From: a virus | DNA: 64,000 nt | Virus genome (UHGV): UHGV-0275551 | Direction: 5' to 3' (one strand) | In this document: piece by piece, positions 1 to 64,000 of the stretch | Layout: each line of letters begins with the position of its first letter | How positions within the stretch are numbered: the stretch's first letter is position 1 | Program-made: the position numbers and the translations under genes | Notes under the pieces: model-generated | Told to the model about the DNA's origin: nothing | Database searches by the model: none | Seen by the model: the letters and a program-made list of their open reading frames with translations, nothing else

Positions 1-1333
1 AAGTGGCTGGAGAGAACCCTGATACCATTGCTACACCGTTATCCTTAACAGATACTTCGCAAGTACCATTACGGTTTGCTAAGTACCAGAATACCAGTTG
101 TGGCATCTCATATCCAGCTTTTTTGTACTTACTCTGAATTGCTTCAAAGTTTGTACGACCGTTAGCCCCATCAACCTGATTAAACTCCATATCGGAGAAG
201 ATGATAAGCTTACTTGGCATATCTTTCTGAGTCAAGTTGTTTCTTTTGCCTGTCTCAAGAATACGGTCAAAAGCTGCTTGTAAGTTAGTTGAGCCATATT
301 CAACGTGTCGCATCACCTGACGATGACGGTTTCGTAAATCACCACTCAGTTCGATGAAGTGAGGGTTTGTTGAATAAACCATCAACTCATTCTTAAAGCA
401 ACCTGTATTGCGTTCTGCTACATACAAGGCAAGTGATACACCAATATCCAGAGCAGTAATGGAGCCAAAATTCACCCAAGACATTGAACTTGATACATCA
501 GACATACACAAGATGTTTTCACCTTCTGCCATCCAGTTTGGTAGTGCTTTCCACTGCTCATTAGCAACATCTGCATTACCATGCTTGACAGATTTAATCA
601 CATCGTATGGGTAAACAGCACCAGCATTAATCTTAGCCTCACCTTTTGATAAGGACTCAATGTAAGCTTTGTAACGTTCTCCATCCTTACGGTTAAACAG
701 TTTTTGGTAACGTGCAGCAGCAAGTGAGGGAACCTTACTGTAGTCAATCTTGCCAAACTCATTAGCAGAGATTTTTTGCTCAACTGTATCAGATAGTGCA
801 GATAACAGTGTGCGGTACTCTTTCTCGCTCAAGTTGGCAAACTTGCAGAAACGTTTTACAAACTGCTTATGACGTGGTTTGACTCGTGGTAACCACTTAG
901 CCGCCAAACCTGCTGTTGCAGGGTCTAGTAATGCTGCTTCTAAATGTTTGAAGGCATCTGTCTCGAAACAAGTACCCACGAAGATTTTGAAGTCATCAAA
1001 ACGACCAAGTTCTGCAATCTTATCCATAATGCGAAGAACCTGTGTAGGCTCTAAAACTTTATCTTCAATTGCTTGAAGCAAAACAGTTCTGAAGGCTTTA
1101 CGCTCACCCATACCTTCTCGTACATCTCGCATATGAAGCAAAATACGAACTGCAACATCAACATCCTCACGCAAAGCTTTGTAGAACAAGTCTGGTAAGA
1201 TTTCTACATTGCTACGGCTTGAACCAGCAGCTTTGTAAAAGTCTACAAGAGCAGACATTGATGAAGTATGGTTTACAGCACCATTTTCAGTTCGACCTGC
1301 ATGAAGGTGCGCATGTTTAAATAATTCGCTCAT
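1..1333 (-). CDS. vWA/MIDAS-domain protein (DUF2828/TROVE-like), partial; C-terminus lies beyond the window edge
   Basis: Open minus-strand frame from ATG at 1333 to the window edge, absent from the ORF track because no stop is in window; DxSxS MIDAS-like motif (DVSSSMS); SD-like purine run upstream. Confidence 0.55.
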   Translation of the reverse strand, partial: MSELFKHAHLHAGRTENGAVNHTSSMSALVDFYKAAGSSRSNVEILPDLFYKALREDVDVAVRILLHMRDVREGMGERKAFRTVLLQAIEDKVLEPTQVLRIMDKIAELGRFDDFKIFVGTCFETDAFKHLEAALLDPATAGLAAKWLPRVKPRHKQFVKRFCKFANLSEKEYRTLLSALSDTVEQKISANEFGKIDYSKVPSLAAARYQKLFNRKDGERYKAYIESLSKGEAKINAGAVYPYDVIKSVKHGNADVANEQWKALPNWMAEGENILCMSDVSSSMSWVNFGSITALDIGVSLALYVAERNTGCFKNELMVYSTNPHFIELSGDLRNRHRQVMRHVEYGSTNLQAAFDRILETGKRNNLTQKDMPSKLIIFSDMEFNQVDGANGRTNFEAIQSKYKKAGYEMPQLVFWYLANRNGTCEVSVKDNGVAMVSGFSPAT

Positions 1334-1414
1334 ATTTTACTCTCTTCTCTCATTTGTTGTTTGATGTGACAGACTTTAGAGCAACTTTATAGAGTCTGTC
1401 AACACCTTTTAAAA

Positions 1415-1786
1415 TTATTTTTTAAGAGTCGCTACAGCAGAGAACGTTGGTTTGTTATCTGTCTGTTGTTGACCACCATTATCAGGAGTCTTCTTAGTGT
1501 CTGCTGCAAGTGCTTTCATCTCACCTGCTGAGTGAGTAAAGATAGTTTTACCTACCTCAATCATGCTCTTGATGGTTACGTCGTCTGTGTTTAACCCGAA
1601 CTCTGCAAGCTTAGCAGCATCCCTTGTAACAATCGCTTCAAATAACTTTGCAGCAAACTCAGCAGAGTTGTCAATGGTCAGTTGAGCTTTTACAAGTGAG
1701 CTTTTGTTGCGAGAGCCTTTTGGTCTTCCAGATGGGTTTCCAGATTGGCCTTTTTTAAACTGGCCTTTGTTTGTTCTGTTTTTCAT
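1415..1786 (-). CDS. hypothetical basic protein (KGQSGNPSGRPKGSRNK motif)
   Basis: 123-aa ORF from track. Confidence 0.55.
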   Translation of the reverse strand: MKNRTNKGQFKKGQSGNPSGRPKGSRNKSSLVKAQLTIDNSAEFAAKLFEAIVTRDAAKLAEFGLNTDDVTIKSMIEVGKTIFTHSAGEMKALAADTKKTPDNGGQQQTDNKPTFSAVATLKK

Positions 1787-1912
1787 TGGTATGCCTCTTA
1801 TAAGACCTCTTAAAAGGCTTTTAAGATAAAAGATAGATATCCAGAAAGATATCTGTTTAAATAGCCTTTTTAGAGGAACCTTTTAAGTTATCTTCTAAGT
1901 ATTTATAAGCCT

Positions 1913-1937
1913 ACACCTTGTCAAGTACTTTGTCAAC
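1913..1937 (+). promoter_or_regulatory. conserved 25-nt motif ACACCTTGTCAAGTACTTTGTCAAC upstream of the first plus-strand operon
   Basis: Near-identical copy at 47723-47747 upstream of the DNA polymerase operon; two TTGTCAA half-sites 11-12 bp apart. Confidence 0.45.
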
Positions 1938-2035
1938 AACTTTTTTAACTTGCAATAGTTCTTGACTTGTTGTATGGATTACTGTACCATCTTACTTAAA
2001 GCTGTAGGTCTGCCTTGTTCTACAAAGGAGACTTA

Positions 2036-2197
2036 ATGAGAAAATCAAATAAACCGAAGAAAGGTAAGAATACCAATCACTGTAAGGAATCAAAAAGGGT
2101 AGAGTCAATCTACTATTCATCCTCTGAAATTGGTCTGTACCTGTTCTTTCAAAATTACAGAAGACAAGAGGATTATCTATGTGTAGTTCCCAATTAG
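2036..2197 (+). CDS. hypothetical small basic protein
   Basis: Track ORF starts at TTG 2015; first ATG at 2036 is preceded by AAAGGAG. Confidence 0.45.
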   Translation: MRKSNKPKKGKNTNHCKESKRVESIYYSSSEIGLYLFFQNYRRQEDYLCVVPN

Positions 2198-2412
2198 AAA
2201 TCGCAGATATTATAGATTTATATCAAACTGCAAAGAGTCATGGCTATATAACCTCAATTGGAAAGAATAGTCACTATGATGCTTTGACTGGAATGTATTT
2301 CAGGGCAATGGCTCAATCTAGTGAACAACACTTAATGGTTTCTTCCAGTGAGTTTACTTCGTTTCTCTATTGCAGCAAAATTATAAATCGCAGGAGAACT
2401 GAAAAATGTTAA
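2179..2412 (+). CDS. hypothetical protein
   Basis: 77-aa ORF, ATG start, co-oriented in operon. Confidence 0.45.
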   Translation: MCSSQLEIADIIDLYQTAKSHGYITSIGKNSHYDALTGMYFRAMAQSSEQHLMVSSSEFTSFLYCSKIINRRRTEKC

Positions 2413-2996
2413 CAGTAAGTTTTAATTACAATAGTGATGGCTCTGTATCAATTAACTCACCATATGCAAATGACCTATTGAAAGAATTAGTTAATCAGTG
2501 TGATAGAGGTCTTCACTATGTTCCAAATTCTTTTAAACAGAAGACTATTGCTAATAACTTGATGCGTGTAACAGTAACGTCATCGAATCCAAATTATGAC
2601 TTTGATAGTGAAAGCCCGTACTCATTAGTTGCGCTTGGAGAGAGCAGCCAATTCAAACTTGTTTGCCACGACTCAGAAACATTCCTTAAGGTATTTTCCA
2701 ACCTTATCCATAATAATAAGTACAGCTACGTTGATGGTAGTGTAAATTTCTATCCAGCAAACTATACATGTTTGTTGGTTGATAATATGAGAAAAAGTAA
2801 GCAAGAGCCTACAGAAATTTCATTTGATGTGAACTCTAGTCCAGACGCAGAAACAAGTAAGAACTTTGATATGAGTTACGCATTGTCACTCAGTAAGAAA
2901 TCCGAGTTCATTGATTATGTCAATGGATTTGGTTTTAAGTTTGATGAGAGTATGAATCTTAAAAAACTTAAGAACCTACTTAAGACCAAAGCTTAA
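2406..2996 (+). CDS. hypothetical protein
   Basis: 196-aa ORF; hairpin AGGGGC-tgat-GCCCCT just downstream. Confidence 0.55.
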   Translation: MLTVSFNYNSDGSVSINSPYANDLLKELVNQCDRGLHYVPNSFKQKTIANNLMRVTVTSSNPNYDFDSESPYSLVALGESSQFKLVCHDSETFLKVFSNLIHNNKYSYVDGSVNFYPANYTCLLVDNMRKSKQEPTEISFDVNSSPDAETSKNFDMSYALSLSKKSEFIDYVNGFGFKFDESMNLKKLKNLLKTKA

Positions 2997-3005
2997 GTGT
3001 GAATA

Positions 3006-3030
3006 GGGGCTGATGCCCCTTTAACTATTT
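3006..3030 (+). terminator. possible intrinsic terminator or attenuator hairpin
   Basis: AGGGGCtgatGCCCCT followed by a T-rich stretch. Confidence 0.35.
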
Positions 3031-3043
3031 ATAAGGATATTTA

Positions 3044-3415
3044 ATGAAAGCTAAGAGTGCAAAAGACTTTTATTGCTTCCTACAATCCTATATCAATTCC
3101 GTGCAAAATGGTGAAAGGTACAACATTAATGATGTTATCCCAACACCTTTGACATGGAGACTCAGTAAATGGCCTGAAGAAGATATTACACCAACAAGCA
3201 AACAACGCACCTACAAACCTGAAATCAATATTCCAGATTCTGAGAATCTATTATATCCAATGTTCCATATTGTTGGTCTTGGAAGATTCCTTATGGATAT
3301 CCAGTATGTAATTGGTAAAGGTTATAAGGTTAAAGGTATTGTTGTTGGTGATGTATCTCCGCATCACAAAGGTTATTTTAGACTAAACGCACATTTAGAG
3401 GCTAAAAAGAAATGA
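3044..3415 (+). CDS. hypothetical protein, paralog of the N-terminal domain of the next gene
   Basis: 123-aa ORF; shares motifs with 3412-4296 N-terminus (W..PE.DI, YKP, FMD(I/L)QY). Confidence 0.55.
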   Translation: MKAKSAKDFYCFLQSYINSVQNGERYNINDVIPTPLTWRLSKWPEEDITPTSKQRTYKPEINIPDSENLLYPMFHIVGLGRFLMDIQYVIGKGYKVKGIVVGDVSPHHKGYFRLNAHLEAKKK

Positions 3416-4296
3416 TTAAAGCAAAGACTTACCCAGACTTCAAAGAGTTTGTGAAGGGTTTCATTGCAAATGTAAAGGCTGGTAAGAGATATGATTTTAG
3501 AACATATCAAGAGGCTATTTTACCACTTACCTATAGTTCATATTGGCCTGAAGCTGATATTGCAGAAGTTGAGAAGTTTGACTACAAACCAGACTACAAA
3601 GTTCCATTTAGTGATGAATTGCTTTACAGTGTTGGTGCACAGATGAGAACTGCTGATTTCTTCATGGACTTACAATATGCAATTATCAATGGTAAAGACG
3701 TTGATACAGTTTATTGTGAATGGCTGGCAAGAGTTAAACCATTCTCAATGCTGAATGCTAAGTTGAAGGATGCTATCAAGCCACCAGCAATCACTCAGCA
3801 ACCAACCAATCAAACAGTAAATGAAGGTGGCACACTTACTCTAAGCATTCTAGCAACTAACGCCACTGGATATCAGTGGAAGAAGGATGGTGAGGACATC
3901 CCTAGTGCCAATTCTGCAACTTACACAAAACAGTCAGTAGCACCTTCTGACGCTGGTTCATACACTTGTGTTGTATCTGGAGAGGGTGGAACAAGTATTA
4001 CCTCAGATGCGGCAACAGTTACTGTCAACGCACTTCCGGTAATCACTCAACAGCCAACCAATCAAGAAATCACTGAAGGTGAGACTTTAACACTGAATGT
4101 TGTGGCAACAGGTGCAACAGGTTACCAGTGGAAGAAAGGTGAGGAAGACATCCCCGATGCAACTACTGCAACTTACACCAAAGAAGGTGCAACCACTGCT
4201 GATGCAGGAAGCTACACCTGTGTAGTTACTGGTGCAGGTGGCTCTGTAACATCTAATGCAGCAACAGTTACAGTTAACCCAGCAGGGGAGGCATAA
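3412..4296 (+). CDS. protein with two C-terminal Ig-like (I-set-like) tandem domains
   Basis: Two ~95-aa repeats with TQQPTNQ...TLTL...GYQWKK...ATYTK...DAGSYTCVV...ATVTVN. Confidence 0.65.
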   Translation: MIKAKTYPDFKEFVKGFIANVKAGKRYDFRTYQEAILPLTYSSYWPEADIAEVEKFDYKPDYKVPFSDELLYSVGAQMRTADFFMDLQYAIINGKDVDTVYCEWLARVKPFSMLNAKLKDAIKPPAITQQPTNQTVNEGGTLTLSILATNATGYQWKKDGEDIPSANSATYTKQSVAPSDAGSYTCVVSGEGGTSITSDAATVTVNALPVITQQPTNQEITEGETLTLNVVATGATGYQWKKGEEDIPDATTATYTKEGATTADAGSYTCVVTGAGGSVTSNAATVTVNPAGEA

Positions 4297-4760
4297 TGCA
4301 ACTCTCAAGAAAAGGTTTAGAAGCTATTAAGTTCTTTGAAGGTCTTAAGCTTGAGGCTTACGAAGATTCTGCTGGAATCCCCACAATTGGGTATGGGACA
4401 ATTCGTATTGGTGGGAAGCCTGTTAAGATGGGTATGAAGATTACCGCTGAACAAGCTGAACAGTATCTTCTCGCAGATGTTGAAAAGTTCGTTGCAGCAG
4501 TGAACAAAGCCATCAAGGTTCCAACTTCTCAGAATGAGTTTGATGCACTTGTAAGTGAAACATACAACATTGGTATCACAGCTATGCAGGACTCTACATT
4601 TATCAAGCGCCACAACGCTGGTAATAAGGTAGGTTGTGCAGAAGCTATGCAGTGGTGGAACAAGGTAACGGTCAAAGGTGAGAAGGTCACTTCAAACGGT
4701 CTTAAAAACAGACGCAGAATGGAAGCTGATATTTACCTTGACAGTGTATACCCAAAGTAA
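4296..4760 (+). CDS. lysozyme / endolysin (GH24, T4-lysozyme-like)
   Basis: N-terminal EGLKLEAYEDSAGIPTIGYG matches the GH24 catalytic Glu/Asp/Thr region; SD GGGGAGG. Confidence 0.85.
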   Translation: MQLSRKGLEAIKFFEGLKLEAYEDSAGIPTIGYGTIRIGGKPVKMGMKITAEQAEQYLLADVEKFVAAVNKAIKVPTSQNEFDALVSETYNIGITAMQDSTFIKRHNAGNKVGCAEAMQWWNKVTVKGEKVTSNGLKNRRRMEADIYLDSVYPK

Positions 4761-4770
4761 TATCTTCATA

Positions 4771-4796
4771 GGCTCCTTCGGGAGCCTTTTTTATTT
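4771..4796 (+). terminator. rho-independent terminator
   Basis: GGCTCC-ttcg-GGAGCC followed by TTTTTTATTTT. Confidence 0.7.
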
Positions 4797-4811
4797 TCTA
4801 AGGAGAAAGCT

Positions 4812-5210
4812 ATGAAACTTTGGGCTAGTGACTTTGGAACTTTTAAGTACACTCGTAATGGCTCGCTTGTACGCATTGTCGGGAACAATGTAGTTTCAAG
4901 AGGTGATAAGGTGTATACACGGTTTACTGTAGAGCTTGTTGAATTGTCACCTATTGAGTCTGTGAACAATGGTCTGTTCAAGTTTGAGACTTACAATGTC
5001 AATGAGCATGGACAATTCAACCCTCTTGGCGAAAGTGGACTTGATATTATTTCAGAGCACCCATTGACAAAAGAGCAACTTGCAGGTTACTATAAAACTG
5101 TTCTGGAAAGGCAGTTAGCAACACATGAACAAGAAGCTAACTACCATCTACAGCATTGCGAAACTTTAAGAGCAAAAATCGAACAAGCAGAGAGAGGTTT
5201 TTATGAATAA
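4812..5210 (+). CDS. hypothetical protein
   Basis: 132-aa ORF, SD AAGGAG. Confidence 0.55.
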   Translation: MKLWASDFGTFKYTRNGSLVRIVGNNVVSRGDKVYTRFTVELVELSPIESVNNGLFKFETYNVNEHGQFNPLGESGLDIISEHPLTKEQLAGYYKTVLERQLATHEQEANYHLQHCETLRAKIEQAERGFYE

Positions 5211-5610
5211 AGATGTTAGAGATATTCAAGTAAAGGTTGACACATTTGGTCATGATGGTCTAGAAGACATCGGTTTTGCCGACGCAGTAATATTCAAGTG
5301 CAACGGAGATTTATTCCTTCGTTTTACAGGGTCTGGAAGCACCCTTCATCGGGTGCGAGATGATGAAGATGGCTGCCCTGTATTTGGTTGGTTTAACACA
5401 GAGTTCCCTCTCTACGTAATCCACTATCCAGATGGTGGAGAAGACTGGACAACCCAATCAATCTTTGATGAGCTTAATGGTGTTCCAGTTGAGCAAGAAG
5501 AGCAAGAAGAGCAAGAACCTGTTGAACTCACCTTCACTTTTATCAAAGAAGAGAAAGTAGGTGACTTGTCAGTAACTGAAGCAATTCAAGTCTCACAGGT
5601 TATTCGTTAA
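5203..5610 (+). CDS. hypothetical acidic protein (EQEEQEEQE tract)
   Basis: 135-aa ORF. Confidence 0.55.
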   Translation: MNKDVRDIQVKVDTFGHDGLEDIGFADAVIFKCNGDLFLRFTGSGSTLHRVRDDEDGCPVFGWFNTEFPLYVIHYPDGGEDWTTQSIFDELNGVPVEQEEQEEQEPVELTFTFIKEEKVGDLSVTEAIQVSQVIR

Positions 5611-5903
5611 TGAGTAAAGTACAGGTTGTTTTCCCTATTTGTGACTTCTCACTGGAGCGTGAACTTGACCTGTACGAAGAAATTACTGACGAAATTATCT
5701 GGTCTGTTGTAGAAGAGGCTATCAAGAAGCTGTATGGTGGCCTCTTAAATCCATCAAGTAAGAAGTTAAGCACTAAGCAAGTAGCTGACCCATATATTTC
5801 ATACGATGCCTACAACAAACCTTTTGAAAATACCTGCTTTGACCTTATGGTAGGTAATAACAAAGTCAACTATTTCTTCGTCAGAGAGTTTAACGATGAG
5901 TAA
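5610..5903 (+). CDS. hypothetical protein
   Basis: 97-aa ORF, start overlaps previous stop. Confidence 0.5.
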   Translation: MSKVQVVFPICDFSLERELDLYEEITDEIIWSVVEEAIKKLYGGLLNPSSKKLSTKQVADPYISYDAYNKPFENTCFDLMVGNNKVNYFFVREFNDE

Positions 5904-6240
5904 GCTCCATGTCACAGTGTACAAAAACTTCTCAGATATTAAAGAGTCTTTAACAAATAAGCTTGACTTACAACGTAAAAGACTCTTTTTAATGTATGAC
6001 ATAGACAACTACAACCATCCTAAAGAGTTTAACTACAAAGATGGTACAAAGGTTGTTGAGTTTGAAGATTCTGTGACGGTGTATGTAAAATATGACTTAC
6101 CAGCAAAGTATATAGGGATGTTAGAGTACTACATATTCAAACATACTGGTATGCGTGGTGAGTCTGTCAAGATATCTTCTATAGAAGTTTTTGAGAAACC
6201 TAACACACAACTTAAAAAGTATTTAATGAGGAAACTGTAA
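5896..6240 (+). CDS. hypothetical protein
   Basis: 114-aa ORF. Confidence 0.5.
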   Translation: MSKLHVTVYKNFSDIKESLTNKLDLQRKRLFLMYDIDNYNHPKEFNYKDGTKVVEFEDSVTVYVKYDLPAKYIGMLEYYIFKHTGMRGESVKISSIEVFEKPNTQLKKYLMRKL

Positions 6241-6830
6241 TGTCCGAAGAGCAACAGAATATTACCCCACAAGTAACACTAGTCCAACATTTTGGGAACA
6301 TTGAAGGTTGTGTTGCACTTTTTCAACCAAGTATCAATTCTCCTGCAAAAGTCTGTAAGTTGACTATGAATGTCAACAATATCAGTGTTTGCCTTGTTGA
6401 TGAAGTACAATACTTCAAATTCAATGACAGAGAAGTTGATGCTGCACTATTGAAGTATCGAGCAAGCCTCGAAAAAGACATTGACCATAAAGAGCTTGTC
6501 ACACTGTTTGGTGACCTACACAAGCTTCTTGAAAAGGTTATTAAGCGTACATACTACATGAACAATGGTTCAATCATCACAACTTTGATTTCTCCATGTA
6601 TCTCAGAGCCAATTCTGACTGATGAAGGTGGATACTACGTAGTGGCATCAGCAGATTCTGATTGGTGGATGAAAAATACAGCACTTAAGACGGTTATTGA
6701 GGCTATTCGTGAGCATATCCCTTCATTCAGCCCGTGGAAAGGTAAAGGTGATGACTTTATCGCACTATTGAGTGAAGAAAGTAGCAAACGCAGTGCATTA
6801 ATGCCTAAGAAGTACTCTTGCCGAGTATAA
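6240..6830 (+). CDS. hypothetical protein
   Basis: 196-aa ORF. Confidence 0.55.
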   Translation: MSEEQQNITPQVTLVQHFGNIEGCVALFQPSINSPAKVCKLTMNVNNISVCLVDEVQYFKFNDREVDAALLKYRASLEKDIDHKELVTLFGDLHKLLEKVIKRTYYMNNGSIITTLISPCISEPILTDEGGYYVVASADSDWWMKNTALKTVIEAIREHIPSFSPWKGKGDDFIALLSEESSKRSALMPKKYSCRV

Positions 6831-6902
6831 AATATTGACTATAATGGGAGCTATCGAGAGGTAGTTCCCTTTTTAGCTTCTTAAGAAGATGCGTGGTGAA
6901 AA

Positions 6903-7121
6903 ATGAAAAAACTAACTACAGTTGAAGATTACTACAAACTGTCCCTATTAGAACAATATCGTAGGAGTCAGAATATCAGAAAATGCTATGGTAAACACGC
7001 TGAAGGTGACTTTTACCGTTGCTACGATGCAGATTTAAAAGGTGTAACACCTAGAGGGAAAGTCCTGCAAAGACTTGTTGACCTTGAGTGGAACAAACGA
7101 TTGAGAGGGGTTGGGAAATGA
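6903..7121 (+). CDS. hypothetical protein
   Basis: 72-aa ORF. Confidence 0.45.
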   Translation: MKKLTTVEDYYKLSLLEQYRRSQNIRKCYGKHAEGDFYRCYDADLKGVTPRGKVLQRLVDLEWNKRLRGVGK

Positions 7122-7621
7122 TTTACGAAGAAAGATACAAGATAGATTATCAGAAGACTGGTCATCACACTTCACTAAGAGTAACCAAACCAAATGGGGA
7201 TACTGGTATCATAGCACATTTTGGTGGTGATTATTGGTACGGTACAGGTTGCTTTGAAGGCTACACTCAAGAATACTTAAAAGCTTTCTACAGAGACTTT
7301 ACAAATGACTACAACAGGGTTGTTGAAGAGAAGAATAAGTGCATTAAGCATGAATACCATGCCAGAGGTTGTCTGAATATTGTTATGATACTGGTTTTCT
7401 TCTTAGCAACATTACTAGCCGTATCAGCAATCAGCTACATAGCTCAAGACTTGACCATTACACAGATTACTGCAAAGGTACATGATGTTTGGTACTTGTA
7501 TGCTGTTCCTTTAGCTGGTATCATCATCTCACTAATAAGGTTCAGAGTTCATAAGAAACGACTTAAGGACTCTGAGGTTAAACTTGAAGAGGTAAGTAAA
7601 GAATGCAACCTACAATTATAG
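7118..7621 (+). CDS. hypothetical membrane protein (C-terminal TM segments)
   Basis: Track start is GTG 7088; ATG at 7118 overlaps previous stop (ATGA) and has a purine-rich SD; hydrophobic C-terminus. Confidence 0.5.
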   Translation: MIYEERYKIDYQKTGHHTSLRVTKPNGDTGIIAHFGGDYWYGTGCFEGYTQEYLKAFYRDFTNDYNRVVEEKNKCIKHEYHARGCLNIVMILVFFLATLLAVSAISYIAQDLTITQITAKVHDVWYLYAVPLAGIIISLIRFRVHKKRLKDSEVKLEEVSKECNLQL

Positions 7622-7697
7622 CTGTCTGTGTTCGTTTTGCAATCACTGAAATGATTAACAAGGCAATCTTAAAAGATGCCTATGGAGAGACTAAGTA

Positions 7698-7922
7698 ATG
7701 ATTAAGACACCTGTACCAATTTTTGGATTTCCTTCTATAGAAGAGTTTAAAGTTTATCTTGACAAAAACTTCTACAATGAGCAGCCTGTTACTTTGCTGA
7801 AGAGTGACTTATCAGAGCTTCTTGATATGATTATCAAGGCAACTTCTGAGAAGGAACCTGAACAGAAAGCTGAGAAGAAGACTAGTAAGAAATCCGATAA
7901 GAAGACTGAAAAGTCTGAGTAA
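7698..7922 (+). CDS. hypothetical protein (K/E-rich C-terminus)
   Basis: 74-aa ORF. Confidence 0.45.
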   Translation: MIKTPVPIFGFPSIEEFKVYLDKNFYNEQPVTLLKSDLSELLDMIIKATSEKEPEQKAEKKTSKKSDKKTEKSE

Positions 7923-7974
7923 TAACTTAGGGGTTACTTGATAGCCCCTTTGTAGAAACTTAGAAGGTAGCGAA

Positions 7975-8397
7975 ATGAAAGAGCTTATTGGTAAAAGATT
8001 GACAGTTTACTGCTCTAAAACAAAGAAACCACTCACTTCTGTGAAGGTTTTTGATGTTGACACCACTGGTGTAGAGTACCCAATCCAATGCACAATAATT
8101 ACTCCATTCAATGCAGATGATATGGATTTTAAAGAGTGTGAAGTGATATCTTTTAATGCTGATGGGTATTGGAGAGGTAAGTTAAACAAGCAATCAAAAG
8201 ATTTTGATATGCAAATCCTTATCAATGAAGGCTATATCTGTGTAAAAGATATCCTCGTAGAAGCCTATGAAGAAGGTATAATTGATATTGTGCATGATGT
8301 TGAAAAAGCTTTAAAGCTTGTTATGCCGCATTTAGAATCTGGAAAGCTGACTTTAGAGATGCTTAATAGGGTTATTCGGAGAGCTTATGAAAATTAA
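7975..8397 (+). CDS. hypothetical protein
   Basis: 140-aa ORF. Confidence 0.5.
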   Translation: MKELIGKRLTVYCSKTKKPLTSVKVFDVDTTGVEYPIQCTIITPFNADDMDFKECEVISFNADGYWRGKLNKQSKDFDMQILINEGYICVKDILVEAYEEGIIDIVHDVEKALKLVMPHLESGKLTLEMLNRVIRRAYEN

Positions 8398-8851
8398 AGA
8401 AACAGTTCGAAAAGCAATGCTTACCAATTCAACTAAAGATGAAATGTACAAAGAAATCTGTGATGAGTTGAATTGCTCAAGACATGCTGCTAAGGTTCTT
8501 GTACATTGTTTTATCTGGGAATGTTCAGAAGCTTATATGAGATTCAGAGCTTTTGAAAGTTCTAACTTACTAGGTGATGTAGAAGCTAGTGAGAAGCTAA
8601 AAGAACCTGAAGTGAAAACAGTCCCTAAAGTTGGTAATACATACCCTCTTAAAGACTTCAAGACTGGAAAGATTGTTGCAAAAGGTGTAGTAGAATCTGT
8701 TTATCATGATGGTAAATACTTACTTAAAATATTCGAGTATGACAGCCACTATACGCACTTATGTGGGATTACATTCTTAGTAACAGAAGAAGACATTATT
8801 AGGAACAATAGCAACAAGTTTGCAGTACCAGCTTACCAAGTTTTACGATAG
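8387..8851 (+). CDS. hypothetical protein
   Basis: 154-aa ORF. Confidence 0.5.
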   Translation: MKIKETVRKAMLTNSTKDEMYKEICDELNCSRHAAKVLVHCFIWECSEAYMRFRAFESSNLLGDVEASEKLKEPEVKTVPKVGNTYPLKDFKTGKIVAKGVVESVYHDGKYLLKIFEYDSHYTHLCGITFLVTEEDIIRNNSNKFAVPAYQVLR

Positions 8852-8864
8852 TGGTGTGATAGAT

Positions 8865-9413
8865 ATGGAAAAAGATAACTTAAAAGACGTTGAAGGTAAC
8901 TATCTAGTCCTTGACTGGAAGGATGTTCGGGAAGCACTCTCCGAAGAAAATCTTGACTGGTTCGAACAAATTATCTTTGCAGTACGGCATAACCGAGAAG
9001 TTGAAAATGGTAAAGAGCCACTTGAAGGAATCTTTGTAGAAAGGTCTTATCCGTTCTATGAAGACACTTTGCAGAAAGTTAAGATGTACTTTAAACAGAA
9101 GAACCGTAAAGTGGTCACTATGGTGTCTCTTGGTGGACAGAGTATGTCTGTGATGGAAGATATCAACCCTAAGAGACCGAGTAAAGGTGTTTGTATAAAA
9201 ATCACAGGACATGAAGAGTATATCTCAGTGGATGACTTTAGTGCATTCTGTAATGGGTCTTGTGTCTTTAATGGTTTTCACTATGATATCCGAGTATACC
9301 CAATCAAGGGAGATGATATCATGATGCAGATATTCGATAACAACAACGGATTCACTCATTTTTATCAGACAACTAAGTCATCCCTTAAAACAGTTCTGGA
9401 AACACTGATTTAA
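8865..9413 (+). CDS. hypothetical protein
   Basis: Track start TTG 8820; first ATG at 8865 after previous stop. Confidence 0.5.
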   Translation: MEKDNLKDVEGNYLVLDWKDVREALSEENLDWFEQIIFAVRHNREVENGKEPLEGIFVERSYPFYEDTLQKVKMYFKQKNRKVVTMVSLGGQSMSVMEDINPKRPSKGVCIKITGHEEYISVDDFSAFCNGSCVFNGFHYDIRVYPIKGDDIMMQIFDNNNGFTHFYQTTKSSLKTVLETLI

Positions 9414-9423
9414 AATATCTTAA

Positions 9424-9455
9424 GAGCCTCCTTAATCGGGGGCTTTTTAATTTTT
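9424..9455 (+). terminator. rho-independent terminator ending the plus-strand block
   Basis: AGCCUCC-uuaauc-GGGGGCU (one G-U pair) followed by UUUUUAAUUUUU. Confidence 0.6.
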
Positions 9456-10104
9456 ATAAAATTTTATCGGTTGTCCCAACCTCTGGGTCACCATCATATG
9501 TGAATAAAATATCTATCCTTCTTAACAACCTCCTTAGTCTTACTCTCTATATAGTTATATAGTACTATATAGTATCTTAGTAACTATCTAGTGGTCTTAA
9601 TAGCCCCCCTGTATAAGCCTTCTAACTAGCCCTTTAATAAGCCCTCTAAACACTCTTCTAACAAGCCTTCTTAACAACCTATACAATCACCTTAACCATC
9701 TCTCTATACCCTCTTAGAAGCTCCTATACACCTCTTAATCTCTATGTCAGCTATGATACCCTCTATAGATGTTCACTAGGTACTACTAAGCCTCTATATA
9801 GACTGTTTTAACAAACTTAACAGGAATATCTTCACAGACCTTATCTCACAAGGTCTAACACGGTACTAACAAGGTATCTTATAAGCCTGTTTCTACCTGT
9901 ATTTTTAAAAGACTGTATAGGTAATTATTCAGAATTTTAAAATTTTTATAAAATAAGACTATCAAGTCATTTTTTAGGGTCTTTGAAGGAACTCAAAAAT
10001 ATCTGTAGAAGATGTATATCTGCTTGGTAGCCCTTAACAACTCCCTTACAAGTACTTTGCAAAATTTTAAAATATCCTTAACAATCTCTTAACAGTTCTC
10101 ACAA

Positions 10105-10176
10105 GCTCTTAACAACTCTTCAAAGCTCTTAACAACTCTTCAAAGCTCTTAACAACTCTTCAAAGCTCTTAACAGA
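10105..10176. repeat. perfect 20-bp tandem repeat (GCTCTTAACAACTCTTCAAA) x3 plus a partial fourth copy
   Basis: Read directly at 10105-10124, 10125-10144, 10145-10164. Confidence 0.9.
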
Positions 10177-11058
10177 TTCTTAACAGAACTAACAAGGATG
10201 TAACAGTTTCTTAACAGTTGATACATAGGCTTTACAGAATCTTAACAGATGACTAACAAGAGCTAACAAGTTAATTTTTAAGAGTTATTTTGTAGGGATA
10301 ATTAACAAGTTCCTAACAAGTGTTTAATCTTTTTAACAAGCTATTAACATGGTCACTATCTCTTTTCTTATCGTTCCCTTTCCCTCTTAGTGATTCTCTA
10401 AATAGCCCTCTTAAAAGCTCTCTATAGCTCCTTGTAAGCTCTTTTAAGTCTCTTCCTAGTAATTACACCCCAACTATACAGACACCTCTTTATAGGGCTT
10501 TACAGAGGCTTTAAAGGCTATGCTAAAGACTCTTACAAGGCTTTTACGTGGTCTTAACAGAGATTTAACAAGGGGCTAACAAGTCTCTAACAAGTGCCTT
10601 AAAAGCATAACTATGTAGGGATTGTTAAGAAATTGTTAAGAAAATGTTAAGGGGGCTAGCATTTACGTAACTTTATAGCCTCTTTTACGTAACTTTTGAG
10701 TAACTTTATAGCCCCTATAACATACTTTAAAGGAACTACCAAGCCCTTTTTAGTAGTTCACAAGAATACTAACGAGATGATAAAGCTTACACCCTTATAA
10801 GATTCTTCTAAGGCTCTGGGAAGCTCTATAAAGGGCTTTTTAGAGTGGGTTAATATGATTGCTTAAGTTAGGTTGATAAGGCTGTTATAGAGCGTTATAG
10901 AGCGTTTAAGGGGTTGCCCTTCCCTTTCGGGTTATGGGCTTATATTTAAGTTGATTTGATAAAAGGTTATAGAGTAGACTATAGAGTTATTGCTTTTAAG
11001 GTCTGATAAGATTCTGGAAAGGGAAGGGAAAGGGTTGTATAAGGATTTGATAGACGTA

Positions 11059-11105
11059 AAAAAGCCCCATTTAAGGGGCTGTAAAGGTATCTGGGGCTAT
11101 TTAGC
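11059..11105 (-). terminator. terminator hairpins ending the minus-strand small-gene cluster
   Basis: On minus strand AGCCCC-uuaaau-GGGGCU followed by UUUUUU; second hairpin GGGGC-tattta-GCCCC adjacent. Confidence 0.6.
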
Positions 11106-11118
11106 CCCGTTGCGTCGA

Positions 11119-11367
11119 TTAGTTGTAGCCTTGTTTGCTGTAGTATAGAGAGACAATCAAGTCACCCCAATAATGGTAGTGAGATTCCTCGTTTATGGCT
11201 TCTTTTACGGCATCTTTCCAGAAGTCATCAGTAGGGTTATAATCTGGTATCACCTGCTGAATCAGCATTTTGATAAGGTCAAAGGTGTTATCTGTTCCAC
11301 CGATATCGAATTTTGCATCAAGTTTGTGGCAGCCATAAGCATTAACAGTTACGCGGATAGTTGACAT
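11119..11367 (-). CDS. hypothetical protein
   Basis: 82-aa ORF immediately downstream of a type-A cassette. Confidence 0.55.
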   Translation of the reverse strand: MSTIRVTVNAYGCHKLDAKFDIGGTDNTFDLIKMLIQQVIPDYNPTDDFWKDAVKEAINEESHYHYWGDLIVSLYYSKQGYN

Positions 11368-11434
11368 AATTTAGATTCTCCAGTTTAGGACTTTGTTTAG
11401 TGGGAAGGTCATTCCCTCCCCGTTGATTAGTAAT
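11368..11434 (-). promoter_or_regulatory. type-A promoter/leader cassette
   Basis: TTGCAA-N17-TAAATT, leader hairpin (GGGGAGGGAATGACCTTCCCC family), SD, then ATG. Confidence 0.6.
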
Positions 11435-11698
11435 TTACTGCATATTGGCGTAGGTTGCAAGCCTTTTTTCGTTGTATTTTGTCAGAATTTCACAAGATAG
11501 AACATCGTACATTGTAACCGCTTTGCTTTTGTCGAGGTCAAAAAAGCCAAATGCTTTACCATCTTTGAATCCGACAACTTCGTAAGATTCTTTAATGATT
11601 TCACCATTGAACAAATCACTTTCGATACGGTGAAACAACGCTACGTCTTCTTTGTTAGTTGCAATCTGCAATAGTGTGGTTAATTCTACGTGTTCCAT
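11435..11698 (-). CDS. hypothetical protein
   Basis: Track ORF runs in-frame through the cassette; likely start is the ATG right after the conserved SD (MEHVELTT...). Confidence 0.55.
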   Translation of the reverse strand: MEHVELTTLLQIATNKEDVALFHRIESDLFNGEIIKESYEVVGFKDGKAFGFFDLDKSKAVTMYDVLSCEILTKYNEKRLATYANMQ

Positions 11699-11800
11699 TT
11701 TTGAATCTCCTAGTTTAAGGACTTTACTTAGTGGGAAGGTTAATCCCTCCCCGTTGATTGACAATTTACAGACTTTTGATTGTCTCGTCAATATCTTTTT
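11699..11800 (-). promoter_or_regulatory. type-A promoter/leader cassette
   Basis: TTGACG-N17-TAAATT; leader hairpin; SD TAGGAG. Confidence 0.6.
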
Positions 11801-12296
11801 CAATATCTTTTAAAGTTTTTTCTAAGTTCTTGATATTGAAGGATAAGCCTTCACCGAGAGTCTTAGAATAACCGCTAGGACGTAAATCATAAAGGCAAAT
11901 TTGTTCTACATTGGAGAGGTTGACCATTTCACCGCTTACATCATAAGCTATTGATACGGTGTTTTCAGGGGCTTTATAGAACTTGTTAAGATTCTTGATA
12001 GAACGTTCATAAGCCATTTTATAACCATTTAAAAGGTCTTTAACGTGGTTGCGAACGTTTTTACACTCATCTAAGTAAATACCTAAGAATAGCGGTAACA
12101 GTTCTGCTACAGCTTGCATAAAGTGAGATACTACAACAGTAGAAACATTACGACGATGTATATAATAAGCCCCGTTTTCTGATTTAGTGATAGTTGCAAA
12201 GTGTACACCGTTGCAACGAAATTCGAAGGTATCTTTAACGGGTTTAGTCATAACGTTAGATGAGCGAATGTAGTTGATAGCTTGAAACTTGTTCAT
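11766..12296 (-). CDS. hypothetical protein
   Basis: 176-aa ORF starting right after a type-A cassette. Confidence 0.6.
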   Translation of the reverse strand: MNKFQAINYIRSSNVMTKPVKDTFEFRCNGVHFATITKSENGAYYIHRRNVSTVVVSHFMQAVAELLPLFLGIYLDECKNVRNHVKDLLNGYKMAYERSIKNLNKFYKAPENTVSIAYDVSGEMVNLSNVEQICLYDLRPSGYSKTLGEGLSFNIKNLEKTLKDIEKDIDETIKSL

Positions 12297-12400
12297 TTTG
12301 AATCTCCTAGTTTAAGGACTTTACTTAGTGGGGAAGGTCATTCCCTCCCCGTTGATTAGTACTATACTTGTTTTGATTTGCCTTTGCAAGCAATTTTTAA
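12297..12400 (-). promoter_or_regulatory. type-A promoter/leader cassette
   Basis: TTGCAA-N17-TATAGT; leader hairpin; SD. Confidence 0.55.
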
Positions 12401-12516
12401 GTTTATCTATAAAGAATCTATTAAGTGAATCCCTTTTAGATAACCCCCTCGAACAAAGTTACCAATGTCAATGGGTATTGTCAACACTTTTTTAAAAGTT
12501 TTTTGTAAGTTATTGA

Positions 12517-12858
12517 TTAACTTATGAATATTTTTTCAGGCTTTACATAGCTGATACGCTGACTTTTTAGCAGGTCATCCCAGATTAAAGCGGCAATATG
12601 TGCATAACCGGATTCACGTAAAAGCTTCATTGTTTTACTTCTCGTTTCAAAACGGCTTGCGTAGTATTCACTGTTCAAGGTCGTTTTATTCCCTTCGTTA
12701 TCTGTATGGATGATTTGCATCACTTGAAAGGGGCTTACACCCTCGCCTTTGTTCCACTGTTCAAAGTATTTTAGGCACTGCATAGGTGACATCTTATCAC
12801 TTACTTGAGTTGACCAAGATGAGCCAGCTTTATCGGTAATTACGGTTACATAAGCCAT
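12517..12858 (-). CDS. hypothetical protein
   Basis: 113-aa ORF after a type-B cassette. Confidence 0.6.
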   Translation of the reverse strand: MAYVTVITDKAGSSWSTQVSDKMSPMQCLKYFEQWNKGEGVSPFQVMQIIHTDNEGNKTTLNSEYYASRFETRSKTMKLLRESGYAHIAALIWDDLLKSQRISYVKPEKIFIS

Positions 12859-12943
12859 TTTAGAATCTCCAGTTTAGGATTTAGTGGTAAAGCTCTTTAT
12901 CTGGGGCTTACTATACAGACTAATAAGCCCCATGTAAAGTACT
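12859..12943 (-). promoter_or_regulatory. type-B promoter cassette
   Basis: TTTACA-N17-TATAGT with inverted repeat GGGGCTTA/TAAGCCCC flanking the -10; conserved leader; SD GGAG. Confidence 0.6.
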
Positions 12944-13192
12944 TTAAGCGTCTTTATATTCTATCTCTGTGCACTCACCTTTTACTAGCTCAAAGGTCCA
13001 AATAATTCGTTTATACTCAATCACTACTACAGTAACAAGGTCAGTCCTCTTCTCATTGGTTTTAAAGTCTATTGTGTGGGTATACTCATAACTAGTCTTA
13101 TCCTTAATTTCCCCGTAGCGTCTACACTCTTTATAGACTTCATCCATTAAGCCATTGCTAACCATGTTTTTTAGTTGAGTTTTAGTATACAT
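12944..13192 (-). CDS. hypothetical protein
   Basis: 82-aa ORF after a type-A cassette. Confidence 0.55.
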   Translation of the reverse strand: MYTKTQLKNMVSNGLMDEVYKECRRYGEIKDKTSYEYTHTIDFKTNEKRTDLVTVVVIEYKRIIWTFELVKGECTEIEYKDA

Positions 13193-13285
13193 TTTTTGGA
13201 ATCTCCTAGTTTAAGGACTTTACTTAGTGGGGAAGGTCATTCCCTCCCCGTTGATTGATAATTTACAGACTTTTATCAGGCTTGT
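13193..13285 (-). promoter_or_regulatory. type-A promoter/leader cassette
   Basis: TAGACA-N17-TAAATT; leader hairpin; SD. Confidence 0.55.
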
Positions 13286-13519
13286 CTAGTCTTTTTCAAT
13301 GATAATTTCATATTGACCATCGACACTGTCGAAATAGATTCCTTCGTCATCTTCTGTCTTAAAGTAACATTGTATATCATCACTGGCGGGGTAGTCTTGT
13401 CTTGCTATCTGGCAAACTTGAATAGCATTTTCTTTACTTCCTGTAAACTCTTCAAGCCCTTTAAAGTCACATGAATGGCCGTTACAAATGGAAAGGATGA
13501 GATAAATGGTTGTAAGCAT
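13286..13519 (-). CDS. hypothetical protein
   Basis: 77-aa ORF; preceded by hairpin CCCCT-gtaa-AGGGG plus U-run rather than a typed cassette. Confidence 0.5.
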   Translation of the reverse strand: MLTTIYLILSICNGHSCDFKGLEEFTGSKENAIQVCQIARQDYPASDDIQCYFKTEDDEGIYFDSVDGQYEIIIEKD

Positions 13520-13585
13520 GATTTAAGCCCTCTAAAAGCCCCTGTAAGGGGTTAATCAGTGTTTATAAGGTGAATGTATAGGTTT

Positions 13586-14128
13586 TTAGAAAAAGACCTT
13601 TAAATCACTCTCTACAATGTTTTCTGTCAGTGTATCCATGATGTCACAAAAAACCTGAATACTGTCGGATTGTTGGATACTTTTAGCAAGTAGCTCCAAT
13701 GTTTCATCAAGATAATTTAAATTTGGGTTATCCAGTGAAGGGAGACAAAAAGGTGAATACATAGCGTTGAACTCTGTTGTATAGACCTTTTTAATCCAAT
13801 TTACATCAAAGTACTCTGTAAAGCTTGCTATATTTGACACGTTATCACAAGAATAATCATCATTTAGCTCATCCTCTGGAATGTCAAGTTCTAAGATAAC
13901 AATATTTTGAGTTTTCATCTGAAAAGCTGCCGTGATAGTGGCATTTCCTAGAGCTTGCTGGATACCTTCCGATGCTATCTCTTCCTCATCATCACCATAG
14001 AGTTTATTTTCTGGGTACACGTAAAAATTGCCGTCCATATCCGAACAATTCCATACACCTGATGGTTTATCACCGTTATTAATCAGGTTGATAAAGTTTT
14101 CTTGAGTAGTACCGTGAAAGCATTTCAT
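13586..14128 (-). CDS. hypothetical protein
   Basis: 180-aa ORF after a type-B cassette. Confidence 0.6.
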   Translation of the reverse strand: MKCFHGTTQENFINLINNGDKPSGVWNCSDMDGNFYVYPENKLYGDDEEEIASEGIQQALGNATITAAFQMKTQNIVILELDIPEDELNDDYSCDNVSNIASFTEYFDVNWIKKVYTTEFNAMYSPFCLPSLDNPNLNYLDETLELLAKSIQQSDSIQVFCDIMDTLTENIVESDLKVFF

Positions 14129-14221
14129 TTTGAATCTCCTAGTTTAAGGATTTAGTGGTAAAGCTCTTTATCTGGGGCTTACTTTATCGAACTATAAGCC
14201 CCTTGTAAAGTACTTTATCAG
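14129..14221 (-). promoter_or_regulatory. type-B promoter cassette
   Basis: TTTACA-N17-TAAAGT; inverted repeat GGGGCTTA/TAAGCCCC; SD. Confidence 0.6.
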
Positions 14222-14419
14222 TTAATTTTTGACAACTTTTAAAACTGCAAGATAACCTAAGCAATAAGAATCACCGAAGAGAGTTCTACCCATGAAAGAA
14301 TCATCTTTGATATCCTTTGCAGTGACTGTTTTTTCTACGCCGTGGGAAAGAACTACATCACCAACTTTAATGTCTTTGATGTGCGTGGTTTCAATGGTTA
14401 AACCGTTGATAATAGCCAT
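14222..14419 (-). CDS. hypothetical protein
   Basis: 65-aa ORF after a type-A cassette. Confidence 0.5.
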   Translation of the reverse strand: MAIINGLTIETTHIKDIKVGDVVLSHGVEKTVTAKDIKDDSFMGRTLFGDSYCLGYLAVLKVVKN

Positions 14420-14520
14420 TTTGAATCTCCTAGTTTAAGGACTTTACTTAGTGGGGAAGGTCATTCCCTCCCCGTTGATGTGTAATTTAATCTATCTAAA
14501 AATCAGTGTCAATAAAATTT
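14420..14520 (-). promoter_or_regulatory. type-A promoter/leader cassette
   Basis: TTGACA-N17-TAAATT; leader hairpin; SD; about 95 nt near-identical to 15284-15372. Confidence 0.65.
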
Positions 14521-14925
14521 TTAGAGTTCTGCATAAATTGCGTCGCAGATGTCACGAAAGTCATGATTTGCCAAATTACGTTGTAACCAAGTGGCAAAGA
14601 AATCAGCGATTGCAAAATTAGCATCATACTCAACAGATAGCCACACTTTCACGGCAAATCTAAACATTTTCAAGTCTAACTCTTTATTCATTACCTTAGA
14701 TTTGCCTAACATGTCGACCATTTCATATTGTGCACCGTCTAGCGTGATACCTGCTGCAACGTCAGCCAATGAGTTTTTTACGTTTTCAACGTCTAAGATA
14801 ACGCTTTGAATCTTTCCGATAATGTTGTGCAATGTTTCATCCGGTGCTGATGATGTAATAACATTGATTCGATTAACGGTTAAACGTGCTTTTAAGATTG
14901 ACAACTCACGATTATTAATAGCCAT
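14521..14925 (-). CDS. hypothetical protein
   Basis: 134-aa ORF after a type-B cassette. Confidence 0.6.
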   Translation of the reverse strand: MAINNRELSILKARLTVNRINVITSSAPDETLHNIIGKIQSVILDVENVKNSLADVAAGITLDGAQYEMVDMLGKSKVMNKELDLKMFRFAVKVWLSVEYDANFAIADFFATWLQRNLANHDFRDICDAIYAEL

Positions 14926-15010
14926 TTTAGAATCTCCAATTTAGGATTGAGTGGTAAAGCTCTTTATCTGGGGCTTACTGTACAGACTTATAAGCCCCCT
15001 GTAAAGTACT
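14926..15010 (-). promoter_or_regulatory. type-B promoter cassette
   Basis: TTTACA-N17-TACAGT; inverted repeat; SD. Confidence 0.6.
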
Positions 15011-15283
15011 TTATACTAAGTGCAATTTTTTACCTTTTACTATAATGTAACTCGATGTGCTATTGCTGCAAACATCCTGATAAATTCTGCGCAAACGTCC
15101 TTCATAGTATACTTTCCAGCTAGTTGGAATCTTTTTGCCGTATCCGGTAGCAGTTTTTTGGAGTCCTGCGAATTGCCAATCTAAGATATGTTGCTCAGCC
15201 TGTAAATCCTCAAAGTGCATCACACCGTCTACATAGTGACGTAGAGTGACATTTAAAGTGAGACCGTTGTTAGTAGTATACAT
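15011..15283 (-). CDS. hypothetical protein
   Basis: 90-aa ORF after a type-A cassette. Confidence 0.55.
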   Translation of the reverse strand: MYTTNNGLTLNVTLRHYVDGVMHFEDLQAEQHILDWQFAGLQKTATGYGKKIPTSWKVYYEGRLRRIYQDVCSNSTSSYIIVKGKKLHLV

Positions 15284-15372
15284 TTTAGAATCTCCTAGTT
15301 TAAGGACTTTATTTAGTAGGGTGGTTATTGCCTCCCCGTTGATGTGTAATTTAATCTATCTAAAAACCAGTG
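15284..15372 (-). promoter_or_regulatory. type-A promoter/leader cassette
   Basis: TTGACA-N17-TAAATT; variant leader hairpin; SD. Confidence 0.65.
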
Positions 15373-15705
15373 TCAACAGTTTTGTTTTCGTTTGCTCAAC
15401 TCTTGAACAATTACAGTATGATAGTCTTTTAAGTCACTAATATTTAAAGCATTTATCAGAGAATTATAATCATCGACTAATTGAAAATCATCTTTGAAAA
15501 TGTCGCTGATTTGATAAGCTCTCGCCCTGAATCTGAAGCTCATTTCTAACCGCTTTAATTGTTCATCGCTCAACCGCTCTAGAAAGCTCATTACAAGGCT
15601 ATTGCTAACCTGTTGTGTGATTGCCTTATTTGCTAGATTATAGGCTTTATATGCCTTATAGAGCGCGAAAATGGCAATGATTGCAGTGATACCAGTCATT
15701 AACAT
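15373..15705 (-). CDS. hypothetical membrane-anchored protein
   Basis: 110-aa ORF, hydrophobic N-terminus, SD AGGAAG; overlaps upstream gene. Confidence 0.55.
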   Translation of the reverse strand: MLMTGITAIIAIFALYKAYKAYNLANKAITQQVSNSLVMSFLERLSDEQLKRLEMSFRFRARAYQISDIFKDDFQLVDDYNSLINALNISDLKDYHTVIVQELSKRKQNC

Positions 15706-15995
15706 GGTGCTTCCTCTTTACGTGACACTTTGCCATTTACAGTTATCTCATAAGAATCTAGTAAATCGCTTTTAGATTTGACAGGACTTTTAAGAGTATC
15801 ATCATAGATATTGACTTGCAATACAGGTTTTTTATACTCCCTGCAACTATTCCATAAGCAAATCACTACACGACGACCTTTTATTTTGCCGTGTAACCAT
15901 TCCATAACATCATGGCTATTTCTTGATGTTTCAATGAAATCAATTTTGTTGAGTAATTTGCTTAGATTTTCACGAACTTTATTTGATAATTTCAT
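15699..15995 (-). CDS. hypothetical protein
   Basis: 98-aa ORF after a type-B cassette. Confidence 0.55.
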   Translation of the reverse strand: MKLSNKVRENLSKLLNKIDFIETSRNSHDVMEWLHGKIKGRRVVICLWNSCREYKKPVLQVNIYDDTLKSPVKSKSDLLDSYEITVNGKVSRKEEAPC

Positions 15996-16083
15996 TTTTG
16001 AATCTCCAGTTTAGGATTGAGTGGTAAAGCTCTTTATCTGGGGCTTAAGATACCAACTTTTAAGCCCCTTGTAAAGTACTTTA
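15996..16083 (-). promoter_or_regulatory. type-B promoter cassette
   Basis: TTTACA-N17-TATCTT; inverted repeat; SD. Confidence 0.55.
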
Positions 16084-16373
16084 TCAGTTAATTTTCAGCT
16101 TTGCATAACCTCTCATTGTACGAATTGGAGATGTTAAGGCTACGCGTCTAATATATGCCTTTTTTGTGTATACATTTGTCTTTCCGATAGTGTTTACACA
16201 TGTAAAAAGATTTATTGGTGAATTTTTTAACTTCAACTGTTTATCAGCCTTCACACCCCATCTTACAGCAGATTGTTTTCCGTTGTCAACCACTTTCCCG
16301 CCTAACTTTTCGCTATGATGCGAGCGTCATCACGAGTTTTTACAGGAATTACAACGTTTTTGATAGTAGCCAT
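16084..16373 (-). pseudogene. small ORF interrupted by an apparent -1 frameshift in a 4-nt homopolymer (possible sequencing error or pseudogene)
   Basis: ATG at 16373 after the cassette SD opens a 23-codon frame ending at TAG 16302-16304; the 69-aa track ORF 16084-16293 is open in the -1 frame back to 16326; one extra A in the run at 16307-16310 would fuse them. Confidence 0.4.
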
Positions 16374-16461
16374 TTTTGAATCTCCAATTTAGGATTTAGT
16401 GGTAAAGCTCTTTATCTGGGGCTTACTTTATCGAACTATAAGCCCCTTGTAAAGTACTTTA
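16374..16461 (-). promoter_or_regulatory. type-B promoter cassette
   Basis: Identical in its core to the 14129-14221 copy. Confidence 0.6.
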
Positions 16462-16842
16462 TCAGTTAATTTTGAAGATTGTTACATAACCATCACTACC
16501 GATGATTTGAGACACTCCAGCTTTTTCTACTTGATAGCCCATATTTTCAAGATGATAAACAGCATCATCGTAACCATATGCGCCACCCTGATAACGTCTC
16601 TTATCGCATCTTATCAGGTTTTTACCACGTCCAGCAAGTGCATGTAAAATGGCTTTTTCGCTTGAAAGAGTACCATCTAGCATTGTCGCCGTGTAATGGT
16701 TGATTTTATTCCCATTGATATCATACTTAAAATTAAACGAGTGAACAACAATAACGTTACCTTTAAAATTCTCATCAAGTGACTTCTCCAGTGCGTTGCG
16801 AAAGTTGTCTTTGTTGATGAATTTAGGTGCACGGTATGCCAT
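16462..16842 (-). CDS. hypothetical protein
   Basis: 126-aa ORF after a type-A cassette. Confidence 0.6.
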   Translation of the reverse strand: MAYRAPKFINKDNFRNALEKSLDENFKGNVIVVHSFNFKYDINGNKINHYTATMLDGTLSSEKAILHALAGRGKNLIRCDKRRYQGGAYGYDDAVYHLENMGYQVEKAGVSQIIGSDGYVTIFKIN

Positions 16843-16960
16843 TTTGAATCTCCAGTTTAGGACTTTATTTAGTGGGGAAGGTCATTACCTCCCCGTTGAT
16901 GCAAATACTAGATAACCCCGTTCAAAGAGTCAAGAAAAATTTTAAAAATATTTTTGGAAA
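16843..16960 (-). promoter_or_regulatory. type-A promoter/leader cassette (first of the cluster)
   Basis: TTGACT-N17-TAGTAT; leader hairpin; SD. Confidence 0.55.
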
Positions 16961-17049
16961 AACTGTAATGAAACGTGCGCACACGACTACCACAAAACAG
17001 AACACAAATCAAGAATTATTTTTCAACCCGCTACAAATTTTTCTCTTGA

Positions 17050-17085
17050 CTTTTGGGGAGAGGTGGAGTAAGAGGGGGAGAGGGG
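17050..17085. repeat. purine-rich GA tract
   Basis: GGGGAGAGGTGGAGTAAGAGGGGGAGAGGGGTTGG. Confidence 0.8.
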
Positions 17086-17104
17086 TTGGTCTGGCTCTCT
17101 ATAA

Positions 17105-17295
17105 AAACCTACCTGCACGATTCTAAAATGATTTTTCTTGCCCGACCTGAGCGGGGTCTGCACGTTTTGAAAATGAAAAAGCTCTTTGGAGATTACCTGC
17201 ACAGTTTGAAAATGAATTTTCTCTTTGGAGTTCAAAATTCTCTCTACAGATTTCTCTACAGAACTCTACCTGCACAATCCTGAAATGAAAAAGCC
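17105..17295. repeat. array of four ~25-bp direct repeats (CCTGCAC-N5-TTTGAAAATGA family) plus duplicated CTCTTTGGAG
   Basis: Copies at about 17109, 17157, 17193 and 17267; lies upstream of the small-gene cluster on the minus strand. Confidence 0.7.
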
Positions 17296-17340
17296 CTCCT
17301 TACCTGAAAAATTTACCAGATAAGGAAGGCTTAGTCTATT
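17283..17340 (-). terminator. rho-independent terminator after the macro-domain gene
   Basis: Minus-strand imperfect hairpin GCCTTCCTTATCTGG / CAGGTAAGGAGGGC followed by CTTTTTCATTTC. Confidence 0.55.
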
Positions 17341-17361
17341 GTAAATATTATACAGAGTTTC

Positions 17362-18147
17362 TTAGTTCTTTGCGTCTAAGAAGGTAACTTCTGGTGAAGA
17401 GAAGACCGTCTCGATATCCTCATCAGTTCTTGCATAAATATATGTATCTGCATCACTGCCAAATGTTACGGCTATCCTGTGATTGCTCTTCGACAGGTGG
17501 GTAACTAGAGCGTTACTTAGAGACATCTTCTCAACCGGAGGGTTACTTTGATGTATCTTACCTTTTCTTCGTCTGAAGAGGGTAACTGTATCATCTTTGA
17601 ACGTTACTACACCTGCAAAGTATTCTGGTTCACAGTAGTTATTCCAACCTGAGCGTAACTTGTGGTACATCTCTCCTTCGTAGACATACAGATAAACATC
17701 TACACTCTTCATCACCTGATTAATGATAACTGTGACGGCTTGAGGGTCAAGTCCACCGATACCTGCACCAATCATAGGTAAACCAACCTTCTTCAACTGA
17801 TTAACTTCACAGTATCTGTTAAGCTGTTTCAAAGATGACTCTAAAGCACTGTATCGGGCATCTTTACCAGTCTTAAGCTGAGTGTAAAGGTTAGCTATAC
17901 GACCTTGTTTTAAACGTGCTACAGAGAAATTACCCAGTAAATTTTCACAAGGTTTGTGTCCTATACCACCTGCATATAGATAAACTTCTGTATCGGTCTC
18001 ATATGCTTTTGGGTAAAGTTTAGAAATCTTGTCAGCGATACCTGCACCCATTAAGTTCATACAGTTGCAACCGTGACCGATGATGTCAAACTTACCTTTA
18101 TCAAATGCGGCAAAGATATCACCATTAATTATTTTTACAATACCCAT
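17362..18147 (-). CDS. macro-domain protein (TARG1/DarG-like fold) with C-terminal extension
   Basis: N-terminus GDIF...GHGCNCMNLMGAGIA and later LPMIGAGIGGLDP match macro-domain signature positions; SD GGGAGAG. Confidence 0.55.
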   Translation of the reverse strand: MGIVKIINGDIFAAFDKGKFDIIGHGCNCMNLMGAGIADKISKLYPKAYETDTEVYLYAGGIGHKPCENLLGNFSVARLKQGRIANLYTQLKTGKDARYSALESSLKQLNRYCEVNQLKKVGLPMIGAGIGGLDPQAVTVIINQVMKSVDVYLYVYEGEMYHKLRSGWNNYCEPEYFAGVVTFKDDTVTLFRRRKGKIHQSNPPVEKMSLSNALVTHLSKSNHRIAVTFGSDADTYIYARTDEDIETVFSSPEVTFLDAKN

Positions 18148-18348
18148 TTAACATCTCTCCCAAGATTCTTTGTCTTCTGAAGGTTTTACACGTTGTCCTT
18201 CGTGGTCTACCCAGATGCACCCACAACCTTCACAGATTACTGGCATTGCATAACCAGCTTTAAAGTCATCTTCAGTGATAAGACCTTTTAAGTCACCTGT
18301 ATCACGTCCGAACATTTCAATAGAACAGTCTTTGCAGAAGTCAGCCAT
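18148..18348 (-). CDS. small Cys-rich zinc-ribbon-like protein
   Basis: 66 aa with CxxC...CxxC. Confidence 0.5.
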   Translation of the reverse strand: MADFCKDCSIEMFGRDTGDLKGLITEDDFKAGYAMPVICEGCGCIWVDHEGQRVKPSEDKESWERC

Positions 18349-18360
18349 ATAACATACACC

Positions 18361-18588
18361 TTATAGTTCAGTTTCTCGTAATTCTTTACCTTCATCATAG
18401 AAGCATTTATAGAATGTATCTATAGAAATTCTGGCAAAGGTAAGGTCTTCAAAGTATTCTTCTGGAGTTATACCTGTAAAACTAAAACCATCAAGATTGT
18501 AAAACGGTATTACTGTGTCATCGCTCATGAAAACACATGCAGATACGACTTCTCCAGTATCTTTGTCAATTATTTCTAGAGCTTTCAT
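18361..18588 (-). CDS. hypothetical protein
   Basis: 75-aa ORF. Confidence 0.5.
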   Translation of the reverse strand: MKALEIIDKDTGEVVSACVFMSDDTVIPFYNLDGFSFTGITPEEYFEDLTFARISIDTFYKCFYDEGKELRETEL

Positions 18589-18700
18589 AGTTTACCTTCT
18601 CAGTTAGCTCATATAAATCAACATGCTCAATACTATCAATGTTGATATCAATCTTTTTGAAGCGTTCTATCACTTCGTTGTCAGTCATCCATATCAGACA

Positions 18701-18889
18701 CTAATGATTCTGAATGGATTCTTCAAGAAGGTCAACACAATCTTTAAAAGTTTTTGTATCACTTCTTGTTCCTATCATTGCGATTGTTCCATATAGCCAC
18801 TTACCATTGCCATAAGATACTTGTGCTACGCCAACTTCTTTGCCTTTCTCGTAGTAAACAGCTACAAAGTCTCTTCCGTTAATCTGCAT
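18701..18889 (-). CDS. hypothetical protein
   Basis: 62-aa ORF. Confidence 0.4.
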   Translation of the reverse strand: MQINGRDFVAVYYEKGKEVGVAQVSYGNGKWLYGTIAMIGTRSDTKTFKDCVDLLEESIQNH

Positions 18890-18891
18890 AG

Positions 18892-19164
18892 TTACTTCCT
18901 CGTTTTGAGAACTGCTAAGATTTCTTTAGAGTCTGGTAAGAACCATGTGTAGTGATTCTCTTTGATTTCTGGATGAGTGTCAACCTTTATTTTGCACTCT
19001 TTACCAACATGCTTAAGCTGTGCTGTGATACCTTGCATAAAGATGTGACACATTACATTATCCATAATCGTAGGTAAGAAATCAATCCTCATGTAAGTAT
19101 CTTTCGGTCTCGGTAGAAGTAAGTAACCTTCTGTGTAGAAAGTTTCATCATTACTTTGTGTCAT
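18892..19164 (-). CDS. hypothetical protein
   Basis: 90-aa ORF. Confidence 0.5.
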   Translation of the reverse strand: MTQSNDETFYTEGYLLLPRPKDTYMRIDFLPTIMDNVMCHIFMQGITAQLKHVGKECKIKVDTHPEIKENHYTWFLPDSKEILAVLKTRK

Positions 19165-19430
19165 TACTGCTTATTCCCTAATAAAATCATATCAATAAGG
19201 TTATTAGCTTTGATTGTGCACTGGTAAAATCCATCACGATAGAACTCAAGGGCTGCTGCCACATCGCTGCCAGTATTACCTTTGACAGTGAATCTTGACT
19301 CTTCTTGAGTGTACTTGTCACCCTCACTTACTTGGGAGTTTTTGAATGTACTGTTCACTTTGTTCGTTGAACACCCTGACATAATTATCAGTAACACAAA
19401 CATTATAAAACTCTGGCTTAGTTTTTTCAT
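19164..19430 (-). CDS. putative o-spanin (outer-membrane lipoprotein)
   Basis: Signal peptide with lipobox (IIMSGC); starts inside the previous gene in another frame. Confidence 0.5.
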   Translation of the reverse strand: MKKLSQSFIMFVLLIIMSGCSTNKVNSTFKNSQVSEGDKYTQEESRFTVKGNTGSDVAAALEFYRDGFYQCTIKANNLIDMILLGNKQ

Positions 19431-19671
19431 ATGTTAGTACCTCTTTTGTATGCTTATTCTTAGCAAGCACATCTTTCAAATCATTTTTGTAATTGGTGCT
19501 GAGTGTGGCTAAACCTTCCTGATAAGCATCTTTGGCAACACTTATTAGTTTCTCGTTATTTAGCTCAGTTTCAGCAACTTGGTAGTCTCTGTAAGAGTAT
19601 CCTCCCCAGACACCTGTCCCAACTAAGAAAACAATTATGAAAGTAGCTTGACAGAACTCTTTAAATGTCAT
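19324..19671 (-). CDS. putative i-spanin (N-terminal TM, periplasmic helical domain)
   Basis: N-terminal TM segment; overlapped by the lipoprotein ORF in the manner of overlapped spanin pairs. Confidence 0.5.
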   Translation of the reverse strand: MTFKEFCQATFIIVFLVGTGVWGGYSYRDYQVAETELNNEKLISVAKDAYQEGLATLSTNYKNDLKDVLAKNKHTKEVLTYEKTKPEFYNVCVTDNYVRVFNEQSEQYIQKLPSK

Positions 19672-19685
19672 TTAACAATCTCCTG

Positions 19686-19713
19686 AAATGAAAAAGGCTC
19701 CCGAAGGAGCCTG
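19686..19713 (-). terminator. rho-independent terminator
   Basis: Minus-strand GGCTCC-uucg-GGAGCC followed by UUUUUCAUUU. Confidence 0.65.
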
Positions 19714-19723
19714 TATCTTAACC

Positions 19724-20188
19724 TTAACCGAGGACTTTAGCAAGGATATTTGCAGCCATCGAAGAAGCTTTTGCAGCAGCAACTACGCCAGCTTTGACAG
19801 TGCTATCCTTAATAGCAGATACCGTTGCAGCATCAGTAAAGAGATAAGTGATTGTTTTGGAACCACTTGTAAAGGAAAGCATAAGAGTAGTTTCCAGATT
19901 GAAAGAGCGATACGGAGCACCTTCTTTAACGATACCTTCAGCACCTAACTCTGAAGCCTTACCCATATCATAGATAGTCATCAGGTTTTCTTTGTGTGCA
20001 GTCGTTGAACCAACACCTTTTACGTGCTTCTTAACGTTCAACAATGCACGATATTCACGAATGCTACCATCAGCTTTTACATTAACAGCACGGAAAATTT
20101 TACCTTCAAAGTTACCTTGAATCATTTTACGAACTACTTCAGATTTGTTTGCCGTATCGTCCAGTGCTACCGTAATGATATTGTTCAT
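19724..20188 (-). CDS. hypothetical protein
   Basis: Track start is TTG 20203; ATG at 20188 has SD GAGAGAAG. Confidence 0.5.
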   Translation of the reverse strand: MNNIITVALDDTANKSEVVRKMIQGNFEGKIFRAVNVKADGSIREYRALLNVKKHVKGVGSTTAHKENLMTIYDMGKASELGAEGIVKEGAPYRSFNLETTLMLSFTSGSKTITYLFTDAATVSAIKDSTVKAGVVAAAKASSMAANILAKVLG

Positions 20189-20199
20189 AAGTTCTTCTC

Positions 20200-20895
20200 T
20201 CAATGTTTAACTAACATGGTTTTAATGTGTGGAAGGATTCTGTTTACCTTCTGAACATTCTTCTCTGTATCTTCTATAAAACATACTATATCAAAGTAAG
20301 GCAGAATGCAAGACTGAATCATCCTCACTTTCAAACTTTCTGCACTTATAGAGTTAGTCCCAAAACCACGCATAAAAAGCATGTAATCATGCTCTATGTA
20401 ATGCCTTAAAAACATCTCAGTAGGTATTCTCTGAGATTCACCTCTTGCTGTCAATAGTCCAATGGCAGCGTGATTAGAAATTGCATCAATAATATTGAAA
20501 ACATACGTTGGTTTTGCACTTACAGAGTCAAGCAAATTGGTGTACTGTGAAAATGACCCATCAATCAGTTCCGTTGAGCAATCTTCGTGATTAAAATTTG
20601 TCAGAACACCATCAATATCTGCTAAGATGAGGTTACCTTTTTCTACAAGGTCTTTATTGACTATGACTAAACTGTCACGTCTTACACCTATAGTTTGTCC
20701 GGTCTCTTTGTCCACAACGTTCACAATTGGTTCTGATGTGTGGAACTCTTCAAGTGAACATACAACTTCTCTTGCAGTATCTTCAAAATCCCTGCACTGT
20801 TCTGGAGTCCATACACAGGAATCAAGACCTAACTCATGAGGATGCAAGTCATAAGCGTGGCACAGGACTTCATCAGACTTTCTTAATTTTTTCAT
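20200..20895 (-). CDS. hypothetical protein with HAD-like phosphatase motif (DIDGV)
   Basis: 231-aa ORF; C-terminal half has ILADIDGVLTNF; function tentative. Confidence 0.35.
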   Translation of the reverse strand: MKKLRKSDEVLCHAYDLHPHELGLDSCVWTPEQCRDFEDTAREVVCSLEEFHTSEPIVNVVDKETGQTIGVRRDSLVIVNKDLVEKGNLILADIDGVLTNFNHEDCSTELIDGSFSQYTNLLDSVSAKPTYVFNIIDAISNHAAIGLLTARGESQRIPTEMFLRHYIEHDYMLFMRGFGTNSISAESLKVRMIQSCILPYFDIVCFIEDTEKNVQKVNRILPHIKTMLVKH

Positions 20896-21421
20896 GATTT
20901 ACCTTAGAAAGGTTTGTTGCAAATTCACATTGAGCGATAACTTTCATATTGTTATAGACATCTTGAGAGTATTTCTTAGCTTTAGGGATTTTGTACGAAT
21001 ACCCAGCATTATATGATGCTAAAACTTTTTGTAAAGTCTTCTTTGACTTTGGCTGACCATGCACCTTTGTCCAAAACTCAAGCTCTTTGTGCGTTTCCTT
21101 CGCAGCATAGTCAAAATCTTTTAAGAGTTTCTTTTTAGCCACACTAGGACTAATTTTGTTACGCTTTACAACAGTCTTCAAGTGATTCTGGAAGATACCA
21201 TAGTCATGGGTCTTTTTATTTTCTACCTTCAGACCTAACTCTGACTCTTGTAAGGCTATAGCTGCTAGAGTGATACCCCAACCTTTACCCATGTTATTCT
21301 CACCATACTGGTAAGCTTTTAACATGTTCACTTTTTGACTAATTGATAGCTCTGGGCAGTCAACTGCATAAGATAAGTGTGCTGTAAACATTAAGCACAA
21401 ACCTAGAATCAATTTCTTCAT
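20873..21421 (-). CDS. secreted lytic-transglycosylase-like protein (SLT-like motifs)
   Basis: Signal peptide; QESELG, DYGIFQNH and SYNAGYSY resemble SLT motifs; SD AGGAG. Confidence 0.45.
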   Translation of the reverse strand: MKKLILGLCLMFTAHLSYAVDCPELSISQKVNMLKAYQYGENNMGKGWGITLAAIALQESELGLKVENKKTHDYGIFQNHLKTVVKRNKISPSVAKKKLLKDFDYAAKETHKELEFWTKVHGQPKSKKTLQKVLASYNAGYSYKIPKAKKYSQDVYNNMKVIAQCEFATNLSKVNHEKIKKV

Positions 21422-21478
21422 TGGTTCTCCTGTTTAGTTTATCGTGACAACAATTATACAGCACTCTGCACAAAATAC

Positions 21479-21510
21479 AAATAAAAAAGGCCGCCGAAGC
21501 AGCCTTTTAA
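21479..21510 (-). terminator. rho-independent terminator
   Basis: Minus-strand AAGGCUGC-uucg-GCGGCCUU followed by UUUUUUAUUUG. Confidence 0.65.
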
Positions 21511-21521
21511 GAAATTACTTA

Positions 21522-22631
21522 TTAGATTTCACGTTTACGTTGAGAGATGAGTTCACCAGCAGTGCCAACGATGACATGCAAAGCTTCAGTCTTACCGTCC
21601 CATGCTTCCAGCACTTTACGTTGATTATCAACGATTGCTGCAACTTCATAACGAGAGGAACGCATCTTCATATCATTGTAATCAGTTGGAACAGATACAA
21701 CATCTCGTGGATGTACGCGAACCTTCAGGATTGTATCACCTGAGAAGCAACGAACATAATCCCAAGCACCAACATGAAGACCTTGAGAGCAAGTTACGTT
21801 ACGGTTATTATCAACCATCCAACGTGGCATTTCTACAATGTTACCCAAATCATTAGGCACTTTGTAGGTGTGAGAGTCAACCAACTTGCCTTCACGAGTA
21901 GAGACTTTCTTCCAACCAATGATGTAGCCTTCTTCATCAATTTCAACATCAAGGTGAGATACAAATCCCCAAAGTTGTTCTACAGAATCTTTAGATGGGT
22001 TTTCCATCAGTTTTTCGAAGAACATTACAAGTCGTTCAAAACCTTTATCGCCAGTTTTCATCATGTGAAGAATACGGTCAACCAGAGTAGAACGCATCTC
22101 AACAGCACCGTAGAATAGCTTGTCGCCTTTGATTGTGATAGCACCCTGAGTGAAGTTTTCGATAGACTTACGAATGTTCATCAGTTCAAATGCTTTCTTG
22201 AACTCACCTTTCACAACATGAACTACAATCTCTTGATAGTTCGGATGAGTAGACTCAACAATTTCAGATTCTGAACCATAAGTCATAATTACAGAATCAC
22301 CAGTAATCATGTACTCAATCTTGTCATCTTTCTGCATAGCTTCGTGCAGTTTATTTACTGGAGCTTTCTGTACAGTGTCTTTAACGACCTTTTCAACTGG
22401 TTTGCCAGCTTTCTTTTTAAAAGTCTTAGCAACTTGTTTCAAAGTCTTCGTAGCTGGTGTAGAAGTTGCCTTCTTCTTGCCTTTTAAGGTTGCTTCATGA
22501 CGCTCTACAGCACGACCAACTGAACGGGTTGAAGTATTGAACTTCTGTGCAATAGCTGTTTTAGTCAGCTTACCTTCTTTAACCAGTTTGTAAATTTCTG
22601 CGTCAATCTGTGCTTTAGTTTTAGTAGTCAT
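21522..22631 (-). CDS. rIIB: rIIB-like protein (N-terminal HTH, Lys-rich linker)
   Basis: Immediately downstream of the rIIA-like gene; size and adjacency fit rIIA-rIIB pairs; HTH-like segment near N-terminus. Confidence 0.35.
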   Translation of the reverse strand: MTTKTKAQIDAEIYKLVKEGKLTKTAIAQKFNTSTRSVGRAVERHEATLKGKKKATSTPATKTLKQVAKTFKKKAGKPVEKVVKDTVQKAPVNKLHEAMQKDDKIEYMITGDSVIMTYGSESEIVESTHPNYQEIVVHVVKGEFKKAFELMNIRKSIENFTQGAITIKGDKLFYGAVEMRSTLVDRILHMMKTGDKGFERLVMFFEKLMENPSKDSVEQLWGFVSHLDVEIDEEGYIIGWKKVSTREGKLVDSHTYKVPNDLGNIVEMPRWMVDNNRNVTCSQGLHVGAWDYVRCFSGDTILKVRVHPRDVVSVPTDYNDMKMRSSRYEVAAIVDNQRKVLEAWDGKTEALHVIVGTAGELISQRKREI

Positions 22632-22675
22632 CTTATTACTCTCTCTTGTTAGTTAATCAATCAATTTGTGAGGCT

Positions 22676-22705
22676 ATTCTAAGGGGCTTCAAAGCCCCTT
22701 GTCAA
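22676..22705 (-). promoter_or_regulatory. near-consensus sigma70-type promoter with a GC hairpin as spacer
   Basis: Minus strand TTGACA-N18-TAGAAT; spacer AGGGGCTTTGAAGCCCC is a perfect inverted repeat. Confidence 0.5.
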
Positions 22706-22710
22706 ACACT

Positions 22711-25077
22711 TTAATCGTAAATTGTTGTACCTTCTGGAACACATTTCACATTAAAGCCTAAAAACTTACTCACTTCGATAGGTGATACTTTATTCCAATC
22801 TAAGTGTGAAAGCAAGAAGTTTTCTTGTTTTCTTTTTGAAAGATAGTTTGTCAGCTTGATAACCATGCGGTCACCTGCTTTTTTAATCTTTTTGTACAGT
22901 TTTGTGTCATTATCAAGGCATGACTTCAAATCCTGAAGAACACTGATAGTGTAAGTGTATGCAAACGGTGCAGCCACATACTGAATCTTACCGAACATTG
23001 CCTCAACAGCATCTTCATTCCCTTCTAAGAAGATTGTCTTAATAGTATCCCTTGAATAACAATACCCGCGAGAAATCTTCCTGTTATTGAACGTAAAGTT
23101 TCTGGCAATAATCCAACTGCTTGTAAGGTCGAGGACACCATCCATGTAGATGCGTGTCATATACCTGTTATGGTTAATCCAATGAACATCAGTTAAGCTG
23201 TCGTTCAAGAGCTTCTCATCTACTTCAATCCAGTCTTCTGGTATCTTTTTCCAATTTGCTTTTCGGAAAACATAGACTGTCTTGCCTGTAACATTAGCAA
23301 CTGACTTAGCTACATCCTCTGGAGATGAGCAAAAACATCTACCATCAACTGTGTCACCTACTGCCTTAATATAAAGCTGAGGTTCTTCAATTGTGTCTAA
23401 GTCTTCTGACACCTCTTTGTATGAAGCTTTAGTTTCTGCTGGAACAGCTTTCCAGAGTTTTACAACACCCCTTACAGCTTCTTTACGCTGATAGTGGTGT
23501 TCCTTATCAGACATCTTCACAATCTTTAACAAGCTTTTATCAAGTTTGTGTAGATTGATTAAATCATCTAACTCTTTTTCAGTCGAGAATACAAACACAA
23601 TGCCATTGTATCTGTGGAACAGGCCTGACTCGTTAGCGTAGTCTCGACATGCACCACGCAAAATTTGATTGCGTCCTACAGTCTTCTCAGTACCGTTTTT
23701 ATTGCGACGGTCATTAATCACGAACAAAAACTGTTCAATTTGGCTTTTACGCATTGCACCAAAGATATTGAACATGCTTGCCTCTTGAGTGTAGGAAAGT
23801 GCTGTTGCACGAATCTTACTCTCTAAAGAGTTGAACTTGACATAAGCAACTGGGTCATAAAGATAATCTACTTTAGGGATATTGTTCCCGTTCCTATCAA
23901 CCTTAATATTGCCTTTACCGTCACGTTCATAAATGACTGAGCCGTCTTCTGCGTAGATAATTCCACGACGAATGTTTAACAATTCTTCTTCCAGAGAATC
24001 AAGCTTAATGCCTCCCCACTCTAGCTTTGGACACACAGCATTAAACATCTCTCGTGAGTTCAAACGTAGCTCTGCATAAGCCTGTGCAGCATCCATGAGT
24101 GTAGGTTGGCTATTAACTTTCTTGATAACATCCTTTGTAATTGCTTCAGTTATCTTTTTGGTAGCCTCGATGATAACATTTTTTGTCGTATCATTCATCT
24201 GCAATGCTTCACGAGAAGCTGCTATAGCAACTGAACCAATAGGCATGTAGATGTTTACAAGGTCTACGCTCCTACGGAAAAACTCTGGCAAGACTTTGAA
24301 GAAATCATCACCAAGTAATGCTTCCATGTTCACTGGATAGGCAATATTACCCATCACCACATTAAACTCTGTCCTGTTACCACTAGAACGCCAGCTTTGC
24401 TTATGAATCATGGCATCGTAAACACCTTCTTCACGGGCAATGACGTTCATATCTGCTAATACATCGTCGTACTCAATATTACTTTCTGGTTTTACAGTGA
24501 AGTATGAGTACACATTTCCAGCTTCTTCAAAGAACTTTGAGATACGGTGGTCAGCAACTGCCACACGTACAGCTAAACCATTAGGTTCTTTTGTTGGGTT
24601 AGTGGTCAGTTTAGTTACTTGAGGGATACCATTCTCAAGATAAACAGAGTACTTATTAACAACACCATCAACATAGCTAGATACTGTGAATGACTGAGCA
24701 ATTGCAAATGGGGATTTTGAGCCGACACCCATTGCACCAATGTAGTCATTAGAGTCATTCTTCGTAGAAGCCCCGTAGTTTAGGTACAAACTCATAACTT
24801 TATCATGAGTCAATCCAGTTCCAAAATCACGAACTTCAAAGTAAGGCTCAAAACGAGTAGGTAAATGCACATGGAACGGGATGTTCTCTTTTCCAGCTTC
24901 TTTCTGAGCATCTACTGCGTTACATGACAGTTCACGAATCACTGCCCTTTCTTTAAAGGTATATACACCAGAACTCAAAAGGCTGAACATCTCAGGTGTC
25001 ATTGTAATCTGTGCTTGAGACGTCTCTAAAGAAGTTGAACTCTTAATCACTTCTGCGTGGTCATTTACCATGCGCAT
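22711..25077 (-). CDS. rIIA: rIIA-like protein with N-terminal GHKL (Hsp90-like Bergerat-fold) ATPase domain
   Basis: N-box IRELSCNAVDA, G1 box RDFGTGLT, G2 box IGAMGVGSKS; 788 aa; followed by rIIB-like gene. Confidence 0.5.
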   Translation of the reverse strand: MRMVNDHAEVIKSSTSLETSQAQITMTPEMFSLLSSGVYTFKERAVIRELSCNAVDAQKEAGKENIPFHVHLPTRFEPYFEVRDFGTGLTHDKVMSLYLNYGASTKNDSNDYIGAMGVGSKSPFAIAQSFTVSSYVDGVVNKYSVYLENGIPQVTKLTTNPTKEPNGLAVRVAVADHRISKFFEEAGNVYSYFTVKPESNIEYDDVLADMNVIAREEGVYDAMIHKQSWRSSGNRTEFNVVMGNIAYPVNMEALLGDDFFKVLPEFFRRSVDLVNIYMPIGSVAIAASREALQMNDTTKNVIIEATKKITEAITKDVIKKVNSQPTLMDAAQAYAELRLNSREMFNAVCPKLEWGGIKLDSLEEELLNIRRGIIYAEDGSVIYERDGKGNIKVDRNGNNIPKVDYLYDPVAYVKFNSLESKIRATALSYTQEASMFNIFGAMRKSQIEQFLFVINDRRNKNGTEKTVGRNQILRGACRDYANESGLFHRYNGIVFVFSTEKELDDLINLHKLDKSLLKIVKMSDKEHHYQRKEAVRGVVKLWKAVPAETKASYKEVSEDLDTIEEPQLYIKAVGDTVDGRCFCSSPEDVAKSVANVTGKTVYVFRKANWKKIPEDWIEVDEKLLNDSLTDVHWINHNRYMTRIYMDGVLDLTSSWIIARNFTFNNRKISRGYCYSRDTIKTIFLEGNEDAVEAMFGKIQYVAAPFAYTYTISVLQDLKSCLDNDTKLYKKIKKAGDRMVIKLTNYLSKRKQENFLLSHLDWNKVSPIEVSKFLGFNVKCVPEGTTIYD

Positions 25078-25105
25078 AATACTTTCCTCTTAGTTTACTG
25101 TTAAA

Positions 25106-25282
25106 TTACTTATTAAACATTTTACCAGAACCACCACACATAGGGCAACAACCTGCTCTTGTATACCCTTCCCCATTGCAGTAATCACACTTCTTGTACT
25201 CTGCATAGTACTTGCAAAGAAGGTAAACAAATACTGCTACGCTGCCAAGTGACAGTAAAATTTCTATCCAATATGCTTGCAT
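25106..25282 (-). CDS. small membrane/zinc-ribbon protein (58 aa, below the track cutoff)
   Basis: N-terminal hydrophobic helix then CDYC...CCPMCGGSG. Confidence 0.35.
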   Translation of the reverse strand: MQAYWIEILLSLGSVAVFVYLLCKYYAEYKKCDYCNGEGYTRAGCCPMCGGSGKMFNK

Positions 25283-25599
25283 GACTCACCTCTCATATTT
25301 TTGTAAAGGATAAAGCTTCTGTCATGGACGATACTTGTAGATACTGCAAAGTTACTTTCAAGCATCTGTTTGTTTGGATTGTAGAAGCTTTTTTTAAACT
25401 CGTCAAGCGCAAATTGGTGGTTGTCTGGAAGACCTTTTACACAAACTTTTATTGTGACTGCTGCTGCAATCTTACCATTCAGTTCTTCTTTAGCTGCTAC
25501 TAAAATTTTGTTAAGGAACTTTTTACCATCTTCAGGTTTCTTAATATTCTCCCAACGTTCTTCTAAGACAATGTTGATGTTCATCTCTTTGATTTTCAT
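25264..25599 (-). CDS. hypothetical protein
   Basis: 111-aa ORF. Confidence 0.5.
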   Translation of the reverse strand: MKIKEMNINIVLEERWENIKKPEDGKKFLNKILVAAKEELNGKIAAAVTIKVCVKGLPDNHQFALDEFKKSFYNPNKQMLESNFAVSTSIVHDRSFILYKNMRGESCKHIG

Positions 25600-25600
25600 A

Positions 25601-25628
25601 ATCTTCTCCAGAAATTAAAAAGGCTCCC
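25601..25628 (-). terminator. rho-independent terminator after the NAMPT-like gene
   Basis: Minus-strand GGCTCC-uacg-GGAGCC followed by UUUUUAAUUUC. Confidence 0.65.
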
Positions 25629-25652
25629 GTAGGAGCCTCTTATCATATACTT

Positions 25653-27434
25653 TTAAAGCTGCTTGTCAATATTATTTCGAATATCACCAAGAGTTGTGTA
25701 ACCGTACTGCTCAGAGTCGCTAAAGACTAAACGTAAAGCACAAGCTGGATGTTCAAGTGCATCTGCAAAGCTCTGGAATCCATAGCCATCTACAGCTTTC
25801 AAATTCTCACCATCCCACATAGGTGCTACACCACCAAAGGCAGATTTCTTAACACCACTATCTGTTTTAGGGTCTTTTGCAAGCATAATCTCTTTGCCAC
25901 CAATGCTTGCAAGAGTTGCTTTGACAGCAAATGCAAAGGTGTCACGAGTCATGTACTGGTAAGTGTAAGAGCCTACACCAAACACTACGTTAGAGCTTGC
26001 AAAACCCATTTCATACAGACGCTTCAGGATTTCGTTTGCACGTTCCAACGTGATAGAGTCACCATAGATAAGTCCAATGTGCTCATCCAGTACCTTAAAA
26101 CCTTTAGAGTTGATAGTTCCTCCAAAGATGTTATACAAGGTCTTAATAGCTCCATCAATCTCTGCTACAGGGCGTGTTACAACGTTTGCAGAACCAACCA
26201 TATAAGCGTTCTTCAACATCACTGTATCAGCAACTTCAAAGTCTTCTCTGTCAACAACCATTTCGTAGCCTTCTGACAGTAGCCATCCAGCAATACCATA
26301 GCTGATGTTTTCAAGCTTCATGTTCAGAACAGCATTCAGCATTGTGTCACTGGCTTCCAGATTGCTTAGGTGCTCATAATAAGCCTTTTTAGCACACTCT
26401 AAGTGGATTGCTTTATAACCTGTGACAATGTGTACAGGGTCTCCAGAGTCAGGACGAATTACCAGTTTGCCATCACGTTCCATAATTTCTTTACGGAGTG
26501 CTGGTAAGATTTCTGACACAGTTCTCCAGAAGTTATAAGTGTCTGAAACAACACTTGCAATACCAGTTGGATAAGTTTCTGTTAAGAAGCGACGGAAGGT
26601 TTGCAACTCACCTTTAAAGCGTCTTTCTTCTTCAACCAACTCATTACCACCTTCCCAAGCAATGTTTGCACACATTACAGAGTGTTCAGTGGCTGGTACA
26701 GAACCACCAATATCAGAGACTGGGTAAGACTGTCCGTAGATGCGTTTAGCTGTATATACAGCAGGGAAGCTATCAGTCCCTTTAAAGCTGGTTAAGTGGC
26801 CTACAGCGTTAAATGCGTCATCAGTAAAGCCGGACATACCACGCATAGCAAAGTCATGGCACTGATAAGGTAAATGTAAGTCATTGTCGCAAGTAAGGTC
26901 AGCCCACTTCTTACAGATGCGTTTATAATGCAATGCAATAGTTGCAATGGTACAAGCCTTCCAAATCTCAGCAGAGAAAGCATCTTCCAGATATCCCGCT
27001 ACCCAATGGAAACCTGAAACAGTGTTCTGGAAGACAATCATTGGTACACGCATAGGAACAACTGTACCTTCTTCTACAGCGTATACTTCAACTGGTAGAT
27101 AACCTAAGTCGTGAAGTGCTTCCCAATGCTCTCGACCGATAGCATCTTTACCCAGAACACCATTCATGACTTCTAAGATTTCATCAATGGCTTCTTTTTT
27201 ATCACGTTCAAAGAAAGTGGCGTTCCAGTGGTCTATCAAGTAATCTTTAACGAAACGTTGAATACCAAAAGCTACTACACCATCAATTGCTAAGGGGCTG
27301 TTAAACCACTTATCACTACGTGGTGTCAGGTTCAACATAAGATATTGCGTAGCATCTGGATACTGATATATATGTGATGCCTTGTAAGCATCTGCATTAA
27401 GACCTGCTGGTACTGCGTAAAGTGACTTACTCAT
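25653..27434 (-). CDS. nicotinamide phosphoribosyltransferase family protein (NAMPT-like; possible Namat-type)
   Basis: N-terminal DAYKASHIYQYP (TDSYK-like) and C-terminal GDSIT...VVFGVGSYTYQY match NAMPT family motifs. Confidence 0.8.
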   Translation of the reverse strand: MSKSLYAVPAGLNADAYKASHIYQYPDATQYLMLNLTPRSDKWFNSPLAIDGVVAFGIQRFVKDYLIDHWNATFFERDKKEAIDEILEVMNGVLGKDAIGREHWEALHDLGYLPVEVYAVEEGTVVPMRVPMIVFQNTVSGFHWVAGYLEDAFSAEIWKACTIATIALHYKRICKKWADLTCDNDLHLPYQCHDFAMRGMSGFTDDAFNAVGHLTSFKGTDSFPAVYTAKRIYGQSYPVSDIGGSVPATEHSVMCANIAWEGGNELVEEERRFKGELQTFRRFLTETYPTGIASVVSDTYNFWRTVSEILPALRKEIMERDGKLVIRPDSGDPVHIVTGYKAIHLECAKKAYYEHLSNLEASDTMLNAVLNMKLENISYGIAGWLLSEGYEMVVDREDFEVADTVMLKNAYMVGSANVVTRPVAEIDGAIKTLYNIFGGTINSKGFKVLDEHIGLIYGDSITLERANEILKRLYEMGFASSNVVFGVGSYTYQYMTRDTFAFAVKATLASIGGKEIMLAKDPKTDSGVKKSAFGGVAPMWDGENLKAVDGYGFQSFADALEHPACALRLVFSDSEQYGYTTLGDIRNNIDKQL

Positions 27435-27450
27435 ATTTTATCTCTCTCTC

Positions 27451-27942
27451 TTAGTTATGTCTTGCAAACTCACCATGAAGTTCTATTCGCTTTTTAATTA
27501 CAGCTTCTTTTGCTTCTTCTACCGTTTTAAATCTTCCACAAAAGTATTCTTTATGGTAAAGCATGACTCTTGCTTTGTAAAGACCTGTTTGTTTACAAAA
27601 ACTTACACCCTTCACACCAGTTTTATTATTCTTGTATATACCCCTATTCCTCTGATTTTGTGACTTTGTGCTAAGTCTTAAATTATCCAACTTATTATTA
27701 GATTTATCAAGGTCTATGTGGTCTATCTCATATCCACTTGGTATCTCACCTCCAGACATAATCCATGCAATATTATGTGCATAGTACCTCTTCTTATTTA
27801 TCTGGACTTGGATATAACCCTTCTTAGACCTTGTGCCAGCCACATTACCAGCAATAGCGGTACTGCAAAGGGTTACTCTCCAAATTAATAAACCTGTATC
27901 TGGTTCATATATTAGGTATCTTTCAAAATAACCCTTATTCAT
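27451..27942 (-). CDS. HNH homing endonuclease with C-terminal AP2-like DNA-binding domain
   Basis: EIDHIDLDKSNNKLDNLRL...QNQRN HNH motif; C-terminal GV..RV...GK..FKTVEEA; paralog at 50517-51029. Confidence 0.7.
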   Translation of the reverse strand: MNKGYFERYLIYEPDTGLLIWRVTLCSTAIAGNVAGTRSKKGYIQVQINKKRYYAHNIAWIMSGGEIPSGYEIDHIDLDKSNNKLDNLRLSTKSQNQRNRGIYKNNKTGVKGVSFCKQTGLYKARVMLYHKEYFCGRFKTVEEAKEAVIKKRIELHGEFARHN

Positions 27943-27950
27943 ACTGTTAC

Positions 27951-28832
27951 CTAATCAATGGTTGCTACAGTAACTTGACCATAATGTGTTAAGCCACGGT
28001 CTTTAGCTTCCCCTAAAGAGTTTGTAGTGTAGATGTGGTCAATGCCATTGTCAAGAAGGTTTTCAACATCTTTAGAGAAGATACCGTGTGTTACATAGAG
28101 TTCCACACGTTTTGCACCTGCTTCACGAAGATGTTTAGCTGCTTCTATGAAGGTTCGACCACCATCACAGATATCATCCAGAATCATGACGGTTTTATCT
28201 GTCAAATCAACATCATCAAGGATTCGCATACCAGTAATTTCACCAGTCTTAAGGTTGCGTACTTTAGACATTGTGATATATGGTTTATCCACCTCTTTAG
28301 CAGTCTCTGCAATCTTCTTAGCAGCACCTGCATCTGGGGCTACTAAGTAATCAATCAGTGGGTCATTTGCATAGTGGACTGCAATTTCCTTTTGAGGAAT
28401 ACTCTGGAAGCAGTTAAACAGGTTATCTGGTACATAGCTGTGAGGGTCAACTGCACAGACTGCACCAAATCTCATTGCATTTACCTGTTTAGCAAAAACC
28501 TTTAAAGCTGCTGCGTCGCCTTTAAACATGTGACGGTCATAACGTGCATTTGGTAAGTAGTAAAAGATGACAGTCTTTAAAGCATAATCATGAGGAATTA
28601 AATCATCAATTGCTTCTTTAGCAAGTGCCACAGCAAACAATGTATCCTTATCATAACCTTTTACAATCATAATCACATTGTTGATGGATGATGCTGCATA
28701 AGCAGTGAAATCAACAAACTCTGGCGAAAAGTGTCCACCAATCTCACCAGAAGGAAATTGGATGATGTTAAACTCTTCTTCATGAGTTCCTTTAGTTGGT
28801 GAATGAACTGTAACACGGATAGATGTTTTCAT
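27951..28832 (-). CDS. ribose-phosphate pyrophosphokinase family protein (PRS-like; possible Adps-type)
   Basis: PRPP-binding loop VMILDDICDGGRTF; track start is TTG 28847, ATG 28832 has SD GAGAGAGA. Confidence 0.8.
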   Translation of the reverse strand: MKTSIRVTVHSPTKGTHEEEFNIIQFPSGEIGGHFSPEFVDFTAYAASSINNVIMIVKGYDKDTLFAVALAKEAIDDLIPHDYALKTVIFYYLPNARYDRHMFKGDAAALKVFAKQVNAMRFGAVCAVDPHSYVPDNLFNCFQSIPQKEIAVHYANDPLIDYLVAPDAGAAKKIAETAKEVDKPYITMSKVRNLKTGEITGMRILDDVDLTDKTVMILDDICDGGRTFIEAAKHLREAGAKRVELYVTHGIFSKDVENLLDNGIDHIYTTNSLGEAKDRGLTHYGQVTVATID

Positions 28833-28843
28833 AGTTTTCTCTC

Positions 28844-29122
28844 TCAATCAAAAGTTACGTTTGTTACTGCCATTGCAGATTTGCATTTTGCAGGGTCTAC
28901 AACGTGATAAAGTACACTACAGTTACCTGTACTGTCTGGTACAGGTTTAACCCATTGTTGCTTGACAGTTGGTTCGCCTAAGTCTTTGTAAGAACCATCT
29001 GTAAAATTGTTTACCATCTCAAGTGCAATTGGTTCTGGAACATGACCACGTATCATGTACATCTCACAACCATTACCACCTTCACTCACTAATGGTAAAA
29101 TTTCCCACTTCTCTTTAGCCAT
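28844..29122 (-). CDS. hypothetical protein
   Basis: 92-aa ORF. Confidence 0.5.
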   Translation of the reverse strand: MAKEKWEILPLVSEGGNGCEMYMIRGHVPEPIALEMVNNFTDGSYKDLGEPTVKQQWVKPVPDSTGNCSVLYHVVDPAKCKSAMAVTNVTFD

Positions 29123-29630
29123 TGTAAGTTGCCCTATAAACTGTCTCGAACTTCAACAGGAGAGATATTGCCAAATCTGTATAGTTGTTGTCAAGCACCT
29201 CTGGCATATTATTTTTGATATATTTCTCTTGCTCTTCATAGGTCATCTTAGGTGTGCTTAGAAGGTTATCCCCTTGCTTCTGGTTATCAGCTTTAGTTTG
29301 GATAAACCAGTTCGCACAGTGATGTTCACCACCTTTTGTAACAGGTTTGTGGTGGCCTAGTGTAAATGTTTGCTTACCCGTATACCTGCAAAGATTGTTC
29401 AGTGTTGCAATGGTGTTCTTCACAACACACCATTCATACAGGTTATCTATTGTGTAGTGTGGGTAATAACGGACAAGTGCTCTTTCACGGAAGTTATCAC
29501 GATTCCAAAGAACCATGTGATTCGAGTTAGAAGGGTCGTATTGGTGGGAGTCAATGAACTCTTGACGTTCCTCAAAGCTGAGTCTTAGAACTGACATTGC
29601 AGCAGAACGTTTCAGATTTGACAGGTACAT
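29115..29630 (-). CDS. putative HNH-family nuclease
   Basis: LGHHKPVTKGGEHHCANWFIQTKADNQ resembles an HNH core. Confidence 0.4.
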   Translation of the reverse strand: MYLSNLKRSAAMSVLRLSFEERQEFIDSHQYDPSNSNHMVLWNRDNFRERALVRYYPHYTIDNLYEWCVVKNTIATLNNLCRYTGKQTFTLGHHKPVTKGGEHHCANWFIQTKADNQKQGDNLLSTPKMTYEEQEKYIKNNMPEVLDNNYTDLAISLLLKFETVYRATYNG

Positions 29631-29640
29631 ACTATCTCCA

Positions 29641-29670
29641 AAATAAAAAGGGAACCTTTACAGTTCCCTT
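29641..29670 (-). terminator. rho-independent terminator
   Basis: Minus-strand AGGGAAC-uguaaag-GUUCCCU followed by UUUUUAUUUU. Confidence 0.65.
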
Positions 29671-29681
29671 ATAGTATCTGC

Positions 29682-30002
29682 TTACTGAGCTACTTTCAAG
29701 ATTCTTGTGAATGGAATTTCACTTTCTTCCATTAACTCTTTAGTTTCTTTGGTAACTTTCACAAAGTTATCTAGGCAGATAATCTTCTTATCTTTCTTAC
29801 TATAGGTTAATTTAACCTTTTCAATATCTTTCTCAGAGCTTTTCTCTTCATTGAAGAGTTTTACAGCCTCTTTGAATGGGAGATATGAGCCATCATTATC
29901 ACTAATGAATCCTGTACCACAATAGTAGGAGTTATGCTATCTAGCCATAAACTGGCACAGTAAGAAAATCTGTAATTTACGAGTGTTATAAACTTTGCTC
30001 AT
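29682..30002 (-). pseudogene. small ORF (about 106 codons) interrupted by an in-frame TAG at 29937-29939
   Basis: ATG at 30002, 2 nt after the upstream stop, SD AGAAGG; 21 codons, TAG, then 85 stop-free codons in the same frame ending at 29682 just before a terminator. Confidence 0.3.
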
Positions 30003-30004
30003 GA

Positions 30005-30271
30005 CTATTTAGCCTTCTTATTACGTTTACGGTTACGAGCTTTCTTAGCTGCTCGTTTAATAGCTGCTGCACCAGACGGACGGTGGGCTTGTTTCTTACC
30101 ACCTTTGCCACGGCCTACATAGATGTAAGGCTGCTGTTCAATTTGGCTTGTAAGAACCTGTGCAACCGCTGAAGCATCTACACCGACCTGCTTTCCAGTC
30201 ATAGAAACAATTGCTGCTGCTTTTGCCAGTGCCTTCAAGAATCCAGCTTTCATATTACCTAAAATTCCCAT
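30005..30271 (-). CDS. small basic protein (Lys/Arg-rich C-terminus)
   Basis: 88-aa ORF, SD GAGAGAGA. Confidence 0.45.
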   Translation of the reverse strand: MGILGNMKAGFLKALAKAAAIVSMTGKQVGVDASAVAQVLTSQIEQQPYIYVGRGKGGKKQAHRPSGAAAIKRAAKKARNRKRNKKAK

Positions 30272-30367
30272 TTTTAGTCTCTCTCATTAAAGTTTAATAC
30301 AGAACTTATGAAGTTCTTCTTCAGTGATACCAATTGGAGTTATACCTTAGTCCATTTGCCAGAATAA

Positions 30368-30853
30368 TCACTCTGCTCTCCACTGACAATCACCTTGCCA
30401 CCCATACTCTTTTCTCCAGAGGTTTTGGTTATCAGAACCACGATATGGTTTAACTGTTGGTTTAGATGAATCATACTTACCATCAATCACCACGTCAACA
30501 TATTTCATCACATCAAGGTGAATTTTTTCATGTAACTGAAAACCTGTCCAGAGCCAGATAGATTTTTCTGGGTAAACGGTTTTAATACGTTTGCATATGT
30601 TGGTAACCTCTTGAATGTTTCTATCATCCAGAGGTTCTCCACCAAGTATTGACAGCCCACTGATGGCATTATCATCCATTAACTTAATGATGCCATAAAG
30701 GTTTGCATAAGTGAACTCTTTACCAGCATTAAACTTCCAAGATTCCTTATTAAAGCAACCTTCACAGTGATGCTTACAACCAGCTACGAAGAGGCTTACA
30801 CGAACCCCTTCACCATTAGCTGTGTCAAATGGTCGAATCTCCATGTAATTCAT
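30368..30853 (-). CDS. nrdG: anaerobic ribonucleotide reductase activating protein (radical SAM)
   Basis: CKHHCEGC (CxxxCxxC) radical-SAM motif; size about 160 aa; near nrdD. Confidence 0.85.
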   Translation of the reverse strand: MNYMEIRPFDTANGEGVRVSLFVAGCKHHCEGCFNKESWKFNAGKEFTYANLYGIIKLMDDNAISGLSILGGEPLDDRNIQEVTNICKRIKTVYPEKSIWLWTGFQLHEKIHLDVMKYVDVVIDGKYDSSKPTVKPYRGSDNQNLWRKEYGWQGDCQWRAE

Positions 30854-30862
30854 CTAGTTACC

Positions 30863-31162
30863 TCACCAATACATATAAGTGTTCTTAGCGGCTTTCTTTG
30901 GAGACTTGCTATCAATATCAAAATCTTCATCTAAGAAGGATGTCTTAGAAAGCTGCCTTATTTGTGTTCTTGTAAGACGTTTAGTGGCCTTCTTAATCTC
31001 TCTACAAGGCTGGCTTGTGAAGTCGTAAGAGCCACCTTTTCTGGACATCATATCAGAATGGAAGTAGACATCTGAAGCATTTTCTCTGTTACGTACCTCA
31101 TTTCTCCACTCATAGAGTCCATGAACGTTCTTTAAACCTTTTCTTCGAATTGTTTTACTCAT
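30863..31162 (-). CDS. hypothetical protein
   Basis: 99-aa ORF. Confidence 0.5.
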   Translation of the reverse strand: MSKTIRRKGLKNVHGLYEWRNEVRNRENASDVYFHSDMMSRKGGSYDFTSQPCREIKKATKRLTRTQIRQLSKTSFLDEDFDIDSKSPKKAAKNTYMYW

Positions 31163-31554
31163 TCAAACACCACCTGACAAGGAACCTGTTTAGTAATAAA
31201 TTCTTCACAGTGTTCTTTAATGAAGTTTTGTAATGGCACACAGTCTTGTGCGCAAGTCATTAGCATAATGTACTCTGGATTCATGATATTTTCAAGACTG
31301 TAGAAGACAACATCACCAGATAGTTCGTGACCATCTTCTTCAGACCAAGTTCCAGTGACTACAGCTAATTTGTCAAGCAATTCATTAGGCAATGCTACAC
31401 CATCTTCTACAGAATCACTTAGAACATTGTCGCCGATATACAATGTGAAGACCGTGTGGAATGTTGAGTATCTTACATGATTCTTTTCACAAGAGCCACA
31501 CTCTGAGGCATAATCTTTAATCCACTCTAACTGTTTTTGGCTCAACTTAATCAT
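31159..31554 (-). CDS. hypothetical protein
   Basis: 131-aa ORF. Confidence 0.5.
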   Translation of the reverse strand: MIKLSQKQLEWIKDYASECGSCEKNHVRYSTFHTVFTLYIGDNVLSDSVEDGVALPNELLDKLAVVTGTWSEEDGHELSGDVVFYSLENIMNPEYIMLMTCAQDCVPLQNFIKEHCEEFITKQVPCQVVFE

Positions 31555-31751
31555 AATTTCACCTTAGTTGGTAATGCACTGAATGCTATGACTAAACCTA
31601 AAAATGGTTTGAAGCATGACCATAAATCCATCTGACCATGATATGAGAAACTCCATTGTGGGTCTGAAAAACCCCATACCATAACACTAACCCCAAAGAA
31701 GAAGACTAGAATATGGAGTATGTATATCAACGCTTTTGATATCTTAAACAT
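31551..31751 (-). CDS. small membrane protein
   Basis: 66 aa, hydrophobic. Confidence 0.4.
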   Translation of the reverse strand: MFKISKALIYILHILVFFFGVSVMVWGFSDPQWSFSYHGQMDLWSCFKPFLGLVIAFSALPTKVKL

Positions 31752-31915
31752 TTTAACTTACCTTTCAATTCACAATAAGAAAGTCCTAAAAAGAACCCTA
31801 GTAAGACAGAACCTATGAACAACCCAATAATACTCTCTGCCATATCTAACATCCAAATAAAAAGGTGATGTAAGTCTATCAAGACTCACACCACCATGTC
31901 AAGTTTTACATAAGG

Positions 31916-32473
31916 TTATTTTTTCTTACAATTGTCAAAATGATATCGAGTCATGTTACCAGCACCACCAGTCATACCACAATGAGGGCAAGTTTTCTTT
32001 TTCTTTGGCTTTTTTCCGGCTTCTGACATCTTCTTCCTTGTTTCTATAGACCTTTTACAACCTTTTGATTTTGTATTGCCTATTTGAGATTCTCCTAATC
32101 GTCTTCGATGTTCTTCAGTGAAAACCCTACCTTTATTCACAATAGATAAAGCTTTCGAGTTCAAAGCTCTTACCTTTTCATAGTCTCTGGATGATATTTT
32201 CCTATCTAGGCCATCATGAGCTAACCTGTTCCATGCAAACCATAACTTATGATTGTTTGGATACATCTTAACCAGTAATTTATGAGCTATATAATGCTCT
32301 CTAGGTGTAAGCAAAGCAATATTATCTCCACTAATTTTATCGCCACCTAGACATACCGGTATGATATGGTGTCTTTCATAACCCTTACCTTGACATTTGT
32401 AGTATGTAAGAGGCACACCCCTTTCAGAATGTGCCTTCTTAATAATTGCATTATATATTAGTTCGTAATTCAT
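31916..32473 (-). CDS. HNH homing endonuclease with NUMOD-like basic repeats
   Basis: HHIIPVCLGGDKISGDNIALLTPREH HNH core; track start 32524 overlaps nrdD, ATG at 32473 lies just after the nrdD stop. Confidence 0.7.
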   Translation of the reverse strand: MNYELIYNAIIKKAHSERGVPLTYYKCQGKGYERHHIIPVCLGGDKISGDNIALLTPREHYIAHKLLVKMYPNNHKLWFAWNRLAHDGLDRKISSRDYEKVRALNSKALSIVNKGRVFTEEHRRRLGESQIGNTKSKGCKRSIETRKKMSEAGKKPKKKKTCPHCGMTGGAGNMTRYHFDNCKKK

Positions 32474-32480
32474 TTGTATG

Positions 32481-34625
32481 CTACATAGAAACCCTATCCT
32501 TAATTTCTGCCATCTTAGCGTCATTCATTCGAGACTGACCTTTAATTTTTGTGAATGACAAGTACCCGCACACCCTGTTAATCACAGAGATATCATGTGA
32601 GTGACAAACTTCACATTCTTCAACATCAGCCTTTGGCCTGTTACCACAATGTTCACAGATTGCTAAGTCAAAGTTAAGTCCCTGATAGAAACCTTTCAAC
32701 ATACCTCTTGTAATACAACTTTTAAGTGCTGTTAAGTTTTCTGGGTTAGCTACTCTTACATACTGGATTCTACCGCCTCTACAGATATGGAAGAATGGCT
32801 CTTCTAAGTCCTGCTTCTCAAATGGTGAGATGTCTGCTGCAACATTCATATGGAAACTATTTGTAAAGTATTCCTTATCGGAAACACCTTTGATAACCCC
32901 AAACATATCTCTGAACTGTTTTAGCTGAGTCCCACATAGTGATTCTGCTGGAGTACCATAGACGGCATATAAGAAGCCATCTTCATTTTTAAACTCTTCG
33001 GTTTTCATGTTAATGTATGCCAGAACATCATATGCAAAACTATAGCTTCCAACTTCATGAAGTCGTTTACCTTCAGCAAGAACAGACAACTCATCAAGCG
33101 CAGTAACACCAAAAGAAGCTGTGAAGGACTTCACAATATCCCAACCAACCTTGTCAGTAGGTTTCTTAGTTCCTTTGTACAGACCACCTTGTGTGAACGC
33201 AAGAGGGTTAGAACTTGCTGGCATATTAGCAATCATTTCGTAGCGTTTCTTGTGGAAGCTGCGAATCATCTCTAGGTACTTATCAAGCTCTTTCCAGAAA
33301 TCTAAACCATTCTCTTTAGAATACTGGTAAATCATTGGTAAGTTCAAAGATACAGCACCAATGTTAGCACGACCAACGTAGAACTCTTCCCCATCCTCGT
33401 TAAGATATGGAGATAAGAAGGCTCTACAACCCATCGGCGAGATTACCTTGCCAGAACGCTCAAAAGCTTCTGCTACAGCACCATGACCAGATACACTTAA
33501 GAAATCTGGATACATCGCTTTAGAGCAACACTCTATAGCTTTACTGTACAGGTGGCCTTGACAGATATTCTCATTATGTCTCTTCTGGTCATAAATATAA
33601 ACCAGTTTAGGAAATACAACAGGTTTCTTGCTCTTACCTTGTCCATTCATACGAACATCTAGGAGAGTACTTGCAATCATATATTGCAGTCGGTTATCTT
33701 CATTAGACATATCTGAGTCAAGTAACCCGAATGTCAAAGTTGTAAATGCAAAATCCCCACGGCTACAAGGTACGGTATTTAGTTTCATTTCAAGTGACTG
33801 GAAACCTTGAGTTAGTTCAATCTGTAGCTGCTCCATGACATAATTATGGTAATGTTCTTTAGGAATACCATAAGATGCTGCTTTCTCAGCATGATAGCGT
33901 AGAGACTTCTTAGCATACGGTACAAGTACCTTATCAATCTCTGCTAAAGTAAAGCCACCAAATTGCTGTGCAGTTGCTGAAAGAACTACGTCACCAATAA
34001 CCTGTAAGGCCGACAGCACAGACTTTGGTTCACAATATTCGATGCCAGACATTTCAAAGCCACCTTTCAGGACTTTACCAATGTCAAACAGGCAACAGTT
34101 GATACCACCAAAGATTAGGTCTCTTAAATCATGGATATAGATAAACCCTTTTTCAATGGCTTCAAGTTCCTCTGGTGTTAAATGGTACTGTTTAAAGATT
34201 TCTTTAGTCAGATAACCACGAATAATTGAACCTTTTGTAGAAATTAAACTGCTGTCAAAGTTAGCATTCTCTCTGTCACCTAAGAAGAGTGTATCTTTGG
34301 TCTTCTGGTAGAGTTCATCCCAATTTTGAGCAACTTCTTTACGGTAATTTCTATATGTTGAGTAAGACTCATAAATCTCGTGATTAACTTCTGCCAAAGC
34401 ACCTTCAACAATACTGTGAATATCATTTACCGAGATAAGCAAATTATTCTGCTTAGCGGACTTTACCAGAATCCTCATAAATGCTGACTCAAGAGCTTGA
34501 GTAACATCTGGTGGAAGCTCTTTATAACCAACCCTATTAGCTGACTTTGTGACTGCTGCTAAAACTTTTTTGATATCAGGTTCTTCGAGTGAGCCATTCT
34601 TTTTAATAATCTGTACTTTGTTCAT
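32481..34625 (-). CDS. nrdD: anaerobic ribonucleoside-triphosphate reductase
   Basis: 714 aa; C-terminal Cys cluster and glycyl-radical motif RVCGYL; adjacent nrdG. Confidence 0.85.
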   Translation of the reverse strand: MNKVQIIKKNGSLEEPDIKKVLAAVTKSANRVGYKELPPDVTQALESAFMRILVKSAKQNNLLISVNDIHSIVEGALAEVNHEIYESYSTYRNYRKEVAQNWDELYQKTKDTLFLGDRENANFDSSLISTKGSIIRGYLTKEIFKQYHLTPEELEAIEKGFIYIHDLRDLIFGGINCCLFDIGKVLKGGFEMSGIEYCEPKSVLSALQVIGDVVLSATAQQFGGFTLAEIDKVLVPYAKKSLRYHAEKAASYGIPKEHYHNYVMEQLQIELTQGFQSLEMKLNTVPCSRGDFAFTTLTFGLLDSDMSNEDNRLQYMIASTLLDVRMNGQGKSKKPVVFPKLVYIYDQKRHNENICQGHLYSKAIECCSKAMYPDFLSVSGHGAVAEAFERSGKVISPMGCRAFLSPYLNEDGEEFYVGRANIGAVSLNLPMIYQYSKENGLDFWKELDKYLEMIRSFHKKRYEMIANMPASSNPLAFTQGGLYKGTKKPTDKVGWDIVKSFTASFGVTALDELSVLAEGKRLHEVGSYSFAYDVLAYINMKTEEFKNEDGFLYAVYGTPAESLCGTQLKQFRDMFGVIKGVSDKEYFTNSFHMNVAADISPFEKQDLEEPFFHICRGGRIQYVRVANPENLTALKSCITRGMLKGFYQGLNFDLAICEHCGNRPKADVEECEVCHSHDISVINRVCGYLSFTKIKGQSRMNDAKMAEIKDRVSM

Positions 34626-34641
34626 TATTGCCCCTTTACAT

Positions 34642-34672
34642 GCTAAAAAGGTCTCCGAAGAGACCCTTTCAT
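34642..34672. terminator. bidirectional-type intrinsic terminator hairpin
   Basis: AAAGGTCTC-cgaa-GAGACCCTTT, T-run on the minus side. Confidence 0.6.
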
Positions 34673-34673
34673 T

Positions 34674-34880
34674 TTAAATCTTTTTAGAAAACTTAGAAAC
34701 GAGTTTTCTCAGTTTTTCAGTGATGCCTAACTGTATCTCTAATATTTCAAAGATAACCCATAGTAACATGGCTCCAAACAATGAACCTTGTTCAAAATCA
34801 GTAAATAGGTTAACAACAAGCATACCAATCACAATGGCTGGTGCATCAACAACCAGACCTTCCCAAAGGCGTTTAAGCAT
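34674..34880 (-). CDS. small two-TM membrane protein
   Basis: 68 aa, two hydrophobic helices. Confidence 0.45.
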   Translation of the reverse strand: MLKRLWEGLVVDAPAIVIGMLVVNLFTDFEQGSLFGAMLLWVIFEILEIQLGITEKLRKLVSKFSKKI

Positions 34881-35115
34881 TATTCACCTCTGCCATAAAA
34901 TTCTGTAGCGTTCCAACAGGTTTTGGGTTTTGTCCATCAGTTTTCATGATGAATGGCATCTGACGAACTGGCATCTGTGCAATATCCATCAGGTCTGATA
35001 GTTCATAGTCCTGCCCTAACATTCTCACAACATGGTCAATACCACGAGCTTTTGCAAAATTCTTTGCAGTCTCACACTGAGGGCATCCAGTTTTGGAGTA
35101 AATTACATAAGTCAT
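34873..35115 (-). CDS. glutaredoxin / NrdH-like redoxin
   Basis: CPQC active-site motif near N-terminus; about 80 aa; adjacent to nrdB. Confidence 0.7.
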   Translation of the reverse strand: MTYVIYSKTGCPQCETAKNFAKARGIDHVVRMLGQDYELSDLMDIAQMPVRQMPFIMKTDGQNPKPVGTLQNFMAEVNNA

Positions 35116-36188
35116 TAAGGAACCTCTAAAAATCCACTATTCAAATCATCTACAACAGTATTCAACAGGTACGCACCGTTCTGTTGCTCCTGATTAGCAT
35201 TCTGCTCTTTATCAATTTCCATCTTCTTAATCATGTACTTCAAAGGTGGTTCTTTAGGAGCTACAAAATCTCTGGGAATGCCAAACATATCATACAGTGG
35301 GGCAGCATTATAGTAAACCCACTCATGAAGAAGCTTTGTATTTAAGCCAACTACAGCACGTCCTTCGGAGAAGATATAATACGACCATTTCTCTTCACTT
35401 TCAACTACTTCATCTAAGATTACTTTAATCTCTGGAAGAATTTGTTGAAAAGCTTTCTGCCACTCATCATCTCTTAAAGTTTCTTTTAAAACTTCAATAT
35501 CAATTTTAGTGTGAAGGATTTCATCAAGCATAATCTTCTGCACAGCTTGAGCAATACCCTGAAATTTATCTTGAGCATCAAGTGCAAAAGTACATGCAAA
35601 GGATGCCATAAAAGATATACCTTCCAGTGCAGTCACTGCAAATAGACCTTTTAGAATCACTTTATGGAAGTGTAAAGGGTCTTTGTCCAGAAGCGAATCA
35701 CGCACATAACTCAGGCGATAGTTTATACCTTCATCCAGTAATTCTTCAAGAACACGATTCACAGTTTTTAATCGGTCTTGCACAGCAACATTCTGGTTAA
35801 TCTCATCTAAGATTGTTTCAGGGTTTTTAATACATTGCCTTACAATCTCTGAGTAAGTAAGAGCATGTAGGTTTTCAATCTCAGACTGCTTCATAATTGC
35901 AGTTGCATAGATGTCATCAGAGATAAAGGGTGCAAAGGCAAATGCCAAGCTCTTAGCAACTTGAGTGTCTGCTTCCCATTGCCACTTAAGAATCTCAAGC
36001 ATTACACCTGACATTGATGCTGGAACACTCTCAAAATCAAGACGTGATTGTTCAAAAGGGAACTCATCTTCTGACCAGTCTTGTGCTTTTTGTTGTTTAT
36101 AAAGTTCAAAGATTTTTGGGTAGTGCTTATTAAGTGAGTCAAAAGTTTTTCTCTCACCACCTAAAAAGATTGGGTGCTGGTTAATCAT
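35115..36188 (-). CDS. nrdB: ribonucleotide reductase class Ia small subunit
   Basis: About 357 aa; ATG at 36188 has SD AAGGAG; adjacent nrdA. Confidence 0.8.
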   Translation of the reverse strand: MINQHPIFLGGERKTFDSLNKHYPKIFELYKQQKAQDWSEDEFPFEQSRLDFESVPASMSGVMLEILKWQWEADTQVAKSLAFAFAPFISDDIYATAIMKQSEIENLHALTYSEIVRQCIKNPETILDEINQNVAVQDRLKTVNRVLEELLDEGINYRLSYVRDSLLDKDPLHFHKVILKGLFAVTALEGISFMASFACTFALDAQDKFQGIAQAVQKIMLDEILHTKIDIEVLKETLRDDEWQKAFQQILPEIKVILDEVVESEEKWSYYIFSEGRAVVGLNTKLLHEWVYYNAAPLYDMFGIPRDFVAPKEPPLKYMIKKMEIDKEQNANQEQQNGAYLLNTVVDDLNSGFLEVP

Positions 36189-36526
36189 AGTGTGATTTCT
36201 CCTTTCTTTATCATTTCTAAGGCTTGTTTTCTGTCTAAAACTTCCCAATTTTCTTTGTTAAACATCTCATAAGGTCTTGCGTAGATTTTACCATCTGCTG
36301 TAGAGATATAAGAGGCTCCAGTGACCCATAAGTCATCATTCTGCTTTATCATGATACCTGTACTGCTCACATAGTACAATGTTTTGCGGGGTTTGTAGAG
36401 CAAGTATATTGGTCGCTCATGTTTTTCTATTAAATCTTTCACGGTCTCTCCAAAGTTATTTTTAGAGGGTCTTTTACGACCCTCATAATTGTTAAAACTA
36501 AACACCACAACCCTCGCAATAAGCAT
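36185..36526 (-). CDS. hypothetical protein between nrdA and nrdB
   Basis: 113-aa ORF overlapping both neighbours. Confidence 0.4.
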   Translation of the reverse strand: MLIARVVVFSFNNYEGRKRPSKNNFGETVKDLIEKHERPIYLLYKPRKTLYYVSSTGIMIKQNDDLWVTGASYISTADGKIYARPYEMFNKENWEVLDRKQALEMIKKGEITL

Positions 36527-38732
36527 CTTGCAGTGCAGATTTACCTACACCAATGCGACTGTTAAGGTAGTACATGGTTTTCATACCTACCGAGTTGGCA
36601 TAAATCATGTACTTCAAAGCTTGAGCCAATGATACCTTCTTAGCTTTTGCGTAGTCAACATAGAAATCTGAAGAGATAGCTTGACCAGTGAACTTTTGAA
36701 CAATTGCATAACAATCAATCAGGTCAAAGGTGTCAATACCCCAAGCAATTTCATATACATACTTCAACTCTTCATAATCTGGAACAATAAACAGTACGTT
36801 ACCAGTTGCAGACTTTTTAGTTAAAATAAAGTCACGAATTGGATACAAGCCATTTGTCGTATTGGTTGCCAGTGAAGAACTCTCATTAGGCATGTAAGCT
36901 TCTAATACAGAGTTTCGGATTCCACCATTTTCTTTGATACGTTGTGCTAAGTCATCCCAATCATATCGTAGTTTTGCATCATGCTTTTCATCAATCTTCT
37001 TGTTAGCTGTCTTTGGAGGAACCCAGCCTTCAGGATACTTAGTGAACTTCATGTACTCTGGCACGCCACGTTCTTTAGCAAGTCTCAGAGAGGCTTCATG
37101 CAGATAGTAAGAGTGCATCTCTGCCAGTTCATGAAGTTTCGTTTTACCTGCTCGTGAAGAGTAGTTCACGTAGTTCTTCGCAAGGTAATGAGCCACATTT
37201 GTAAGGCCAATCCCAACAGAACGACGCTTCTGAACGTGGTTACGCATCGACGGATACGGATAATCCATAAGGTCAATAATGGAGTCAACCATTGCAAGAG
37301 CATAATAAGCAACGTCAGCGTATTCATCTTCTGAAATTCTCCCTGCAACCAAACTAGCTAGGAAGCAAAGAGCCACCTCACCATCCTCTTTCACAGCATC
37401 GTCTCTGTAAAGGTCTGTCTCTTTCTCAAAACCATACACTGGCAACACAATTTCCATACAAAGATTTGACATCTTCAATGGTTCTTTAAATGGTGTATGT
37501 GTGTTCGCATTGTTAGTGAAGAATGGATACACACGACCTGTAGCATAACGCTGTTGAATAAACAGCTTAGCAATTTCACGAGCCTTTACTCGTCTGTGCT
37601 TAACTCCTGAATGTACTGCGTGACCAACTGCCATAGCAAACTCGTCAGCAGATGCTGTGTAGAACATGTCATAGAGTTTTGGTGCATCTTTGTAAGAGAA
37701 TAGCAACCAATCCGTATCATACTGAACACACTGCCAGAAATAATCGTTTGTGCCGAATGAGTAGTCCATCTCATTAATACGTTTAGAAGGAACCGTTGTA
37801 GGGTGCTTCAAACGCAGTAAGTCCTCAATCTGTGGGTCTAGAGCAGTGTAGAAGTTATTAGCTGAACCACCACGGCTCTTCTGTTTATTTGCCTCTACAG
37901 ATGAACGTACAAGCTTGTAATAAGGTAGCTTACCCATGTGCTCAATCGTGTTTTGACGGATACCATCGCCAATAGTGCGAGTCTCCATCAGCATCCCGAT
38001 ACCAGCTTGCTTTGTAGTCATGTCATAAGCAACCTTTGCAGCAATACCGAGAGATTCGGCAGTATCATTTGCCTTAATCAAACAGCATGACGCATAGCCC
38101 GATTTAGTTGCTCTTAACCCGTTTAAATAGGGCGTAGGAGCGTTAATCTTCAGGTCAGATAGGTAAGTGTACAGCTTGATAACATCTTGCAGTCTACGGT
38201 GCTTTGGTTGCTTCTCAAAGGCTTTCATAGCCATACCCATGAACATAAATTGTGGTGACTCAAACAGTCTTCCCGTTTTAATATCACGGATACCGTACTT
38301 GTCTCTGAACTGTTTCAAGACTGCATAACCGTAAGAGATATCTTTTGAGTGCACGATGTAACCTTGCAGGTATTCAAGCTCTTCCTGTGAATAATCCATC
38401 TTCTCCCAAAGTCCTGCTCTCTCCATATTTTTAACGAAGGTAATCAGCGTAGGAACCTTAGTAAAGCCTCCAAAGGCTTCTTTGTAGATAATACCCAAAA
38501 GCAGTCGTCCAGCCATATCTGAGTACTCTTGAGTTTGTTTATCAACACAAACATCAATCATGGCTTGGTGCATCTCTTTTGTAGTGCAACCCTCATAGAC
38601 ACGTTTCATAGCTTCCATAGTGACTTCTGACCAGATAATTCCACGTTTATCTGCCCATGATGCCCACTTATTCAGTCTTTCTGGGTCAAAGCTTACTACT
38701 GTACCATTTGATTTTTTAATTGTCTTAATCAT
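36498..38732 (-). CDS. nrdA: ribonucleotide reductase class Ia large subunit
   Basis: 744 aa; N-terminal ATP-cone-like start; C-terminal CEGCGV tail. Confidence 0.85.
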   Translation of the reverse strand: MIKTIKKSNGTVVSFDPERLNKWASWADKRGIIWSEVTMEAMKRVYEGCTTKEMHQAMIDVCVDKQTQEYSDMAGRLLLGIIYKEAFGGFTKVPTLITFVKNMERAGLWEKMDYSQEELEYLQGYIVHSKDISYGYAVLKQFRDKYGIRDIKTGRLFESPQFMFMGMAMKAFEKQPKHRRLQDVIKLYTYLSDLKINAPTPYLNGLRATKSGYASCCLIKANDTAESLGIAAKVAYDMTTKQAGIGMLMETRTIGDGIRQNTIEHMGKLPYYKLVRSSVEANKQKSRGGSANNFYTALDPQIEDLLRLKHPTTVPSKRINEMDYSFGTNDYFWQCVQYDTDWLLFSYKDAPKLYDMFYTASADEFAMAVGHAVHSGVKHRRVKAREIAKLFIQQRYATGRVYPFFTNNANTHTPFKEPLKMSNLCMEIVLPVYGFEKETDLYRDDAVKEDGEVALCFLASLVAGRISEDEYADVAYYALAMVDSIIDLMDYPYPSMRNHVQKRRSVGIGLTNVAHYLAKNYVNYSSRAGKTKLHELAEMHSYYLHEASLRLAKERGVPEYMKFTKYPEGWVPPKTANKKIDEKHDAKLRYDWDDLAQRIKENGGIRNSVLEAYMPNESSSLATNTTNGLYPIRDFILTKKSATGNVLFIVPDYEELKYVYEIAWGIDTFDLIDCYAIVQKFTGQAISSDFYVDYAKAKKVSLAQALKYMIYANSVGMKTMYYLNSRIGVGKSALQDAYCEGCGV

Positions 38733-38750
38733 TTTCGAATCCTACAGATG

Positions 38751-38775
38751 AAAAGAGCCTCCGAAGAGGCTCCCT
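38751..38775 (-). terminator. rho-independent terminator
   Basis: Minus-strand GAGCCUC-uucg-GAGGCUC followed by UUUUCAUCUG. Confidence 0.6.
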
Positions 38776-38778
38776 AGT

Positions 38779-39114
38779 TTAAATCTTGAAAATTTGCTCA
38801 TTCTGCCACATATCGTAAAACTTATCACTTACTTTTGTGATAGACGAAGCGTGCATACAATTTAAGAGCCATGATGGAGTCTTGCTATCCATGATTATTT
38901 TGAGCTTTTGTGCGACGTTGCCATCCATATCTGAAACAACATAATTACCGCGTATTTTACATACAACTTTTCCAAACAAGATTGCACTTCTTCCTCTTCG
39001 GTCATCACAGTACATAACTGTGTCTCCGTGTTTAACGTCCCGTCCGAGACTGTCAACACCTAATTTAGCACCAGAGATAATGGCATCGTAATCTAACTTC
39101 TTTGCTTTAAACAC
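38779..39114 (-). CDS. hypothetical protein (apparent GTG start)
   Basis: 111-aa ORF; GTG with SD GGAG 8 nt upstream; no in-frame ATG near. Confidence 0.45.
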   Translation of the reverse strand: MFKAKKLDYDAIISGAKLGVDSLGRDVKHGDTVMYCDDRRGRSAILFGKVVCKIRGNYVVSDMDGNVAQKLKIIMDSKTPSWLLNCMHASSITKVSDKFYDMWQNEQIFKI

Positions 39115-39430
39115 GGTATTTCTCCAAGTTTCTTTTTAGATATAACCAACCGTAGTCAGTCCTTTCTACACCCATAAAAAGTGGAGCCATCACAACTTTA
39201 CCAAAAGTATTCCTGTGTTGGCAGATTTCAAAAGAATACTCTTTCTCAATGTCAATCCCGTATTTGTACAGGACTGCTTTTAAAACTTGTTCGTTATCCA
39301 GAAGTGTATCTGGAGTCTCACCATACTTTTCAAGTAACGGGTCATTCATAAACACCGTCATAGAAATATTGTAGTTTGAGAAGTGGCTCTTCTGAGCCAC
39401 ACCCTCTTTATTAATGTTCTGTGAATCCAT
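39107..39430 (-). CDS. hypothetical protein
   Basis: Track start TTG 39439; ATG at 39430. Confidence 0.5.
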   Translation of the reverse strand: MDSQNINKEGVAQKSHFSNYNISMTVFMNDPLLEKYGETPDTLLDNEQVLKAVLYKYGIDIEKEYSFEICQHRNTFGKVVMAPLFMGVERTDYGWLYLKRNLEKYRV

Positions 39431-40166
39431 TATAACCAACCCCTTTTAACCAGCACTTCAGGTTATTAGCATCATAATTCAGTTTCGGGTATGAGGTTAC
39501 ATGGAACTGCTCACCATCATAGTAGACAATATCTGCAATCCATAGTCCATTCTCTTTACAGAAGTCTTTATCTGCTTTAGAGGTAATTGGATTAACTTCT
39601 ACAAAACCATCTACACCCAAATCCTTTAAGCTACATACAATACCTTTGCAGATAACGCATGTCTCAGATACTACCACAAAAAGTTCTTGGCTTTCAAGCT
39701 CTACAATGTATTCACCAAGCTGTACTTTAGGGAGATTTGATTGCTTCATAATCTTCCCATCGGCTGCACGGACAATCGCATACCACTCTTTACCATCAAC
39801 CACTGACATTCGAATAATACACTCTTGACCAGTACGCTTTTCAATGTCTGCAAGACGTTTTAAAGCTTCTTCATAGTCATCTGTGTACTTCAGGTCATTA
39901 TTATGGCAAACAGCTTCCATAGCACCGTTGTGGTCATGTTGTGACAGGTAAATCAAACCGTCAAGAACATATTGCAAATCTGCCTGAGCATCCAATGTCT
40001 CAATGGGGTCTTTCTCTTCAATTGCTTTTACAAGCTCTTTTGCTTCTTCAAGCATACACAGAGATTGAGGTTTTAAAGATTCCCAATACTCATTACTGTA
40101 AGGTTGCTTTTGAGTGTTTCCACAACGAAGGTTCCAGTTTTTTACTGATTCTCTTGAGTTAAACAT
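39411..40166 (-). CDS. hypothetical protein; N-terminal region resembles MazG-type NTP pyrophosphohydrolase
   Basis: 251-aa ORF; LEEAKELVKAIEEKD...ADLQYVLDGL pattern; function tentative. Confidence 0.45.
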   Translation of the reverse strand: MFNSRESVKNWNLRCGNTQKQPYSNEYWESLKPQSLCMLEEAKELVKAIEEKDPIETLDAQADLQYVLDGLIYLSQHDHNGAMEAVCHNNDLKYTDDYEEALKRLADIEKRTGQECIIRMSVVDGKEWYAIVRAADGKIMKQSNLPKVQLGEYIVELESQELFVVVSETCVICKGIVCSLKDLGVDGFVEVNPITSKADKDFCKENGLWIADIVYYDGEQFHVTSYPKLNYDANNLKCWLKGVGYNGFTEH

Positions 40167-40390
40167 TCGGACTCCTTAAAATATCTGTTAACTTTTAGCT
40201 CTCGTGTTTCAATATATTCTAGATGCTCACGTAGCTCTTGGCGTTTAAGCATTAGGTGCTGCATTTGTGATTCAACAGCTTCAACTTCTTTAATTATTGA
40301 TTCTCTAGCATTTGCAAGAATGCGCTCAAGTTCTTCAATCTTACTGTCAACTTTTGCTACATGATTCACAGCTTTGCTTTTGTTAAACAT
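40142..40390 (-). CDS. hypothetical coiled-coil protein
   Basis: Track start TTG 40405; ATG 40390 with SD GAGAGGG. Confidence 0.45.
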   Translation of the reverse strand: MFNKSKAVNHVAKVDSKIEELERILANARESIIKEVEAVESQMQHLMLKRQELREHLEYIETRELKVNRYFKESECLTQENQ

Positions 40391-40411
40391 TTTATTCCCT
40401 CTCAATAGTTA

Positions 40412-40909
40412 TCAAGCACAATTTGCTTTCATTACCTTATGGATTCTTTTTTCAGCATCTTCATAAGTTTCTTTAGTAATAAACTTAATTGCTGCAATAT
40501 TGGCATTGTAGAAGAGTCTGAGCTTCGAGTCAATCCTTTTTGTCATTACATCGAATTTATGTTGAAGGTTTGCTTCACCATAGACTAGGCCACCTTTTGT
40601 GTAGTAGGTCTGAATGATGTAAAAGTCAAAAAATTCTTTTCCAAAGCTCTCAATATCTTTTTTAATATACTCAGAAGAAGTCTCGTAAGTCATCCAATCA
40701 CTCTCCTTAGTGACTACCTTCTTCCGAGTCTTCCCAGCAACTTTTCTTTTTGTCACACTGTTAAGCTGTTTCTTTCCGATATAATATTGTCCAGTCTTCT
40801 TACAGTGCACTAAATAGACAAAGCCAAAATGTTTAGTGGGGTCAACTTCCCCACATAAAGATACCCAATGACCGTAGGTGGGGCAATTGCCAAATCCTTT
40901 AATCTTCAT
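40412..40909 (-). CDS. GIY-YIG domain endonuclease-like protein
   Basis: GFVYLVHCKKTGQYYIGKK matches GIY-(10 aa)-YIG. Confidence 0.55.
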   Translation of the reverse strand: MKIKGFGNCPTYGHWVSLCGEVDPTKHFGFVYLVHCKKTGQYYIGKKQLNSVTKRKVAGKTRKKVVTKESDWMTYETSSEYIKKDIESFGKEFFDFYIIQTYYTKGGLVYGEANLQHKFDVMTKRIDSKLRLFYNANIAAIKFITKETYEDAEKRIHKVMKANCA

Positions 40910-41939
40910 TCATACACGGCTCCCAATTATATTTCTTGAAAGAGAAATTGTCTTTTGGATTTCTCTCTTGATATGCTATCCAGAAATGCTGTTCCATTAA
41001 CTCTAATGGTGTTTTGGTAACAGTCTGTCCATCCCATGATACATAGGTATAAGAATCTTTTTTAGCATAAAGTTCATAGATAGCGTCAAGACACTCTTTG
41101 TAGGTCTCTTTACCCTCTAAAGCATTCATCACAGCTACTTTACCAGCACCTTTTAGGCCGAAGTAGTTGTCTGCATTATCTCCAGCAACAGCCTGATAAC
41201 ACAAGAATTTAAAACCTACGCCAACTGTTTTTGCAGCTTTTGGTTTTGATTTGATAGGGCAATCCCAGATATCACCAACATTATTGTCAGCAATAAAAAT
41301 TAGTGGTGACTTTTCATAAGTCATATCAATACAATAAGTTCCTTCAGCTTGTCGAAGGTCTTTGTCAATACTCATAAGAGCAGCTTTCTTACCCATCTTT
41401 TCAGCTTTAGCGATTACGATTGAATCGGCTTCGAAGCCCCCCTTTAAGAGCTTAAACTCTGGTCTTGACAGAAGGTATTCACGACAAGCAACTAAGTGTG
41501 TTGGTGTGACAGCATCTTTACGGTTGCCTTGATATTGGTGCTCAAGACCTTTAACGTCTTTATGTTTATGCACACCTTTCTCTGTTAAATAGCCTACCCA
41601 AGTTCTCTCTTTCCCAACAACCTTAAGCCATTCCTGAAGCACCTGTTGAGTAGCCATGATAGCTTCTTTTTCACTCTTAGCTTCTTTCCAAGTCTGTCTT
41701 TCCCATTCATCTTCATCAAATGTCAGGCCAAGCTCTTCCACAAGGATTCTCTGGTCTGCTAACCATCTTGCAGCATCTTTCGCATTATCAAATGGTTCAG
41801 ATTCTTCTGCTGTGAGTTTATTAACGTATTTATACTTTGCTTTCTCAACTACACAAGCACCTTTATAGGCAATGCTGTCAGAGTCAATAAAGACATGTGT
41901 AACTGAATCGGGAAGCTTTGTTAATGTGTACTTCTCCAT
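40899..41939 (-). CDS. 5'-3' exonuclease / flap endonuclease
   Basis: N-terminal FIDSDSIAYKGA and H3TH-like GVGFKF...AGDNADNYFGLKGAG. Confidence 0.7.
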   Translation of the reverse strand: MEKYTLTKLPDSVTHVFIDSDSIAYKGACVVEKAKYKYVNKLTAEESEPFDNAKDAARWLADQRILVEELGLTFDEDEWERQTWKEAKSEKEAIMATQQVLQEWLKVVGKERTWVGYLTEKGVHKHKDVKGLEHQYQGNRKDAVTPTHLVACREYLLSRPEFKLLKGGFEADSIVIAKAEKMGKKAALMSIDKDLRQAEGTYCIDMTYEKSPLIFIADNNVGDIWDCPIKSKPKAAKTVGVGFKFLCYQAVAGDNADNYFGLKGAGKVAVMNALEGKETYKECLDAIYELYAKKDSYTYVSWDGQTVTKTPLELMEQHFWIAYQERNPKDNFSFKKYNWEPCMNED

Positions 41940-41944
41940 TATGG

Positions 41945-41990
41945 CTCTCCATATGAAAAAGCCCCATACTAAGTACAGGGCTTTAAAGTA
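41945..41990 (-). terminator. intrinsic terminator after the SSB-like gene
   Basis: Minus-strand AGCCC-uguacuuaguaug-GGGCU followed by UUUUCAUAUGG. Confidence 0.5.
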
Positions 41991-42001
41991 ACTTTTAGAG
42001 A

Positions 42002-42859
42002 TTAGTCTTCTGTATCGAAGTCTTCATCTTCTTCGTCATCTGGGTCTGGCAAGTCTTCATCGTCACCATCATCAGAATCATTCGAAGATTTATGGTCTGT
42101 TGCGTCTTCTTCAGTGATTTCACCGTTATCTTCGACACCATCAAGACCAAGCATAGCCAGTTCATCTTCATCCAGTTCAGGTTCACCGTTAGCACCGTTA
42201 CCACCAGTGTAAGGTACAAGAGTATCAATGATAAACTGTTCCTGAATAGGCTTTGTCAAGACATTGTTCTCAAAAGTGTAGAAGTGAGTAGAAAGAATCA
42301 CACTACCAAAAGAACCGTTACCAACTGCAATATCTGGATGAATTACATCATAGTTCTTATCATCTTCATGTTTGTCAGATGCTTGAGCTTTGATTTTCTT
42401 CATCGGCTGCTTAACAGCTACACGCTTACCATTTACTTCTTCAATCAGCATTACAGGGAATGACTGTTTAGCTGTCCATACAGCACCATCTTTATAAGCT
42501 GCTGCACGACTTACTTTCAAGATGTAGTAAGTGTCTGCTTCAAATGGTGGTTTACAACCAAACTTCTCTTCGAAGTCGTCTGCATCAACCGCTTCAGTAG
42601 TAACTTTATCCCAACCTTCTGGGTTTTTCTTAGACTTAGTAAACTCTTTAAACAGCTTGTTACCATCTTCTGCCAGAATTGATACGCTATAGTTACAGTC
42701 TTTTCCTGGGAATTTCTTATCAATAGATTTACCTTTTCCCGGACGTGGTGAAGTGTTCAGGTAATAAAACCAGACATCTTTCAGCAGGTAACGCAGAGTT
42801 TGGCGTTCAGTACCGTTGTACTTCTCTACCGGAGCTTTCATTTTAACAACTTTAGACAT
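42002..42859 (-). CDS. putative single-stranded DNA-binding protein with acidic C-terminal tail
   Basis: 285 aa; long Asp/Glu-rich C-terminus ending DFDTED; sits in the replication module. Confidence 0.55.
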   Translation of the reverse strand: MSKVVKMKAPVEKYNGTERQTLRYLLKDVWFYYLNTSPRPGKGKSIDKKFPGKDCNYSVSILAEDGNKLFKEFTKSKKNPEGWDKVTTEAVDADDFEEKFGCKPPFEADTYYILKVSRAAAYKDGAVWTAKQSFPVMLIEEVNGKRVAVKQPMKKIKAQASDKHEDDKNYDVIHPDIAVGNGSFGSVILSTHFYTFENNVLTKPIQEQFIIDTLVPYTGGNGANGEPELDEDELAMLGLDGVEDNGEITEEDATDHKSSNDSDDGDDEDLPDPDDEEDEDFDTED

Positions 42860-42931
42860 TATTTAAACCTCTATCTCAATTTATGAAGAGTACCAATTCT
42901 AGTTTGTTGATACTCTATTGTCAAATACTAA

Positions 42932-43081
42932 TTACTGGAAGTTGTGCTTATCTTTAGAAGCTGCTTTACGTGCAGTTTTTCCAGTTCTTACACGTTTTTC
43001 TTCATAGTATTTTGCTGGTTTTCCAGCAGTGGCTTTTAAGGAATCCCCAAAAACTTTTTCAAATGCTTTAGAGTGTTTCAT
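42932..43081 (-). CDS. small Lys-rich protein (49 aa, below the track cutoff)
   Basis: ATG overlaps the upstream stop (ATGA); SD GGAG. Confidence 0.3.
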   Translation of the reverse strand: MKHSKAFEKVFGDSLKATAGKPAKYYEEKRVRTGKTARKAASKDKHNFQ

Positions 43082-43371
43082 GATATTCTCCGATATACTT
43101 GATATTCAAACACATTTTCTTTCATTATAAACAGCCAACCAATATTATGCTGAGGTATAGTAATAGTGACTGTAATAATACTGTGATGGAAGTTTTCTTC
43201 TACCTCAACGCCTCCATCACATTTCATGTAGAGCATTCTATAGAACCTATCAATCTTTGTCAAACACTCTTCCTGAAATTTATTTAAACTTTTTTCTTCA
43301 AAGAAGGGTGTGAACCCCTCTCTTTTATAACTATCACTCAGTTTCGAACGGGCAGTCATCTGCATCCTCAC
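43078..43371 (-). CDS. hypothetical protein
   Basis: 97-aa ORF overlapping the 3' end of the primase-helicase gene. Confidence 0.35.
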   Translation of the reverse strand: MRMQMTARSKLSDSYKREGFTPFFEEKSLNKFQEECLTKIDRFYRMLYMKCDGGVEVEENFHHSIITVTITIPQHNIGWLFIMKENVFEYQVYRRIS

Positions 43372-45319
43372 TTAATACAGGTGGAATCGTTGAGCTTTGA
43401 CGCTGCTCTTCAGTATAGACTTCACCAGTCTCACGGTCAAACACTTCATCCTCATAATGTGGCAAAGAGTCATCGTAATGGTCTTCAGCTTCACCAATAC
43501 CAAACTGCTGGCGAATGTTTTCTGCTGCACCATCAATGTCAACTCCACAACCAGATGCTTTGATGAGACGTCCTGTATCTGGATTGTACCAAGTATGACC
43601 AGCAATACCAGTTGACTTACCATGCCGACGGCACTTAGTTAACTTGATTTTTGTCAAGTTTTTCTTAACAGGGTCTGGGTCAACCTTGTTACGCATTAAC
43701 AGAATGTTGTTCATAGAAATCTGGAAATACGCACCAGAGCCTTTGATATCCTCTTCAGAGATATCTCCACCTTCAGAGTTGGCTTTCTGACCCCCTGCGC
43801 TCTTACGAACGTGACAGACGTTCACCTGTGCATACTGGTAGCGTTTGCAACGGCGCAATAGTTCAGACAAAACTTCCTCTTCATCCGTATCTGAACGTGA
43901 CAGAGCCAACGTAATAGGGTCAAGAATAATAATCTTACAGTCTAAACTGTTAACAAGATAGTCAACAAATTCCAGCAGGTTGTCTTGGTCAATCGCCCCT
44001 TGATGGTCTACGATGTGGATACGACGACCTTTAGATAGTTCTGCGTGTGCTTCCTTTAATTCATCCCAATCACGTTCGTCATAAGGAATCTCAGAAATCT
44101 GTTTGCTCAGGTGAATTGCACAGAGCATCTCCATCAACTCTTCATAGGTATCTTCTACCGGAATTACACCAATATTGTAATCGGTTTCCTTCCAAGCTGA
44201 ATAAATCATCTCACGAGTGTAAGCTGATTTACCTACTGAAGATGGTGCTGCCAGAGTTGTAATCTCTCCTAAACCATAACCACCGTAAGTTAGTCTGTTC
44301 AAATCCCCGAAAGATTCTGGGAAAGGAATCAAAGGAATCTGACCACGATTCTTCATTGCCTCAAAACCATCTGCAAAGTTCTTGATACCAGCAGGGCAAT
44401 AACGAGGTGCGTTGTAGATACGCTGCTTAAATCCTTCCAGAACTGTATCTTTCTCTTTATAGAACTTTGTCCACCATTCGTTAAGGTCTTTTACACCTTC
44501 TGGATACTGGAATAAACGAACCTTCTCAATAGGTAGGATACCAGCAGCCTCTTTGGTAGCTTTAGCACCTGCTTCATCGTTATCAAAGCACAAGTAAATT
44601 TCATCAAATGATGTAATGTACTGATAGTTATCTTTGATAGACTTAATGTTTGCACCTGACGGAACAGATACGTGACAGTAATTCTTACGACGAGACTTAT
44701 CTTTAATCGCCAAAGAAGTCATGTAGATTGCTGTCGCACATTCCATCTCACCTTCCCAGATGAATAGACGGTTACCACCTTCTGGAGCAATCCATGAGCC
44801 GAACATTGCCAGTTCACCTTTAATGTCTCCAACACCACCAGAAAAGTCTTTTAGCTTACCACGTAGGTGCTCTTTTGGATGGTCTTCTGGGTAACGGTGA
44901 CGAACACGGTAGCCAACATGTTCTAGCTTACCATCTTCATTACGTTTGTAAGTTGGATAGAAGTGCGCATCAATTTCACCGTCACTGTCAATGTCAACCT
45001 TGATACCTAAGCGTTCAAGGACTTTTGCAGGAATCTTCCTGTCTTTCAAGTCCATTGCTTCTAGGTTTTCTTTTACATCGTCTAAATCCATTCCACGGAA
45101 AGTACGGTTTTTATTGTCTGAACCAGTAGAATAAGTGCTCACGATTTGTCCTTTATCAAAATCCCACTCTGGGAAACCTTTGTTACAACTAAAGCAAGTC
45201 ATCGAATAAGAATCATCGTCATGATGATAGATTGAACCAGCATCTGATGAACCACAACGTGGACATGCACAATGACCAATAAACTGACCAACCTCTTTCA
45301 ATTTACGACCTTTAGACAT
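43334..45319 (-). CDS. DNA primase/helicase (T7 gp4-like)
   Basis: N-terminal zinc ribbon CPRCGSSDAG...CFSCNKGF; C-terminal Walker A PSSVGKS; ATG 45319 with SD AAGAGG. Confidence 0.85.
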   Translation of the reverse strand: MSKGRKLKEVGQFIGHCACPRCGSSDAGSIYHHDDDSYSMTCFSCNKGFPEWDFDKGQIVSTYSTGSDNKNRTFRGMDLDDVKENLEAMDLKDRKIPAKVLERLGIKVDIDSDGEIDAHFYPTYKRNEDGKLEHVGYRVRHRYPEDHPKEHLRGKLKDFSGGVGDIKGELAMFGSWIAPEGGNRLFIWEGEMECATAIYMTSLAIKDKSRRKNYCHVSVPSGANIKSIKDNYQYITSFDEIYLCFDNDEAGAKATKEAAGILPIEKVRLFQYPEGVKDLNEWWTKFYKEKDTVLEGFKQRIYNAPRYCPAGIKNFADGFEAMKNRGQIPLIPFPESFGDLNRLTYGGYGLGEITTLAAPSSVGKSAYTREMIYSAWKETDYNIGVIPVEDTYEELMEMLCAIHLSKQISEIPYDERDWDELKEAHAELSKGRRIHIVDHQGAIDQDNLLEFVDYLVNSLDCKIIILDPITLALSRSDTDEEEVLSELLRRCKRYQYAQVNVCHVRKSAGGQKANSEGGDISEEDIKGSGAYFQISMNNILLMRNKVDPDPVKKNLTKIKLTKCRRHGKSTGIAGHTWYNPDTGRLIKASGCGVDIDGAAENIRQQFGIGEAEDHYDDSLPHYEDEVFDRETGEVYTEEQRQSSTIPPVLSEDADDCPFETE

Positions 45320-45512
45320 TAGCACCTCTTCGTTGTAGTTCTGCCTTCAATCCATTTTCAATCTTGTCCAGTTCATGAATTTCATCTGCAATCTCTTTCC
45401 TTCGTGATTCAACTCTCTTAAGACGTTCAATCATTACCTCATTGGAAAGAGATGAGAGTTCCACTAAACGATGGTCAATAACTTTAAAATTGTCTTTTAC
45501 TCTCATCTTCAT
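45312..45512 (-). CDS. hypothetical coiled-coil protein
   Basis: 66-aa ORF. Confidence 0.45.
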   Translation of the reverse strand: MKMRVKDNFKVIDHRLVELSSLSNEVMIERLKRVESRRKEIADEIHELDKIENGLKAELQRRGANV

Positions 45513-45520
45513 TCTCTCTT

Positions 45521-46264
45521 TTAAACTTTAATGATAGCTCTTAGCTTGTTCTCAAGGTCTGCAAGAGTACCATTATTATGAATAATGTCACGCTCATATT
45601 TTGTAGAAATCCCATTTTCTGAAACATGTGATGAAACTTTGTCCACATTGTCTCTTTTTACTTCAATAGTTTGGTGTGCAAATCTACTCAGCCATTCAGC
45701 TTCAGAGTCAAATCTTAAATCACTGATTAAGACAAAACCATATTGATTTCTAAGTGAGCACATTTCATGGAATCTAACCATTCTTTTTTCAAGGTCTTTA
45801 GACCAGAACTTGTCGCCCATTACTTTACGGACAACTTCAGTACCCCAAATCTGTTGAATTTGTCTTGATGAGAATTTATACTTTTTACTAAATCCCAGAC
45901 GTGTTAATAGGGTAGGTTTAGCAACCTTCTTAAGCTCCATGATTAATCGTCCGGTTAACTCTGACATAAGCTTGAAGTCCATATGGTAACGTTCATCTCT
46001 GAAGGTGAACTCCATAGCTTCCGTAACTTTAAACATCAGTTCAGGATATGATAAGTCAAAAACCTGTGGAGTCTCTTTAGTTTCACCGTACAGGTCATTC
46101 CAAGTCAAGTCAAATATCTTTGATGCAGATAGTTTAAGGTTGTCTGCAAAGGCCATTACTTCAACATTGTAGCCATACTCATCCTCTAAAATGTTCTTCA
46201 CAATAGAACATGAGGTGTCTTTTCCAGAACGTGCCTTTCCAGTAAAGGCGATAATATTACTCAT
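45521..46264 (-). CDS. deoxynucleoside monophosphate kinase-like P-loop protein
   Basis: N-terminal IIAFTGKARSGKDT resembles the T4 gp1 dNMP kinase P-loop. Confidence 0.6.
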   Translation of the reverse strand: MSNIIAFTGKARSGKDTSCSIVKNILEDEYGYNVEVMAFADNLKLSASKIFDLTWNDLYGETKETPQVFDLSYPELMFKVTEAMEFTFRDERYHMDFKLMSELTGRLIMELKKVAKPTLLTRLGFSKKYKFSSRQIQQIWGTEVVRKVMGDKFWSKDLEKRMVRFHEMCSLRNQYGFVLISDLRFDSEAEWLSRFAHQTIEVKRDNVDKVSSHVSENGISTKYERDIIHNNGTLADLENKLRAIIKV

Positions 46265-46281
46265 TTTATCTCCATTAATTA

Positions 46282-46310
46282 CTAAAAAGCCCCCAACTAA
46301 GGAGGCTTGT
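46282..46310 (-). terminator. rho-independent terminator
   Basis: Minus-strand AAGCCUCC-uuaguu-GGGGGCUU followed by UUUUAG. Confidence 0.5.
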
Positions 46311-46325
46311 AAGATTTATAAAGAC

Positions 46326-47126
46326 TTAGTGTAGTTGCTCAGCAGACTCTTTTTCAGCCATAGCTGAAAGTTGCTTCACAAAAGCATCACCGAAGTTAAT
46401 GCGTAGTTTCTCTTCAATGATGGAAGCACCAATGTTCACCAAAACATCATTGATTGCTTGCATACTGACTCCGCCAGTCATCTCTTCAATGAACTCAATA
46501 CTCACACCCATCATCTGTGAAAGTTGGATTAGTGCAACGATATTCATCATCGTAGATATAGCTGGAATCATCAGTGCAACTTTCACCTGAAGTGGTTCTA
46601 TATCAGCTACAGAGTCATTTTCAACAGCTTCTTCCAAAGAATCTTTAGTTTGCTGGATAATCTCTTTGATTCGTGGGTTTAATTCTTCGACGCCCCAATC
46701 AAGTTTTTCATATCGTGAAAGTTTCTCTTCCATGCGCTTCTCAAGAACAGCCATAACAGCACTCGTTGATGAGATAAGCGTATCAATAATGAAATCAGTG
46801 TCCTTAGTCAGCAACAGTTCCTTATCTTCATCTGACATTCTGATATAGTCATTCTTTTGCATTTCATAAAAAATGAACTCAGCAAGTGCATCAACACCAA
46901 CTGCAATAGATGCCAGAGCAAGTGTAGTGTCTGTCAACATCATATTAACCTGTTCTGCAAAAGCACCGTTATCAGACTTGTCTTTAGGTAGGTTATAGCT
47001 TGCAGGCATAAACTGTTCTGTGTAGTTATTACCACGAAGAATCATAGCCATGCTTTCTACGGCATTGATTAAAAATGCTTCGTCAATACCTTTTTCTTCA
47101 AGCATCTTTTCTACATCGATATTCAT
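46326..47126 (-). CDS. hypothetical protein
   Basis: 266-aa ORF. Confidence 0.6.
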   Translation of the reverse strand: MNIDVEKMLEEKGIDEAFLINAVESMAMILRGNNYTEQFMPASYNLPKDKSDNGAFAEQVNMMLTDTTLALASIAVGVDALAEFIFYEMQKNDYIRMSDEDKELLLTKDTDFIIDTLISSTSAVMAVLEKRMEEKLSRYEKLDWGVEELNPRIKEIIQQTKDSLEEAVENDSVADIEPLQVKVALMIPAISTMMNIVALIQLSQMMGVSIEFIEEMTGGVSMQAINDVLVNIGASIIEEKLRINFGDAFVKQLSAMAEKESAEQLH

Positions 47127-47127
47127 A

Positions 47128-47550
47128 TTATTTCTCTCTCAGTTGGTTAAGTTTCTTTCTAGAACATTTTAAGTTTTCGGATGAAGAAAAGTCAAGTGTC
47201 TTTTCAGAACGTGGATAATAGTGCCTATCCCAAGAAGTTTCAACATCGTTAATCAGTGACGCTAGATTACACAGGTCTGTACCACTTTGCAACCTCTTTT
47301 TAAGAGAATCTAGTAAAGCAACTGTGTCTTTAGCTTTACGTCTAGCTATAGCAACGTCTTTCATATGCTCGAACACAGAGCATTTTAAGTCATCTTCATA
47401 GTCTTCTGATAACTCTATTTCATGTTGTATATCAACCATTCTCCTGTGATGGTGAGCATATTCCCGTTGAGCAGCAATGTCAAGTTCTTCCAACTTCTGC
47501 AAAGCTCTAACAAAGTCAGCTATGTCTGGGTGAACAAACATTTTCTGCAT
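47128..47550 (-). CDS. hypothetical protein (first gene of the minus-strand block)
   Basis: 140-aa ORF. Confidence 0.55.
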   Translation of the reverse strand: MQKMFVHPDIADFVRALQKLEELDIAAQREYAHHHRRMVDIQHEIELSEDYEDDLKCSVFEHMKDVAIARRKAKDTVALLDSLKKRLQSGTDLCNLASLINDVETSWDRHYYPRSEKTLDFSSSENLKCSRKKLNQLREK

Positions 47551-47722
47551 GTAAGCCTCTTTTAAGTAACTATTAAGTTTTAATCTTTTATCTTAACGTA
47601 TTCTATACGTTATACTTTAAAGCTTTTTAAAAGCTATTAAATAATCTTTTAAGAGTTTTAAAGTATCTGTATAGTTAAACTGTTAAGTAACCTTTTAAGT
47701 AAAACCCACTTCGCAAAGATTA

Positions 47723-47747
47723 ACACCTTGTCAAGTACATTGTCAAC
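47723..47747 (+). promoter_or_regulatory. conserved motif ACACCTTGTCAAGTACATTGTCAAC in the divergent promoter region; TATAAT at 47756-47761
   Basis: 24/25 identical to 1913-1937; precedes the first plus-strand gene by about 60 nt. Confidence 0.45.
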
Positions 47748-47806
47748 TTGCTTTTTATAATTTTTTGCAGTAATGTATGAGGTTAATGATTTTAGAGGGA
47801 GTAAAA

Positions 47807-50506
47807 ATGGAAAACGTAGATTTTAAAAACTTACATTTAGTTGGTGATACAGAAACTGATGGTTTACTCCTTGAGTTCACTAAAGTTCACGTAATGGCTT
47901 TCGCAGATTATAAATCTGACGATGAAGAGCCACCTGTATGGGTCTTTACAGATGAGCCTATCCTCGGTCACAAGTACACTAAGTACATTAAGGGTGGTTT
48001 ACGTGAAGGTGTTGAGTTTGCGTTAAAGGCAAAACGACTTTGTATCCATAACGGCCTCGGTTATGACTGGTGGGTCTTCAATCACATTGCACCGGATTTA
48101 TGGAACTTTGATAATCCAAAATGTAAGCCGTGGAGTAATTTCTTTCAGGATTCTCTTATCCAGTCTCGTGTTCAGTGGATGGATAGACCAACTCCAAAGG
48201 GTTATAAAGGTGCTCATGGTTTGGCTGCATGGGGTGCTCGTGTCGGTGTTCGTAAGCCAGAGATTGAGCATTGGGGTGTGTGGAATGCAGAAATCTTCAC
48301 TCGTGTTGTGGAAGATATCCGTATTAACGCCAAAACTAAACGCGCACTGGATAATGAGTATCTCAAGCTAAAGAAGTGTGGCATAGACACTTATGAAACC
48401 TATATGCGAGCTAAAGAAACATCTTTCTGGATGAGTCAACAAGCTATCAATGGTTGGAAAGCTGATAAAGAGCTTATGGAGTTCCATGTAAAGGAACTTG
48501 ACAAGTTGACTAATGAGCTTGCTTCAGAAGTTGAACCACATCTTCCTCCAACTATTAAGACCAAAGGTAAAGTCACTGGAGAAGAGTTTGCAAAAGCTTG
48601 GAATGAGTATGTTGAAGCATTTGGTCACGCAGATGGACTGAAGAGAATTACCAAGTACCCTAAGACAAAGTATCGTCAGCAGGTACGTAACGGTGAGATG
48701 CAGACATATGAAATCAAGCCATTTGGTAAGCCAACTACAAAGATTTTTAACATTGAAAAGAGAAATTGCTATACACCAACCAACTCTGTAACTGGTGAAG
48801 AGTACAAGGAGGGTTTTGTAGCAATGAAGGATGCTCGTGCAATTTGCAATGAGTTGAATGCAAAGATTGGTAAGAAATGCAAAGACTGGAAGCCAGTAAA
48901 AACAGTTAAAACTGTGAAGTACTATAACAGTCATGTTGTTAACCACTTTGAGCTTGAGTCAAGTCGCTACACAGGATTGATTGATGCACCATATACACCA
49001 ATTGAGTTTGAAGTTTCTCGTATGACTCAGGTAGCAGTTGTTAAAGACTACTTGAAATCAGTTGGTTGGATTCCAGATGACTGGAACTACAAGAAAGATT
49101 CAGACGGTCGCCCTGTCAAAGTTTGTCGTTTCAAAGACAACAAAAAGATGATTACAAAGCATCCTAAGTGGCAGGAGATGGTTGAACGGTGTGGGTTGAG
49201 TTATGTTGAACACGAAGGTGTCCAGTACATCGAACATAACTGGTCTGTGAAGAAGTACACGGATTTGCTTGAACCTTGCTTAATCCGTACTTCACCAAAA
49301 CTTACTGAATCTTCTTATGATACGATTGAAGGTGAGCTTGGACAGAAGATTGCTAAGTACTACACTTTGATGCACAGACGAAGAACTATTGAGAATTCAA
49401 AGGATGATGAAAAAGGTTGGTTGAACCAGATTCGTCCAGATGGTCGCCTTAGTGCTGGTGCAATGGTATTTGGTACTTCAACTGGACGTATGACACAATA
49501 TGGTATTGTAAACGTACCGTCTGGTGCTGCTGTCTATGGGGAACCAATGAGGGCAGTGTGGATTTGTGAAGAAGGTACTAATGTTGTCTCTGTAGACATG
49601 AACTCAGCCCAGCTAGTTCTCCTTTGTAACTTTATGGGTGACAAAGACTTCACCAAAGCGGTAACGCAAGGTAAAGAAGAGATTGAGTTTATTCGTCAAG
49701 AAGATGGACGCTATTACTGCAAACATTTTGATGAGTACCTAAACCCAGAGATTGATAAGTACCTTCGCTATGACTCTGAGAATGACCTGTACGTTGTCTA
49801 TTCAGGGACTGATGCACATACACTGAACAGTATTTACTTTAGCTTGAATGATGAGCAGGATATCTTGACTTGTCGAGCTACTCAGGATGAGAATCTTCTT
49901 CATGAGATTAGCAAAGGTCGTAAGAAAGCTAAGAATGGTATCTATGCACTGCTGTTCGGTGCAGGTGATGAGAAGTTTGCTAAGACAATTAAAGCTGCAA
50001 CTACTCAGGAAGGTGCACTGACTAAACAGACTTACTTTATTCGTTTGCCTAAAATTAAGAAGTTGCTAGATGACTTGGAAGCTGACTACAAAGCGACTAA
50101 AAAGGCACTTGAAGAGGTTTTTGGTAAGACCGCTGCAATCTCTAAAGGGGGATTTGTAAAGGTTGCTGGAGCTTGGTTGTGGTGTAAATCTCCACATAAG
50201 TTATTGAATTATTTGCTTATGGGTTCGGAGGCTCAGATTCAAAATGAGGCAATTAACCTTGCTTGTAGAAGAGCATGTGAAGAAGGGTTGACAAAATTAA
50301 ATGGACGAAAACCAGCAATCGGTGCTAGGCTTTTGCTGGCATACCACGATGAAAACAGTTGGGAATGCCCAGAGAGTATGACTCAAGAAGTTAAAACCAT
50401 AACTGACTGGATGTATGGTCAGGCATCTAAGAATTTAGGTTTGAAGAGTGAGACGCTTGTAACTGGCACAGGTAAGGTTGGTAAGAGCTGGTTGGAAGTG
50501 CATTGA
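47807..50506 (+). CDS. DNA polymerase, family A, with 3'-5' exonuclease domain
   Basis: Exo I motif VGDTETDGL; polymerase motifs KNGIYALLFGAG and LAYHDENSWECP; ATG 47807 with SD GAGGGAG. Confidence 0.9.
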   Translation: MENVDFKNLHLVGDTETDGLLLEFTKVHVMAFADYKSDDEEPPVWVFTDEPILGHKYTKYIKGGLREGVEFALKAKRLCIHNGLGYDWWVFNHIAPDLWNFDNPKCKPWSNFFQDSLIQSRVQWMDRPTPKGYKGAHGLAAWGARVGVRKPEIEHWGVWNAEIFTRVVEDIRINAKTKRALDNEYLKLKKCGIDTYETYMRAKETSFWMSQQAINGWKADKELMEFHVKELDKLTNELASEVEPHLPPTIKTKGKVTGEEFAKAWNEYVEAFGHADGLKRITKYPKTKYRQQVRNGEMQTYEIKPFGKPTTKIFNIEKRNCYTPTNSVTGEEYKEGFVAMKDARAICNELNAKIGKKCKDWKPVKTVKTVKYYNSHVVNHFELESSRYTGLIDAPYTPIEFEVSRMTQVAVVKDYLKSVGWIPDDWNYKKDSDGRPVKVCRFKDNKKMITKHPKWQEMVERCGLSYVEHEGVQYIEHNWSVKKYTDLLEPCLIRTSPKLTESSYDTIEGELGQKIAKYYTLMHRRRTIENSKDDEKGWLNQIRPDGRLSAGAMVFGTSTGRMTQYGIVNVPSGAAVYGEPMRAVWICEEGTNVVSVDMNSAQLVLLCNFMGDKDFTKAVTQGKEEIEFIRQEDGRYYCKHFDEYLNPEIDKYLRYDSENDLYVVYSGTDAHTLNSIYFSLNDEQDILTCRATQDENLLHEISKGRKKAKNGIYALLFGAGDEKFAKTIKAATTQEGALTKQTYFIRLPKIKKLLDDLEADYKATKKALEEVFGKTAAISKGGFVKVAGAWLWCKSPHKLLNYLLMGSEAQIQNEAINLACRRACEEGLTKLNGRKPAIGARLLLAYHDENSWECPESMTQEVKTITDWMYGQASKNLGLKSETLVTGTGKVGKSWLEVH

Positions 50507-50516
50507 TGGTATTGAA

Positions 50517-51029
50517 ATGATTACAGAAATTCGCTTAAAGGAGCTTTTAGAGTATGACCCCGATGCAGGGGTCTTTACTTGGAAGTTTAGAGAAGGTAAT
50601 GCAAACTTTAACTCTAGATTTGGAGGTAAGAGGGCTGGAAACTACAGAACAAATACTGATGGACACAAGTCAGTTCAGTTGTTGATTGATGGAAGGAGTT
50701 ACCAAGCAAATCGTTTAGTTATCTTGTATGTGGATGGATATCTGCCTGATAAAACCTTACAGGTTGACCATAAGAATGGGGACGGTTGGGACAATAGGTA
50801 CTTGAATTTAAGGGTTTGTACAGCTTCACAAAACGCTTGCAATCGGTCAAGAAAGTCCCCATCTGGGTTGCCAAAAGGTGTACAGAAGATAAATAAAAGG
50901 TTTCGAGCAATGATACGTTTACAAGGCAAAAACTATCATCTTGGTATGTTTGACACGCCTGAAGAAGCCCATAAAGCTTACTGTGAAGCTGCTGTGAAAC
51001 TCCACGGAGAGTTTGCAAAACTAAGTTGA
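50517..51029 (+). CDS. HNH homing endonuclease with AP2-like domain
   Basis: VDHKNGDGWDNRYLNLR...SQN HNH core; C-terminus parallels 27451-27942. Confidence 0.65.
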   Translation: MITEIRLKELLEYDPDAGVFTWKFREGNANFNSRFGGKRAGNYRTNTDGHKSVQLLIDGRSYQANRLVILYVDGYLPDKTLQVDHKNGDGWDNRYLNLRVCTASQNACNRSRKSPSGLPKGVQKINKRFRAMIRLQGKNYHLGMFDTPEEAHKAYCEAAVKLHGEFAKLS

Positions 51030-51074
51030 CAAGGTGCTCATGGAAGAGTACCTTATACAATATCTTATATAGGA

Positions 51075-51290
51075 GTGATTATGAGTCACCGTGGAAGAAC
51101 CCATGCAGCAATGATGAAAGGTGCTTCAAAGGAAACTATCAAGAACCGTAAGCAGAAGTTGTTTGAGAAAATGAATAGACTCATTGATAACACTTCCCTG
51201 TCTGGTGGTGAGAAAGTTTTCCTTAAAAGTAACCTTAAAAGCATTGCACAAGAACTTGTAGATATTGAATATTGGAGACATCAAAAATGA
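51075..51290 (+). CDS. hypothetical protein
   Basis: 71-aa ORF. Confidence 0.5.
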   Translation: MIMSHRGRTHAAMMKGASKETIKNRKQKLFEKMNRLIDNTSLSGGEKVFLKSNLKSIAQELVDIEYWRHQK

Positions 51291-51499
51291 CACTTGCAGA
51301 CGTTATTCAGCAACTTCATGATAACTGCTATACTCCAGAGTTGATTCAGGAGATGCTTATTGTGGTAATGCCTAGTAAGTTCGTAAAAGGTTTTAATAGT
51401 GAATCTTTAAGGTCTGCACATATCCTTATTGTTGACGGTAAGATTGCAAGGGACCGTACAGGAGTCCTTAAGGGTGAACGTATTAGCATTGACCTCTGA
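51287..51499 (+). CDS. hypothetical protein
   Basis: Track start TTG 51272; ATG 51287 overlaps the previous stop. Confidence 0.45.
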   Translation: MTLADVIQQLHDNCYTPELIQEMLIVVMPSKFVKGFNSESLRSAHILIVDGKIARDRTGVLKGERISIDL

Positions 51500-51516
51500 G
51501 TATTGGGGATACCAAA

Positions 51517-51672
51517 ATGAAACGCAAAGTAAAATTATTTAGTTTATATGGAAGAGTCGGTAAAGGTTTTGATTGGCAACTGCTACGTTCAGATGTTAAA
51601 AGCAACGAGTTAGCACAGCTTATCATAAACTACCGACGCACATACAGAGAAGTAGAACATCGTGAACAGTAA
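51517..51672 (+). CDS. small hypothetical protein (51 aa, below the track cutoff)
   Basis: ATG with upstream GGGGA. Confidence 0.3.
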   Translation: MKRKVKLFSLYGRVGKGFDWQLLRSDVKSNELAQLIINYRRTYREVEHREQ

Positions 51673-51685
51673 TAGGAGAAGTGTT

Positions 51686-51922
51686 ATGTGGAAAGCAGTA
51701 ATTGCGCTTGGTGTTATTTTTCTATCTGGCTGCAACCCTTCTTATGAAGATAAAAATGCTTCTTACAGCCTCCCACCAGAGATGCAAGATTGTAGAGTAT
51801 ACAAGTTACATGGTGATGCTATAAGTAGGGATATTGTTGTTGTCAGATGTCCAAACTCTCAAACAACAACATCTTATAGCTATGGCAAAAATGGTCAATC
51901 ACATACCACGGTTATTGAGTGA
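51686..51922 (+). CDS. putative lipoprotein
   Basis: Signal peptide with lipobox (FLSGC); ATG 51686 with SD AGGAGAAG. Confidence 0.45.
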   Translation: MWKAVIALGVIFLSGCNPSYEDKNASYSLPPEMQDCRVYKLHGDAISRDIVVVRCPNSQTTTSYSYGKNGQSHTTVIE

Positions 51923-51932
51923 GGTTTTCACG

Positions 51933-52139
51933 ATGGAAGTATTAGTAAACTATATCTATCGTTATGATGTTGTTCACTCCACTACAACCGTAGCTCAACG
52001 TAATCCAATCGTCCCACGAGAAGGTGAGTTGGTTCGCATTGAGGGTTGGACTTACACTGTGGAAAGCATCATTCATAAGTTTGATGTTGCTGGCGATGTT
52101 CAAGTTATCGACGTAGAGATTGGTGGTAAGAGAAAATGA
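51933..52139 (+). CDS. hypothetical protein
   Basis: Track ORF starts earlier in overlap; ATG 51933 follows the lipoprotein stop. Confidence 0.4.
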   Translation: MEVLVNYIYRYDVVHSTTTVAQRNPIVPREGELVRIEGWTYTVESIIHKFDVAGDVQVIDVEIGGKRK

Positions 52140-52354
52140 CTGTAGAAGATAAATTTAAGAACGCCGTCCTTACAGAAGAGGGCGAGCTTGAAACATTCAT
52201 TCTTCGTGTTGATGGTAAGTTATTCCGGTGTCGTTGTGGGTCAAACTGTTTCCATAAACCAGATAAAAACGACTTAGAGCTTTACGCATGTAATGCTTGT
52301 GACACTTGGTATCACTCAGAGGTTAAAAATGACAATTCTGTACAAACAAAATAA
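52136..52354 (+). CDS. small zinc-ribbon protein
   Basis: CRCGSNC...CNACDTWYH. Confidence 0.5.
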   Translation: MTVEDKFKNAVLTEEGELETFILRVDGKLFRCRCGSNCFHKPDKNDLELYACNACDTWYHSEVKNDNSVQTK

Positions 52355-53432
52355 AGATGGTTCCTTCAACGTCTGGTCATGTGTTGCTGTAGGTGACAAA
52401 GTTATCACAACCTATGGTAAAGAAAATGGCAAGATGATGTTTGAAGAGTACACAGCAGAGCCTAAGAACATCGGTAAAAAGAATGAGCGTAACGCTGAAC
52501 AGCAAGCTCTCTTTGAAGTTTCTGCTAAGTATAAGAAACAAGTAGACCGTAAAGGTTACGCTTACACAAAAGAGTCTGCACAGAATACTGAGAAGGTAGG
52601 TGTACAGCTTGCTCATGATGCTGCAAAGGTTAGTCATGCAAAGTATCTGAAGTTCCCTGCTGATGCTCAACCGAAACTGGATGGTGTACGTTGTAGAATT
52701 TCAAGACACTTAAGTATTGGCAGTGTATTTACAGCATATTCTCGTGAGAACACTATTTATAAAATTCCTACTGAGCTAATACCTGACATTATGGCAATGT
52801 TGAGGCTCCATAAAGATGTTGATGAATTTGATGGTGAAATCTATGCTCATGGGTTGGACTTAGAGGATATTGTCTCCATGATTAAAAATGAAGACAATCC
52901 TGACCGACATCTACTCAAGTTTTACTGGTATGATATCTGTGACAGTACTAAGACGTGGCCTGAGCGTAGAGATATTATTGAGACTTCACCATTGAATGAC
53001 TTTAGAGACGGCTGTAAAGTTGTTCCTGTTAAGTCTCGTCGTGTGAACTCTTGGGAAGAGTTTGATGAAGCTCATGATAAGTGGGTTGAAGCTAAGTTTG
53101 AAGGTGCAATGTACCGTTCAATCTCTGAAGAATCTTTCTATGAGTGTGGTCACCGTTCATACTTCTTGATTAAGCACAAGAAGATGCACACTGAAGAGTT
53201 TAAAGTGACTGGTGTAAAGACTGATAAACGTGGTCATGGTAAGTTCGTTGTAGAGACTCTTCCTAACGTCTTTGTAGATGTTTCATGGAAAACTACACAC
53301 GAGAAGAAACAGTATCTTGCTGAGCATCCTGATGAGTTTATCGGGAAACCTTTAACGGTTCAGTTCCAGAAGATGACTCGTAAGGGGTCTTTACAGTTCC
53401 CTGTTGGGCTAGTTATTAGGGATTATGAGTAA
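52329..53432 (+). CDS. ATP-dependent DNA ligase
   Basis: Motif I KLDGVR (KxDGxR); later EGAMYRS and LIKHKK motifs. Confidence 0.7.
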   Translation: MTILYKQNKDGSFNVWSCVAVGDKVITTYGKENGKMMFEEYTAEPKNIGKKNERNAEQQALFEVSAKYKKQVDRKGYAYTKESAQNTEKVGVQLAHDAAKVSHAKYLKFPADAQPKLDGVRCRISRHLSIGSVFTAYSRENTIYKIPTELIPDIMAMLRLHKDVDEFDGEIYAHGLDLEDIVSMIKNEDNPDRHLLKFYWYDICDSTKTWPERRDIIETSPLNDFRDGCKVVPVKSRRVNSWEEFDEAHDKWVEAKFEGAMYRSISEESFYECGHRSYFLIKHKKMHTEEFKVTGVKTDKRGHGKFVVETLPNVFVDVSWKTTHEKKQYLAEHPDEFIGKPLTVQFQKMTRKGSLQFPVGLVIRDYE

Positions 53433-53435
53433 ACT

Positions 53436-53582
53436 ATGTTCAGTACAGTCATTTTGTTTATACTGGTTGTCTTTGTATTGTCATACGTTGCAAGTAAGCT
53501 TTTGGACACATCTTTTGCAATGGGTGTCTTGTTTACAATCTTTTGTTTCGTGACGCATATAGCTATCAGAACTTTTTTATAA
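53436..53582 (+). CDS. small hydrophobic membrane protein (48 aa, below the track cutoff)
   Basis: ATG 4 nt after the ligase stop; two hydrophobic stretches. Confidence 0.3.
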   Translation: MFSTVILFILVVFVLSYVASKLLDTSFAMGVLFTIFCFVTHIAIRTFL

Positions 53583-53588
53583 AAGTTG

Positions 53589-53616
53589 TTGACATAGAAA
53601 ATTTGGTGAGTATACT
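53589..53616 (+). promoter_or_regulatory. sigma70-type promoter (TTGACA-N16-TATACT)
   Basis: Read directly; overlapped by inverted repeat GGTGAGTA...TACTCACC. Confidence 0.6.
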
Positions 53617-53646
53617 GAGCATCATAAACCAACAGGTACTCACCAG

Positions 53647-53952
53647 CATCACTTAAGAGTCTTCTAAGAGGGTTTTTAAGTGATGTCCGGTAGGGTAAGG
53701 TCGGGTTAAGTATTGTTCGGTACGGTAGGGTAAAGTACGGTACGGTAAGGTAAAGCAGGGTATGGGTAGTTAGTCTCAGCTACATTAAAATGAGACTTAC
53801 ATCACTTAAGAGTCTTTAAATTACACTCGATAAAGTATCTCATAGGGTTTTTAAGTGATGTTTGGCAAGGCAAGGTGCGGCCCGGTCGGGTAAGGTGCGG
53901 TGATGTATGGTAAAGTATGGGTGGATGGTAGTAGCCACGTTAAAAATCTACC
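53647..53952 (+). other. composite structured G/T-rich repeat element, copy 1 (two sub-units)
   Basis: 10-bp inverted repeats CATCACTTAA/TTAAGTGATG, GGT-rich tracts, terminal hairpins AGTCTCA...TGAGACT and GGTAG...CTACC. Confidence 0.7.
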
Positions 53953-54010
53953 AAGTTTCTAAAGAGTCTTCTGTTGAGGGTTCTTTACAAACAACTTAAC
54001 AATCAACTAA

Positions 54011-54616
<606 letters not shown>

Positions 54617-54618
54617 TT

Positions 54619-55059
54619 ATGAATACAAAAGCATTAGCAGCAAAGTTTAGTTACGGTGACACTGTATCACACTCTGAGATGGATACCTTCTTAGGTATTG
54701 TGAAGCCAACTTATCAAGGTGACATTGTTAAGTACGAAGATGAAATGAAGGCTTATGCACTTACACGTCTAAACCGACTTGAGAAGTTTATTGAGAAGCT
54801 TCTTAAAGAAGAGAAGATTTATCTGGTTGCTTCAATGGGTGTTGGTTATCGTGTGGTTGAACCTAAGCATCAAGCAACTATTGCAAAACGCAAAATGTCT
54901 GGTAAGATTGGTCGAGCTTTAAAGCAAGCCACTCAAGCAATTGAGAATGTGAATACTATGGCACTTAGCCACCAAGAACGTTCACGACTAATTGAACAGC
55001 AAAACCATTTAGCTGCTATGAAAGCTAACATTAACAAGCAACGCAGAAAACCTTTCTAA
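54619..55059 (+). CDS. hypothetical protein
   Basis: 146-aa ORF. Confidence 0.55.
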   Translation: MNTKALAAKFSYGDTVSHSEMDTFLGIVKPTYQGDIVKYEDEMKAYALTRLNRLEKFIEKLLKEEKIYLVASMGVGYRVVEPKHQATIAKRKMSGKIGRALKQATQAIENVNTMALSHQERSRLIEQQNHLAAMKANINKQRRKPF

Positions 55060-55070
55060 GTTGACTAGGT

Positions 55071-55086
55071 AGCCTCTTCGGAGGCT
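55071..55086 (+). other. stem-loop AGCCTC-ttcg-GAGGCT without a U-tract
   Basis: Perfect 6-bp stem with UUCG loop immediately after the 54619-55059 stop. Confidence 0.5.
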
Positions 55087-55087
55087 C

Positions 55088-55354
55088 CTCATTAAAAGGT
55101 CTTTAAACAAGGTCTTTTAATGAGGTAGTATACGGTATGGTGGGGTAGGGTGAGGTCTGGTTTGGTAAGGTAGGGTCTGGTATGGGTAGTTAGTCTCAGC
55201 TACATTAAAATGAGACTTACCTTTTTAAAAGGTCTTTAAGAGGGTCTTTTAATGAGGTAGGGTAGAGTTCTGTTGAGTACAGCGATGTGTGGTTGGGTCT
55301 TGTAAGGTTTGGTTTGGTATGGAAGGATGGCAGTAGCCTTATAAAAAATCTGCC
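55088..55354 (+). other. composite structured G/T-rich repeat element, copy 2 (two sub-units)
   Basis: Inverted repeat CTCATTAAAAG/CTTTTAATGAG, GGT-rich tracts, identical 37-mer with copy 1, terminal hairpin GGCAG...CTGCC. Confidence 0.7.
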
Positions 55355-55373
55355 AAATAAGCTATAAAATCTG

Positions 55374-55402
55374 TTGACAAGTCAGGTGTTATAGCTTATT
55401 TT
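55374..55402 (+). promoter_or_regulatory. possible sigma70-type promoter (TTGACA-N17-TATTTT)
   Basis: Consensus -35, weak -10, about 45 nt upstream of 55447. Confidence 0.35.
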
Positions 55403-55446
55403 TATACTCAATATAATACAAAATTTAATATAACTTTGAGGTCATT

Positions 55447-55830
55447 ATGAAAAAGATTTTATTAACTGCTGCAATGGTTATGGCAATAAATTTACCAGTC
55501 AATGCAACAGAACTTCCCAATGTGGACTTATCAGGTGTTCCAGAAGACACTTGTCAGATTGTTAAAGGTGTTGCTTTGACTAATGGTGAGTTACTTAAAC
55601 CAATCTCTGAAGAGTCTTTAACAGAGATGACTGATAAGGTAACTGACTATCAGTATCGTGTTCTTGCAGAGTATTTCCTGCAATCTGCAAACATTAAAGA
55701 GAAGCACCCTGATGATATTGATGTACAGGCTATGCTCAATCATCGTATTCAGTTTAAAGAAGATTTGATGCAAAAAGCCATGTATGGTGTTGAGTATTTC
55801 TTAGAAAACAGAAGCTGCACAGGTATTTGA
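55447..55830 (+). CDS. secreted/periplasmic hypothetical protein
   Basis: N-terminal signal peptide; SD GAGG. Confidence 0.55.
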   Translation: MKKILLTAAMVMAINLPVNATELPNVDLSGVPEDTCQIVKGVALTNGELLKPISEESLTEMTDKVTDYQYRVLAEYFLQSANIKEKHPDDIDVQAMLNHRIQFKEDLMQKAMYGVEYFLENRSCTGI

Positions 55831-55831
55831 T

Positions 55832-56044
55832 ATGGCTCTTAAAAAGTTACATCCCAGAAGCGGTTATGGTAAGATAATTGATGATACAGACGGCTTTACA
55901 GTCTTTACAGTTATCTGTCAAGATGATTCACAGATTGAAAAGATTCTTGACGATTATCTTAACGATGAACGTGAAAAGGTTAGGGCTACAAACATAGATT
56001 CATTGATTGACACTTCACGAAAACGGAAGAAGAAAGATGAATGA
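55832..56044 (+). CDS. hypothetical protein
   Basis: 70-aa ORF. Confidence 0.45.
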   Translation: MALKKLHPRSGYGKIIDDTDGFTVFTVICQDDSQIEKILDDYLNDEREKVRATNIDSLIDTSRKRKKKDE

Positions 56045-56336
56045 GGTTTTTGACCCTTATGCTCCACAAGATGATTGGGAGGCTGACAGAGAGGCTGAAA
56101 TGGAGAGTTATATTTGTCCAATGGATGTAGACGAAATGAGAGACTTCGTTGCACATCGTTTTAAGAGAGAGATTAAGTCCAGAGGTCTTTCTCAAGAGCA
56201 AGTTGCTAAAATTTGTGGTATCTCTCAGGCTCGTGTATCCAACATAATCCACCTCACTGGTAATGTCTCCCTTGAGTATATGTTGGAAGTATGCGAAAAA
56301 TTCGGTGTTAATTTTAATTTAAGGATGGCAGATTAA
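56037..56336 (+). CDS. XRE-family helix-turn-helix DNA-binding protein
   Basis: C-terminal LSQEQVAKICGISQARVSNI HTH; ATG 56037 overlaps the previous stop. Confidence 0.5.
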   Translation: MNEVFDPYAPQDDWEADREAEMESYICPMDVDEMRDFVAHRFKREIKSRGLSQEQVAKICGISQARVSNIIHLTGNVSLEYMLEVCEKFGVNFNLRMAD

Positions 56337-56337
56337 T

Positions 56338-56697
56338 ATGAAACGTGAAAACATTATCCACTCTGAAAACTTCGCATTAGGCTTTTATGGTGTACCGACT
56401 CACCTTGAAAAGTATTATGGTGTGAAGATTCTTTCCAATCTCATTATGGCTTACAAAGATGGTAAGATTAAGCATACTGAGAAGAAACGTGTCATGGGTT
56501 ATATGGCTGTAGGTTCAGCAATCTCAAACATTAAGCTGGAAACAACTAGCAGCCAGATTGTGAAAGACCACTTCATCAAAGAGCTTTACCACAATCTTGA
56601 TGGTGTAGATGTTCAGGCAGTTTGGCTGGATGTTGATGGTCACAACTACACAAGTTTCGTTTTCAAAAATGATGACATTAAGTGTCTATTCCCATAA
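56338..56697 (+). CDS. hypothetical protein
   Basis: 119-aa ORF. Confidence 0.5.
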   Translation: MKRENIIHSENFALGFYGVPTHLEKYYGVKILSNLIMAYKDGKIKHTEKKRVMGYMAVGSAISNIKLETTSSQIVKDHFIKELYHNLDGVDVQAVWLDVDGHNYTSFVFKNDDIKCLFP

Positions 56698-56710
56698 TAG
56701 GTGATTAGCT

Positions 56711-57226
56711 ATGATTGATATCTACTTACAAGATGCTCATGCAGATTTCCTTAAGGAAATGCTTAAAAAGTTTATGGCTTCACAGTATGAGAATGAAGCA
56801 TCTTTTAAAATAGTTACATGTGGCGACGAAGCTGGTTTTGTTGAGATTGAGCATGAAGGTACTGGAAAGACTGTTTGTAAGTTACCTGATAGCATGTTCT
56901 CTAGCACGTTCTTAACAAAGACCAGTATAAATGTTAAGCTTGTACCTCAGATTGAAACATACTCTGGTACAGATTACCCTAAAGGCTTTAAGTCACTGAT
57001 GAAGTACTTCTTAGATGACTTTGTGAGTAATCTTCTGAGAGAGGTAAAAGAAAGCCGTACAGTGTTGACTGTAGAGAATATGGGAGGCACTATTAGGGTT
57101 ACTTCTGACTGCTTTGTTATGAGCCTCTTCGACTTCGTTCCTAAGAACTTTGATGGTATTCTGGATGAAGAAGATGACTGTGTAGACTTTATATTGGTTC
57201 TTGAGCCAGTTTTTGAGGTTAAATAA
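56711..57226 (+). CDS. hypothetical protein
   Basis: 171-aa ORF. Confidence 0.5.
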   Translation: MIDIYLQDAHADFLKEMLKKFMASQYENEASFKIVTCGDEAGFVEIEHEGTGKTVCKLPDSMFSSTFLTKTSINVKLVPQIETYSGTDYPKGFKSLMKYFLDDFVSNLLREVKESRTVLTVENMGGTIRVTSDCFVMSLFDFVPKNFDGILDEEDDCVDFILVLEPVFEVK

Positions 57227-57487
57227 ATGAAAATTGAACACTGCTATGAGTCTGACGGAACACCTATACGTTGTCCACATTGTGGGTGTACAGACTTGCA
57301 AGGTGAAGTTCATGTGATTGTTAATGGTCATATAGCTGAAGAAAGTACTACATGTGTTGGTTGCGGTGAGCATCTATCATTCTGGGGCTATGGTTCATAC
57401 CAGCCTGCACCACACTTAATCTATCATAGCAATAAAGTTGTGAAGAATGTTATCAACTGGTTCATTAAGAAAGGATTTACAAAATGA
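57227..57487 (+). CDS. small zinc-ribbon protein
   Basis: CPHCGC...CVGCG. Confidence 0.5.
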   Translation: MKIEHCYESDGTPIRCPHCGCTDLQGEVHVIVNGHIAEESTTCVGCGEHLSFWGYGSYQPAPHLIYHSNKVVKNVINWFIKKGFTK

Positions 57488-58029
57488 TTAAATTAATCTT
57501 CGCAAGTGGTGAAAATGGTGAGTTTGGTACTCCAACTGGTATGCCGTGGCCTCGACATAAACAGGATATGCAAGAGTTTAAGAGACTCACTAAAAACAAC
57601 TTAGTAGTGATGGGTAACGAGACTTTCAAGACTCTGGGGAGTAAACCTTTACCAGAACGTGCAAACCTAATCTTAACAAATTCTGTACCATACTTAGGCA
57701 TAGACTTTGGCAAAGATGAGGTAATGTATGCTAAGGCCAGCAAAGAATCCTTTGGAGCATTTTTGAAGTATCTTGATAACTCTATTGATGAAGATGTCTT
57801 TGTAATTGGTGGTGCAGGTGTCCTTGTCAATGCTTTACCATATGCTAGTGTAGTTTTCCATACAGTTTTCCATAAAGTTACTGAAGAGGCCACTGTGCAT
57901 TTACCTTTTGAAAACTTTTTTGAGAAGCTGTATGATAACCGTGTATTTACAAAGGTACAGTCAAAACCATCAGAGGATGGTAAAGCAACCTTTGAAATTT
58001 ATGTTCCACAAGTAAAAGGACACTTTTGA
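57484..58029 (+). CDS. frd: dihydrofolate reductase
   Basis: GMPWP...VVMGNETFKTLG...PLPER.NLILT matches DHFR signature positions. Confidence 0.85.
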   Translation: MIKLIFASGENGEFGTPTGMPWPRHKQDMQEFKRLTKNNLVVMGNETFKTLGSKPLPERANLILTNSVPYLGIDFGKDEVMYAKASKESFGAFLKYLDNSIDEDVFVIGGAGVLVNALPYASVVFHTVFHKVTEEATVHLPFENFFEKLYDNRVFTKVQSKPSEDGKATFEIYVPQVKGHF

Positions 58030-58030
58030 T

Positions 58031-58930
58031 ATGTCACAAGCAGATACAAGTTACAAAAATATCCTGAACCATGTTTTATCCGTTGGTGAACTGCGTACTA
58101 CACGAACTGGGGATGTTATCTCTGCATTTGCTCCACCTCAGTTTCGTTTTGATATGCGAACTGGTTTCCCGCTCTTAACATCTAAACAGGTGTTTACACG
58201 GCAAGTTATTGGGGAAGCTCTATGGTTCCTGAACGGTGAGAATAAGCTGGGTGAACTTCGTTACCGTACTTGGGGTGAAAATGATGGAGAACGCTGGACT
58301 ATCTGGTCAGATGATTTTAAACGCTGGTTAAGCTCTAATTATTCCTCTGAACAAGATTGGTTAGAGGATGCAGGTGGAAGAATCTATGGGGTTCAGTGGA
58401 GAAACTTTGAAGGTCATAACGGTTGTGTTGTAGACCAATTAGAGACCTTAGTAACGAAGATGAAGGGCGATATCACAGACCGTTACATGCTTGTTAATGC
58501 TTGGAATGCAGCAGATATTGCAGCAAACTCAATGGCTTTAGCACCTTGTCATGTTCTGTTTCAGATTTATATCACTAATGAGGGTGAAGTTGACTTACAA
58601 TGGTATCAGCGTTCAGTAGACACCTTTTTAGGACTTCCGTTTAATATTGCATCTTACGGTTTTATTCTGGAAGTTCTTTGTAAGATGACTGGATACACTC
58701 CACGGTACTTGATAGGTGTCTTTGGAGATACTCAGATTTATCAGAACCATATGAAGCAGGTTTATGAACTGATGAACAATGAAGAGTTCCATGCACCAAC
58801 TTTTGAGATTGGTATCCCACTTAACACTTTAAGTGACTTAAAACATCTTACAGCAAGTGATTTTATTGGTGGGATTAATAACTACCAACATGCAGGTAAG
58901 ATTGAAGCACCTCTGTCAGTAGGCAAGTAA
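58031..58930 (+). CDS. thyA: thymidylate synthase
   Basis: Catalytic-Cys region LAPCH and LQWYQRSVDTFLGLPFNIASY..GDTQIYQNH. Confidence 0.9.
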   Translation: MSQADTSYKNILNHVLSVGELRTTRTGDVISAFAPPQFRFDMRTGFPLLTSKQVFTRQVIGEALWFLNGENKLGELRYRTWGENDGERWTIWSDDFKRWLSSNYSSEQDWLEDAGGRIYGVQWRNFEGHNGCVVDQLETLVTKMKGDITDRYMLVNAWNAADIAANSMALAPCHVLFQIYITNEGEVDLQWYQRSVDTFLGLPFNIASYGFILEVLCKMTGYTPRYLIGVFGDTQIYQNHMKQVYELMNNEEFHAPTFEIGIPLNTLSDLKHLTASDFIGGINNYQHAGKIEAPLSVGK

Positions 58931-58935
58931 AACAA

Positions 58936-58975
58936 AAAAGGCTCCCGTAAAAAGGAGCCTTAAATTTTATTTTTC
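58936..58975. terminator. bidirectional intrinsic terminator between convergent units
   Basis: GGCTCC-cgtaaaaa-GGAGCC flanked by A-run upstream and T-run downstream. Confidence 0.65.
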
Positions 58976-59338
58976 AGTATTCTTTGTGTTCTTTTCAGTA
59001 ATAGCTTGCAAGGCTGATACTGATTGAGCCAGATTGTTCACACTGTCAGAGAATTTATCAAGAGTCTTAGTAAGTTTTGCATTCTCACCCTTAACATTCT
59101 CTAACTGAACTTTCTGGTTCTCCATCCCTAGCTGAACCAGTCTCATGTCAGACTGTAAATCACGAATAGCTGAGTAATTAGATTTGCTATAATTATCTAG
59201 CTGCTGTAACTTTGTTGTGACAGACACTTCTTGCTTACCATCCGAGACTTGCATGGTGGTATACATCCCAATAACACTAAAAATACCAACTACAATTGCA
59301 CCAATATTATTTTTAAAAGCTTCCTCTAGCCACTTCAT
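58967..59338 (-). CDS. membrane-anchored coiled-coil protein
   Basis: 123 aa, N-terminal TM then heptad-like region; SD GGGGGAG. Confidence 0.5.
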   Translation of the reverse strand: MKWLEEAFKNNIGAIVVGIFSVIGMYTTMQVSDGKQEVSVTTKLQQLDNYSKSNYSAIRDLQSDMRLVQLGMENQKVQLENVKGENAKLTKTLDKFSDSVNNLAQSVSALQAITEKNTKNTEK

Positions 59339-59532
59339 TTATTCTCCCCCTTAAAAGCTTTTTCTAAGTTATCTACGAACTCATCATCAATAGGTGTGTC
59401 TGTTTTACTCGCAAGATATCTTGCAAGCTTAAAGAACACTTTCTCAATCATGTATTCACTTAGAAGGGATAAAATGAGTTTCCAGAAGAAGCTACCTAGA
59501 TTTTTTAGAAGAATTGCTAGGATTGTAGGCAT
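59335..59532 (-). CDS. small membrane protein
   Basis: 65 aa, hydrophobic N-terminal half. Confidence 0.45.
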   Translation of the reverse strand: MPTILAILLKNLGSFFWKLILSLLSEYMIEKVFFKLARYLASKTDTPIDDEFVDNLEKAFKGENK

Positions 59533-59611
59533 TTAATCACCTCATCAGCCAAGATGGTGAGAATACCCATAAAGAATATTAACACCATCTTAACAATCAG
59601 TCAACAAGGGA

Positions 59612-62152
59612 TTAAGCAGTTCTTACCCAAGCCATTAACTTGTAGAACTGGTTAGTAACACTAAATGCTGAACCAGAACCAGTACCACCTGTGTTACCAC
59701 TAACTGTGTGACTGTGAGCACCAATATCAACAGTGTGGCTGTGGTCACCAGTTGTGTTAGTTACACCAGACCAATTTCTTGATGCGTTGAAGTTGACAGG
59801 GATACCATTAGTAAAGTTATCACCAGTATACCCTTTAGAACCTACACTACTGCCGAGGTGGAATGCACCACTTGCTGTGTAGAAGCTGCTAGAGTCACTT
59901 CTAAAGTAACCAAACGAACCAGTAATCTCCATAGTACCTCTGTCATGGTTATGGTTACCAGTTGTGCTAGAAGTCTTAGTACCATAATCAAATGATGAAG
60001 TGGTAGCAGAGAAACTATGCGTGTGTGAAGGTAAGTTACCAACAGATAACGTTACAGAGTCTGAACCACCAGTTGTAGCAACATCTGAGCCATTTGCTGC
60101 TGCAATTCTAATAGTTCTGCCAACACCATTATTCAGGTACGTCCAAGTTAGACCAGGAAGTGCTGTATTAGGGTTAACATTACTGTTAAACCATGTCACA
60201 ATACCCACTGGGTAGATTTTATTCAGGTCTGTAGAGTCACTAATTGCTTCTGCAATTTTCTGGTCAGTTTCTGCTTTAGTGTATGCACCAATATCTGAAG
60301 GGGTTGGTTTTTGCAAACTTGTGTAGTATTTTGCAATTGTACCCTTCACAATACCTTGTGGAGCATCATCAAATGTTTGCGGGACTTCAAACAACTGTAC
60401 ACTTGCATTACTAGAAGATTGAACCCTAGATACCGTAGAATTTTGGTAGCCACCAACCTTACAGTAAATATCATAAGTGTCACCAGAAGTGTTAATGTAA
60501 CCAATATCAGTGATGAGAGCATTATCTGCTGTTCTCCAAGCTACAGCATTTAAATCCTTTGGATTATTATTTGATGTTCGTAAAACAATTTCACACTTAC
60601 CTGCTTGGTATGGGTTATTCGCATTAAAACCCGCACCCCCAAAAACCTCAATAACTGCCGTAGATGTTGATTGTGGCATTACAACAGTCGCAATTTTAGC
60701 CCACTTTTCATCGTTTCCTAAATTAAAGCTAGTACTTCTGATTCTCAGGTATCTACTATCACTAGCACTTTGAGTAAAATATCTAGCATCTAAGTTAGAG
60801 AAATCCGAAGGTTGAACTTGACCAGTGATTGCTAAAGTTGCATTCATTTCAAATACTGAACCAATGTTAAGCCCTTTACCTGTCTTGTAGTTATACAGGT
60901 TTAAGATATCACTGGCATCACCATTACCGATATACCACTTGCTGGTTCCATCAACAGCCTTCCCTCTAATAAATAATGACGATGCAGTTTTTGCTTTTAA
61001 CGCAAGAGCTTCACCATCAGAGTTGATAACCTGTTGTGCAGAGAATGTGTTAGCAGCATTGGTTCTTGCAATTGTACTTAATGTGGCTGCCGGAATATAT
61101 CTAGAATCAATATTAGTCCAATCCGAAGGTTGAACCTGACCAGTGATTCTGAAGTTCTGGTTGACTGAGATATAGCCATTATCAAGCCTGATATTTGAAC
61201 CGTGTACATAGTTGTGTAGCAGCACAGAGGCTGTGTTATCCCCGTTCCCTACATACCACCTGTTAGTGTTCTGAGAGTCAACACCCTGAATGAATAGTGA
61301 GCTAGCTGTTGCATTTTTCAACCTTAAAGCAGCACTGTCACTAATGATGGTTAGATTTCTACTAAACGTGTTAGTGCCCGTGAAATTATTATTAGCAGCT
61401 AACTGTGCAAATCTCTGATTAGCAACTGTCTGAGTAAAATATCTAGCATCTAAGTTAGAGAAATCTGAAGGTTGAACTTGACCAGTAATTGCTAAAGACT
61501 TATTAACAGAGACATTACTTGCAACAGTCAAGGCTGAGTTGTATTTGTTATTGTACAGCTTTACTTCGTCAGAGTCATTACTACCAATACCAACCCACCA
61601 TCTAGCCGAACCATCTAGGTTTACACCTTCGATATATTGTGCATTATTTGCATTTTGGTTTCTAAGGCGAAGTAAGTTAGCATCACCTTGAATATTTTGA
61701 GTTCCAGAGAATGTGTTTGTGATAGCAAGTCTTGCGTATCTTGCATCATTCTCTTCATTAGTTCTCATACCAAGCTCATTAGGACTTGGCTTATTCAGAG
61801 TATGATAAACAGTTGCTGACCTTGAAGCATCTGCAATAGTTAGTTTAAGACCATTTGCGTTAATTTTAAAAGTCTTTAAAATATCCCCAATAGTAATCTC
61901 AGAAGAGCCTGTAGGGTCAAATACAGCCTTACCACCATAAAGTAACTTGACAATACCTAAATCCCCCGTCATAGTGCTCCCAGCAATCTGAACAAACCTT
62001 TCTAGTTTGAAGGAAGCTAAGAAGTCTTGATAGGTCATTCTGCGGTCTTCATCACCCAACATTTCAGGTCTTTTCTTAACTCTGATGTGCAATAGGTCTT
62101 CTGAACGAATTGTGTCGATTGAGTTTAATTGACTCAATTTGTAATCTGCCAT
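59612..62152 (-). CDS. tail fibre protein with three tandem ~115-aa modules and His-rich (HxH) distal domain
   Basis: Repeated ITGQVQPSD(F/W)(S/T)N(L/I)D(A/S)RY; C-terminal HTHSF, GNHNH, GDHSHTVDIGAHSHTV; ATG 62152 with SD AAGAGG. Confidence 0.8.
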   Translation of the reverse strand: MADYKLSQLNSIDTIRSEDLLHIRVKKRPEMLGDEDRRMTYQDFLASFKLERFVQIAGSTMTGDLGIVKLLYGGKAVFDPTGSSEITIGDILKTFKINANGLKLTIADASRSATVYHTLNKPSPNELGMRTNEENDARYARLAITNTFSGTQNIQGDANLLRLRNQNANNAQYIEGVNLDGSARWWVGIGSNDSDEVKLYNNKYNSALTVASNVSVNKSLAITGQVQPSDFSNLDARYFTQTVANQRFAQLAANNNFTGTNTFSRNLTIISDSAALRLKNATASSLFIQGVDSQNTNRWYVGNGDNTASVLLHNYVHGSNIRLDNGYISVNQNFRITGQVQPSDWTNIDSRYIPAATLSTIARTNAANTFSAQQVINSDGEALALKAKTASSLFIRGKAVDGTSKWYIGNGDASDILNLYNYKTGKGLNIGSVFEMNATLAITGQVQPSDFSNLDARYFTQSASDSRYLRIRSTSFNLGNDEKWAKIATVVMPQSTSTAVIEVFGGAGFNANNPYQAGKCEIVLRTSNNNPKDLNAVAWRTADNALITDIGYINTSGDTYDIYCKVGGYQNSTVSRVQSSSNASVQLFEVPQTFDDAPQGIVKGTIAKYYTSLQKPTPSDIGAYTKAETDQKIAEAISDSTDLNKIYPVGIVTWFNSNVNPNTALPGLTWTYLNNGVGRTIRIAAANGSDVATTGGSDSVTLSVGNLPSHTHSFSATTSSFDYGTKTSSTTGNHNHDRGTMEITGSFGYFRSDSSSFYTASGAFHLGSSVGSKGYTGDNFTNGIPVNFNASRNWSGVTNTTGDHSHTVDIGAHSHTVSGNTGGTGSGSAFSVTNQFYKLMAWVRTA
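60771..60837. repeat. 67-bp intragenic direct repeat in the tail-fibre gene
   Basis: Identical to 61431-61497 except 2 mismatches. Confidence 0.85.
61431..61497. repeat. 67-bp intragenic direct repeat in the tail-fibre gene (second copy)
   Basis: Pairs with 60771-60837. Confidence 0.85.
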
Positions 62153-62161
62153 TATAAATTT

Positions 62162-62190
62162 TCCTCTTAAAAGGGGCTTTATAGCCCCTG
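62162..62190 (-). other. intergenic hairpin AGGGGCT-ataa-AGCCCCT between the two tail-fibre genes
   Basis: Perfect 7-bp stem; only a short U-run follows on the minus strand. Confidence 0.5.
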
Positions 62191-62198
62191 TAAAGAAA

Positions 62199-63374
62199 TT
62201 AAGCTGTTCTCTGCCATACATATACTACAAAAGATGGCTGCTCAACACTGAAAGCTTGACCACCACCAACAGAACCAGTTGTCCCTGAGTGTGTATGCTC
62301 AGAGCTAGAAACAGTAACAGTGCCTGTATGACTGTGCGAACCAATATTAACAGTGTGGCTGTGAGCACCAATTGCGACAGTATGGCTATGAGCACCAGAT
62401 GATGCAGTTGTACCTGAGAAGTTATGGGTGTGAGCACCAGCTAAATCAGTATACATAGCATTACCAACACCAGCATCAGCAGATGCAGTAATAGCATTTG
62501 TGCCACCCCTATCATTACCCCTCATAGGAACTCTATGGTTGTGGTTACCATCATTACTTGTTGTGCCGCTAAACGTGTGAGTGTGAGCATCAGCACTATT
62601 AGTCGTTTTTGTACCGTAATCAAAAGTTGATGTACTTTTTGAACCATAATCAAAACTAGAGATAGATACACTTGCAGAGTGTGTATGACCACCACCTGTT
62701 AGATAGATAGAGTGAGTATGTGCTGGTAAGTTATTATTTGTTAATGCTACAGTCTGAGAACCAAACGTTGAACCAACAGGTCTAGAATCTGTATCATAAC
62801 CAACTAGTGCTCTACCTTTAGAAACTAACTCCCAAGTACCTCCACAAAGCAAGTAAGTGGATGGGTTAGCAGAGTTAACAGATAAATGAATAGTCCCTAC
62901 TGGATATGACGCTTGGATAGCTTTGTATAAATTATTAACTGCTTTCGCGGTAGCATATTTATCAGCATCTTCATTGTACAGATTGGATGTTGTCCAGTTC
63001 TGGACATTACTTAAACCGACCTGTGCTTTCGTTGTGTTATGTGGGTTACTTTTGTCGTCAATATGTTGCTGAATTAAGTTATTCACTTCCTCTGACGACA
63101 TAATTTGTAGATTTGCTCTTGCCTCAGCAACACTTACAACATCTGACAAGTTATTAGCTGCAACTAATTGAAGAGAGTTAATAACATTATCAAGACCTAC
63201 TTGCGATTTAGTTACACCATGAGGGTTATTCCTCAAAGATGCGTGAGGTGCTAACAACTGTTCAAGCGTACATCTTTTATCCTCAACACCTTGCTTAAGA
63301 TGGAAGATATCACTCAAATCAATTGGTAAGGCCGCTTGTGGCAAGGCACTAATTTGAATTTCACCTACTGCCAT
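62199..63374 (-). CDS. tail fibre protein with NPH.(V/T)TK.QVGL repeats and His-rich (HxH) C-terminal domain
   Basis: Two NPHGVTKSQVGLDNV-type repeats; C-terminus AHTHS, GNHNH, GAHSHTVAIGAHSHTV, ending VWQRTA, paralogous to the larger fibre. Confidence 0.8.
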   Translation of the reverse strand: MAVGEIQISALPQAALPIDLSDIFHLKQGVEDKRCTLEQLLAPHASLRNNPHGVTKSQVGLDNVINSLQLVAANNLSDVVSVAEARANLQIMSSEEVNNLIQQHIDDKSNPHNTTKAQVGLSNVQNWTTSNLYNEDADKYATAKAVNNLYKAIQASYPVGTIHLSVNSANPSTYLLCGGTWELVSKGRALVGYDTDSRPVGSTFGSQTVALTNNNLPAHTHSIYLTGGGHTHSASVSISSFDYGSKSTSTFDYGTKTTNSADAHTHTFSGTTSNDGNHNHRVPMRGNDRGGTNAITASADAGVGNAMYTDLAGAHTHNFSGTTASSGAHSHTVAIGAHSHTVNIGSHSHTGTVTVSSSEHTHSGTTGSVGGGQAFSVEQPSFVVYVWQRTA

Positions 63375-63376
63375 TA

Positions 63377-63679
63377 TTAAGCTCCTACATATTCATATGT
63401 GTAAAGGTTTCTTGTGCTTGTTGATGCAGTCCCTGTCTCAGACTTAATGAGGTTCCAGCCATTAGCCACTAAATCTGGTTGCTCAGTTGCATATGAACGA
63501 ACTTCACCAACAGTGCCATTTACTTTATTCAGCAGGTAGTTGATAATATAGTTGAACCACTGTCTACCCATAGGCTCACCCTTTAAAAGACCTGTCTCTT
63601 GAACTTCCGGTGGTGGTAAAACTTTTAACTGATTACCATCAGTATCCACTTCATTTGTAGACCAATTTAGAACTGCCAT
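63377..63679 (-). CDS. hypothetical tail-fibre-associated protein
   Basis: 100-aa ORF immediately upstream of the fibre genes. Confidence 0.5.
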
Positions 63680-64000
63680 TAAGAATTTCCTTCTTGTTGT
63701 GATTTATCTTTTCTGCCTTTGACAATTTGTGCAACCTCAGCCATGATTCCGTATGCACCACCTGCAATAGCTTCTTTACCAACGATGAAATAACCACTCT
63801 TATTAGACCTATCTACAGTCATATAATCATCGCTCTGTGAGTTTGCTGTTCTGTCAACCTTAAAGTAACCATCAATAACACTAGCATCTGCAAGACTCCC
63901 TACTAGGTTGGACTCCAGAGAGCCACCAGTGTTATTTGTGACCAGACCTCTGTTAGCATCAGTTACAAACCAGTTCTCTTTATCATCAACAATAGCAAGT
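63679..64000 (-). CDS. hypothetical structural protein, partial; N-terminus lies beyond the window edge
   Basis: Open minus-strand frame from the window edge to a stop at 63679-63681 that overlaps the next ATG by 1 nt. Confidence 0.5.

What the first reader, a model, noticed from the sequence alone, without database searches (positions are those of the whole stretch)
17362..18147. Phage macro-domain protein of the TARG1/DarG type: candidate ADP-ribosylation reversal
The N-terminal ~155 aa carry macro-domain hallmarks in the arrangement seen in TARG1/DarG-type ADP-ribosyl hydrolases, followed by an unrecognised ~100-aa domain. A phage-borne macro domain in an early-type region could reverse DarT-style DNA ADP-ribosylation or other ADP-ribose-based immunity, and could supply ADP-ribose to the NAD module about 8 kb away. 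The fold assignment is from recalled motifs, not a search.
Basis: partly seen in the sequence, partly recalled or inferred. Interest (0 to 1): 0.75.

Follow-up and report, generated by a model that had tools for sequence, protein, structure and literature searches.

The report
Felix O1-type phage macrodomain ADP-ribose hydrolase
This gene of a Felix O1-like phage encodes a genuine ADP-ribose-removing (macro) enzyme fused to a small domain of unknown fold; it belongs to a phage enzyme family recently shown to defeat two ADP-ribose/NAD-based bacterial defences, so it is a plausible but untested anti-defence gene rather than a new kind of system.

Summary
Window 17362-18147 (minus strand) is a 261-aa ORF. 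Residues 1-157 are a confident macro domain, closest to TARG1, DarG, SCO6735 and Poa1p. Residues 158-261 are a conserved domain with no detectable relative outside this fusion.

The window is a wV8/Felix O1-type Felixounavirus, and GenBank already annotates the gene as 'macro domain protein' or 'phosphatase' in about 260 phage records.

'TARG1/DarG type' is right for the fold class but wrong for the chemistry. The catalytic Lys of TARG1 and DarG is an invariant Gln here (Q90), as in SCO6735, T4 Tk.4 and phage Adpp. The TARG1 Asp is a Gly.

Two characterised phage relatives suggest two roles:
- T4 Tk.4/AdfM (35% identical) counters DarTG2.
- Adpp of Vibrio phage Gary (27%) is an ADPR-1''-phosphate phosphatase that feeds NARP1 and counters aRES.

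The NAD module 8 kb away is NARP1, which was discovered in Bas63, a phage of this genus. Homology alone cannot choose between the two roles. Motifs and loop lengths lean towards Tk.4.

Not previously described, as far as I could find:
- the orphan C-terminal domain, which is under purifying selection but changes protein sequence 5-8 times faster than the macro part;
- a gene-precise swap between two alleles only 41% identical within the genus.

Verdict: new variant of a known kind, moderate interest.

The parts
17362..18147 (-). Complete ORF, 261 aa plus stop codon: macro domain followed by an orphan C-terminal domain
   Evidence: PHROG 335 'phosphatase' E=4e-113 across both domains; about 258 phage records carry the full-length two-domain form
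17677..18147 (-). Macro domain, residues 1-157. Family-invariant residues: H25, G26, N28, C29 (HGCNC); M33, G36, A38 (phosphate loop 1); N86, L87, T89, Q90 (NLYTQ); P124, G127, G129 (loop 2)
   Evidence: Pfam; AF2; Foldseek; invariant columns of alignment A1; profile against the PDB
17878..17880 (-). Codon of Gln90, at the position of the catalytic Lys of TARG1 (K84) and, by the paper's equivalence, DarG (K80)
   Evidence: HMMER alignments to TARG1. SCO6735 Gln85 occupies the same position and Q85A abolishes thymidine-ADPr hydrolysis (PMC9411070). T4 Tk.4 and Gary Adpp also have Gln here
18064..18066 (-). Codon of Asn28, invariant. It aligns with PhiKZ AdfM N23, whose mutation reduces removal of ADP-ribose from DNA
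17365..17676 (-). C-terminal domain, residues 158-261: one helix, a six-stranded beta structure, then a short helix. No relative was detected outside these macro fusions
17291..17332 (-). Terminator-like hairpin of 17 pairs followed by a T-run, 30 nt after the stop codon. It ends the transcription unit
   Evidence: the wV8 record annotates a Rho-independent terminator at the matching position
18148..18348 (-). 66-aa CxxC...CxxC protein that abuts the macro start codon. It belongs to the same unit; any functional link is unknown
   Evidence: phrog_2210. It is identical in Si3. A different zinc-ribbon-like protein occupies the position in L006 and an unrelated protein in L007
27951..28847 (-). 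Adps, the first enzyme of NARP1 (a Prs-like ADPR pyrophosphokinase); a possible downstream user of free ADPR
   Evidence: Pfam Pribosyltran/Pribosyl_synth; NARP1 was defined in Bas63, a Felixounavirus; the region is conserved in 256 records. Orthology to the Bas63 genes is inferred, not aligned directly
25653..27434 (-). Namat, the second enzyme of NARP1 (a NAMPT-like nicotinamide ADPR transferase)
   Evidence: Pfam NAPRTase and NAMPT_N

Best explanation
The gene encodes a glutamine-type macrodomain hydrolase of the phage Tk.4/Adpp family. It binds ADP-ribose and cleaves whatever is attached to the 1'' carbon of the distal ribose, releasing free ADP-ribose. The phage uses it to undo a product of host immunity.

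The leading specific role, at about 0.4, is removal of ADP-ribose from thymidines that a DarT2-type toxin places on single-stranded phage DNA. That would keep replication going. It is the role of T4 Tk.4/AdfM, the closest characterised homologue.

The second role, at about 0.3 and not exclusive of the first, is dephosphorylation of ADPR-1''-phosphate made by RES-type NAD+ phosphorylases (aRES). The phage's own NARP1 (Adps and Namat, 8 kb away) could then rebuild NAD+ from the ADPR.

The fused C-terminal domain packs against the macro domain. It probably tunes substrate or target recognition; this step is inference only.

Shown here: the fold, its class, the conserved active-site residues, the homology to Tk.4 and Adpp, the presence of NARP1, and selection on both domains. 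Inferred: the enzymatic activity, the substrate, the expression timing, and the role of the C-terminal domain.
For: - Macro fold and class.
- Invariant H25, N28, Q90 and both glycine loops across 27 homologues.
- N28 aligns with the catalytic Asn of PhiKZ AdfM, which removes ADP-ribose from DarT2-modified DNA in vitro.
- Gln at the Lys position is compatible with thymidine-ADPr hydrolysis (SCO6735 Q85) and with ADPR-1P phosphatase activity (Gary Adpp 'YGQ').
- T4 Tk.4 is 35% identical (E=3e-24) and is the single T4 gene needed on DarTG2 hosts.
- Ours shares the HGCNC / NLYTQ / IGAGIG motifs with Tk.4. Both lack the 3-7-residue insertion after the Gln that all six sampled NARP1-adjacent macro lineages carry.
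- A neighbour-joining tree places ours outside the Adpp clade.
- Against the DarG models, ours scores higher (47.5 bits) than Tk.4 (30.3) or Adpp (34.9).
- For the NARP1 link: Adps and Namat are in the window. NARP1 was defined in a phage of this genus. The PAK_P1 NARP1-adjacent macro scores 75 bits against ours, compared with 82 for Tk.4. The macro gene and Namat stay in one syntenic block even in relatives whose macro domain is only about 40% identical.
- Arms-race signature: two discrete alleles 41% identical, swapped precisely at the ORF in flanks that are 91-94% identical.
- Both domains are under purifying selection.
Against: - No experiment exists on this protein or on any Felix O1-like orthologue.
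- The evidence for Tk.4 is genetic only and comes from a preprint.
- Tk.4 and Adpp are as similar to each other (35%, E=2e-23) as either is to this protein. Homology therefore cannot fix the substrate.
- The gene is not inside the NARP1 operon, unlike Adpp. It is about 17 genes away in its own terminator-bounded unit.
- Tk.4, Adpp and PhiKZ AdfM are all single-domain proteins. The extra 104 residues have no assigned role.
- Net charge does not separate DNA-acting from small-molecule-acting members.
- The tree has no bootstrap support and rests on about 150 positions.
Confidence: 0.6

Rival explanations
1. It is chiefly an Adpp-type ADPR-1''-phosphate phosphatase and forms a dispersed 'NARP1-AP' pathway. 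Host aRES cleaves NAD+ to nicotinamide and ADPR-1P, which Adps cannot use. This enzyme removes the phosphate, and NARP1 then rebuilds NAD+.
For: - The Adpp precedent and its biochemistry.
- 15% of NARP1 phages carry such a macro within two genes of the operon.
- NARP1 is present in the window and conserved across the genus.
- The macro gene and Namat stay in one block in distant relatives.
- aRES was cloned from E. coli, Klebsiella and Enterobacter, which are relevant hosts.
- Poa1p-like HxCNC motif; Poa1p profile E=4e-15.
- One family member is fused to a cyclic-phosphate-processing receiver domain.
- ADPR-PP, the NARP1 intermediate, decays to ADPR cyclic phosphate, so a recycling phosphatase would be useful.
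Against: - It is not adjacent to NARP1 and lies in a separate unit between terminator-like hairpins.
- It lacks the post-Gln insertion shared by all sampled NARP1-adjacent macros and falls outside their clade.
- Identity to the only biochemically tested Adpp is just 27% (52 bits).
- T4 keeps a closer homologue without having NARP1.
Confidence: 0.3
2. It acts as a DarG-like two-pronged antitoxin mimic. The macro domain hydrolyses the modification, while the fast-evolving C-terminal domain binds and blocks the host toxin (DarT2 or another ADP-ribosyltransferase or NADase). The two discrete alleles would match different toxin variants.
For: - The architecture is analogous to DarG2: a macro domain plus a second domain that binds the toxin.
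- SCO6735, DarG and TARG1 catalytic-dead mutants all inhibit DarT by interaction.
- Phage inhibitors that bind DarT (AdfB) or aRES (aRad1) exist.
- The C-terminal domain diverges 2-3 times faster than the macro domain, with dN 5-8 times higher.
- Its charge is not conserved (pI 4.6-9.5), which argues against a generic nucleic-acid-binding role.
- Gene-precise allele replacement within a species.
Against: - No sequence or fold similarity to the DarG C-terminal domain or to aRad1.
- dN/dS stays below 1, so positive selection was not demonstrated.
- No complex prediction was possible with these tools.
- The confident full-length model (pTM 0.89), compared with the weaker isolated domain (pLDDT 80.6), suggests the domain is an integral part of the enzyme rather than a free binding module.
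Confidence: 0.15
3. It reverses another ADP-ribose conjugate or processes another small molecule. Candidates are protein or RNA ADP-ribosylation by host or phage transferases, O-acetyl-ADP-ribose, or Appr-1''-p from RNA repair. It might also merely bind ADP-ribose derivatives.
For: - Enzymes of this class are promiscuous. The SCO6735 paper records activity on both protein and DNA substrates for SCO6735; from my own knowledge, TARG1 also acts on O-acyl-ADPR, protein Glu-ADPr and DNA thymidine-ADPr.
- Database names include 'O-acetyl-ADP-ribose deacetylase' and 'high-affinity ADP-ribose binding module'.
- A PNK-like HAD phosphatase gene lies 2 kb upstream in an arrangement like the T4 pseT region.
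- RNA ADP-ribosylation systems with macro-domain erasers are known (titles).
Against: - No ADP-ribosyltransferase, NADAR, sirtuin or Tpt1/KptA domain was found among the 20 ORFs scanned in the window (17 of the 41 that are 150 aa or longer, plus three smaller ones), or in the annotation of relatives.
- The invariant catalytic-site residues argue against a pure binder.
- The database names are transferred annotations, not tests.
Confidence: 0.12

Closest known systems
T4 Tk.4 = AdfM(T4), anti-DarT factor macrodomain (HIDEN-SEQ preprint, 10.1101/2025.11.20.689424)
   Same: Closest characterised homologue: 35% identity over 161 aligned positions (gaps included), E=3e-24. Same HGCNC, NLYTQ and IGAGIG motifs and the same short loop after the Gln. 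Both are genes of lytic enterobacterial myoviruses that sit among small genes of unknown function.
   Different: Tk.4 is 155 aa and is a macro domain only; this protein has 104 additional residues. T4 has no NARP1. The Tk.4 function rests on transposon-sequencing data and a knockout, with no biochemistry yet.
Adpp, the ADPR-1''-phosphate phosphatase of NARP1-AP (Vibrio phage Gary gp137; preprint 10.64898/2026.01.28.702374)
   Same: Same phage macro family with Gln at the catalytic-Lys position. It is Poa1p-like. Both phages encode NARP1.
   Different: Only 27% identity (52 bits). Adpp lies between Adps and Namat, whereas this gene is 8 kb away. Adpp-clade proteins carry HQ(C/A)NC, YGQY and an insertion after the Gln. 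Adpp is single-domain.
SCO6735 of Streptomyces coelicolor (PDB 5E3B)
   Same: ALC1-like/TARG1-class macro domain with Gln in place of the catalytic Lys. It still cleaves thymidine-linked ADP-ribose on DNA, and Q85A is inactive. Profile E=2.3e-15.
   Different: A cellular, single-domain protein. Sequence similarity is low (phmmer E=0.5 with the single sequence).
DarG (DarG2) antitoxin and human TARG1/OARD1
   Same: Best structural matches: TARG1 TM 0.81-0.85, DarG 0.78-0.79. Same macro class. DarG also has a two-domain architecture with an N-terminal macro domain.
   Different: The catalytic Lys is replaced by Gln, and the TARG1 Asp by Gly. The C-terminal domain is unrelated to that of DarG. 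There is no adjacent darT. The NCBIfam DarG score is 47.5 bits against a cut-off of 250.
PhiKZ gp104 = AdfM of chimalliviruses (Cell Rep 2026, PMC13309987)
   Same: A phage macro domain that removes DarT2-added ADP-ribose from DNA. Its catalytic Asn (N23) aligns with N28 here.
   Different: A different lineage: it is DarG-like with the Lys-containing 'PTK' motif (the motif was read from my own translation of the published coding sequence). Similarity to this protein is only 23% identity, E=1.5e-4. It is imported into the phage nucleus.
Yeast Poa1p (PDB 6LFQ)
   Same: Shares the H-x-C-N-C motif: Poa1p residues H23 and N26 correspond to H25 and N28 here. Profile E=4e-15, Foldseek TM 0.75. It is the source of the 'phosphatase' annotation.
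   Different: A eukaryotic enzyme of tRNA-splicing by-product metabolism. It appears to have Ser rather than Gln after the Thr position.

Membership tests
Macro domain superfamily (Pfam PF01661) | Sequence match above the curated threshold, and the alpha/beta macro fold with two glycine-rich ADP-ribose-binding loops | tested here: met
   32.3 bits against a gathering score of 22; AF2 pLDDT 92; Foldseek E=1e-10 to solved macro domains; MGAGIA and IGAGIGG loops are conserved
ALC1-like / TARG1-DarG-SCO6735-Poa1p class of macro domains | Closer in sequence and structure to TARG1, DarG, SCO6735 and Poa1p than to MacroD-type, PARG-type or viral nsP3 macros | tested here: met
   Profile E-values of 6e-17 to 2e-13 for the class members, against about 2e-3 for alphavirus macros. 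TARG1 and DarG take 8 of the top 9 Foldseek ranks, with a viral (VEEV) macro at rank 5
TARG1 / OARD1 | Catalytic Lys84-Asp125 dyad | tested here: not met
   K84 aligns with Q90, which is invariant in 27 homologues. D125 aligns with G131
DarG (DarG2) antitoxin | Catalytic lysine (Taq/Mtb K80) in the macro domain | tested here: not met
   Gln90 occupies the position equivalent to TARG1 K84.
DarG (DarG2) antitoxin | C-terminal DarT-binding domain, and a full-length match to the equivalog model | tested here: not met
DarG (DarG2) antitoxin | Encoded next to a darT toxin gene | tested here: not met
   The neighbours are small phage genes, a PNK-like gene and spanins. No ADP-ribosyltransferase domain was found and none is annotated in relatives
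Phage Gln-type macro hydrolases (Tk.4/AdfM-T4 and Adpp family) | Homology to Tk.4 and Adpp, with the H-x-(C/A)-N-C, N-x-Y-(T/G)-Q and I-G-(A/C)-G motifs | tested here: met
   E=3e-24 to Tk.4; E=5e-14 to Gary Adpp and 8e-23 to the PAK_P1 macro; motif alignment
AdfM (functional class: anti-DarTG2 factor) | Removes DarT2-added ADP-ribose from thymidine in ssDNA, and is required for plating on DarTG2 hosts | not testable with these tools
   Needs biochemistry and phage genetics. Only homology to Tk.4 (genetic evidence) and class precedent are available
Adpp / NARP1-AP | Macro gene within the NARP1 operon (within two genes of Adps or Namat) | tested here: not met
   The macro gene is at 17362-18147 and NARP1 at 25653-28847, about 7.5 kb and roughly 17 genes apart. 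The macro gene sits in a separate unit between terminator-like hairpins. No Escherichia or Salmonella phage appears in the authors' Table S1
Adpp / NARP1-AP | ADPR-1''-phosphate phosphatase activity that enables NARP1 on aRES hosts | not testable with these tools
   NARP1 is present in the same genome; the activity is untested

The most novel reading that the evidence does not exclude
The protein is a phage-built, two-pronged anti-defence factor. One Gln-type macro hydrolase works on both DarT2-modified DNA and ADPR-1''-phosphate, feeding the phage's own NARP1. The orphan, fast-evolving C-terminal domain binds and blocks the cognate host enzyme. The two discrete alleles circulating within one phage species would then be matched to different host toxin variants. 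This would be a convergent analogue of DarG with an unrelated second domain.
Probability: 0.12. Interest if true: 0.7.

Novelty: new variant of a known kind. Interest (0 to 1): 0.42.

Why it matters
Felix O1-like phages are widely used for Salmonella and E. coli typing, biocontrol and therapy. Their host range depends in part on which defences they can neutralise.

If the enzyme reverses DarT2 DNA ADP-ribosylation, anti-DarTG2 macrodomains would extend from T-even and nucleus-forming phages to a third large phage group. It would also add a natural test of the Gln-based, lysine-free mechanism.

If it is an ADPR-1P phosphatase, NARP1-AP can be genetically dispersed. The published figure of 15% of NARP1 phages, counted within two genes of the operon, would then underestimate how many phages can beat aRES.

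The orphan C-terminal domain and the two sharply different alleles within one species offer a tractable way to ask how an anti-defence enzyme acquires target specificity.

None of this is a new kind of system; it is a new architecture within a family that is being characterised right now.

Tried and rejected
C-terminal domain:
2. Foldseek against BFVD found only the SUSP2 orthologue.
3. The afdb50 library was not available.
4. Pfam, NCBIfam and PADLOC gave nothing.
5. HMMER over 1.84 billion representatives gave 12 hits. Those I take as real are macro fusions plus one stand-alone 114-aa protein and a 54-aa fragment. The others I dismissed after Pfam scans of five of them showed repeat-rich or compositionally biased proteins, such as PQQ propellers, a retrotransposon polyprotein and adhesin repeats.
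6. No similarity to aRad1, and there is no aRad1 homologue in the window.
7. No similarity to the DarG C-terminal domain.

Attempts to separate the DNA-acting role from the small-molecule role:
- Net charge and pI are uninformative. PhiKZ AdfM, which acts on DNA, is acidic.
- C-terminal pI ranges from 4.6 to 9.5.

Search for a conserved partner gene: the abutting 66-aa zinc-ribbon protein is not conserved in distant relatives.

Search for other ADP-ribose genes in the window (ART, NADAR, Tpt1, sirtuin): none among the 20 ORFs scanned.

Literature:
- No paper was found on a Felix O1-type macro domain.
- LeRoux 2022 is not held.
- I could not retrieve the Bas63 record by guessing accessions. Orthology of the window's Adps and Namat to Bas63 genes 79-80 is therefore inferred from genus membership and conservation across the genus.
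- The residues mutated in Adpp could not be read from the supplement.

Rejected readings:
- A DarG or TARG1 orthologue (catalytic residues and model score not met).
- A degenerate C-terminal tail (dN/dS 0.16-0.33, a confident fold, conserved across Ounavirinae).
Full report
**What is there.** The window is a Felix O1-type myovirus (genus Felixounavirus).
- The 2-kb stretch around the finding is 97.3% identical to phage wV8 and to E. coli O157 typing phages. 243 phage records match it.
- The protein is 100% identical to that of typing phage 1.
- The ORF lies at exactly the stated coordinates, 17362..18147, but on the minus strand. It is 261 aa long.
- It abuts a 66-aa CxxC...CxxC protein gene upstream.
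- A 17-pair terminator-like hairpin follows it at 17332-17291. The wV8 record annotates a Rho-independent terminator at the matching position.
- A second hairpin at 19712-19695 bounds the unit upstream. The macro gene is therefore the last gene of a roughly 2.3-kb block. That block starts with Rz/Rz1-like spanin genes and lies just downstream of a PNK-like HAD phosphatase gene and rIIB/rIIA. The layout recalls the T4 pseT region; that comparison rests on my own knowledge of T4.
- 'Early-type region' is thus plausible, but it is inferred and not shown.

**The macro domain is real.**
- Pfam Macro matches residues 25-141 above the curated threshold.
- PHROG 335 ('phosphatase') matches the whole protein at 4e-113.
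- An AlphaFold2 model built on 27 homologues has pLDDT 92 and pTM 0.89.
- Foldseek against the PDB puts TARG1 first (E=1.2e-10, TM on target 0.81-0.85). Next, apart from one viral macro at rank 5, come the DarG macro domains of Thermus aquaticus and M. tuberculosis, then Poa1p.
- A profile of the family hits TARG1 (6e-17), Mtb DarG (3e-16), SCO6735 (2e-15) and Poa1p (4e-15). MacroD-type viral macros reach only about 2e-3.

**The chemistry is not that of TARG1 or DarG.**
- The residues invariant across the 27 homologues are H25, G26, N28, C29, M33, G36, A38, P46, G72, N86, L87, T89, Q90, P124, G127 and G129.
- In the HMMER alignments, TARG1 K84 falls on Q90 and TARG1 D125 falls on G131.
- The paper on SCO6735 states that its Gln85 occupies the position of TARG1 K84 and DarG K80. 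The enzyme still cleaves thymidine-linked ADP-ribose from DNA, and Q85A abolishes activity (PMC9411070).
- N28 aligns with N23 of PhiKZ AdfM, whose mutation lowers removal of ADP-ribose from DNA.
- The H-x-C-N-C motif is shared with yeast Poa1p, where H23 and S30 were chosen for mutant structures.
- Against NCBI's DarG equivalog model the protein scores 47.5 bits (cut-off 250), covering only the macro half of the model. PADLOC's DarG model behaves the same way.
- It is therefore a member of the class but not a DarG or TARG1 orthologue.

**Two characterised phage relatives.**
1. T4 Tk.4 is 35% identical (E=3e-24).
   - A 2025 preprint found tk.4 to be the single T4 gene depleted on a DarTG2 host.
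   - It confirmed this with a clean knockout and named the gene adfM.
2. A 2026 preprint from the Sorek laboratory showed a second role.
   - RES-domain defence proteins (aRES) split NAD+ into nicotinamide and ADPR-1''-phosphate, which the phage NAD+ reconstitution pathway NARP1 cannot use.
   - 15% of NARP1 phages carry a Poa1p-like macro protein, Adpp, within two genes of the operon.
   - Purified Adpp from Vibrio phage Gary converts ADPR-1P to ADPR.

I took the Adpp sequences from that paper's Table S1 and compared them with this protein:

| Comparison | Identity | Bits | E-value |
|---|---|---|---|
| Ours vs Gary Adpp | 27% | 52 | 5e-14 |
| Ours vs NARP1-adjacent macro of PAK_P1 | 30% | 75 | 8e-23 |
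| Ours vs T4 Tk.4 | 34% | 82 | 2e-25 |
| Tk.4 vs Gary Adpp | 35% | 77 | 2e-23 |

All of these proteins carry Gln at the Lys position. They form one star-like family, so homology alone cannot assign the substrate. PhiKZ AdfM, shown in vitro to remove ADP-ribose from DarT2-modified DNA, belongs to a different, Lys-containing DarG-like lineage.

**Which way it leans.**
- The protein shares HGCNC, NLYTQ and IGAGIG with Tk.4.
- All six NARP1-adjacent lineages I sampled have a 3-7-residue insertion after the Gln, and most have HQ(C/A)NC and YGQY. Ours and Tk.4 lack the insertion.
- A neighbour-joining tree puts ours outside the Adpp clade. The tree has no bootstrap, so this is weak evidence.
- On the other side, the 'NAD module 8 kb away' is a Prs-like gene (27951-28847) plus a NAMPT-like gene (25653-27434).
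- That is the pair in which NARP1 (Adps and Namat) was discovered, in Bas63, a Felixounavirus. The region is conserved in 256 records, including Felix O1 itself.
- In metagenomic relatives whose macro domain is only about 40% identical, the order Namat, rIIA, rIIB, SLT-like, PNK-like, macro is retained.
- My allocation is about 0.4 for DarT2 reversal and about 0.3 for ADPR-1P dephosphorylation feeding NARP1. The two are not exclusive, because enzymes of this class are promiscuous at the 1'' position. The remainder goes to other ADP-ribose conjugates.

**The C-terminal domain.**
- Residues 158-261 fold confidently in the full-length model as a helix, six strands and a short helix.
- Modelled alone, the domain is less confident (pLDDT 80.6), and weakest in the first 20 residues. 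This suggests it packs on the macro domain. I could not inspect coordinates, so that is an inference.
- A profile search of 1.84 billion representatives found only macro fusions, one stand-alone 114-aa protein and a 54-aa fragment. The remaining hits were repeat-rich or compositionally biased proteins.
- The two-domain form is confined to Ounavirinae (Felixounavirus, Mooglevirus, SUSP2-like phages) and a few metagenomic relatives.
- The domain diverges 2-3 times faster than the macro domain: 82% against 51% identity, and 53% against 23%.
- Within the major allele, Nei-Gojobori dN/dS is 0.02-0.13 for the macro part and 0.16-0.33 for the C-terminal part. Both are under purifying selection, so the tail is a functional domain.
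- Its charge is not conserved (pI 4.6-9.5), which argues against a generic nucleic-acid-binding or DNA-mimic role.
- It does not resemble the DarT-binding domain of DarG or aRad1. Its function is unknown.
- My best guess is tuning of substrate or target recognition. A riskier version is binding of the host toxin, as DarG does with an unrelated domain.

**Allelic replacement.**
- Salmonella phage Si3 belongs to the same genus, and its flanks are 91-94% identical to the window. At the same locus it carries a two-domain macro gene whose protein is only 41% identical.
- The DNA alignment shows near-identity through the upstream gene and the first 15 nt of the ORF. Divergence then runs through the whole ORF, and similarity resumes in the 3' half of the terminator.
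- Among phage records, 13 carry the Si3-type allele at 95% identity or more. The other 252 are below 60%, and none is in between.
- Phage FG1m, classified in the species 'Felixounavirus Si3', carries the major allele. VpaE1_ev035, which by its name is a variant of VpaE1, carries the Si3-type allele, whereas VpaE1 itself carries the major one.
- Gene-precise exchange of two old alleles within a species is typical of loci involved in host-phage conflict. It is not proof of that.

**Comparison with what is known, and novelty.**
- The macro-domain identity is already in GenBank for hundreds of genomes. The names used include 'macro domain protein', 'phosphatase', 'O-acetyl-ADP-ribose deacetylase' and 'Poa1p_like family'.
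- A large survey had already noted that about 41% of myoviruses encode macro domains (PMC9503650).
- Anti-DarTG2 macrodomains and the NARP1-feeding macro phosphatase were both published in 2025-2026.
- What is not described, as far as the held literature shows, is this two-domain architecture, the dispersed macro-plus-NARP1 arrangement in Felixounavirus, and the discrete alleles.
- I rate it a new variant of a known kind, of moderate interest. If the C-terminal domain proves inert, it reduces to a new member of a known kind.

Noticed in passing
window 27451-27942 (minus strand): An HNH homing-endonuclease gene (HNH_3 plus an AP2-like domain) sits between the two NARP1 genes, Adps and Namat. 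It is present in many relatives but absent from wV8, typing phage 8, SP22 and JLBYU32, where the match splits into two pieces covering 84% of the query. In NARP1-AP phages this is the position where the Adpp macro gene sits.
   Followed up: partly
window ~14123-14230, 14414-14512, 14916-15015, 15283-15378, 15982-16095, 16360-16473, 16835-16900: A family of roughly 95-bp intergenic repeats (80-96% identical to one another and to their Si3 counterparts) separates each of the small minus-strand genes downstream of the macro gene. They probably carry promoter and/or terminator signals.
   Followed up: no
window 17130-17300 (minus strand): Four local copies of a motif of the form TTTTCATTTTCAAA..GTGCAG lie in the 520-bp gap after the macro terminator. 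Two are exact matches at 17158-17177 and 17197-17216; the chance expectation is 0.03 matches per window. A TTGACT-17-TAGTAT promoter-like site follows at 16933-16905. Their function is unknown.
   Followed up: partly
window 19164-19671 and 20200-20895 (minus strand): Rz-like and Rz1-like spanin genes (the second overlaps the first and has a lipoprotein signal) lie next to a PNK-like HAD phosphatase gene (phrog_3970 'polynucleotide kinase'). The arrangement recalls T4 pseT/pseT.2/pseT.3. The PNK-like protein has no Pfam hit above threshold.
   Followed up: partly
P0026 (metagenomic, 339 aa): One member of the same macro family is fused to a cREC_REC 'cyclic-phosphate processing receiver' domain (PF20274). 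This hints that some members act on phosphorylated small ADP-ribose derivatives.
   Followed up: no
window 18148-18348 (minus strand); L006 9810-10001: A 66-aa CxxC...CxxC protein abuts the macro start codon. A distant relative has a different 63-aa zinc-ribbon-like protein in the same position, overlapping the macro start. A third relative has an unrelated 103-aa protein there.
   Followed up: partly
window 39411-40166 (minus strand): A 251-aa protein has a PRA-PH / MazG-like nucleotide pyrophosphohydrolase domain (Pfam E=1e-5). It is another nucleotide-metabolism gene in the same leftward block.
   Followed up: no

Follow-up and report, generated by a model that had tools for sequence, protein, structure and literature searches.

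Do the lysis-related genes of this phage really lie scattered, and does each of them belong to lysis? The window, a stretch of 64,000 nucleotides from virus genome UHGV-0275551, represents a Felixounavirus, a Felix O1-type phage of E. coli, and is ~97% identical to the E. coli phages KhF3 and heid. The original prediction described a membrane-anchored protein gene overlapped in another frame by a lipoprotein gene, read as a spanin pair, and close by a secreted protein with SLT-like motifs, with a GH24 endolysin far away on the opposite strand. All three ORFs of this cluster are present on the minus strand (Table 1), and the endolysin gene indeed lies on the other strand, 14.4 kb from the spanin pair. 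We consider it highly probable that the window belongs to a Felix O1-like myovirus with lysis functions scattered as in T4 and no cassette, an explanation that also takes in a two-component spanin, a probable holin gene at a distance, and the SLT-like protein as an accessory orthologue of T4 Vs.1. Dispersal of the lysis genes is a published trait of Felix O1-like phages (PMC3185647, PMC4319497, PMC6486253), and the T4-like layout was already known from Whichard 2010, Moogle 2015, Meda 2019, Kongari 2018 and GenBank annotation. Thus, the observation is correct but ordinary.

Table 1. Features of the window considered in this analysis, in order of position.
Feature	Position	Strand	Evidence
GH24 endolysin, 154 aa, without signal or anchor sequence	4296..4760	+	Pfam Phage_lysozyme E 1.2e-40; PHROG 7 'endolysin' E 1e-57
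o-spanin gene (predicted), 88-aa lipoprotein precursor	19164..19430	-	lipobox I-M-S-G-C20; PHROG 4180; conservation
Dual-coding overlap, 107 nt	19324..19430	-	o-spanin gene in +1 frame of i-spanin gene
i-spanin gene (predicted), 115 aa	19324..19671	-	PHROG 1152 'Rz-like spanin' (profile match over full length, residues 1-115, E 1.4e-41); predicted N-terminal anchor and periplasmic C-terminal domain
Terminator-like hairpin, GGCTCC-UUCG-GGAGCC + U5	19695..19712	-	terminator scan and fold
Conserved gene between kinase homologue and terminator	19724..20203	-	PHROG 2267 (unknown), E 4e-50
'Polynucleotide kinase' homologue, HAD phosphatase-like half of T4 PseT	20200..20895	-	PHROG 3970 E 9e-135
Vs.1-family secreted GH23 (SLT / goose-lysozyme fold) protein, 182 aa	20873..21421	-	PHROG 600, motifs, model
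Intrinsic terminator after rIIB	21485..21508	-	terminator scan and fold, z-score -3.9
rIIB homologue (21522-22631) and rIIA homologue (22711-25077)	21522..25077	-	PHROG 609 and 612; heid annotation
Putative holin, 123 aa	58967..59338	-	hydropathy scan; annotation of relatives

The putative i-spanin has a single hydrophobic segment (residues 6-24 of 115; hydropathy scan) with Lys4 on its N-terminal side. This predicts the type II topology of an i-spanin, with one N-terminal transmembrane domain and the bulk of the protein in the periplasm, and six homologues share the layout. Its C-terminal region carries the conserved motif P-x-F-x-N-x-C-x-T-D-x-Y-x-R-V-F-N-E, in which Cys92 is invariant; when homologues from phages of Erwinia, Proteus, Yersinia and Klebsiella are aligned with it (A5), N90, C92, Y97 and N102 all stay unchanged. 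An AlphaFold2 single-sequence model places helices at residues 27-72 and 103-111 at a mean pLDDT of only 52.7, a confidence so low that a helical periplasmic domain is not established. GenBank annotates the orthologue in heid, Moogle and Sf14 as 'i-spanin'.

The overlapping frame encodes a protein with the N-terminus MKKLSQSFIMFVLLIIMSGC, the lipobox Cys being residue 20, followed by a Ser in the +2 position. We read its lipoprotein signal and lipobox as MKKLSQSFIMFVLLI-IMSG-C20-S21, and the +2 residue, not being Asp, is compatible with sorting to the outer membrane. The mature domain of 68 aa contains no proline. C20 and C71 are both invariant (alignment A4), and the lipobox is also retained in distant homologues. 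By profile comparison the protein belongs to PHROG 4180 (E 3.3e-50), which has no functional name, and weakly matches PHROG 456 'Rz-like spanin' (E 5e-4), while none of the Pfam spanin models matches either window protein at E<=0.01. Each partner has one periplasmic Cys (Cys92 in the i-spanin, Cys71 in the o-spanin), in keeping with the rule that spanins carry at least one periplasmic cysteine for homotypic intermolecular disulfides (PMC6139136). Several GenBank records start the o-spanin at a codon that removes its signal peptide, and others do not annotate the ORF at all.

An ORF of this kind could be a chance open frame in the +1 frame, within and behind the i-spanin gene, and untranslated: AT-rich phage DNA commonly contains alternative-frame ORFs as long as this one, many stand in the window's own ORF list, and the start of this one is shortened, or the ORF left out, in some GenBank records. 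Its pattern of variation argues otherwise. The o-spanin gene extends 160 nt beyond the i-spanin stop, and in 29 of 29 related loci, which span 76-100% i-spanin identity, the ORF and lipobox are intact and the ribosome-binding site AAAGAGG is kept, just upstream of the overlap and within the i-spanin gene. Among 28 distinct relatives, purifying selection by codon position is visible in both frames. Where only the i-spanin is encoded, its frame has 22/14/59 variable sites at the three codon positions; downstream of the i-spanin stop, the o frame varies at 46 of 54 third positions, compared with 16 of 53 first and 8 of 53 second positions. Within the overlap variability is halved, with 24% variable sites and no codon periodicity, compared to 40-44% in the single-coding flanks. 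Homologues in other genera, at 26-40% identity, always occupy the same +1-frame overlapped position, and all seven phages examined, which represent five genera or groups, show this same arrangement. A chance frame is therefore extremely improbable, and the lipoprotein frame is, on this evolutionary evidence, a real gene. The overlapped two-component layout (107-nt overlap, +1 frame, lipobox, conservation in every locus) thus stands as the original prediction had it.

Other envelope functions, for instance superinfection exclusion or receptor masking, could also call for an anchored protein and a lipoprotein, the T5 lipoprotein Llp and T4 Imm and Sp being models. Such a role would suit the location of the pair, whose early/middle operon is distant from the endolysin and in which it shows translational coupling to small early genes; the o-spanin also lacks the proline-rich region of lambda Rz1, and the members of the PHROG 1152 / 4180 family are putative spanins. 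We nevertheless regard it as very improbable. Three phages unrelated to one another (Proteus phage 2207-N35, Klebsiella phage e270.1 and P2-like Yersinia phage vB_YenM_324) carry homologues of both partners in the spanin position of holin-endolysin-spanin cassettes, where the two genes overlap in the +1 frame and follow immediately on holin and endolysin; the family of the Felix O1-type spanins is thus one that elsewhere occurs in canonical lysis cassettes. Further, PHROG 1152 is a spanin family, and the +1 overlap, the one conserved periplasmic Cys in each partner and the outer-membrane-sorting +2 residue fit the definition of spanins. The window pair lies outside a lysis cassette, a location not required of two-component spanins, as the proven spanins of T4 likewise lie outside one, in the early region beside pseT and away from e and t (PMC6139136). 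Kongari 2018 lists 'Felix01, FO1a, UAB_Phi87' as an overlapped two-component spanin group (PMC6139136).

We therefore retain the spanin assignment, in which an inner-membrane i-spanin would be paired with an outer-membrane lipoprotein o-spanin, whose translation would begin in the +1 frame at a start codon inside the i-spanin gene. On the model of lambda Rz/Rz1 and T4 PseT.3/PseT.2, the C-terminal regions of the two proteins would join as a bridge across the periplasm, and homotypic disulfides via the single conserved periplasmic Cys of each would stabilise it. The peptidoglycan mesh would keep this bridge inactive until a holin (probably the product of the distant candidate gene) releases the cytoplasmic GH24 endolysin, which would destroy the wall; the bridge could then fuse the inner and outer membranes. 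Because spanins would be harmless until the wall is gone, an early/middle operon preceded by a leaky terminator may be a tolerable place for their genes.

The rIIA and rIIB homologues are immediately upstream of the Vs.1-like gene, which opens a new transcription unit, since an intrinsic terminator follows rIIB. The gene for the kinase homologue overlaps the end of the Vs.1-like gene, and its product aligns only to the phosphatase half of T4 PseT, DxDG included (BLASTP). The product of the next gene has no match in Pfam or PDB profiles. The terminator-like hairpin comes next, immediately ahead of the i-spanin ribosome-binding site AGGAG and with its end 24 nt from the start codon of that gene; the hairpin is kept in 27 of 29 related loci, and in Erwinia phage phiEa104 it is kept with compensatory stem changes.

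Felix O1-like phages are used in diagnostics and biocontrol, and the identity of their holin had already been recognised as a question. The original prediction saw no holin nearby, and our hydropathy scan of all ORFs agrees, finding no membrane protein within ~2 kb of the endolysin gene or among the small ORFs adjoining the spanins. The start of the endolysin gene overlaps the stop of a gene for a Hoc-like Ig-domain 'tail protein'. Elsewhere in the window, where a search had been suggested, the scan identified a candidate with one N-terminal transmembrane segment (residues 11-29) and a coiled-coil-like C-terminal domain. Its gene closes the tail-fibre operon, and the ORF before it (59335-59532) encodes 65 aa with a hydrophobic N-terminus. 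The candidate shares 89% identity with gp79 of vB_SflM_004, which is annotated as a holin, and homologues in many Felixounavirus GenBank records are labelled 'holin' or 'putative holin'. It falls in PHROG 4038, which has no functional name; Pfam yields no holin match, and neither T4 T nor any other characterised holin is similar to it. T4 gene t likewise sits after tail-fibre genes. We infer that the protein is probably the holin. Against this counts that the window encodes other small predicted membrane proteins, at 7088-7621, 34674-34880 and 15373-15705.

The remaining member of the cluster is SLT-like and predicted to be secreted, as had been proposed. By a rule-based reading of the sequence, residues 1-19 form a signal peptide, MKK / LILGLCLMFTAHL / SYA|VD, with n-, h- and c-regions and small residues at -3 and -1; the hydropathy scan finds a hydrophobic segment at residues 4-22, and T4 Vs.1 and other homologues have a comparable leader. 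The protein contains the motifs QES, GIFQ and SYNAGY, with the catalytic Glu59 (codon 21245-21247), and also has a pair of cysteines, Cys22/Cys166. In a comparison of 15 sequences with identities as low as 30%, E59, G63, Q78, Y137, N138, G140 and Y151 never vary, and conservation is 90% or higher for S60, G75 and S136. These residues cover the GH23 catalytic motifs, namely E-S with the catalytic Glu, G-x-x-Q, (A/S)-Y-N-x-G and a Tyr further downstream, which T4 Vs.1 and the Vi01 homologue also retain. The protein matches PHROG 600 at E 1.6e-57 and T4 Vs.1 does so at E 2e-68, while the two align to each other with an hhalign probability of 99.7% (E 6e-26) and, by tblastn, at 30.7% identity (E 1e-8). 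It scores under the gathering threshold of Pfam PF01464 (SLT; 19.0 vs 21.3 bits), which 3 of the 4 homologues scanned pass (T4 Vs.1 25.1, P0015 32, P0019 29.4) and the Vi01 homologue, at 20.9, does not. An AlphaFold2 model has a pLDDT of 85, with the core above 95 and residues 1-19 at low confidence. Its top Foldseek matches in the PDB are g-type lysozymes, a GH23 chitinase, the Slt Cj0843, EtgA and MltD (probability 0.97-1.0, TM ~0.5), and the closest PDB profile match is EtgA (E 1.2e-4).

The original prediction counted this protein among the lysis-related genes. This was an assumption, the protein being tied to lysis only by its predicted muralytic fold, and it is unproven since the gene is the orthologue of T4 Vs.1, an early gene without an assigned role. 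The protein could still be a true lysis effector. In signal-peptide and SAR endolysin systems, an exported endolysin is activated when the membrane is de-energised, and a Sec-exported periplasmic endolysin of this type would account for the lack of a canonical holin beside the GH24 gene. The predicted signal peptide, intact catalytic motifs and GH23 fold suit this idea, as does the location of the gene, which shares a strand with the spanins and precedes them by 1.2 kb, and no holin has been proven in Felix O1-like phages (PMC3185647, PMC6486253). We find it quite unlikely, given that a separate, conserved cytoplasmic GH24 endolysin exists, that the hydrophobic segment has a normal cleavage site, unlike a SAR anchor, and that the gene lies in an early/middle block beside rIIB as its own unit after a terminator. 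The orthology to T4 Vs.1 weighs in the same direction: T4 requires e, t and the spanins for lysis, and its vs.1 gene belongs to an early region.

Most likely, the Vs.1-like protein is an accessory peptidoglycan-remodelling enzyme and not a lysis endolysin; it would be exported by the Sec pathway to the periplasm and act there as a small enzyme resembling GH23 lytic transglycosylases. Gp3 is absent from the virion proteome of Felix O1 and is therefore not a virion protein (PMC3185647). At least 2,129 genomes of Tevenvirinae, Ackermannviridae and Ounavirinae phages carry a member of the Vs.1 family, and the role of this widespread secreted GH23 enzyme was recognised as a question before. One idea, unlikely as it stands, is that the family consists of dedicated Sec-exported 'space-making' lytic transglycosylases, similar to the EtgA or VirB1 proteins of secretion systems, that remodel the wall of the host in the course of infection and are needed for efficient lysis. 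If this were true, the enzyme could open the peptidoglycan mesh for spanin bridges or condition the wall under lysis inhibition, and its sharing of a gene string with the spanins in Felix O1-like phages would be functional, not accidental. Beyond correct annotation, the significance of the locus is slight.

Among known systems, the small (150-190 aa), single-domain GH23 lytic transglycosylases of the EtgA / IagB / IpgF type, specialised enzymes of secretion systems which also have a signal peptide, resemble the Vs.1-like protein, and a functional similarity may be conjectured. The identity is ~17%, and the window protein is phage-encoded, without a known associated envelope-spanning machine. 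To T4 Vs.1 the protein is homologous over its full length, at 31-33% identity; the two agree in size, in having a signal peptide and in their SLT motifs, and both genes lie in an early region. The T4 gene is located between regB and vs, whereas its counterpart here lies between rIIB and the kinase homologue. The Cys22/Cys166 pair occurs in Felix-type, Vi01 and some metagenomic members and is missing from T4 Vs.1. The GenBank record of Felix O1 already notes the relationship to T4 Vs.1.

The nearest relatives of the spanin pair are ORF6/ORF7 of Felix O1 and the orthologues in Moogle, Mushroom, Sf14, heid and further phages (protein identity 76-100% for the i-spanin, 78-99% for the o-spanin). 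They share the order rIIA, rIIB, Vs.1-like gene, kinase homologue, hypothetical gene, terminator, i-spanin and o-spanin, as well as the same spanin overlap; nothing of substance differs, the o-spanin of the window being one codon shorter (88 vs 89 aa). Like the window, T4 has its spanins (PseT.3/PseT.2) in the early region, within ~0.5 kb of a pseT-type gene and distant from the endolysin, has a holin gene that ends the tail-fibre gene cluster, carries rIIA/rIIB and Vs.1 homologues, and has a structured, non-proline-rich o-spanin. In contrast to the window, its spanin genes are separate, its o-spanin has two periplasmic Cys and its i-spanin none, and its families are PHROG 739/812 instead of 1152/4180; BLASTP detected no similarity of the pair to PseT.3/PseT.2, aligning only the signal-peptide region. 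With P2 LysB/LysC the pair shares the overlapped architecture, whereas the P2 genes sit in a lysis cassette. Sequence similarity to P2 is marginal: BLASTP is not significant, the hhalign probability is only 10-12%, and PHROG 456, the family of LysC, matches LysC itself at E 1.7e-31 and the window o-spanin at the far weaker value given above. One homologue of the window o-spanin family matches the Pfam LysC model PF23793 (E 5.8e-4), and the P2-like Yersinia phage carries the window's spanin family in the LysB/LysC position.

Megablast of the region 18800-21600 matched 258 phage records, and in 248 the collinearity extends over 80% or more of the query. Top matches are the E. coli Felixounavirus phages KhF3, KhF1, XTG1 and heid (97-98% identity), and around the spanin region the window shares coordinates with heid 13383-63000. 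On the strength of these matches and the coordinate agreement, we assign the window to a Felix O1-like myovirus genome of ~88 kb. Several records named 'Campylobacter phage A126/A132' (MG065668.1, MG065664.1 and others), plus a 'Staphylococcus' record, share 98-99% identity with the window Felixounavirus; these are probably mislabelled or contaminated deposits.

The original prediction named three ORFs, for an anchored protein and a lipoprotein with overlapping genes and for a secreted SLT-like protein, and all three were recovered on the minus strand with exactly the same boundaries. The i-spanin gene and the o-spanin gene have 107 nt in common (19324-19430), with the o-spanin gene in the +1 frame and running 160 nt beyond the i-spanin stop, as in spanin pairs of the 'overlapped' type. 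Together with the lipobox and the N-terminal anchor, this bears out the proposed layout.

Features of the window, with the properties of their products
Feature	Position	Strand	Properties
i-spanin gene	19324-19671	-	115 aa; single N-terminal hydrophobic segment, residues 6-24 (hydropathy scan)
o-spanin gene	19164-19430	-	88 aa; N-terminus MKKLSQSFIMFVLLIIMSGC, a predicted lipoprotein signal; lipobox IMSG-C20, Ser at +2
Vs.1-like gene	20873-21421	-	182 aa; n-h-c leader MKK / LILGLCLMFTAHL / SYA, cleavage before VD; motifs QES, GIFQ, SYNAGY
Endolysin gene	4296-4760	+	Pfam Phage_lysozyme E 1.2e-40; PHROG 7
Putative holin gene	58967-59338	-	123 aa; one N-terminal transmembrane segment, coiled-coil-like C-terminal domain
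Further membrane-protein candidate	7088-7621	+	167-177 aa; hydropathy scan
Further membrane-protein candidate	34674-34880	-	68 aa; hydropathy scan
Further membrane-protein candidate	15373-15705	-	hydropathy scan
Ig-like structural gene	3412-4296	+	294 aa
'Polynucleotide kinase' homologue	20200-20895	-	231 aa
Tk.4-like gene	17362-18147	-	261 aa
Gene upstream of rIIA	25106-25282	-	58 aa
Terminator-like hairpin	19695-19712	-	UUCG tetraloop

Selection on the two frames was assessed in 29 related IMG/VR loci (76-100% i-spanin identity; 28 distinct sequences). The o-spanin ORF, its MK(K/R)L leader and its (M/I)SGC lipobox are kept in 29/29 loci, and an AAAGAGG ribosome-binding site is present 8-9 nt 5' of the o-spanin ATG in all of them. 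Among the 28 sequences, variable sites fall mainly at third codon positions both in the part encoding the i-spanin only (22/14/59 of 80 each, i frame) and in the part 3' of the i-spanin stop (16/8/46 of 53/53/54, o frame). The dual-coding overlap is without codon periodicity and about half as variable (24% variable sites vs 40-44% in the single-coding parts; pi 0.052 vs 0.117 and 0.152). This codon-position pattern is the mark left in sequence by two reading frames that are both translated and under selection. The original prediction hinged on translation of the lipoprotein ORF, and selection on both frames speaks for it, as far as sequence reaches.

The o-spanin ends GNKQ in the window; all 29 relatives have 89 aa and end GNKQQ. 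Several GenBank records set its start at a downstream ATG, giving 64-73 aa (heid, 19164-19382; positions 2157-2378 of the EcoM2 locus; positions 773-967 of the Sf14 locus). The start annotated in heid is Met17, with which the entire signal peptide is lost and the product begins at the lipobox. In Moogle and in Felix O1 ORF7 the annotated start is the full-length one, which has the ribosome-binding site.

The endolysin gene lies 14.4 kb away on the opposite strand, close to the ~15 kb originally claimed. Its start overlaps the stop of a 294-aa structural gene and it is thus embedded in a string of structural (late) genes. The 294-aa product has two Ig-like repeats, and its matches include 'tail protein' families as well as Hoc-like head-decoration families. 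A hydropathy scan covering every ORF detected no membrane protein within ~2 kb of the endolysin, nor among the small ORFs beside the spanins, in agreement with the claim that no holin is evident nearby.

The search for a holin elsewhere in the window located one annotated putative holin gene. Holin possibilities named for Felix O1 are gp79, gp116, gp118, gp119 and gp131 (PMC3185647), and no holin was identified in phage Meda (PMC6486253). Many records of Felixounavirus and Mooglevirus phages label the ORF 'holin' or 'putative holin', and its product is 89% identical to the annotated holin gp79 of vB_SflM_004 (PMC7925395). The gene closes the tail-fibre operon, coming after a 65-aa ORF whose N-terminus is hydrophobic, and its position matches that of T4 t, after gene 38. 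A relationship to the T4 holin T was rejected, as the two share no sequence similarity. PHROG and Pfam searches with every small membrane protein of the window placed none in a named holin family; because the PHROG of this product is unnamed, its assignment as the holin remains a guess.

Among the further membrane-protein candidates, the 68-aa protein resembles class II holins in topology, with two hydrophobic segments and a C-terminus rich in Lys (PHROG 4532, unnamed), and is encoded within the ribonucleotide reductase cluster. The membrane protein nearest the endolysin, 2.3 kb downstream on the same strand, is the 167-177-aa protein (PHROG 4343, unnamed), which has two transmembrane segments in its C-terminal part and a charged tail.

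Dispersal of the lysis genes has already been published. Holin-lysin cassettes were reported absent in Felix O1 (PMC3185647), and the Meda announcement reports likewise (PMC6486253). Overlapped two-component spanins have been listed for Felix01/FO1a/UAB_Phi87, FSL_SP-010/012 and phiEa104/phiEa21-4 (PMC6139136), and GenBank records already label these genes i-spanin, o-spanin and 'putative lysin'. The original observation and its interpretation are correct, and our additions are modest: selection evidence for the overlapping frame, a spanin family tied to canonical cassettes in other phages, explicit Vs.1 orthology with a predicted GH23 fold, a conserved terminator before the spanins, and an annotated holin candidate placed in the window.

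On the minus strand, rIIA and rIIB are followed by a strong terminator (21508-21485), then by the Vs.1-like gene and the 'polynucleotide kinase' homologue, a gene for a 159-aa unknown protein, the terminator-like hairpin, i-spanin, o-spanin and small genes, the first of which starts at the final base of the o-spanin stop codon. The hairpin ends 24 nt 5' of the i-spanin ATG, directly before the ribosome-binding site of that gene. It is kept in 27/29 related loci and across Felixounavirus and Mooglevirus, and is retained in Kolesnikvirus, where the stem of Erwinia phage phiEa104 carries compensatory changes (GGACTC/GAGTCC; just 5' of position 2281 of the locus). A sigma-70 promoter for the spanins was rejected: the 24-nt gap leaves no room for a promoter, and a sigma-70 consensus scan gave no excess over shuffled sequence (26 found vs 19.3 +/- 4.9 expected). 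The conserved hairpin implies that spanin expression relies either on read-through or on a promoter of unrecognised type. We infer that the spanins are expressed at a reduced level via read-through, which would do no harm, as spanins stay inactive while the wall is present.

No P-loop was seen in the 'polynucleotide kinase', which aligns weakly, and solely with the phosphatase half of T4 PseT (DxDG motif at ILADIDGVL), and may be a phosphatase-only relative. The 261-aa protein is annotated as a Macro-domain phosphatase in Moogle, and its Felix O1 orthologue is labelled a T4 Tk.4 homologue, '17.5 KD protein in tk-vs intergenic region'. Given this label and the Vs.1 orthology, relatives of tk.4 and vs.1, near-neighbours in T4 with vs alone between them, share one 4-kb Felix-type block. 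Just upstream of rIIA, the 58-aa protein begins with a transmembrane segment, after which comes a Cys-rich, zinc-ribbon-like tail (CxxC...CxxC; PHROG 3931, unnamed).

The Vs.1-like protein falls in PHROG 600 (E 1.6e-57), as does T4 Vs.1 (E 2e-68), and hhalign aligns the two with a probability of 99.7% (E 6e-26). Its Felix O1 orthologue, ORF3, carries the RefSeq label 'hypothetical 20.7 KD protein in vs-regB intergenic region'. By tblastn the window protein matches 2,129 phage records, most of which belong to T4-like phages, Vi01-like Ackermannviridae and Ounavirinae. A marginal SLT match of vs.1 was recorded in a 2006 comparison of T4-like genomes (PMC1524935), the only remark on Vs.1 function found in a literature search that did not extend to the T4 genome review. 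Residues E59, G63, Q78, Y137, N138, G140 and Y151, invariant in an alignment down to 30% identity, correspond to motifs of family-1 lytic transglycosylases (E-S, G-x-x-Q, A-Y-N-x-G and Tyr). The Pfam SLT score of the window protein (19.0 bits) is just short of the 21.3 threshold, which T4 Vs.1 and two metagenomic homologues pass and the Vi01 homologue narrowly misses (20.9 bits). Foldseek with the AlphaFold2 model (pLDDT 85) retrieved goose-type lysozymes, Slt Cj0843, EtgA and MltD (probability 0.97-1.0, TM ~0.5). The best PDB profile match is EtgA, a type-III-secretion lytic transglycosylase (E 1.2e-4); a PDB search with the single sequence gave no match, EtgA being reached by profile alone.

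Such an enzyme could be a virion-associated wall-degrading protein. The signal peptide and the absence of the orthologue Gp3 from the 17 proteins identified in the Felix O1 virion (PMC3185647) argue against this, as does the early-region context, and it was rejected. T4 vs.1, with regB and vs as neighbours, likewise has an early-region position. The signal peptide and SLT-like motifs originally described are present; nothing beyond predicted activity ties the protein to lysis, and the label 'lysis-related' is an assumption. With that sole tie and an early T4 counterpart, we read it as a predicted exported, catalytically competent GH23 enzyme and do not assign it to lysis.

The i-spanin matches PHROG 1152 'Rz-like spanin' (E 1.4e-41). 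The o-spanin hits PHROG 4180 (E 3e-50), a family without a name, and has a weak match (E 5e-4) to PHROG 456 'Rz-like spanin', to which P2 LysC belongs; Pfam and NCBIfam models gave no meaningful match to the pair. By tblastn the o-spanin matched 319 phage records, with distant homologues (26-40% identity) in Erwinia Kolesnikvirus, Pectobacterium and Proteus Gorganvirus phages, one Klebsiella phage and one P2-like Yersinia phage. Gene order in Yersinia vB_YenM_324 is holin, endolysin, I-spanin, O-spanin, and the two homologues, overlapped, are directly 3' of genes matching holin and endolysin PHROGs in Proteus 2207-N35 and Klebsiella e270.1. The o-spanin gene starts in the 3' third of the i-spanin gene, in the +1 frame, in 7/7 phages examined. 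Among the homologues aligned, C92 of the i-spanin (in the motif N-x-C-x-T-D-x-Y-x-R-V-F-N-E) and C71 of the o-spanin are invariant and predicted to be periplasmic; one such Cys per partner agrees with the spanin disulfide rule (PMC6139136). A single-sequence AlphaFold2 model of the i-spanin (pLDDT 52.7) did not establish a helical periplasmic domain.

Unlike lambda Rz1, the mature o-spanin is without proline; T4 PseT.2, a validated o-spanin, is likewise structured and non-proline-rich, and the T4 spanins also occupy an early region, adjoining pseT and away from e and t (PMC6139136). Homology to T4 PseT.3/PseT.2 was rejected, as BLASTP aligned the signal peptide only; for P2 LysB/LysC, the matches by BLASTP and hhalign were at best marginal and in part lacked significance. 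With no T4 similarity and marginal P2 similarity, the pair stands outside those sequence families and is predicted to work as the T4 and P2 systems do.

Follow-up and report, generated by a model that had tools for sequence, protein, structure and literature searches.

rII modules of the closest described phages

The closest described system is that of Escherichia phage JohannRWettstein (Bas63, MZ501086), which belongs to the same genus as the phage studied here and in which bas63_0084 and bas63_0085 are labelled membrane integrity protector rIIA and rIIB, respectively. Deletion of either gene reduces the plating of Bas63 by 10^4-10^5-fold on hosts with QatABCD (PhageMaP preprint, PMC11482910). 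Furthermore, knock-down of rIIA or rIIB in SUSP1, T4, N4, MM02 and EdH4 leads to sensitivity to lambda RexAB (CRISPRi-ART, PMC11879866). SUSP1, whose rII module thus counters lambda RexAB, is a Mooglevirus, another genus of the same subfamily (Ounavirinae). Without such defence, the rII genes are dispensable in T4, MM02, EdH4, SUSP1, N4 and Bas63 (PMC11482910, PMC11879866, HIDEN-SEQ); the HIDEN-SEQ preprint is the one that covers T4. The RIIB protein of T6 is toxic by itself and triggers a bacterial gasdermin system without any phage DNA, and rIIB has been classed as a specific transcription factor (Iyer et al. 2021, PMC7824862). The prototype of the pair is T4 rIIA (NP_049616) and rIIB (NP_049889). 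No resolved account of the molecular mechanism of the rII proteins was found in the literature searched.

Identity of the pair

The stretch of DNA analysed (the window, 64,000 nucleotides of the virus genome UHGV-0275551) is a Felixounavirus of the FelixO1 type, with 99.6% identity to the E. coli O157 typing phages 8 and 12. The original prediction, made from the letters of this DNA, described two co-directional genes of 788 and 369 amino acids, read them as an rIIA/rIIB pair and proposed a search against rIIA and rIIB profile families. Both open reading frames were confirmed at their exact coordinates, on the minus strand (Table 1), and the profile search gave full-length PHROG matches: the first protein matches phrog_612 (RIIA, E = 1.2e-188, aa 1-771) and the second matches phrog_609 (RIIB, E = 2.2e-89), and the T4 proteins fall in the same two PHROGs, with phrog_612 as the top match of T4 rIIA over full length. 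Homology to both T4 prototypes was found by direct alignment, with 32% identity in BLASTP for rIIA (aa 24-317, E = 9e-37; hhalign E = 1.2e-54) and 37% for rIIB over nearly its full length (aa 11-339, E = 1e-60). These identities do not fit the ">80% homology" to T4 given in the PhageMaP paper (PMC11482910). Similarity limited to the ATPase fold, which the original prediction had named as the finding that would speak against it, was not observed: in BLASTP and hhalign the T4-aligned part of rIIA reaches aa 317-327, well beyond the Bergerat domain of about 190 residues, and rIIB, which has no ATPase fold, matches its T4 counterpart. On sequence grounds, a homology artefact is excluded by the E-values. 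T4 rIIA and rIIB very probably have their Felixounavirus orthologues in these two genes, which would form a two-gene counter-defence module.

A Pfam scan of rIIA and rIIB returned no rII family and only sub-threshold HATPase_c and HTH matches; PF26926, which is carried by a cluster representative 98% identical to rIIB, was presumably absent from the Pfam copy used. The pair is already known, since it is annotated in FelixO1 and many relatives and its orthologues have been tested in near-identical phages. In the most similar GenBank records, those of the O157 typing phages 8, 12, 1 and 15, both genes are still named hypothetical protein. Homologous proteins form more than 1000 clusters for rIIA and more than 250 for rIIB, and rIIA homologues were found in 2926 phage records. 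Comparison with relatives gives dN/dS values of 0.04-0.22 for rIIA and rIIB, which indicates purifying selection on real genes.

Table 1. Position of the genes, protein regions and regulatory elements of the rII locus in the window.
Feature	Coordinates	Strand	Description
Intrinsic terminator	21485..21508	-	14 nt past rIIB stop; 10-bp stem, 5 GC pairs, T-run
rIIB gene	21522..22631	-	ORF, 369 aa
Conserved family core, rIIB aa 195-335	21627..22049	-	Invariant residues in core
Lysine-rich disordered linker, rIIB aa 53-91	22359..22475	-	pLDDT <50
Three-helix HTH domain, rIIB aa 5-51	22479..22619	-	Sigma-region-4/LuxR-like
Sigma-70-type promoter-like site	22676..22705	-	TTGACA-18 nt-TAGAAT, 11/12 consensus; in 79-bp rIIA-rIIB spacer
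20-nt palindrome AAGGGGCTTTGAAGCCCCTT	22681..22700	-	Fills promoter spacer
rIIA gene	22711..25077	-	ORF, 788 aa
C-terminal region, rIIA aa 331-788	22714..24087	-	Lineage-variable; pLDDT mostly 85-95
Two-domain GHL-type ATPase module, rIIA aa 26-330	24088..25002	-	Bergerat domain + transducer/middle-like domain
Intrinsic terminator after nadV	25618..25641	-	10-bp stem + T-run

Organization of the locus

Adjacent rIIA and rIIB, in this order and on one strand, were found in the window, FelixO1, KhF3, Bas63, Henu11 and phiEa104. T4 shows the same order and strand, with its two genes abutting across the ends of the sequence record; however, the gap between them is about 11 nt in T4, in contrast to the 79-bp spacer with promoter and hairpin of the window. 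Together with two small upstream genes (of 111 and 58 aa), the pair makes up a four-gene block whose upstream edge is the terminator after nadV. KhF3 has an annotated terminator at the position of the one past the rIIB stop. The 58-aa gene upstream of rIIA was considered as a counterpart of T4 rIIA.1 and rejected, as the two show no sequence relationship and Pfam places T4 rIIA.1 in another family. Spanin genes lie at 19164-19671, about 2 kb downstream of the rII pair. A search of the window against Rfam gave no match.

Bas63 and the window have in common prs, nadV, a small membrane protein, rIIA, rIIB, an SLT-like gene and a polynucleotide kinase, in the same order, as well as the same intergenic promoter and palindrome; however, the HNH endonuclease gene located between nadV and prs in the window is absent from Bas63. 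Bas63 gp84 shows 97% identity to rIIA and gp85 shows 82% to rIIB, which diverges chiefly in the linker, in some segments of the core and at the C-terminal tail, where identity falls to only about 40% after aa 330. When the phages are compared, rIIA and rIIB are 97 and 83% identical to those of Bas63, and 63 and 83% identical to those of Mooglevirus Henu11. This unlike divergence of the two proteins points to genes that can be exchanged separately, which argues against a very tight co-adaptation. The phrog_609 profile spans an rIIA-like N-terminus in addition to rIIB, which suggests natural fusions and, with them, joint action of the two proteins.

Domain organization of rIIA and its relation to Hsp90

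The original prediction described clear Bergerat ATPase boxes in the 788-aa protein. All three are present in the ATP-binding domain (about aa 26-190): E49-x3-N53-x2-D56, D84-x-G86-x-G88 and G114-x2-G117-x-G119. Their residues are invariant in an alignment of 59 family sequences, with the exception of G88, which at least 90% of them retain. The label of Hsp90-type given to this N-terminus, a GHKL ATPase, also proved fair. The top NCBIfam match is "HSP90 family protein" (aa 30-134, E = 6.6e-11), with a score of 41 bits where the family cut-off is 455, and Pfam HATPase_c reached only E = 0.1, with HATPase_c_3 matched by 20 of the 59 relatives. A profile of rIIA sequences matched mainly Hsp90-family chains in PDB (TRAP1, E = 4e-5), while PDB searches with single sequences gave nothing useful, and the best 50 Foldseek matches in PDB all belong to the Hsp90 family. 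Alignment to HtpG by hhalign gave 93.9% probability over aa 30-174; the two proteins share the N-terminal helix, the G1 and G2 boxes and motif I, which reads LRELISNASDA in HtpG and IRELSCNAVDA in rIIA. The TmtA match reported by PADLOC is confined to the GHKL segment.

The second domain of rIIA contains a motif, S288-R289-E290 (SRE), that is invariant in the family and aligns with S335-R336-E337 of HtpG, the catalytic-arginine loop. Alignment of the rIIA middle region to a single HtpG sequence by hhalign gave the expected register with a probability of only 5-7%, and homology of this domain to the Hsp90 middle domain therefore remains suggestive. A scan of genome contigs for HtpG returned only sequences at least 89% identical, from Enterobacteriaceae or close relatives, a diversity too low for an Hsp90 profile. 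Pfam HSP90 did not match rIIA at E<=1, and as regards membership of Hsp90 itself, rIIA shows neither a family-level score nor the C-terminal dimerisation domain. In the literature searched, rIIA was not described as Hsp90-like beyond "GHKL", and rIIA combined with Hsp90 gave only Fc-gamma-RIIA papers.

The remainder of the protein varies between lineages. Most relatives outside Ounavirinae align only to the first third to half of rIIA, about 320-400 aa. The C-terminal half is covered by the PHROG profile (aa 1-771) but was not aligned to T4 rIIA by BLASTP or hhalign, and PDB searches found no solved relative of the C-terminal 450 residues or so.

Domain organization of rIIB

The HTH-like segment that had been noticed at the N-terminus of the 369-aa protein corresponds to the sigma-region-4/LuxR-like HTH domain of Table 1. 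The linker that follows is strongly basic, with 15 K/R and 3 D/E residues between aa 49 and 100. No solved relative of the C-terminal core was found, and neither rIIA nor rIIB shows a transmembrane segment.

The rIIA-rIIB intergenic region

A promoter with a GC-hairpin as spacer had been predicted between the two genes, and the site is real and conserved at the sequence level. Its predicted transcription start is near 22669, and three sites of the form TTGACA-N15-19-TANAAT were seen in the window against 0.7 expected. The palindrome in the spacer consists of AAGGGGCTT-TG-AAGCCCCTT and is predicted to form a hairpin with an 8-bp stem and a 4-nt loop (-12.5 kcal/mol), which, if folded, would be placed at the 3' end of the rIIA mRNA. 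Both hexamers are kept in KhF3, Bas63, FelixO1 and Henu11, the last of which shows the same arrangement of promoter and hairpin. The loop is TTGA in the window, TCAA in Bas63, as the sole difference in the palindrome, and GAAA in Henu11. Erwinia phage phiEa104 has a hairpin at the same position with another stem (GGGCTG/CAGCCC) and no recognisable promoter hexamers; in this distant relative the hairpin outlasts the hexamers.

The phiEa104 arrangement favours the view that the element is only a transcript-end or RNA-stability hairpin, with hexamers that match the consensus by chance and no promoter. We find this rather doubtful, since the hexamers are unchanged across Felixounavirus and Henu11 despite differing flanks and a different spacer length (17 versus 18), and the site matches the consensus at 11 of 12 positions. 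Moreover, the hairpin is not followed by a U-tract (the next nucleotides are UAGAAUAGCC) and the terminator scan made no call there, so that it is not a canonical intrinsic terminator. The four genes of the block would be co-transcribed between the two intrinsic terminators, rIIB would be boosted by its own sigma-70-type promoter, and the hairpin would serve either to end the rIIA transcript or to stabilise it.

Proposed role of the pair and alternative explanations

A counter-defence role of the window pair is supported by analogy with its close relatives Bas63 and SUSP1. As to how it may act, we tentatively propose that rIIA represents a phage offshoot of the Hsp90 lineage, in which the ATP-binding domain and the catalytic-arginine loop of the middle domain have been kept, and that it works as a clamp on a defence sensor or its trigger, with the HTH protein rIIB as co-factor. 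In this model, which is possible rather than probable, rIIA, acting together with rIIB, would be a dimeric clamp that is driven by ATP, as in Hsp90 or MORC. What the complex would mask or remodel is the trigger of membrane-depolarising or nuclease-based abortive-infection systems, be it the infection signal or the sensor component. The HTH and the lysine-rich linker of rIIB would tether the complex to DNA or to the acidic membrane surface.

rIIB could instead act mainly by regulating the transcription of phage genes in a sequence-specific manner, as proposed by Iyer et al. 2021, with its classification as a specific transcription factor (PMC7824862) in favour; rIIA would then act separately. 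The sigma-region-4/LuxR-like HTH agrees with such a role, and the conserved palindrome directly upstream of rIIB, within the promoter, could be an operator. However, the conserved part of the rIIB family is the C-terminal core and not the HTH, the defence-specific phenotype is the same whether rIIA or rIIB is deleted, and T6 RIIB on its own is toxic and sets off the gasdermin system with no phage DNA present; a regulator of this kind is unlikely. We regard as distinctly unlikely that rIIA, in place of a chaperone-like clamp, is a DNA-acting GHL ATPase of the MutL, MORC or topoisomerase II ATPase type that alters the topology or compaction of phage DNA. All the sequence-level signals of rIIA point to Hsp90 and not to MutL or GyrB, and domain searches of the protein gave no Toprim, endonuclease or CW/coiled-coil match. 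GyrB and MutL carry a lysine at the position corresponding to the Hsp90 arginine, whereas the SRE motif of the rIIA second domain has the arginine.

The PHROG and RefSeq product names, RIIA/RIIB lysis inhibitor, and the nearby spanin genes would fit a literal reading, in which the pair delays holin-mediated lysis within a lysis-timing circuit. The name is historical, however, and goes back to the plaques of T4 r mutants, whose phenotype is rapid lysis. That rII genes are dispensable unless a defence is present (T4, MM02, EdH4, SUSP1, N4 and Bas63) and that both proteins lack a transmembrane segment also argue against this reading, which we consider very improbable.

Significance of the rII module

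As the rII module is well known, the gain in annotation is small. The rII genes are widespread and represent one of the oldest unsolved problems of phage genetics. The defences that they overcome include at least RexAB and QatABCD, and a gasdermin system of bacteria in turn senses rIIB. The reading of rIIA as a two-domain Hsp90-like protein with an invariant SRE loop offers E49, N53, D84 and R289 as concrete candidate sites for mutation.

Identification and conservation of the rII gene pair

The two co-directional genes of the original prediction were recovered on the minus strand with exactly the same coordinates, separated by 79 bp. More than 1000 homologous protein clusters were found for rIIA and 250 for rIIB, and their dN/dS values against relatives (0.04-0.22) indicate purifying selection; both ORFs are genuine genes. 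By megablast, the 3.9-kb rII region matched 275 phage records; typing phages 8 and 12 of E. coli O157 are 99.6% identical to it, and many Felixounavirus isolates 95-97%. Both genes are labeled as hypothetical protein in the four closest GenBank records, and the rIIA/rIIB labels are already present in RefSeq typing phage 1, the relatives FelixO1 and KhF3, Escherichia phage JohannRWettstein (Bas63, MZ501086) and many others.

Features of the rII locus and domains of rIIB
Feature	Position	Strand	Remarks
182-aa gene, immediately following the rIIB terminator	20873-21421	-	SLT lytic transglycosylase match, E=0.0011, sub-threshold
Intrinsic terminator, edge of rII block	21508-21485	-	after rIIB
rIIB	21522-22631	-	369-aa ORF
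Promoter-like site	22705-22676	-	TTGACA-18 nt-TAGAAT, consensus 11/12
rIIA	22711-25077	-	788-aa ORF
58-aa gene, directly upstream of rIIA	25106-25282	-	phrog_3931 match, function label "unknown"
Intrinsic terminator, other edge of rII block	25641-25618	-	after nadV
nadV, nicotinamide phosphoribosyltransferase	25653-27434	-	Bas63 g80
HNH homing-endonuclease gene	27451-27942	-	phrog_99, E=5e-68
Ribose-phosphate pyrophosphokinase (PRPP synthetase) gene	27951-28847	-	Bas63 g79
rIIB three-helix N-terminal domain	aa 5-51		predicted model
rIIB lysine-rich disordered linker	aa 53-91		predicted model; 15 K/R and 3 D/E in aa 49-100
rIIB middle part			helical/beta, predicted model
rIIB C-terminal core			beta-rich, predicted model

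Profile searches assigned rIIA to phrog_612 "RIIA" (E=1.2e-188, residues 1-771) and rIIB to phrog_609 "RIIB" (E=2.2e-89), which include T4 rIIA and rIIB, respectively, as full-length members. BLASTP aligned T4 rIIA with residues 24-317 (32% identity, E=9e-37) and T4 rIIB with residues 11-339 (37% identity, E=1e-60), and hhalign of T4 rIIA against the rIIA family profile covered residues 12-327 (E=1.2e-54). The C-terminal 450 residues of rIIA gave no pairwise alignment with T4 rIIA, which agrees with the tblastn results: of the 2926 phage records matched, the majority align with approximately the first 320 residues only. Since these alignments to both T4 proteins extend the similarity beyond the ATPase fold, the rIIA/rIIB interpretation stands; the original prediction was correct in observation and interpretation, for a gene pair already known and annotated.

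Sequence identity of rIIA is 97.5% to Bas63 and 62.8% to the Mooglevirus Henu11, whereas that of rIIB is 82.6 and 83.3%, respectively, and its C-terminal tail after residue 330 shows about 40% identity with Bas63. These discordant identities imply recombination, either between rIIA and rIIB or inside them.

Conserved domains and predicted structure

The Bergerat motifs of rIIA are intact (E49-x3-N53-x2-D56, D84-x-G86-x-G88 and G114-x2-G117-x-G119). Across 59 diverse relatives, all motif residues except G88 are invariant, as are K121, R289, and E290, while G88 is kept in at least 90% of the sequences. The HSP90 family protein model of NCBIfam (E=6.6e-11) and the sacsin ATP-binding domain model both matched below their cut-offs. 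A PDB search with the family profile retrieved mainly chains of TRAP1, HtpG, and Hsp90, with E=4e-5 for the best one, besides a small number of weaker matches to unrelated proteins, and hhalign aligned residues 30-174 with E. coli HtpG with 93.9% probability. Foldseek comparison of the AlphaFold2 model (mean pLDDT 85) against PDB gave Hsp90 family members as all top 50 matches, with E-values as low as 1e-16 and alignments spanning 560-755 columns. The sequence-level signals point specifically toward Hsp90, in line with the predicted Hsp90-type ATPase N-terminus. Membership of the Hsp90 family proper was rejected, as Pfam HSP90 had no match in rIIA and the NCBIfam HSP90 score was far under its cut-off.

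In the second domain, the best local alignment with HtpG (BLASTP E=0.006) places the invariant S288-R289-E290 on HtpG S335-R336-E337, a register also given by hhalign at only 5-7% probability. In Hsp90, this arginine of the middle domain makes contact with the gamma-phosphate of ATP. An arginine loop of this Hsp90 type in rIIA is a possible lead, slightly beyond routine annotation.

The rIIB model (mean pLDDT 83) has four parts, and its three-helix domain corresponds to the predicted N-terminal HTH-like segment.

Intergenic region and neighboring genes

The predicted promoter between both genes was also found, and its spacer is a perfect 20-nt palindrome (8-bp stem, 4-nt loop, -12.5 kcal/mol). 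The arrangement is wholly identical in KhF3, FelixO1 has the same hexamers and palindrome, Bas63 differs in the hairpin loop only, and in Henu11 it persists with GAAA as the loop and a spacer of 17 nt. Erwinia phage phiEa104 (Kolesnikvirus) shows a hairpin at the same place with another stem (GGGCTG-GAAA-CAGCCC) and no recognizable hexamers, so the hairpin is the more persistent element. By sequence comparison, the hairpin lies inside the putative rIIB promoter and is conserved independently of the hexamers, slightly beyond routine annotation. No U-tract follows it, therefore it is not a canonical terminator. Read-through rIIA transcripts may end or gain stability at this hairpin, and the overlapping promoter would add transcription of rIIB; the palindrome is possibly an operator, perhaps bound by the rIIB HTH. 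A second promoter-like site of the locus (TTGACA-16-TATGAT, 11/12, 25642-25669, minus strand) overlaps the nadV end and is likewise packed on a hairpin, that of the nadV terminator.

The 58-aa product carries two DnaJ-type CxxCxGxG zinc-finger motifs, CDYCNGEG and CPMCGGSG, behind a single transmembrane helix at its N-terminus (Kyte-Doolittle maximum 2.11); Pfam DnaJ_CXXCXGXG matches with E=0.017, under cut-off. The gene is conserved at the same place in Bas63, KhF3, and FelixO1-type phages, and T4 rIIA.1 is unrelated. Such a putative membrane-anchored DnaJ-like zinc finger beside the Hsp90-like ATPase is suggestive.

The HNH gene is inserted between nadV and the ribose-phosphate pyrophosphokinase gene, which are directly adjacent in KhF3 and Bas63; the Henu11 locus has no insert upstream of nadV. 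Bas63 g80 and g79 are reported to counter Sir2-HerA (PhageMaP preprint, PMC11482910), so their counterparts would form a second counter-defense module just upstream of rII. The 182-aa product has a signal-peptide-like N-terminus and is annotated either as putative lysin or as hypothetical, depending on the relative. ARAGORN detected no tRNA genes in the whole window, thus the tRNA cluster that FelixO1-type genomes typically carry falls outside it (cf. the Bas63 tRNAs), and no Rfam family matched it at the gathering threshold.

Probable counter-defense role of the rII proteins

The predicted anti-exclusion role has experimental support from close relatives. Deletion of g84 or g85 of Bas63, whose rIIA and rIIB are 97 and 82% identical to ours, is reported to have lowered plating 10^4-10^5-fold on QatABCD hosts, with plating largely restored by complementation (preprint PMC11482910); the ">80% homology" to T4 claimed there does not fit the 32-37% identity measured here. 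CRISPRi-ART knock-down of rIIA or rIIB in T4, MM02, EdH4, SUSP1, and N4 reduced plating on RexAB hosts only (PMC11879866), SUSP1 being a Mooglevirus of the same subfamily, and HIDEN-SEQ confirmed the T4-RexAB dependence. T6 RIIB by itself is toxic, and it suffices to set off a CARD-gasdermin system from Lysobacter (PMC10312443).

No paper on the molecular mechanism of the rII proteins was found in the literature searched. The phrog_609 profile (1055 positions) matches the rIIA N-terminal ATPase at 19-310 and rIIB at 751-1049, which suggests that some phages encode natural rIIA-rIIB fusions and fits joint action. In the model that we favor, though with low confidence, rIIA would be an ATP-driven dimeric clamp that works together with rIIB to mask or remodel either what triggers abortive-infection systems or their sensor, and rIIB would anchor the complex on DNA or membrane through its HTH and basic linker.
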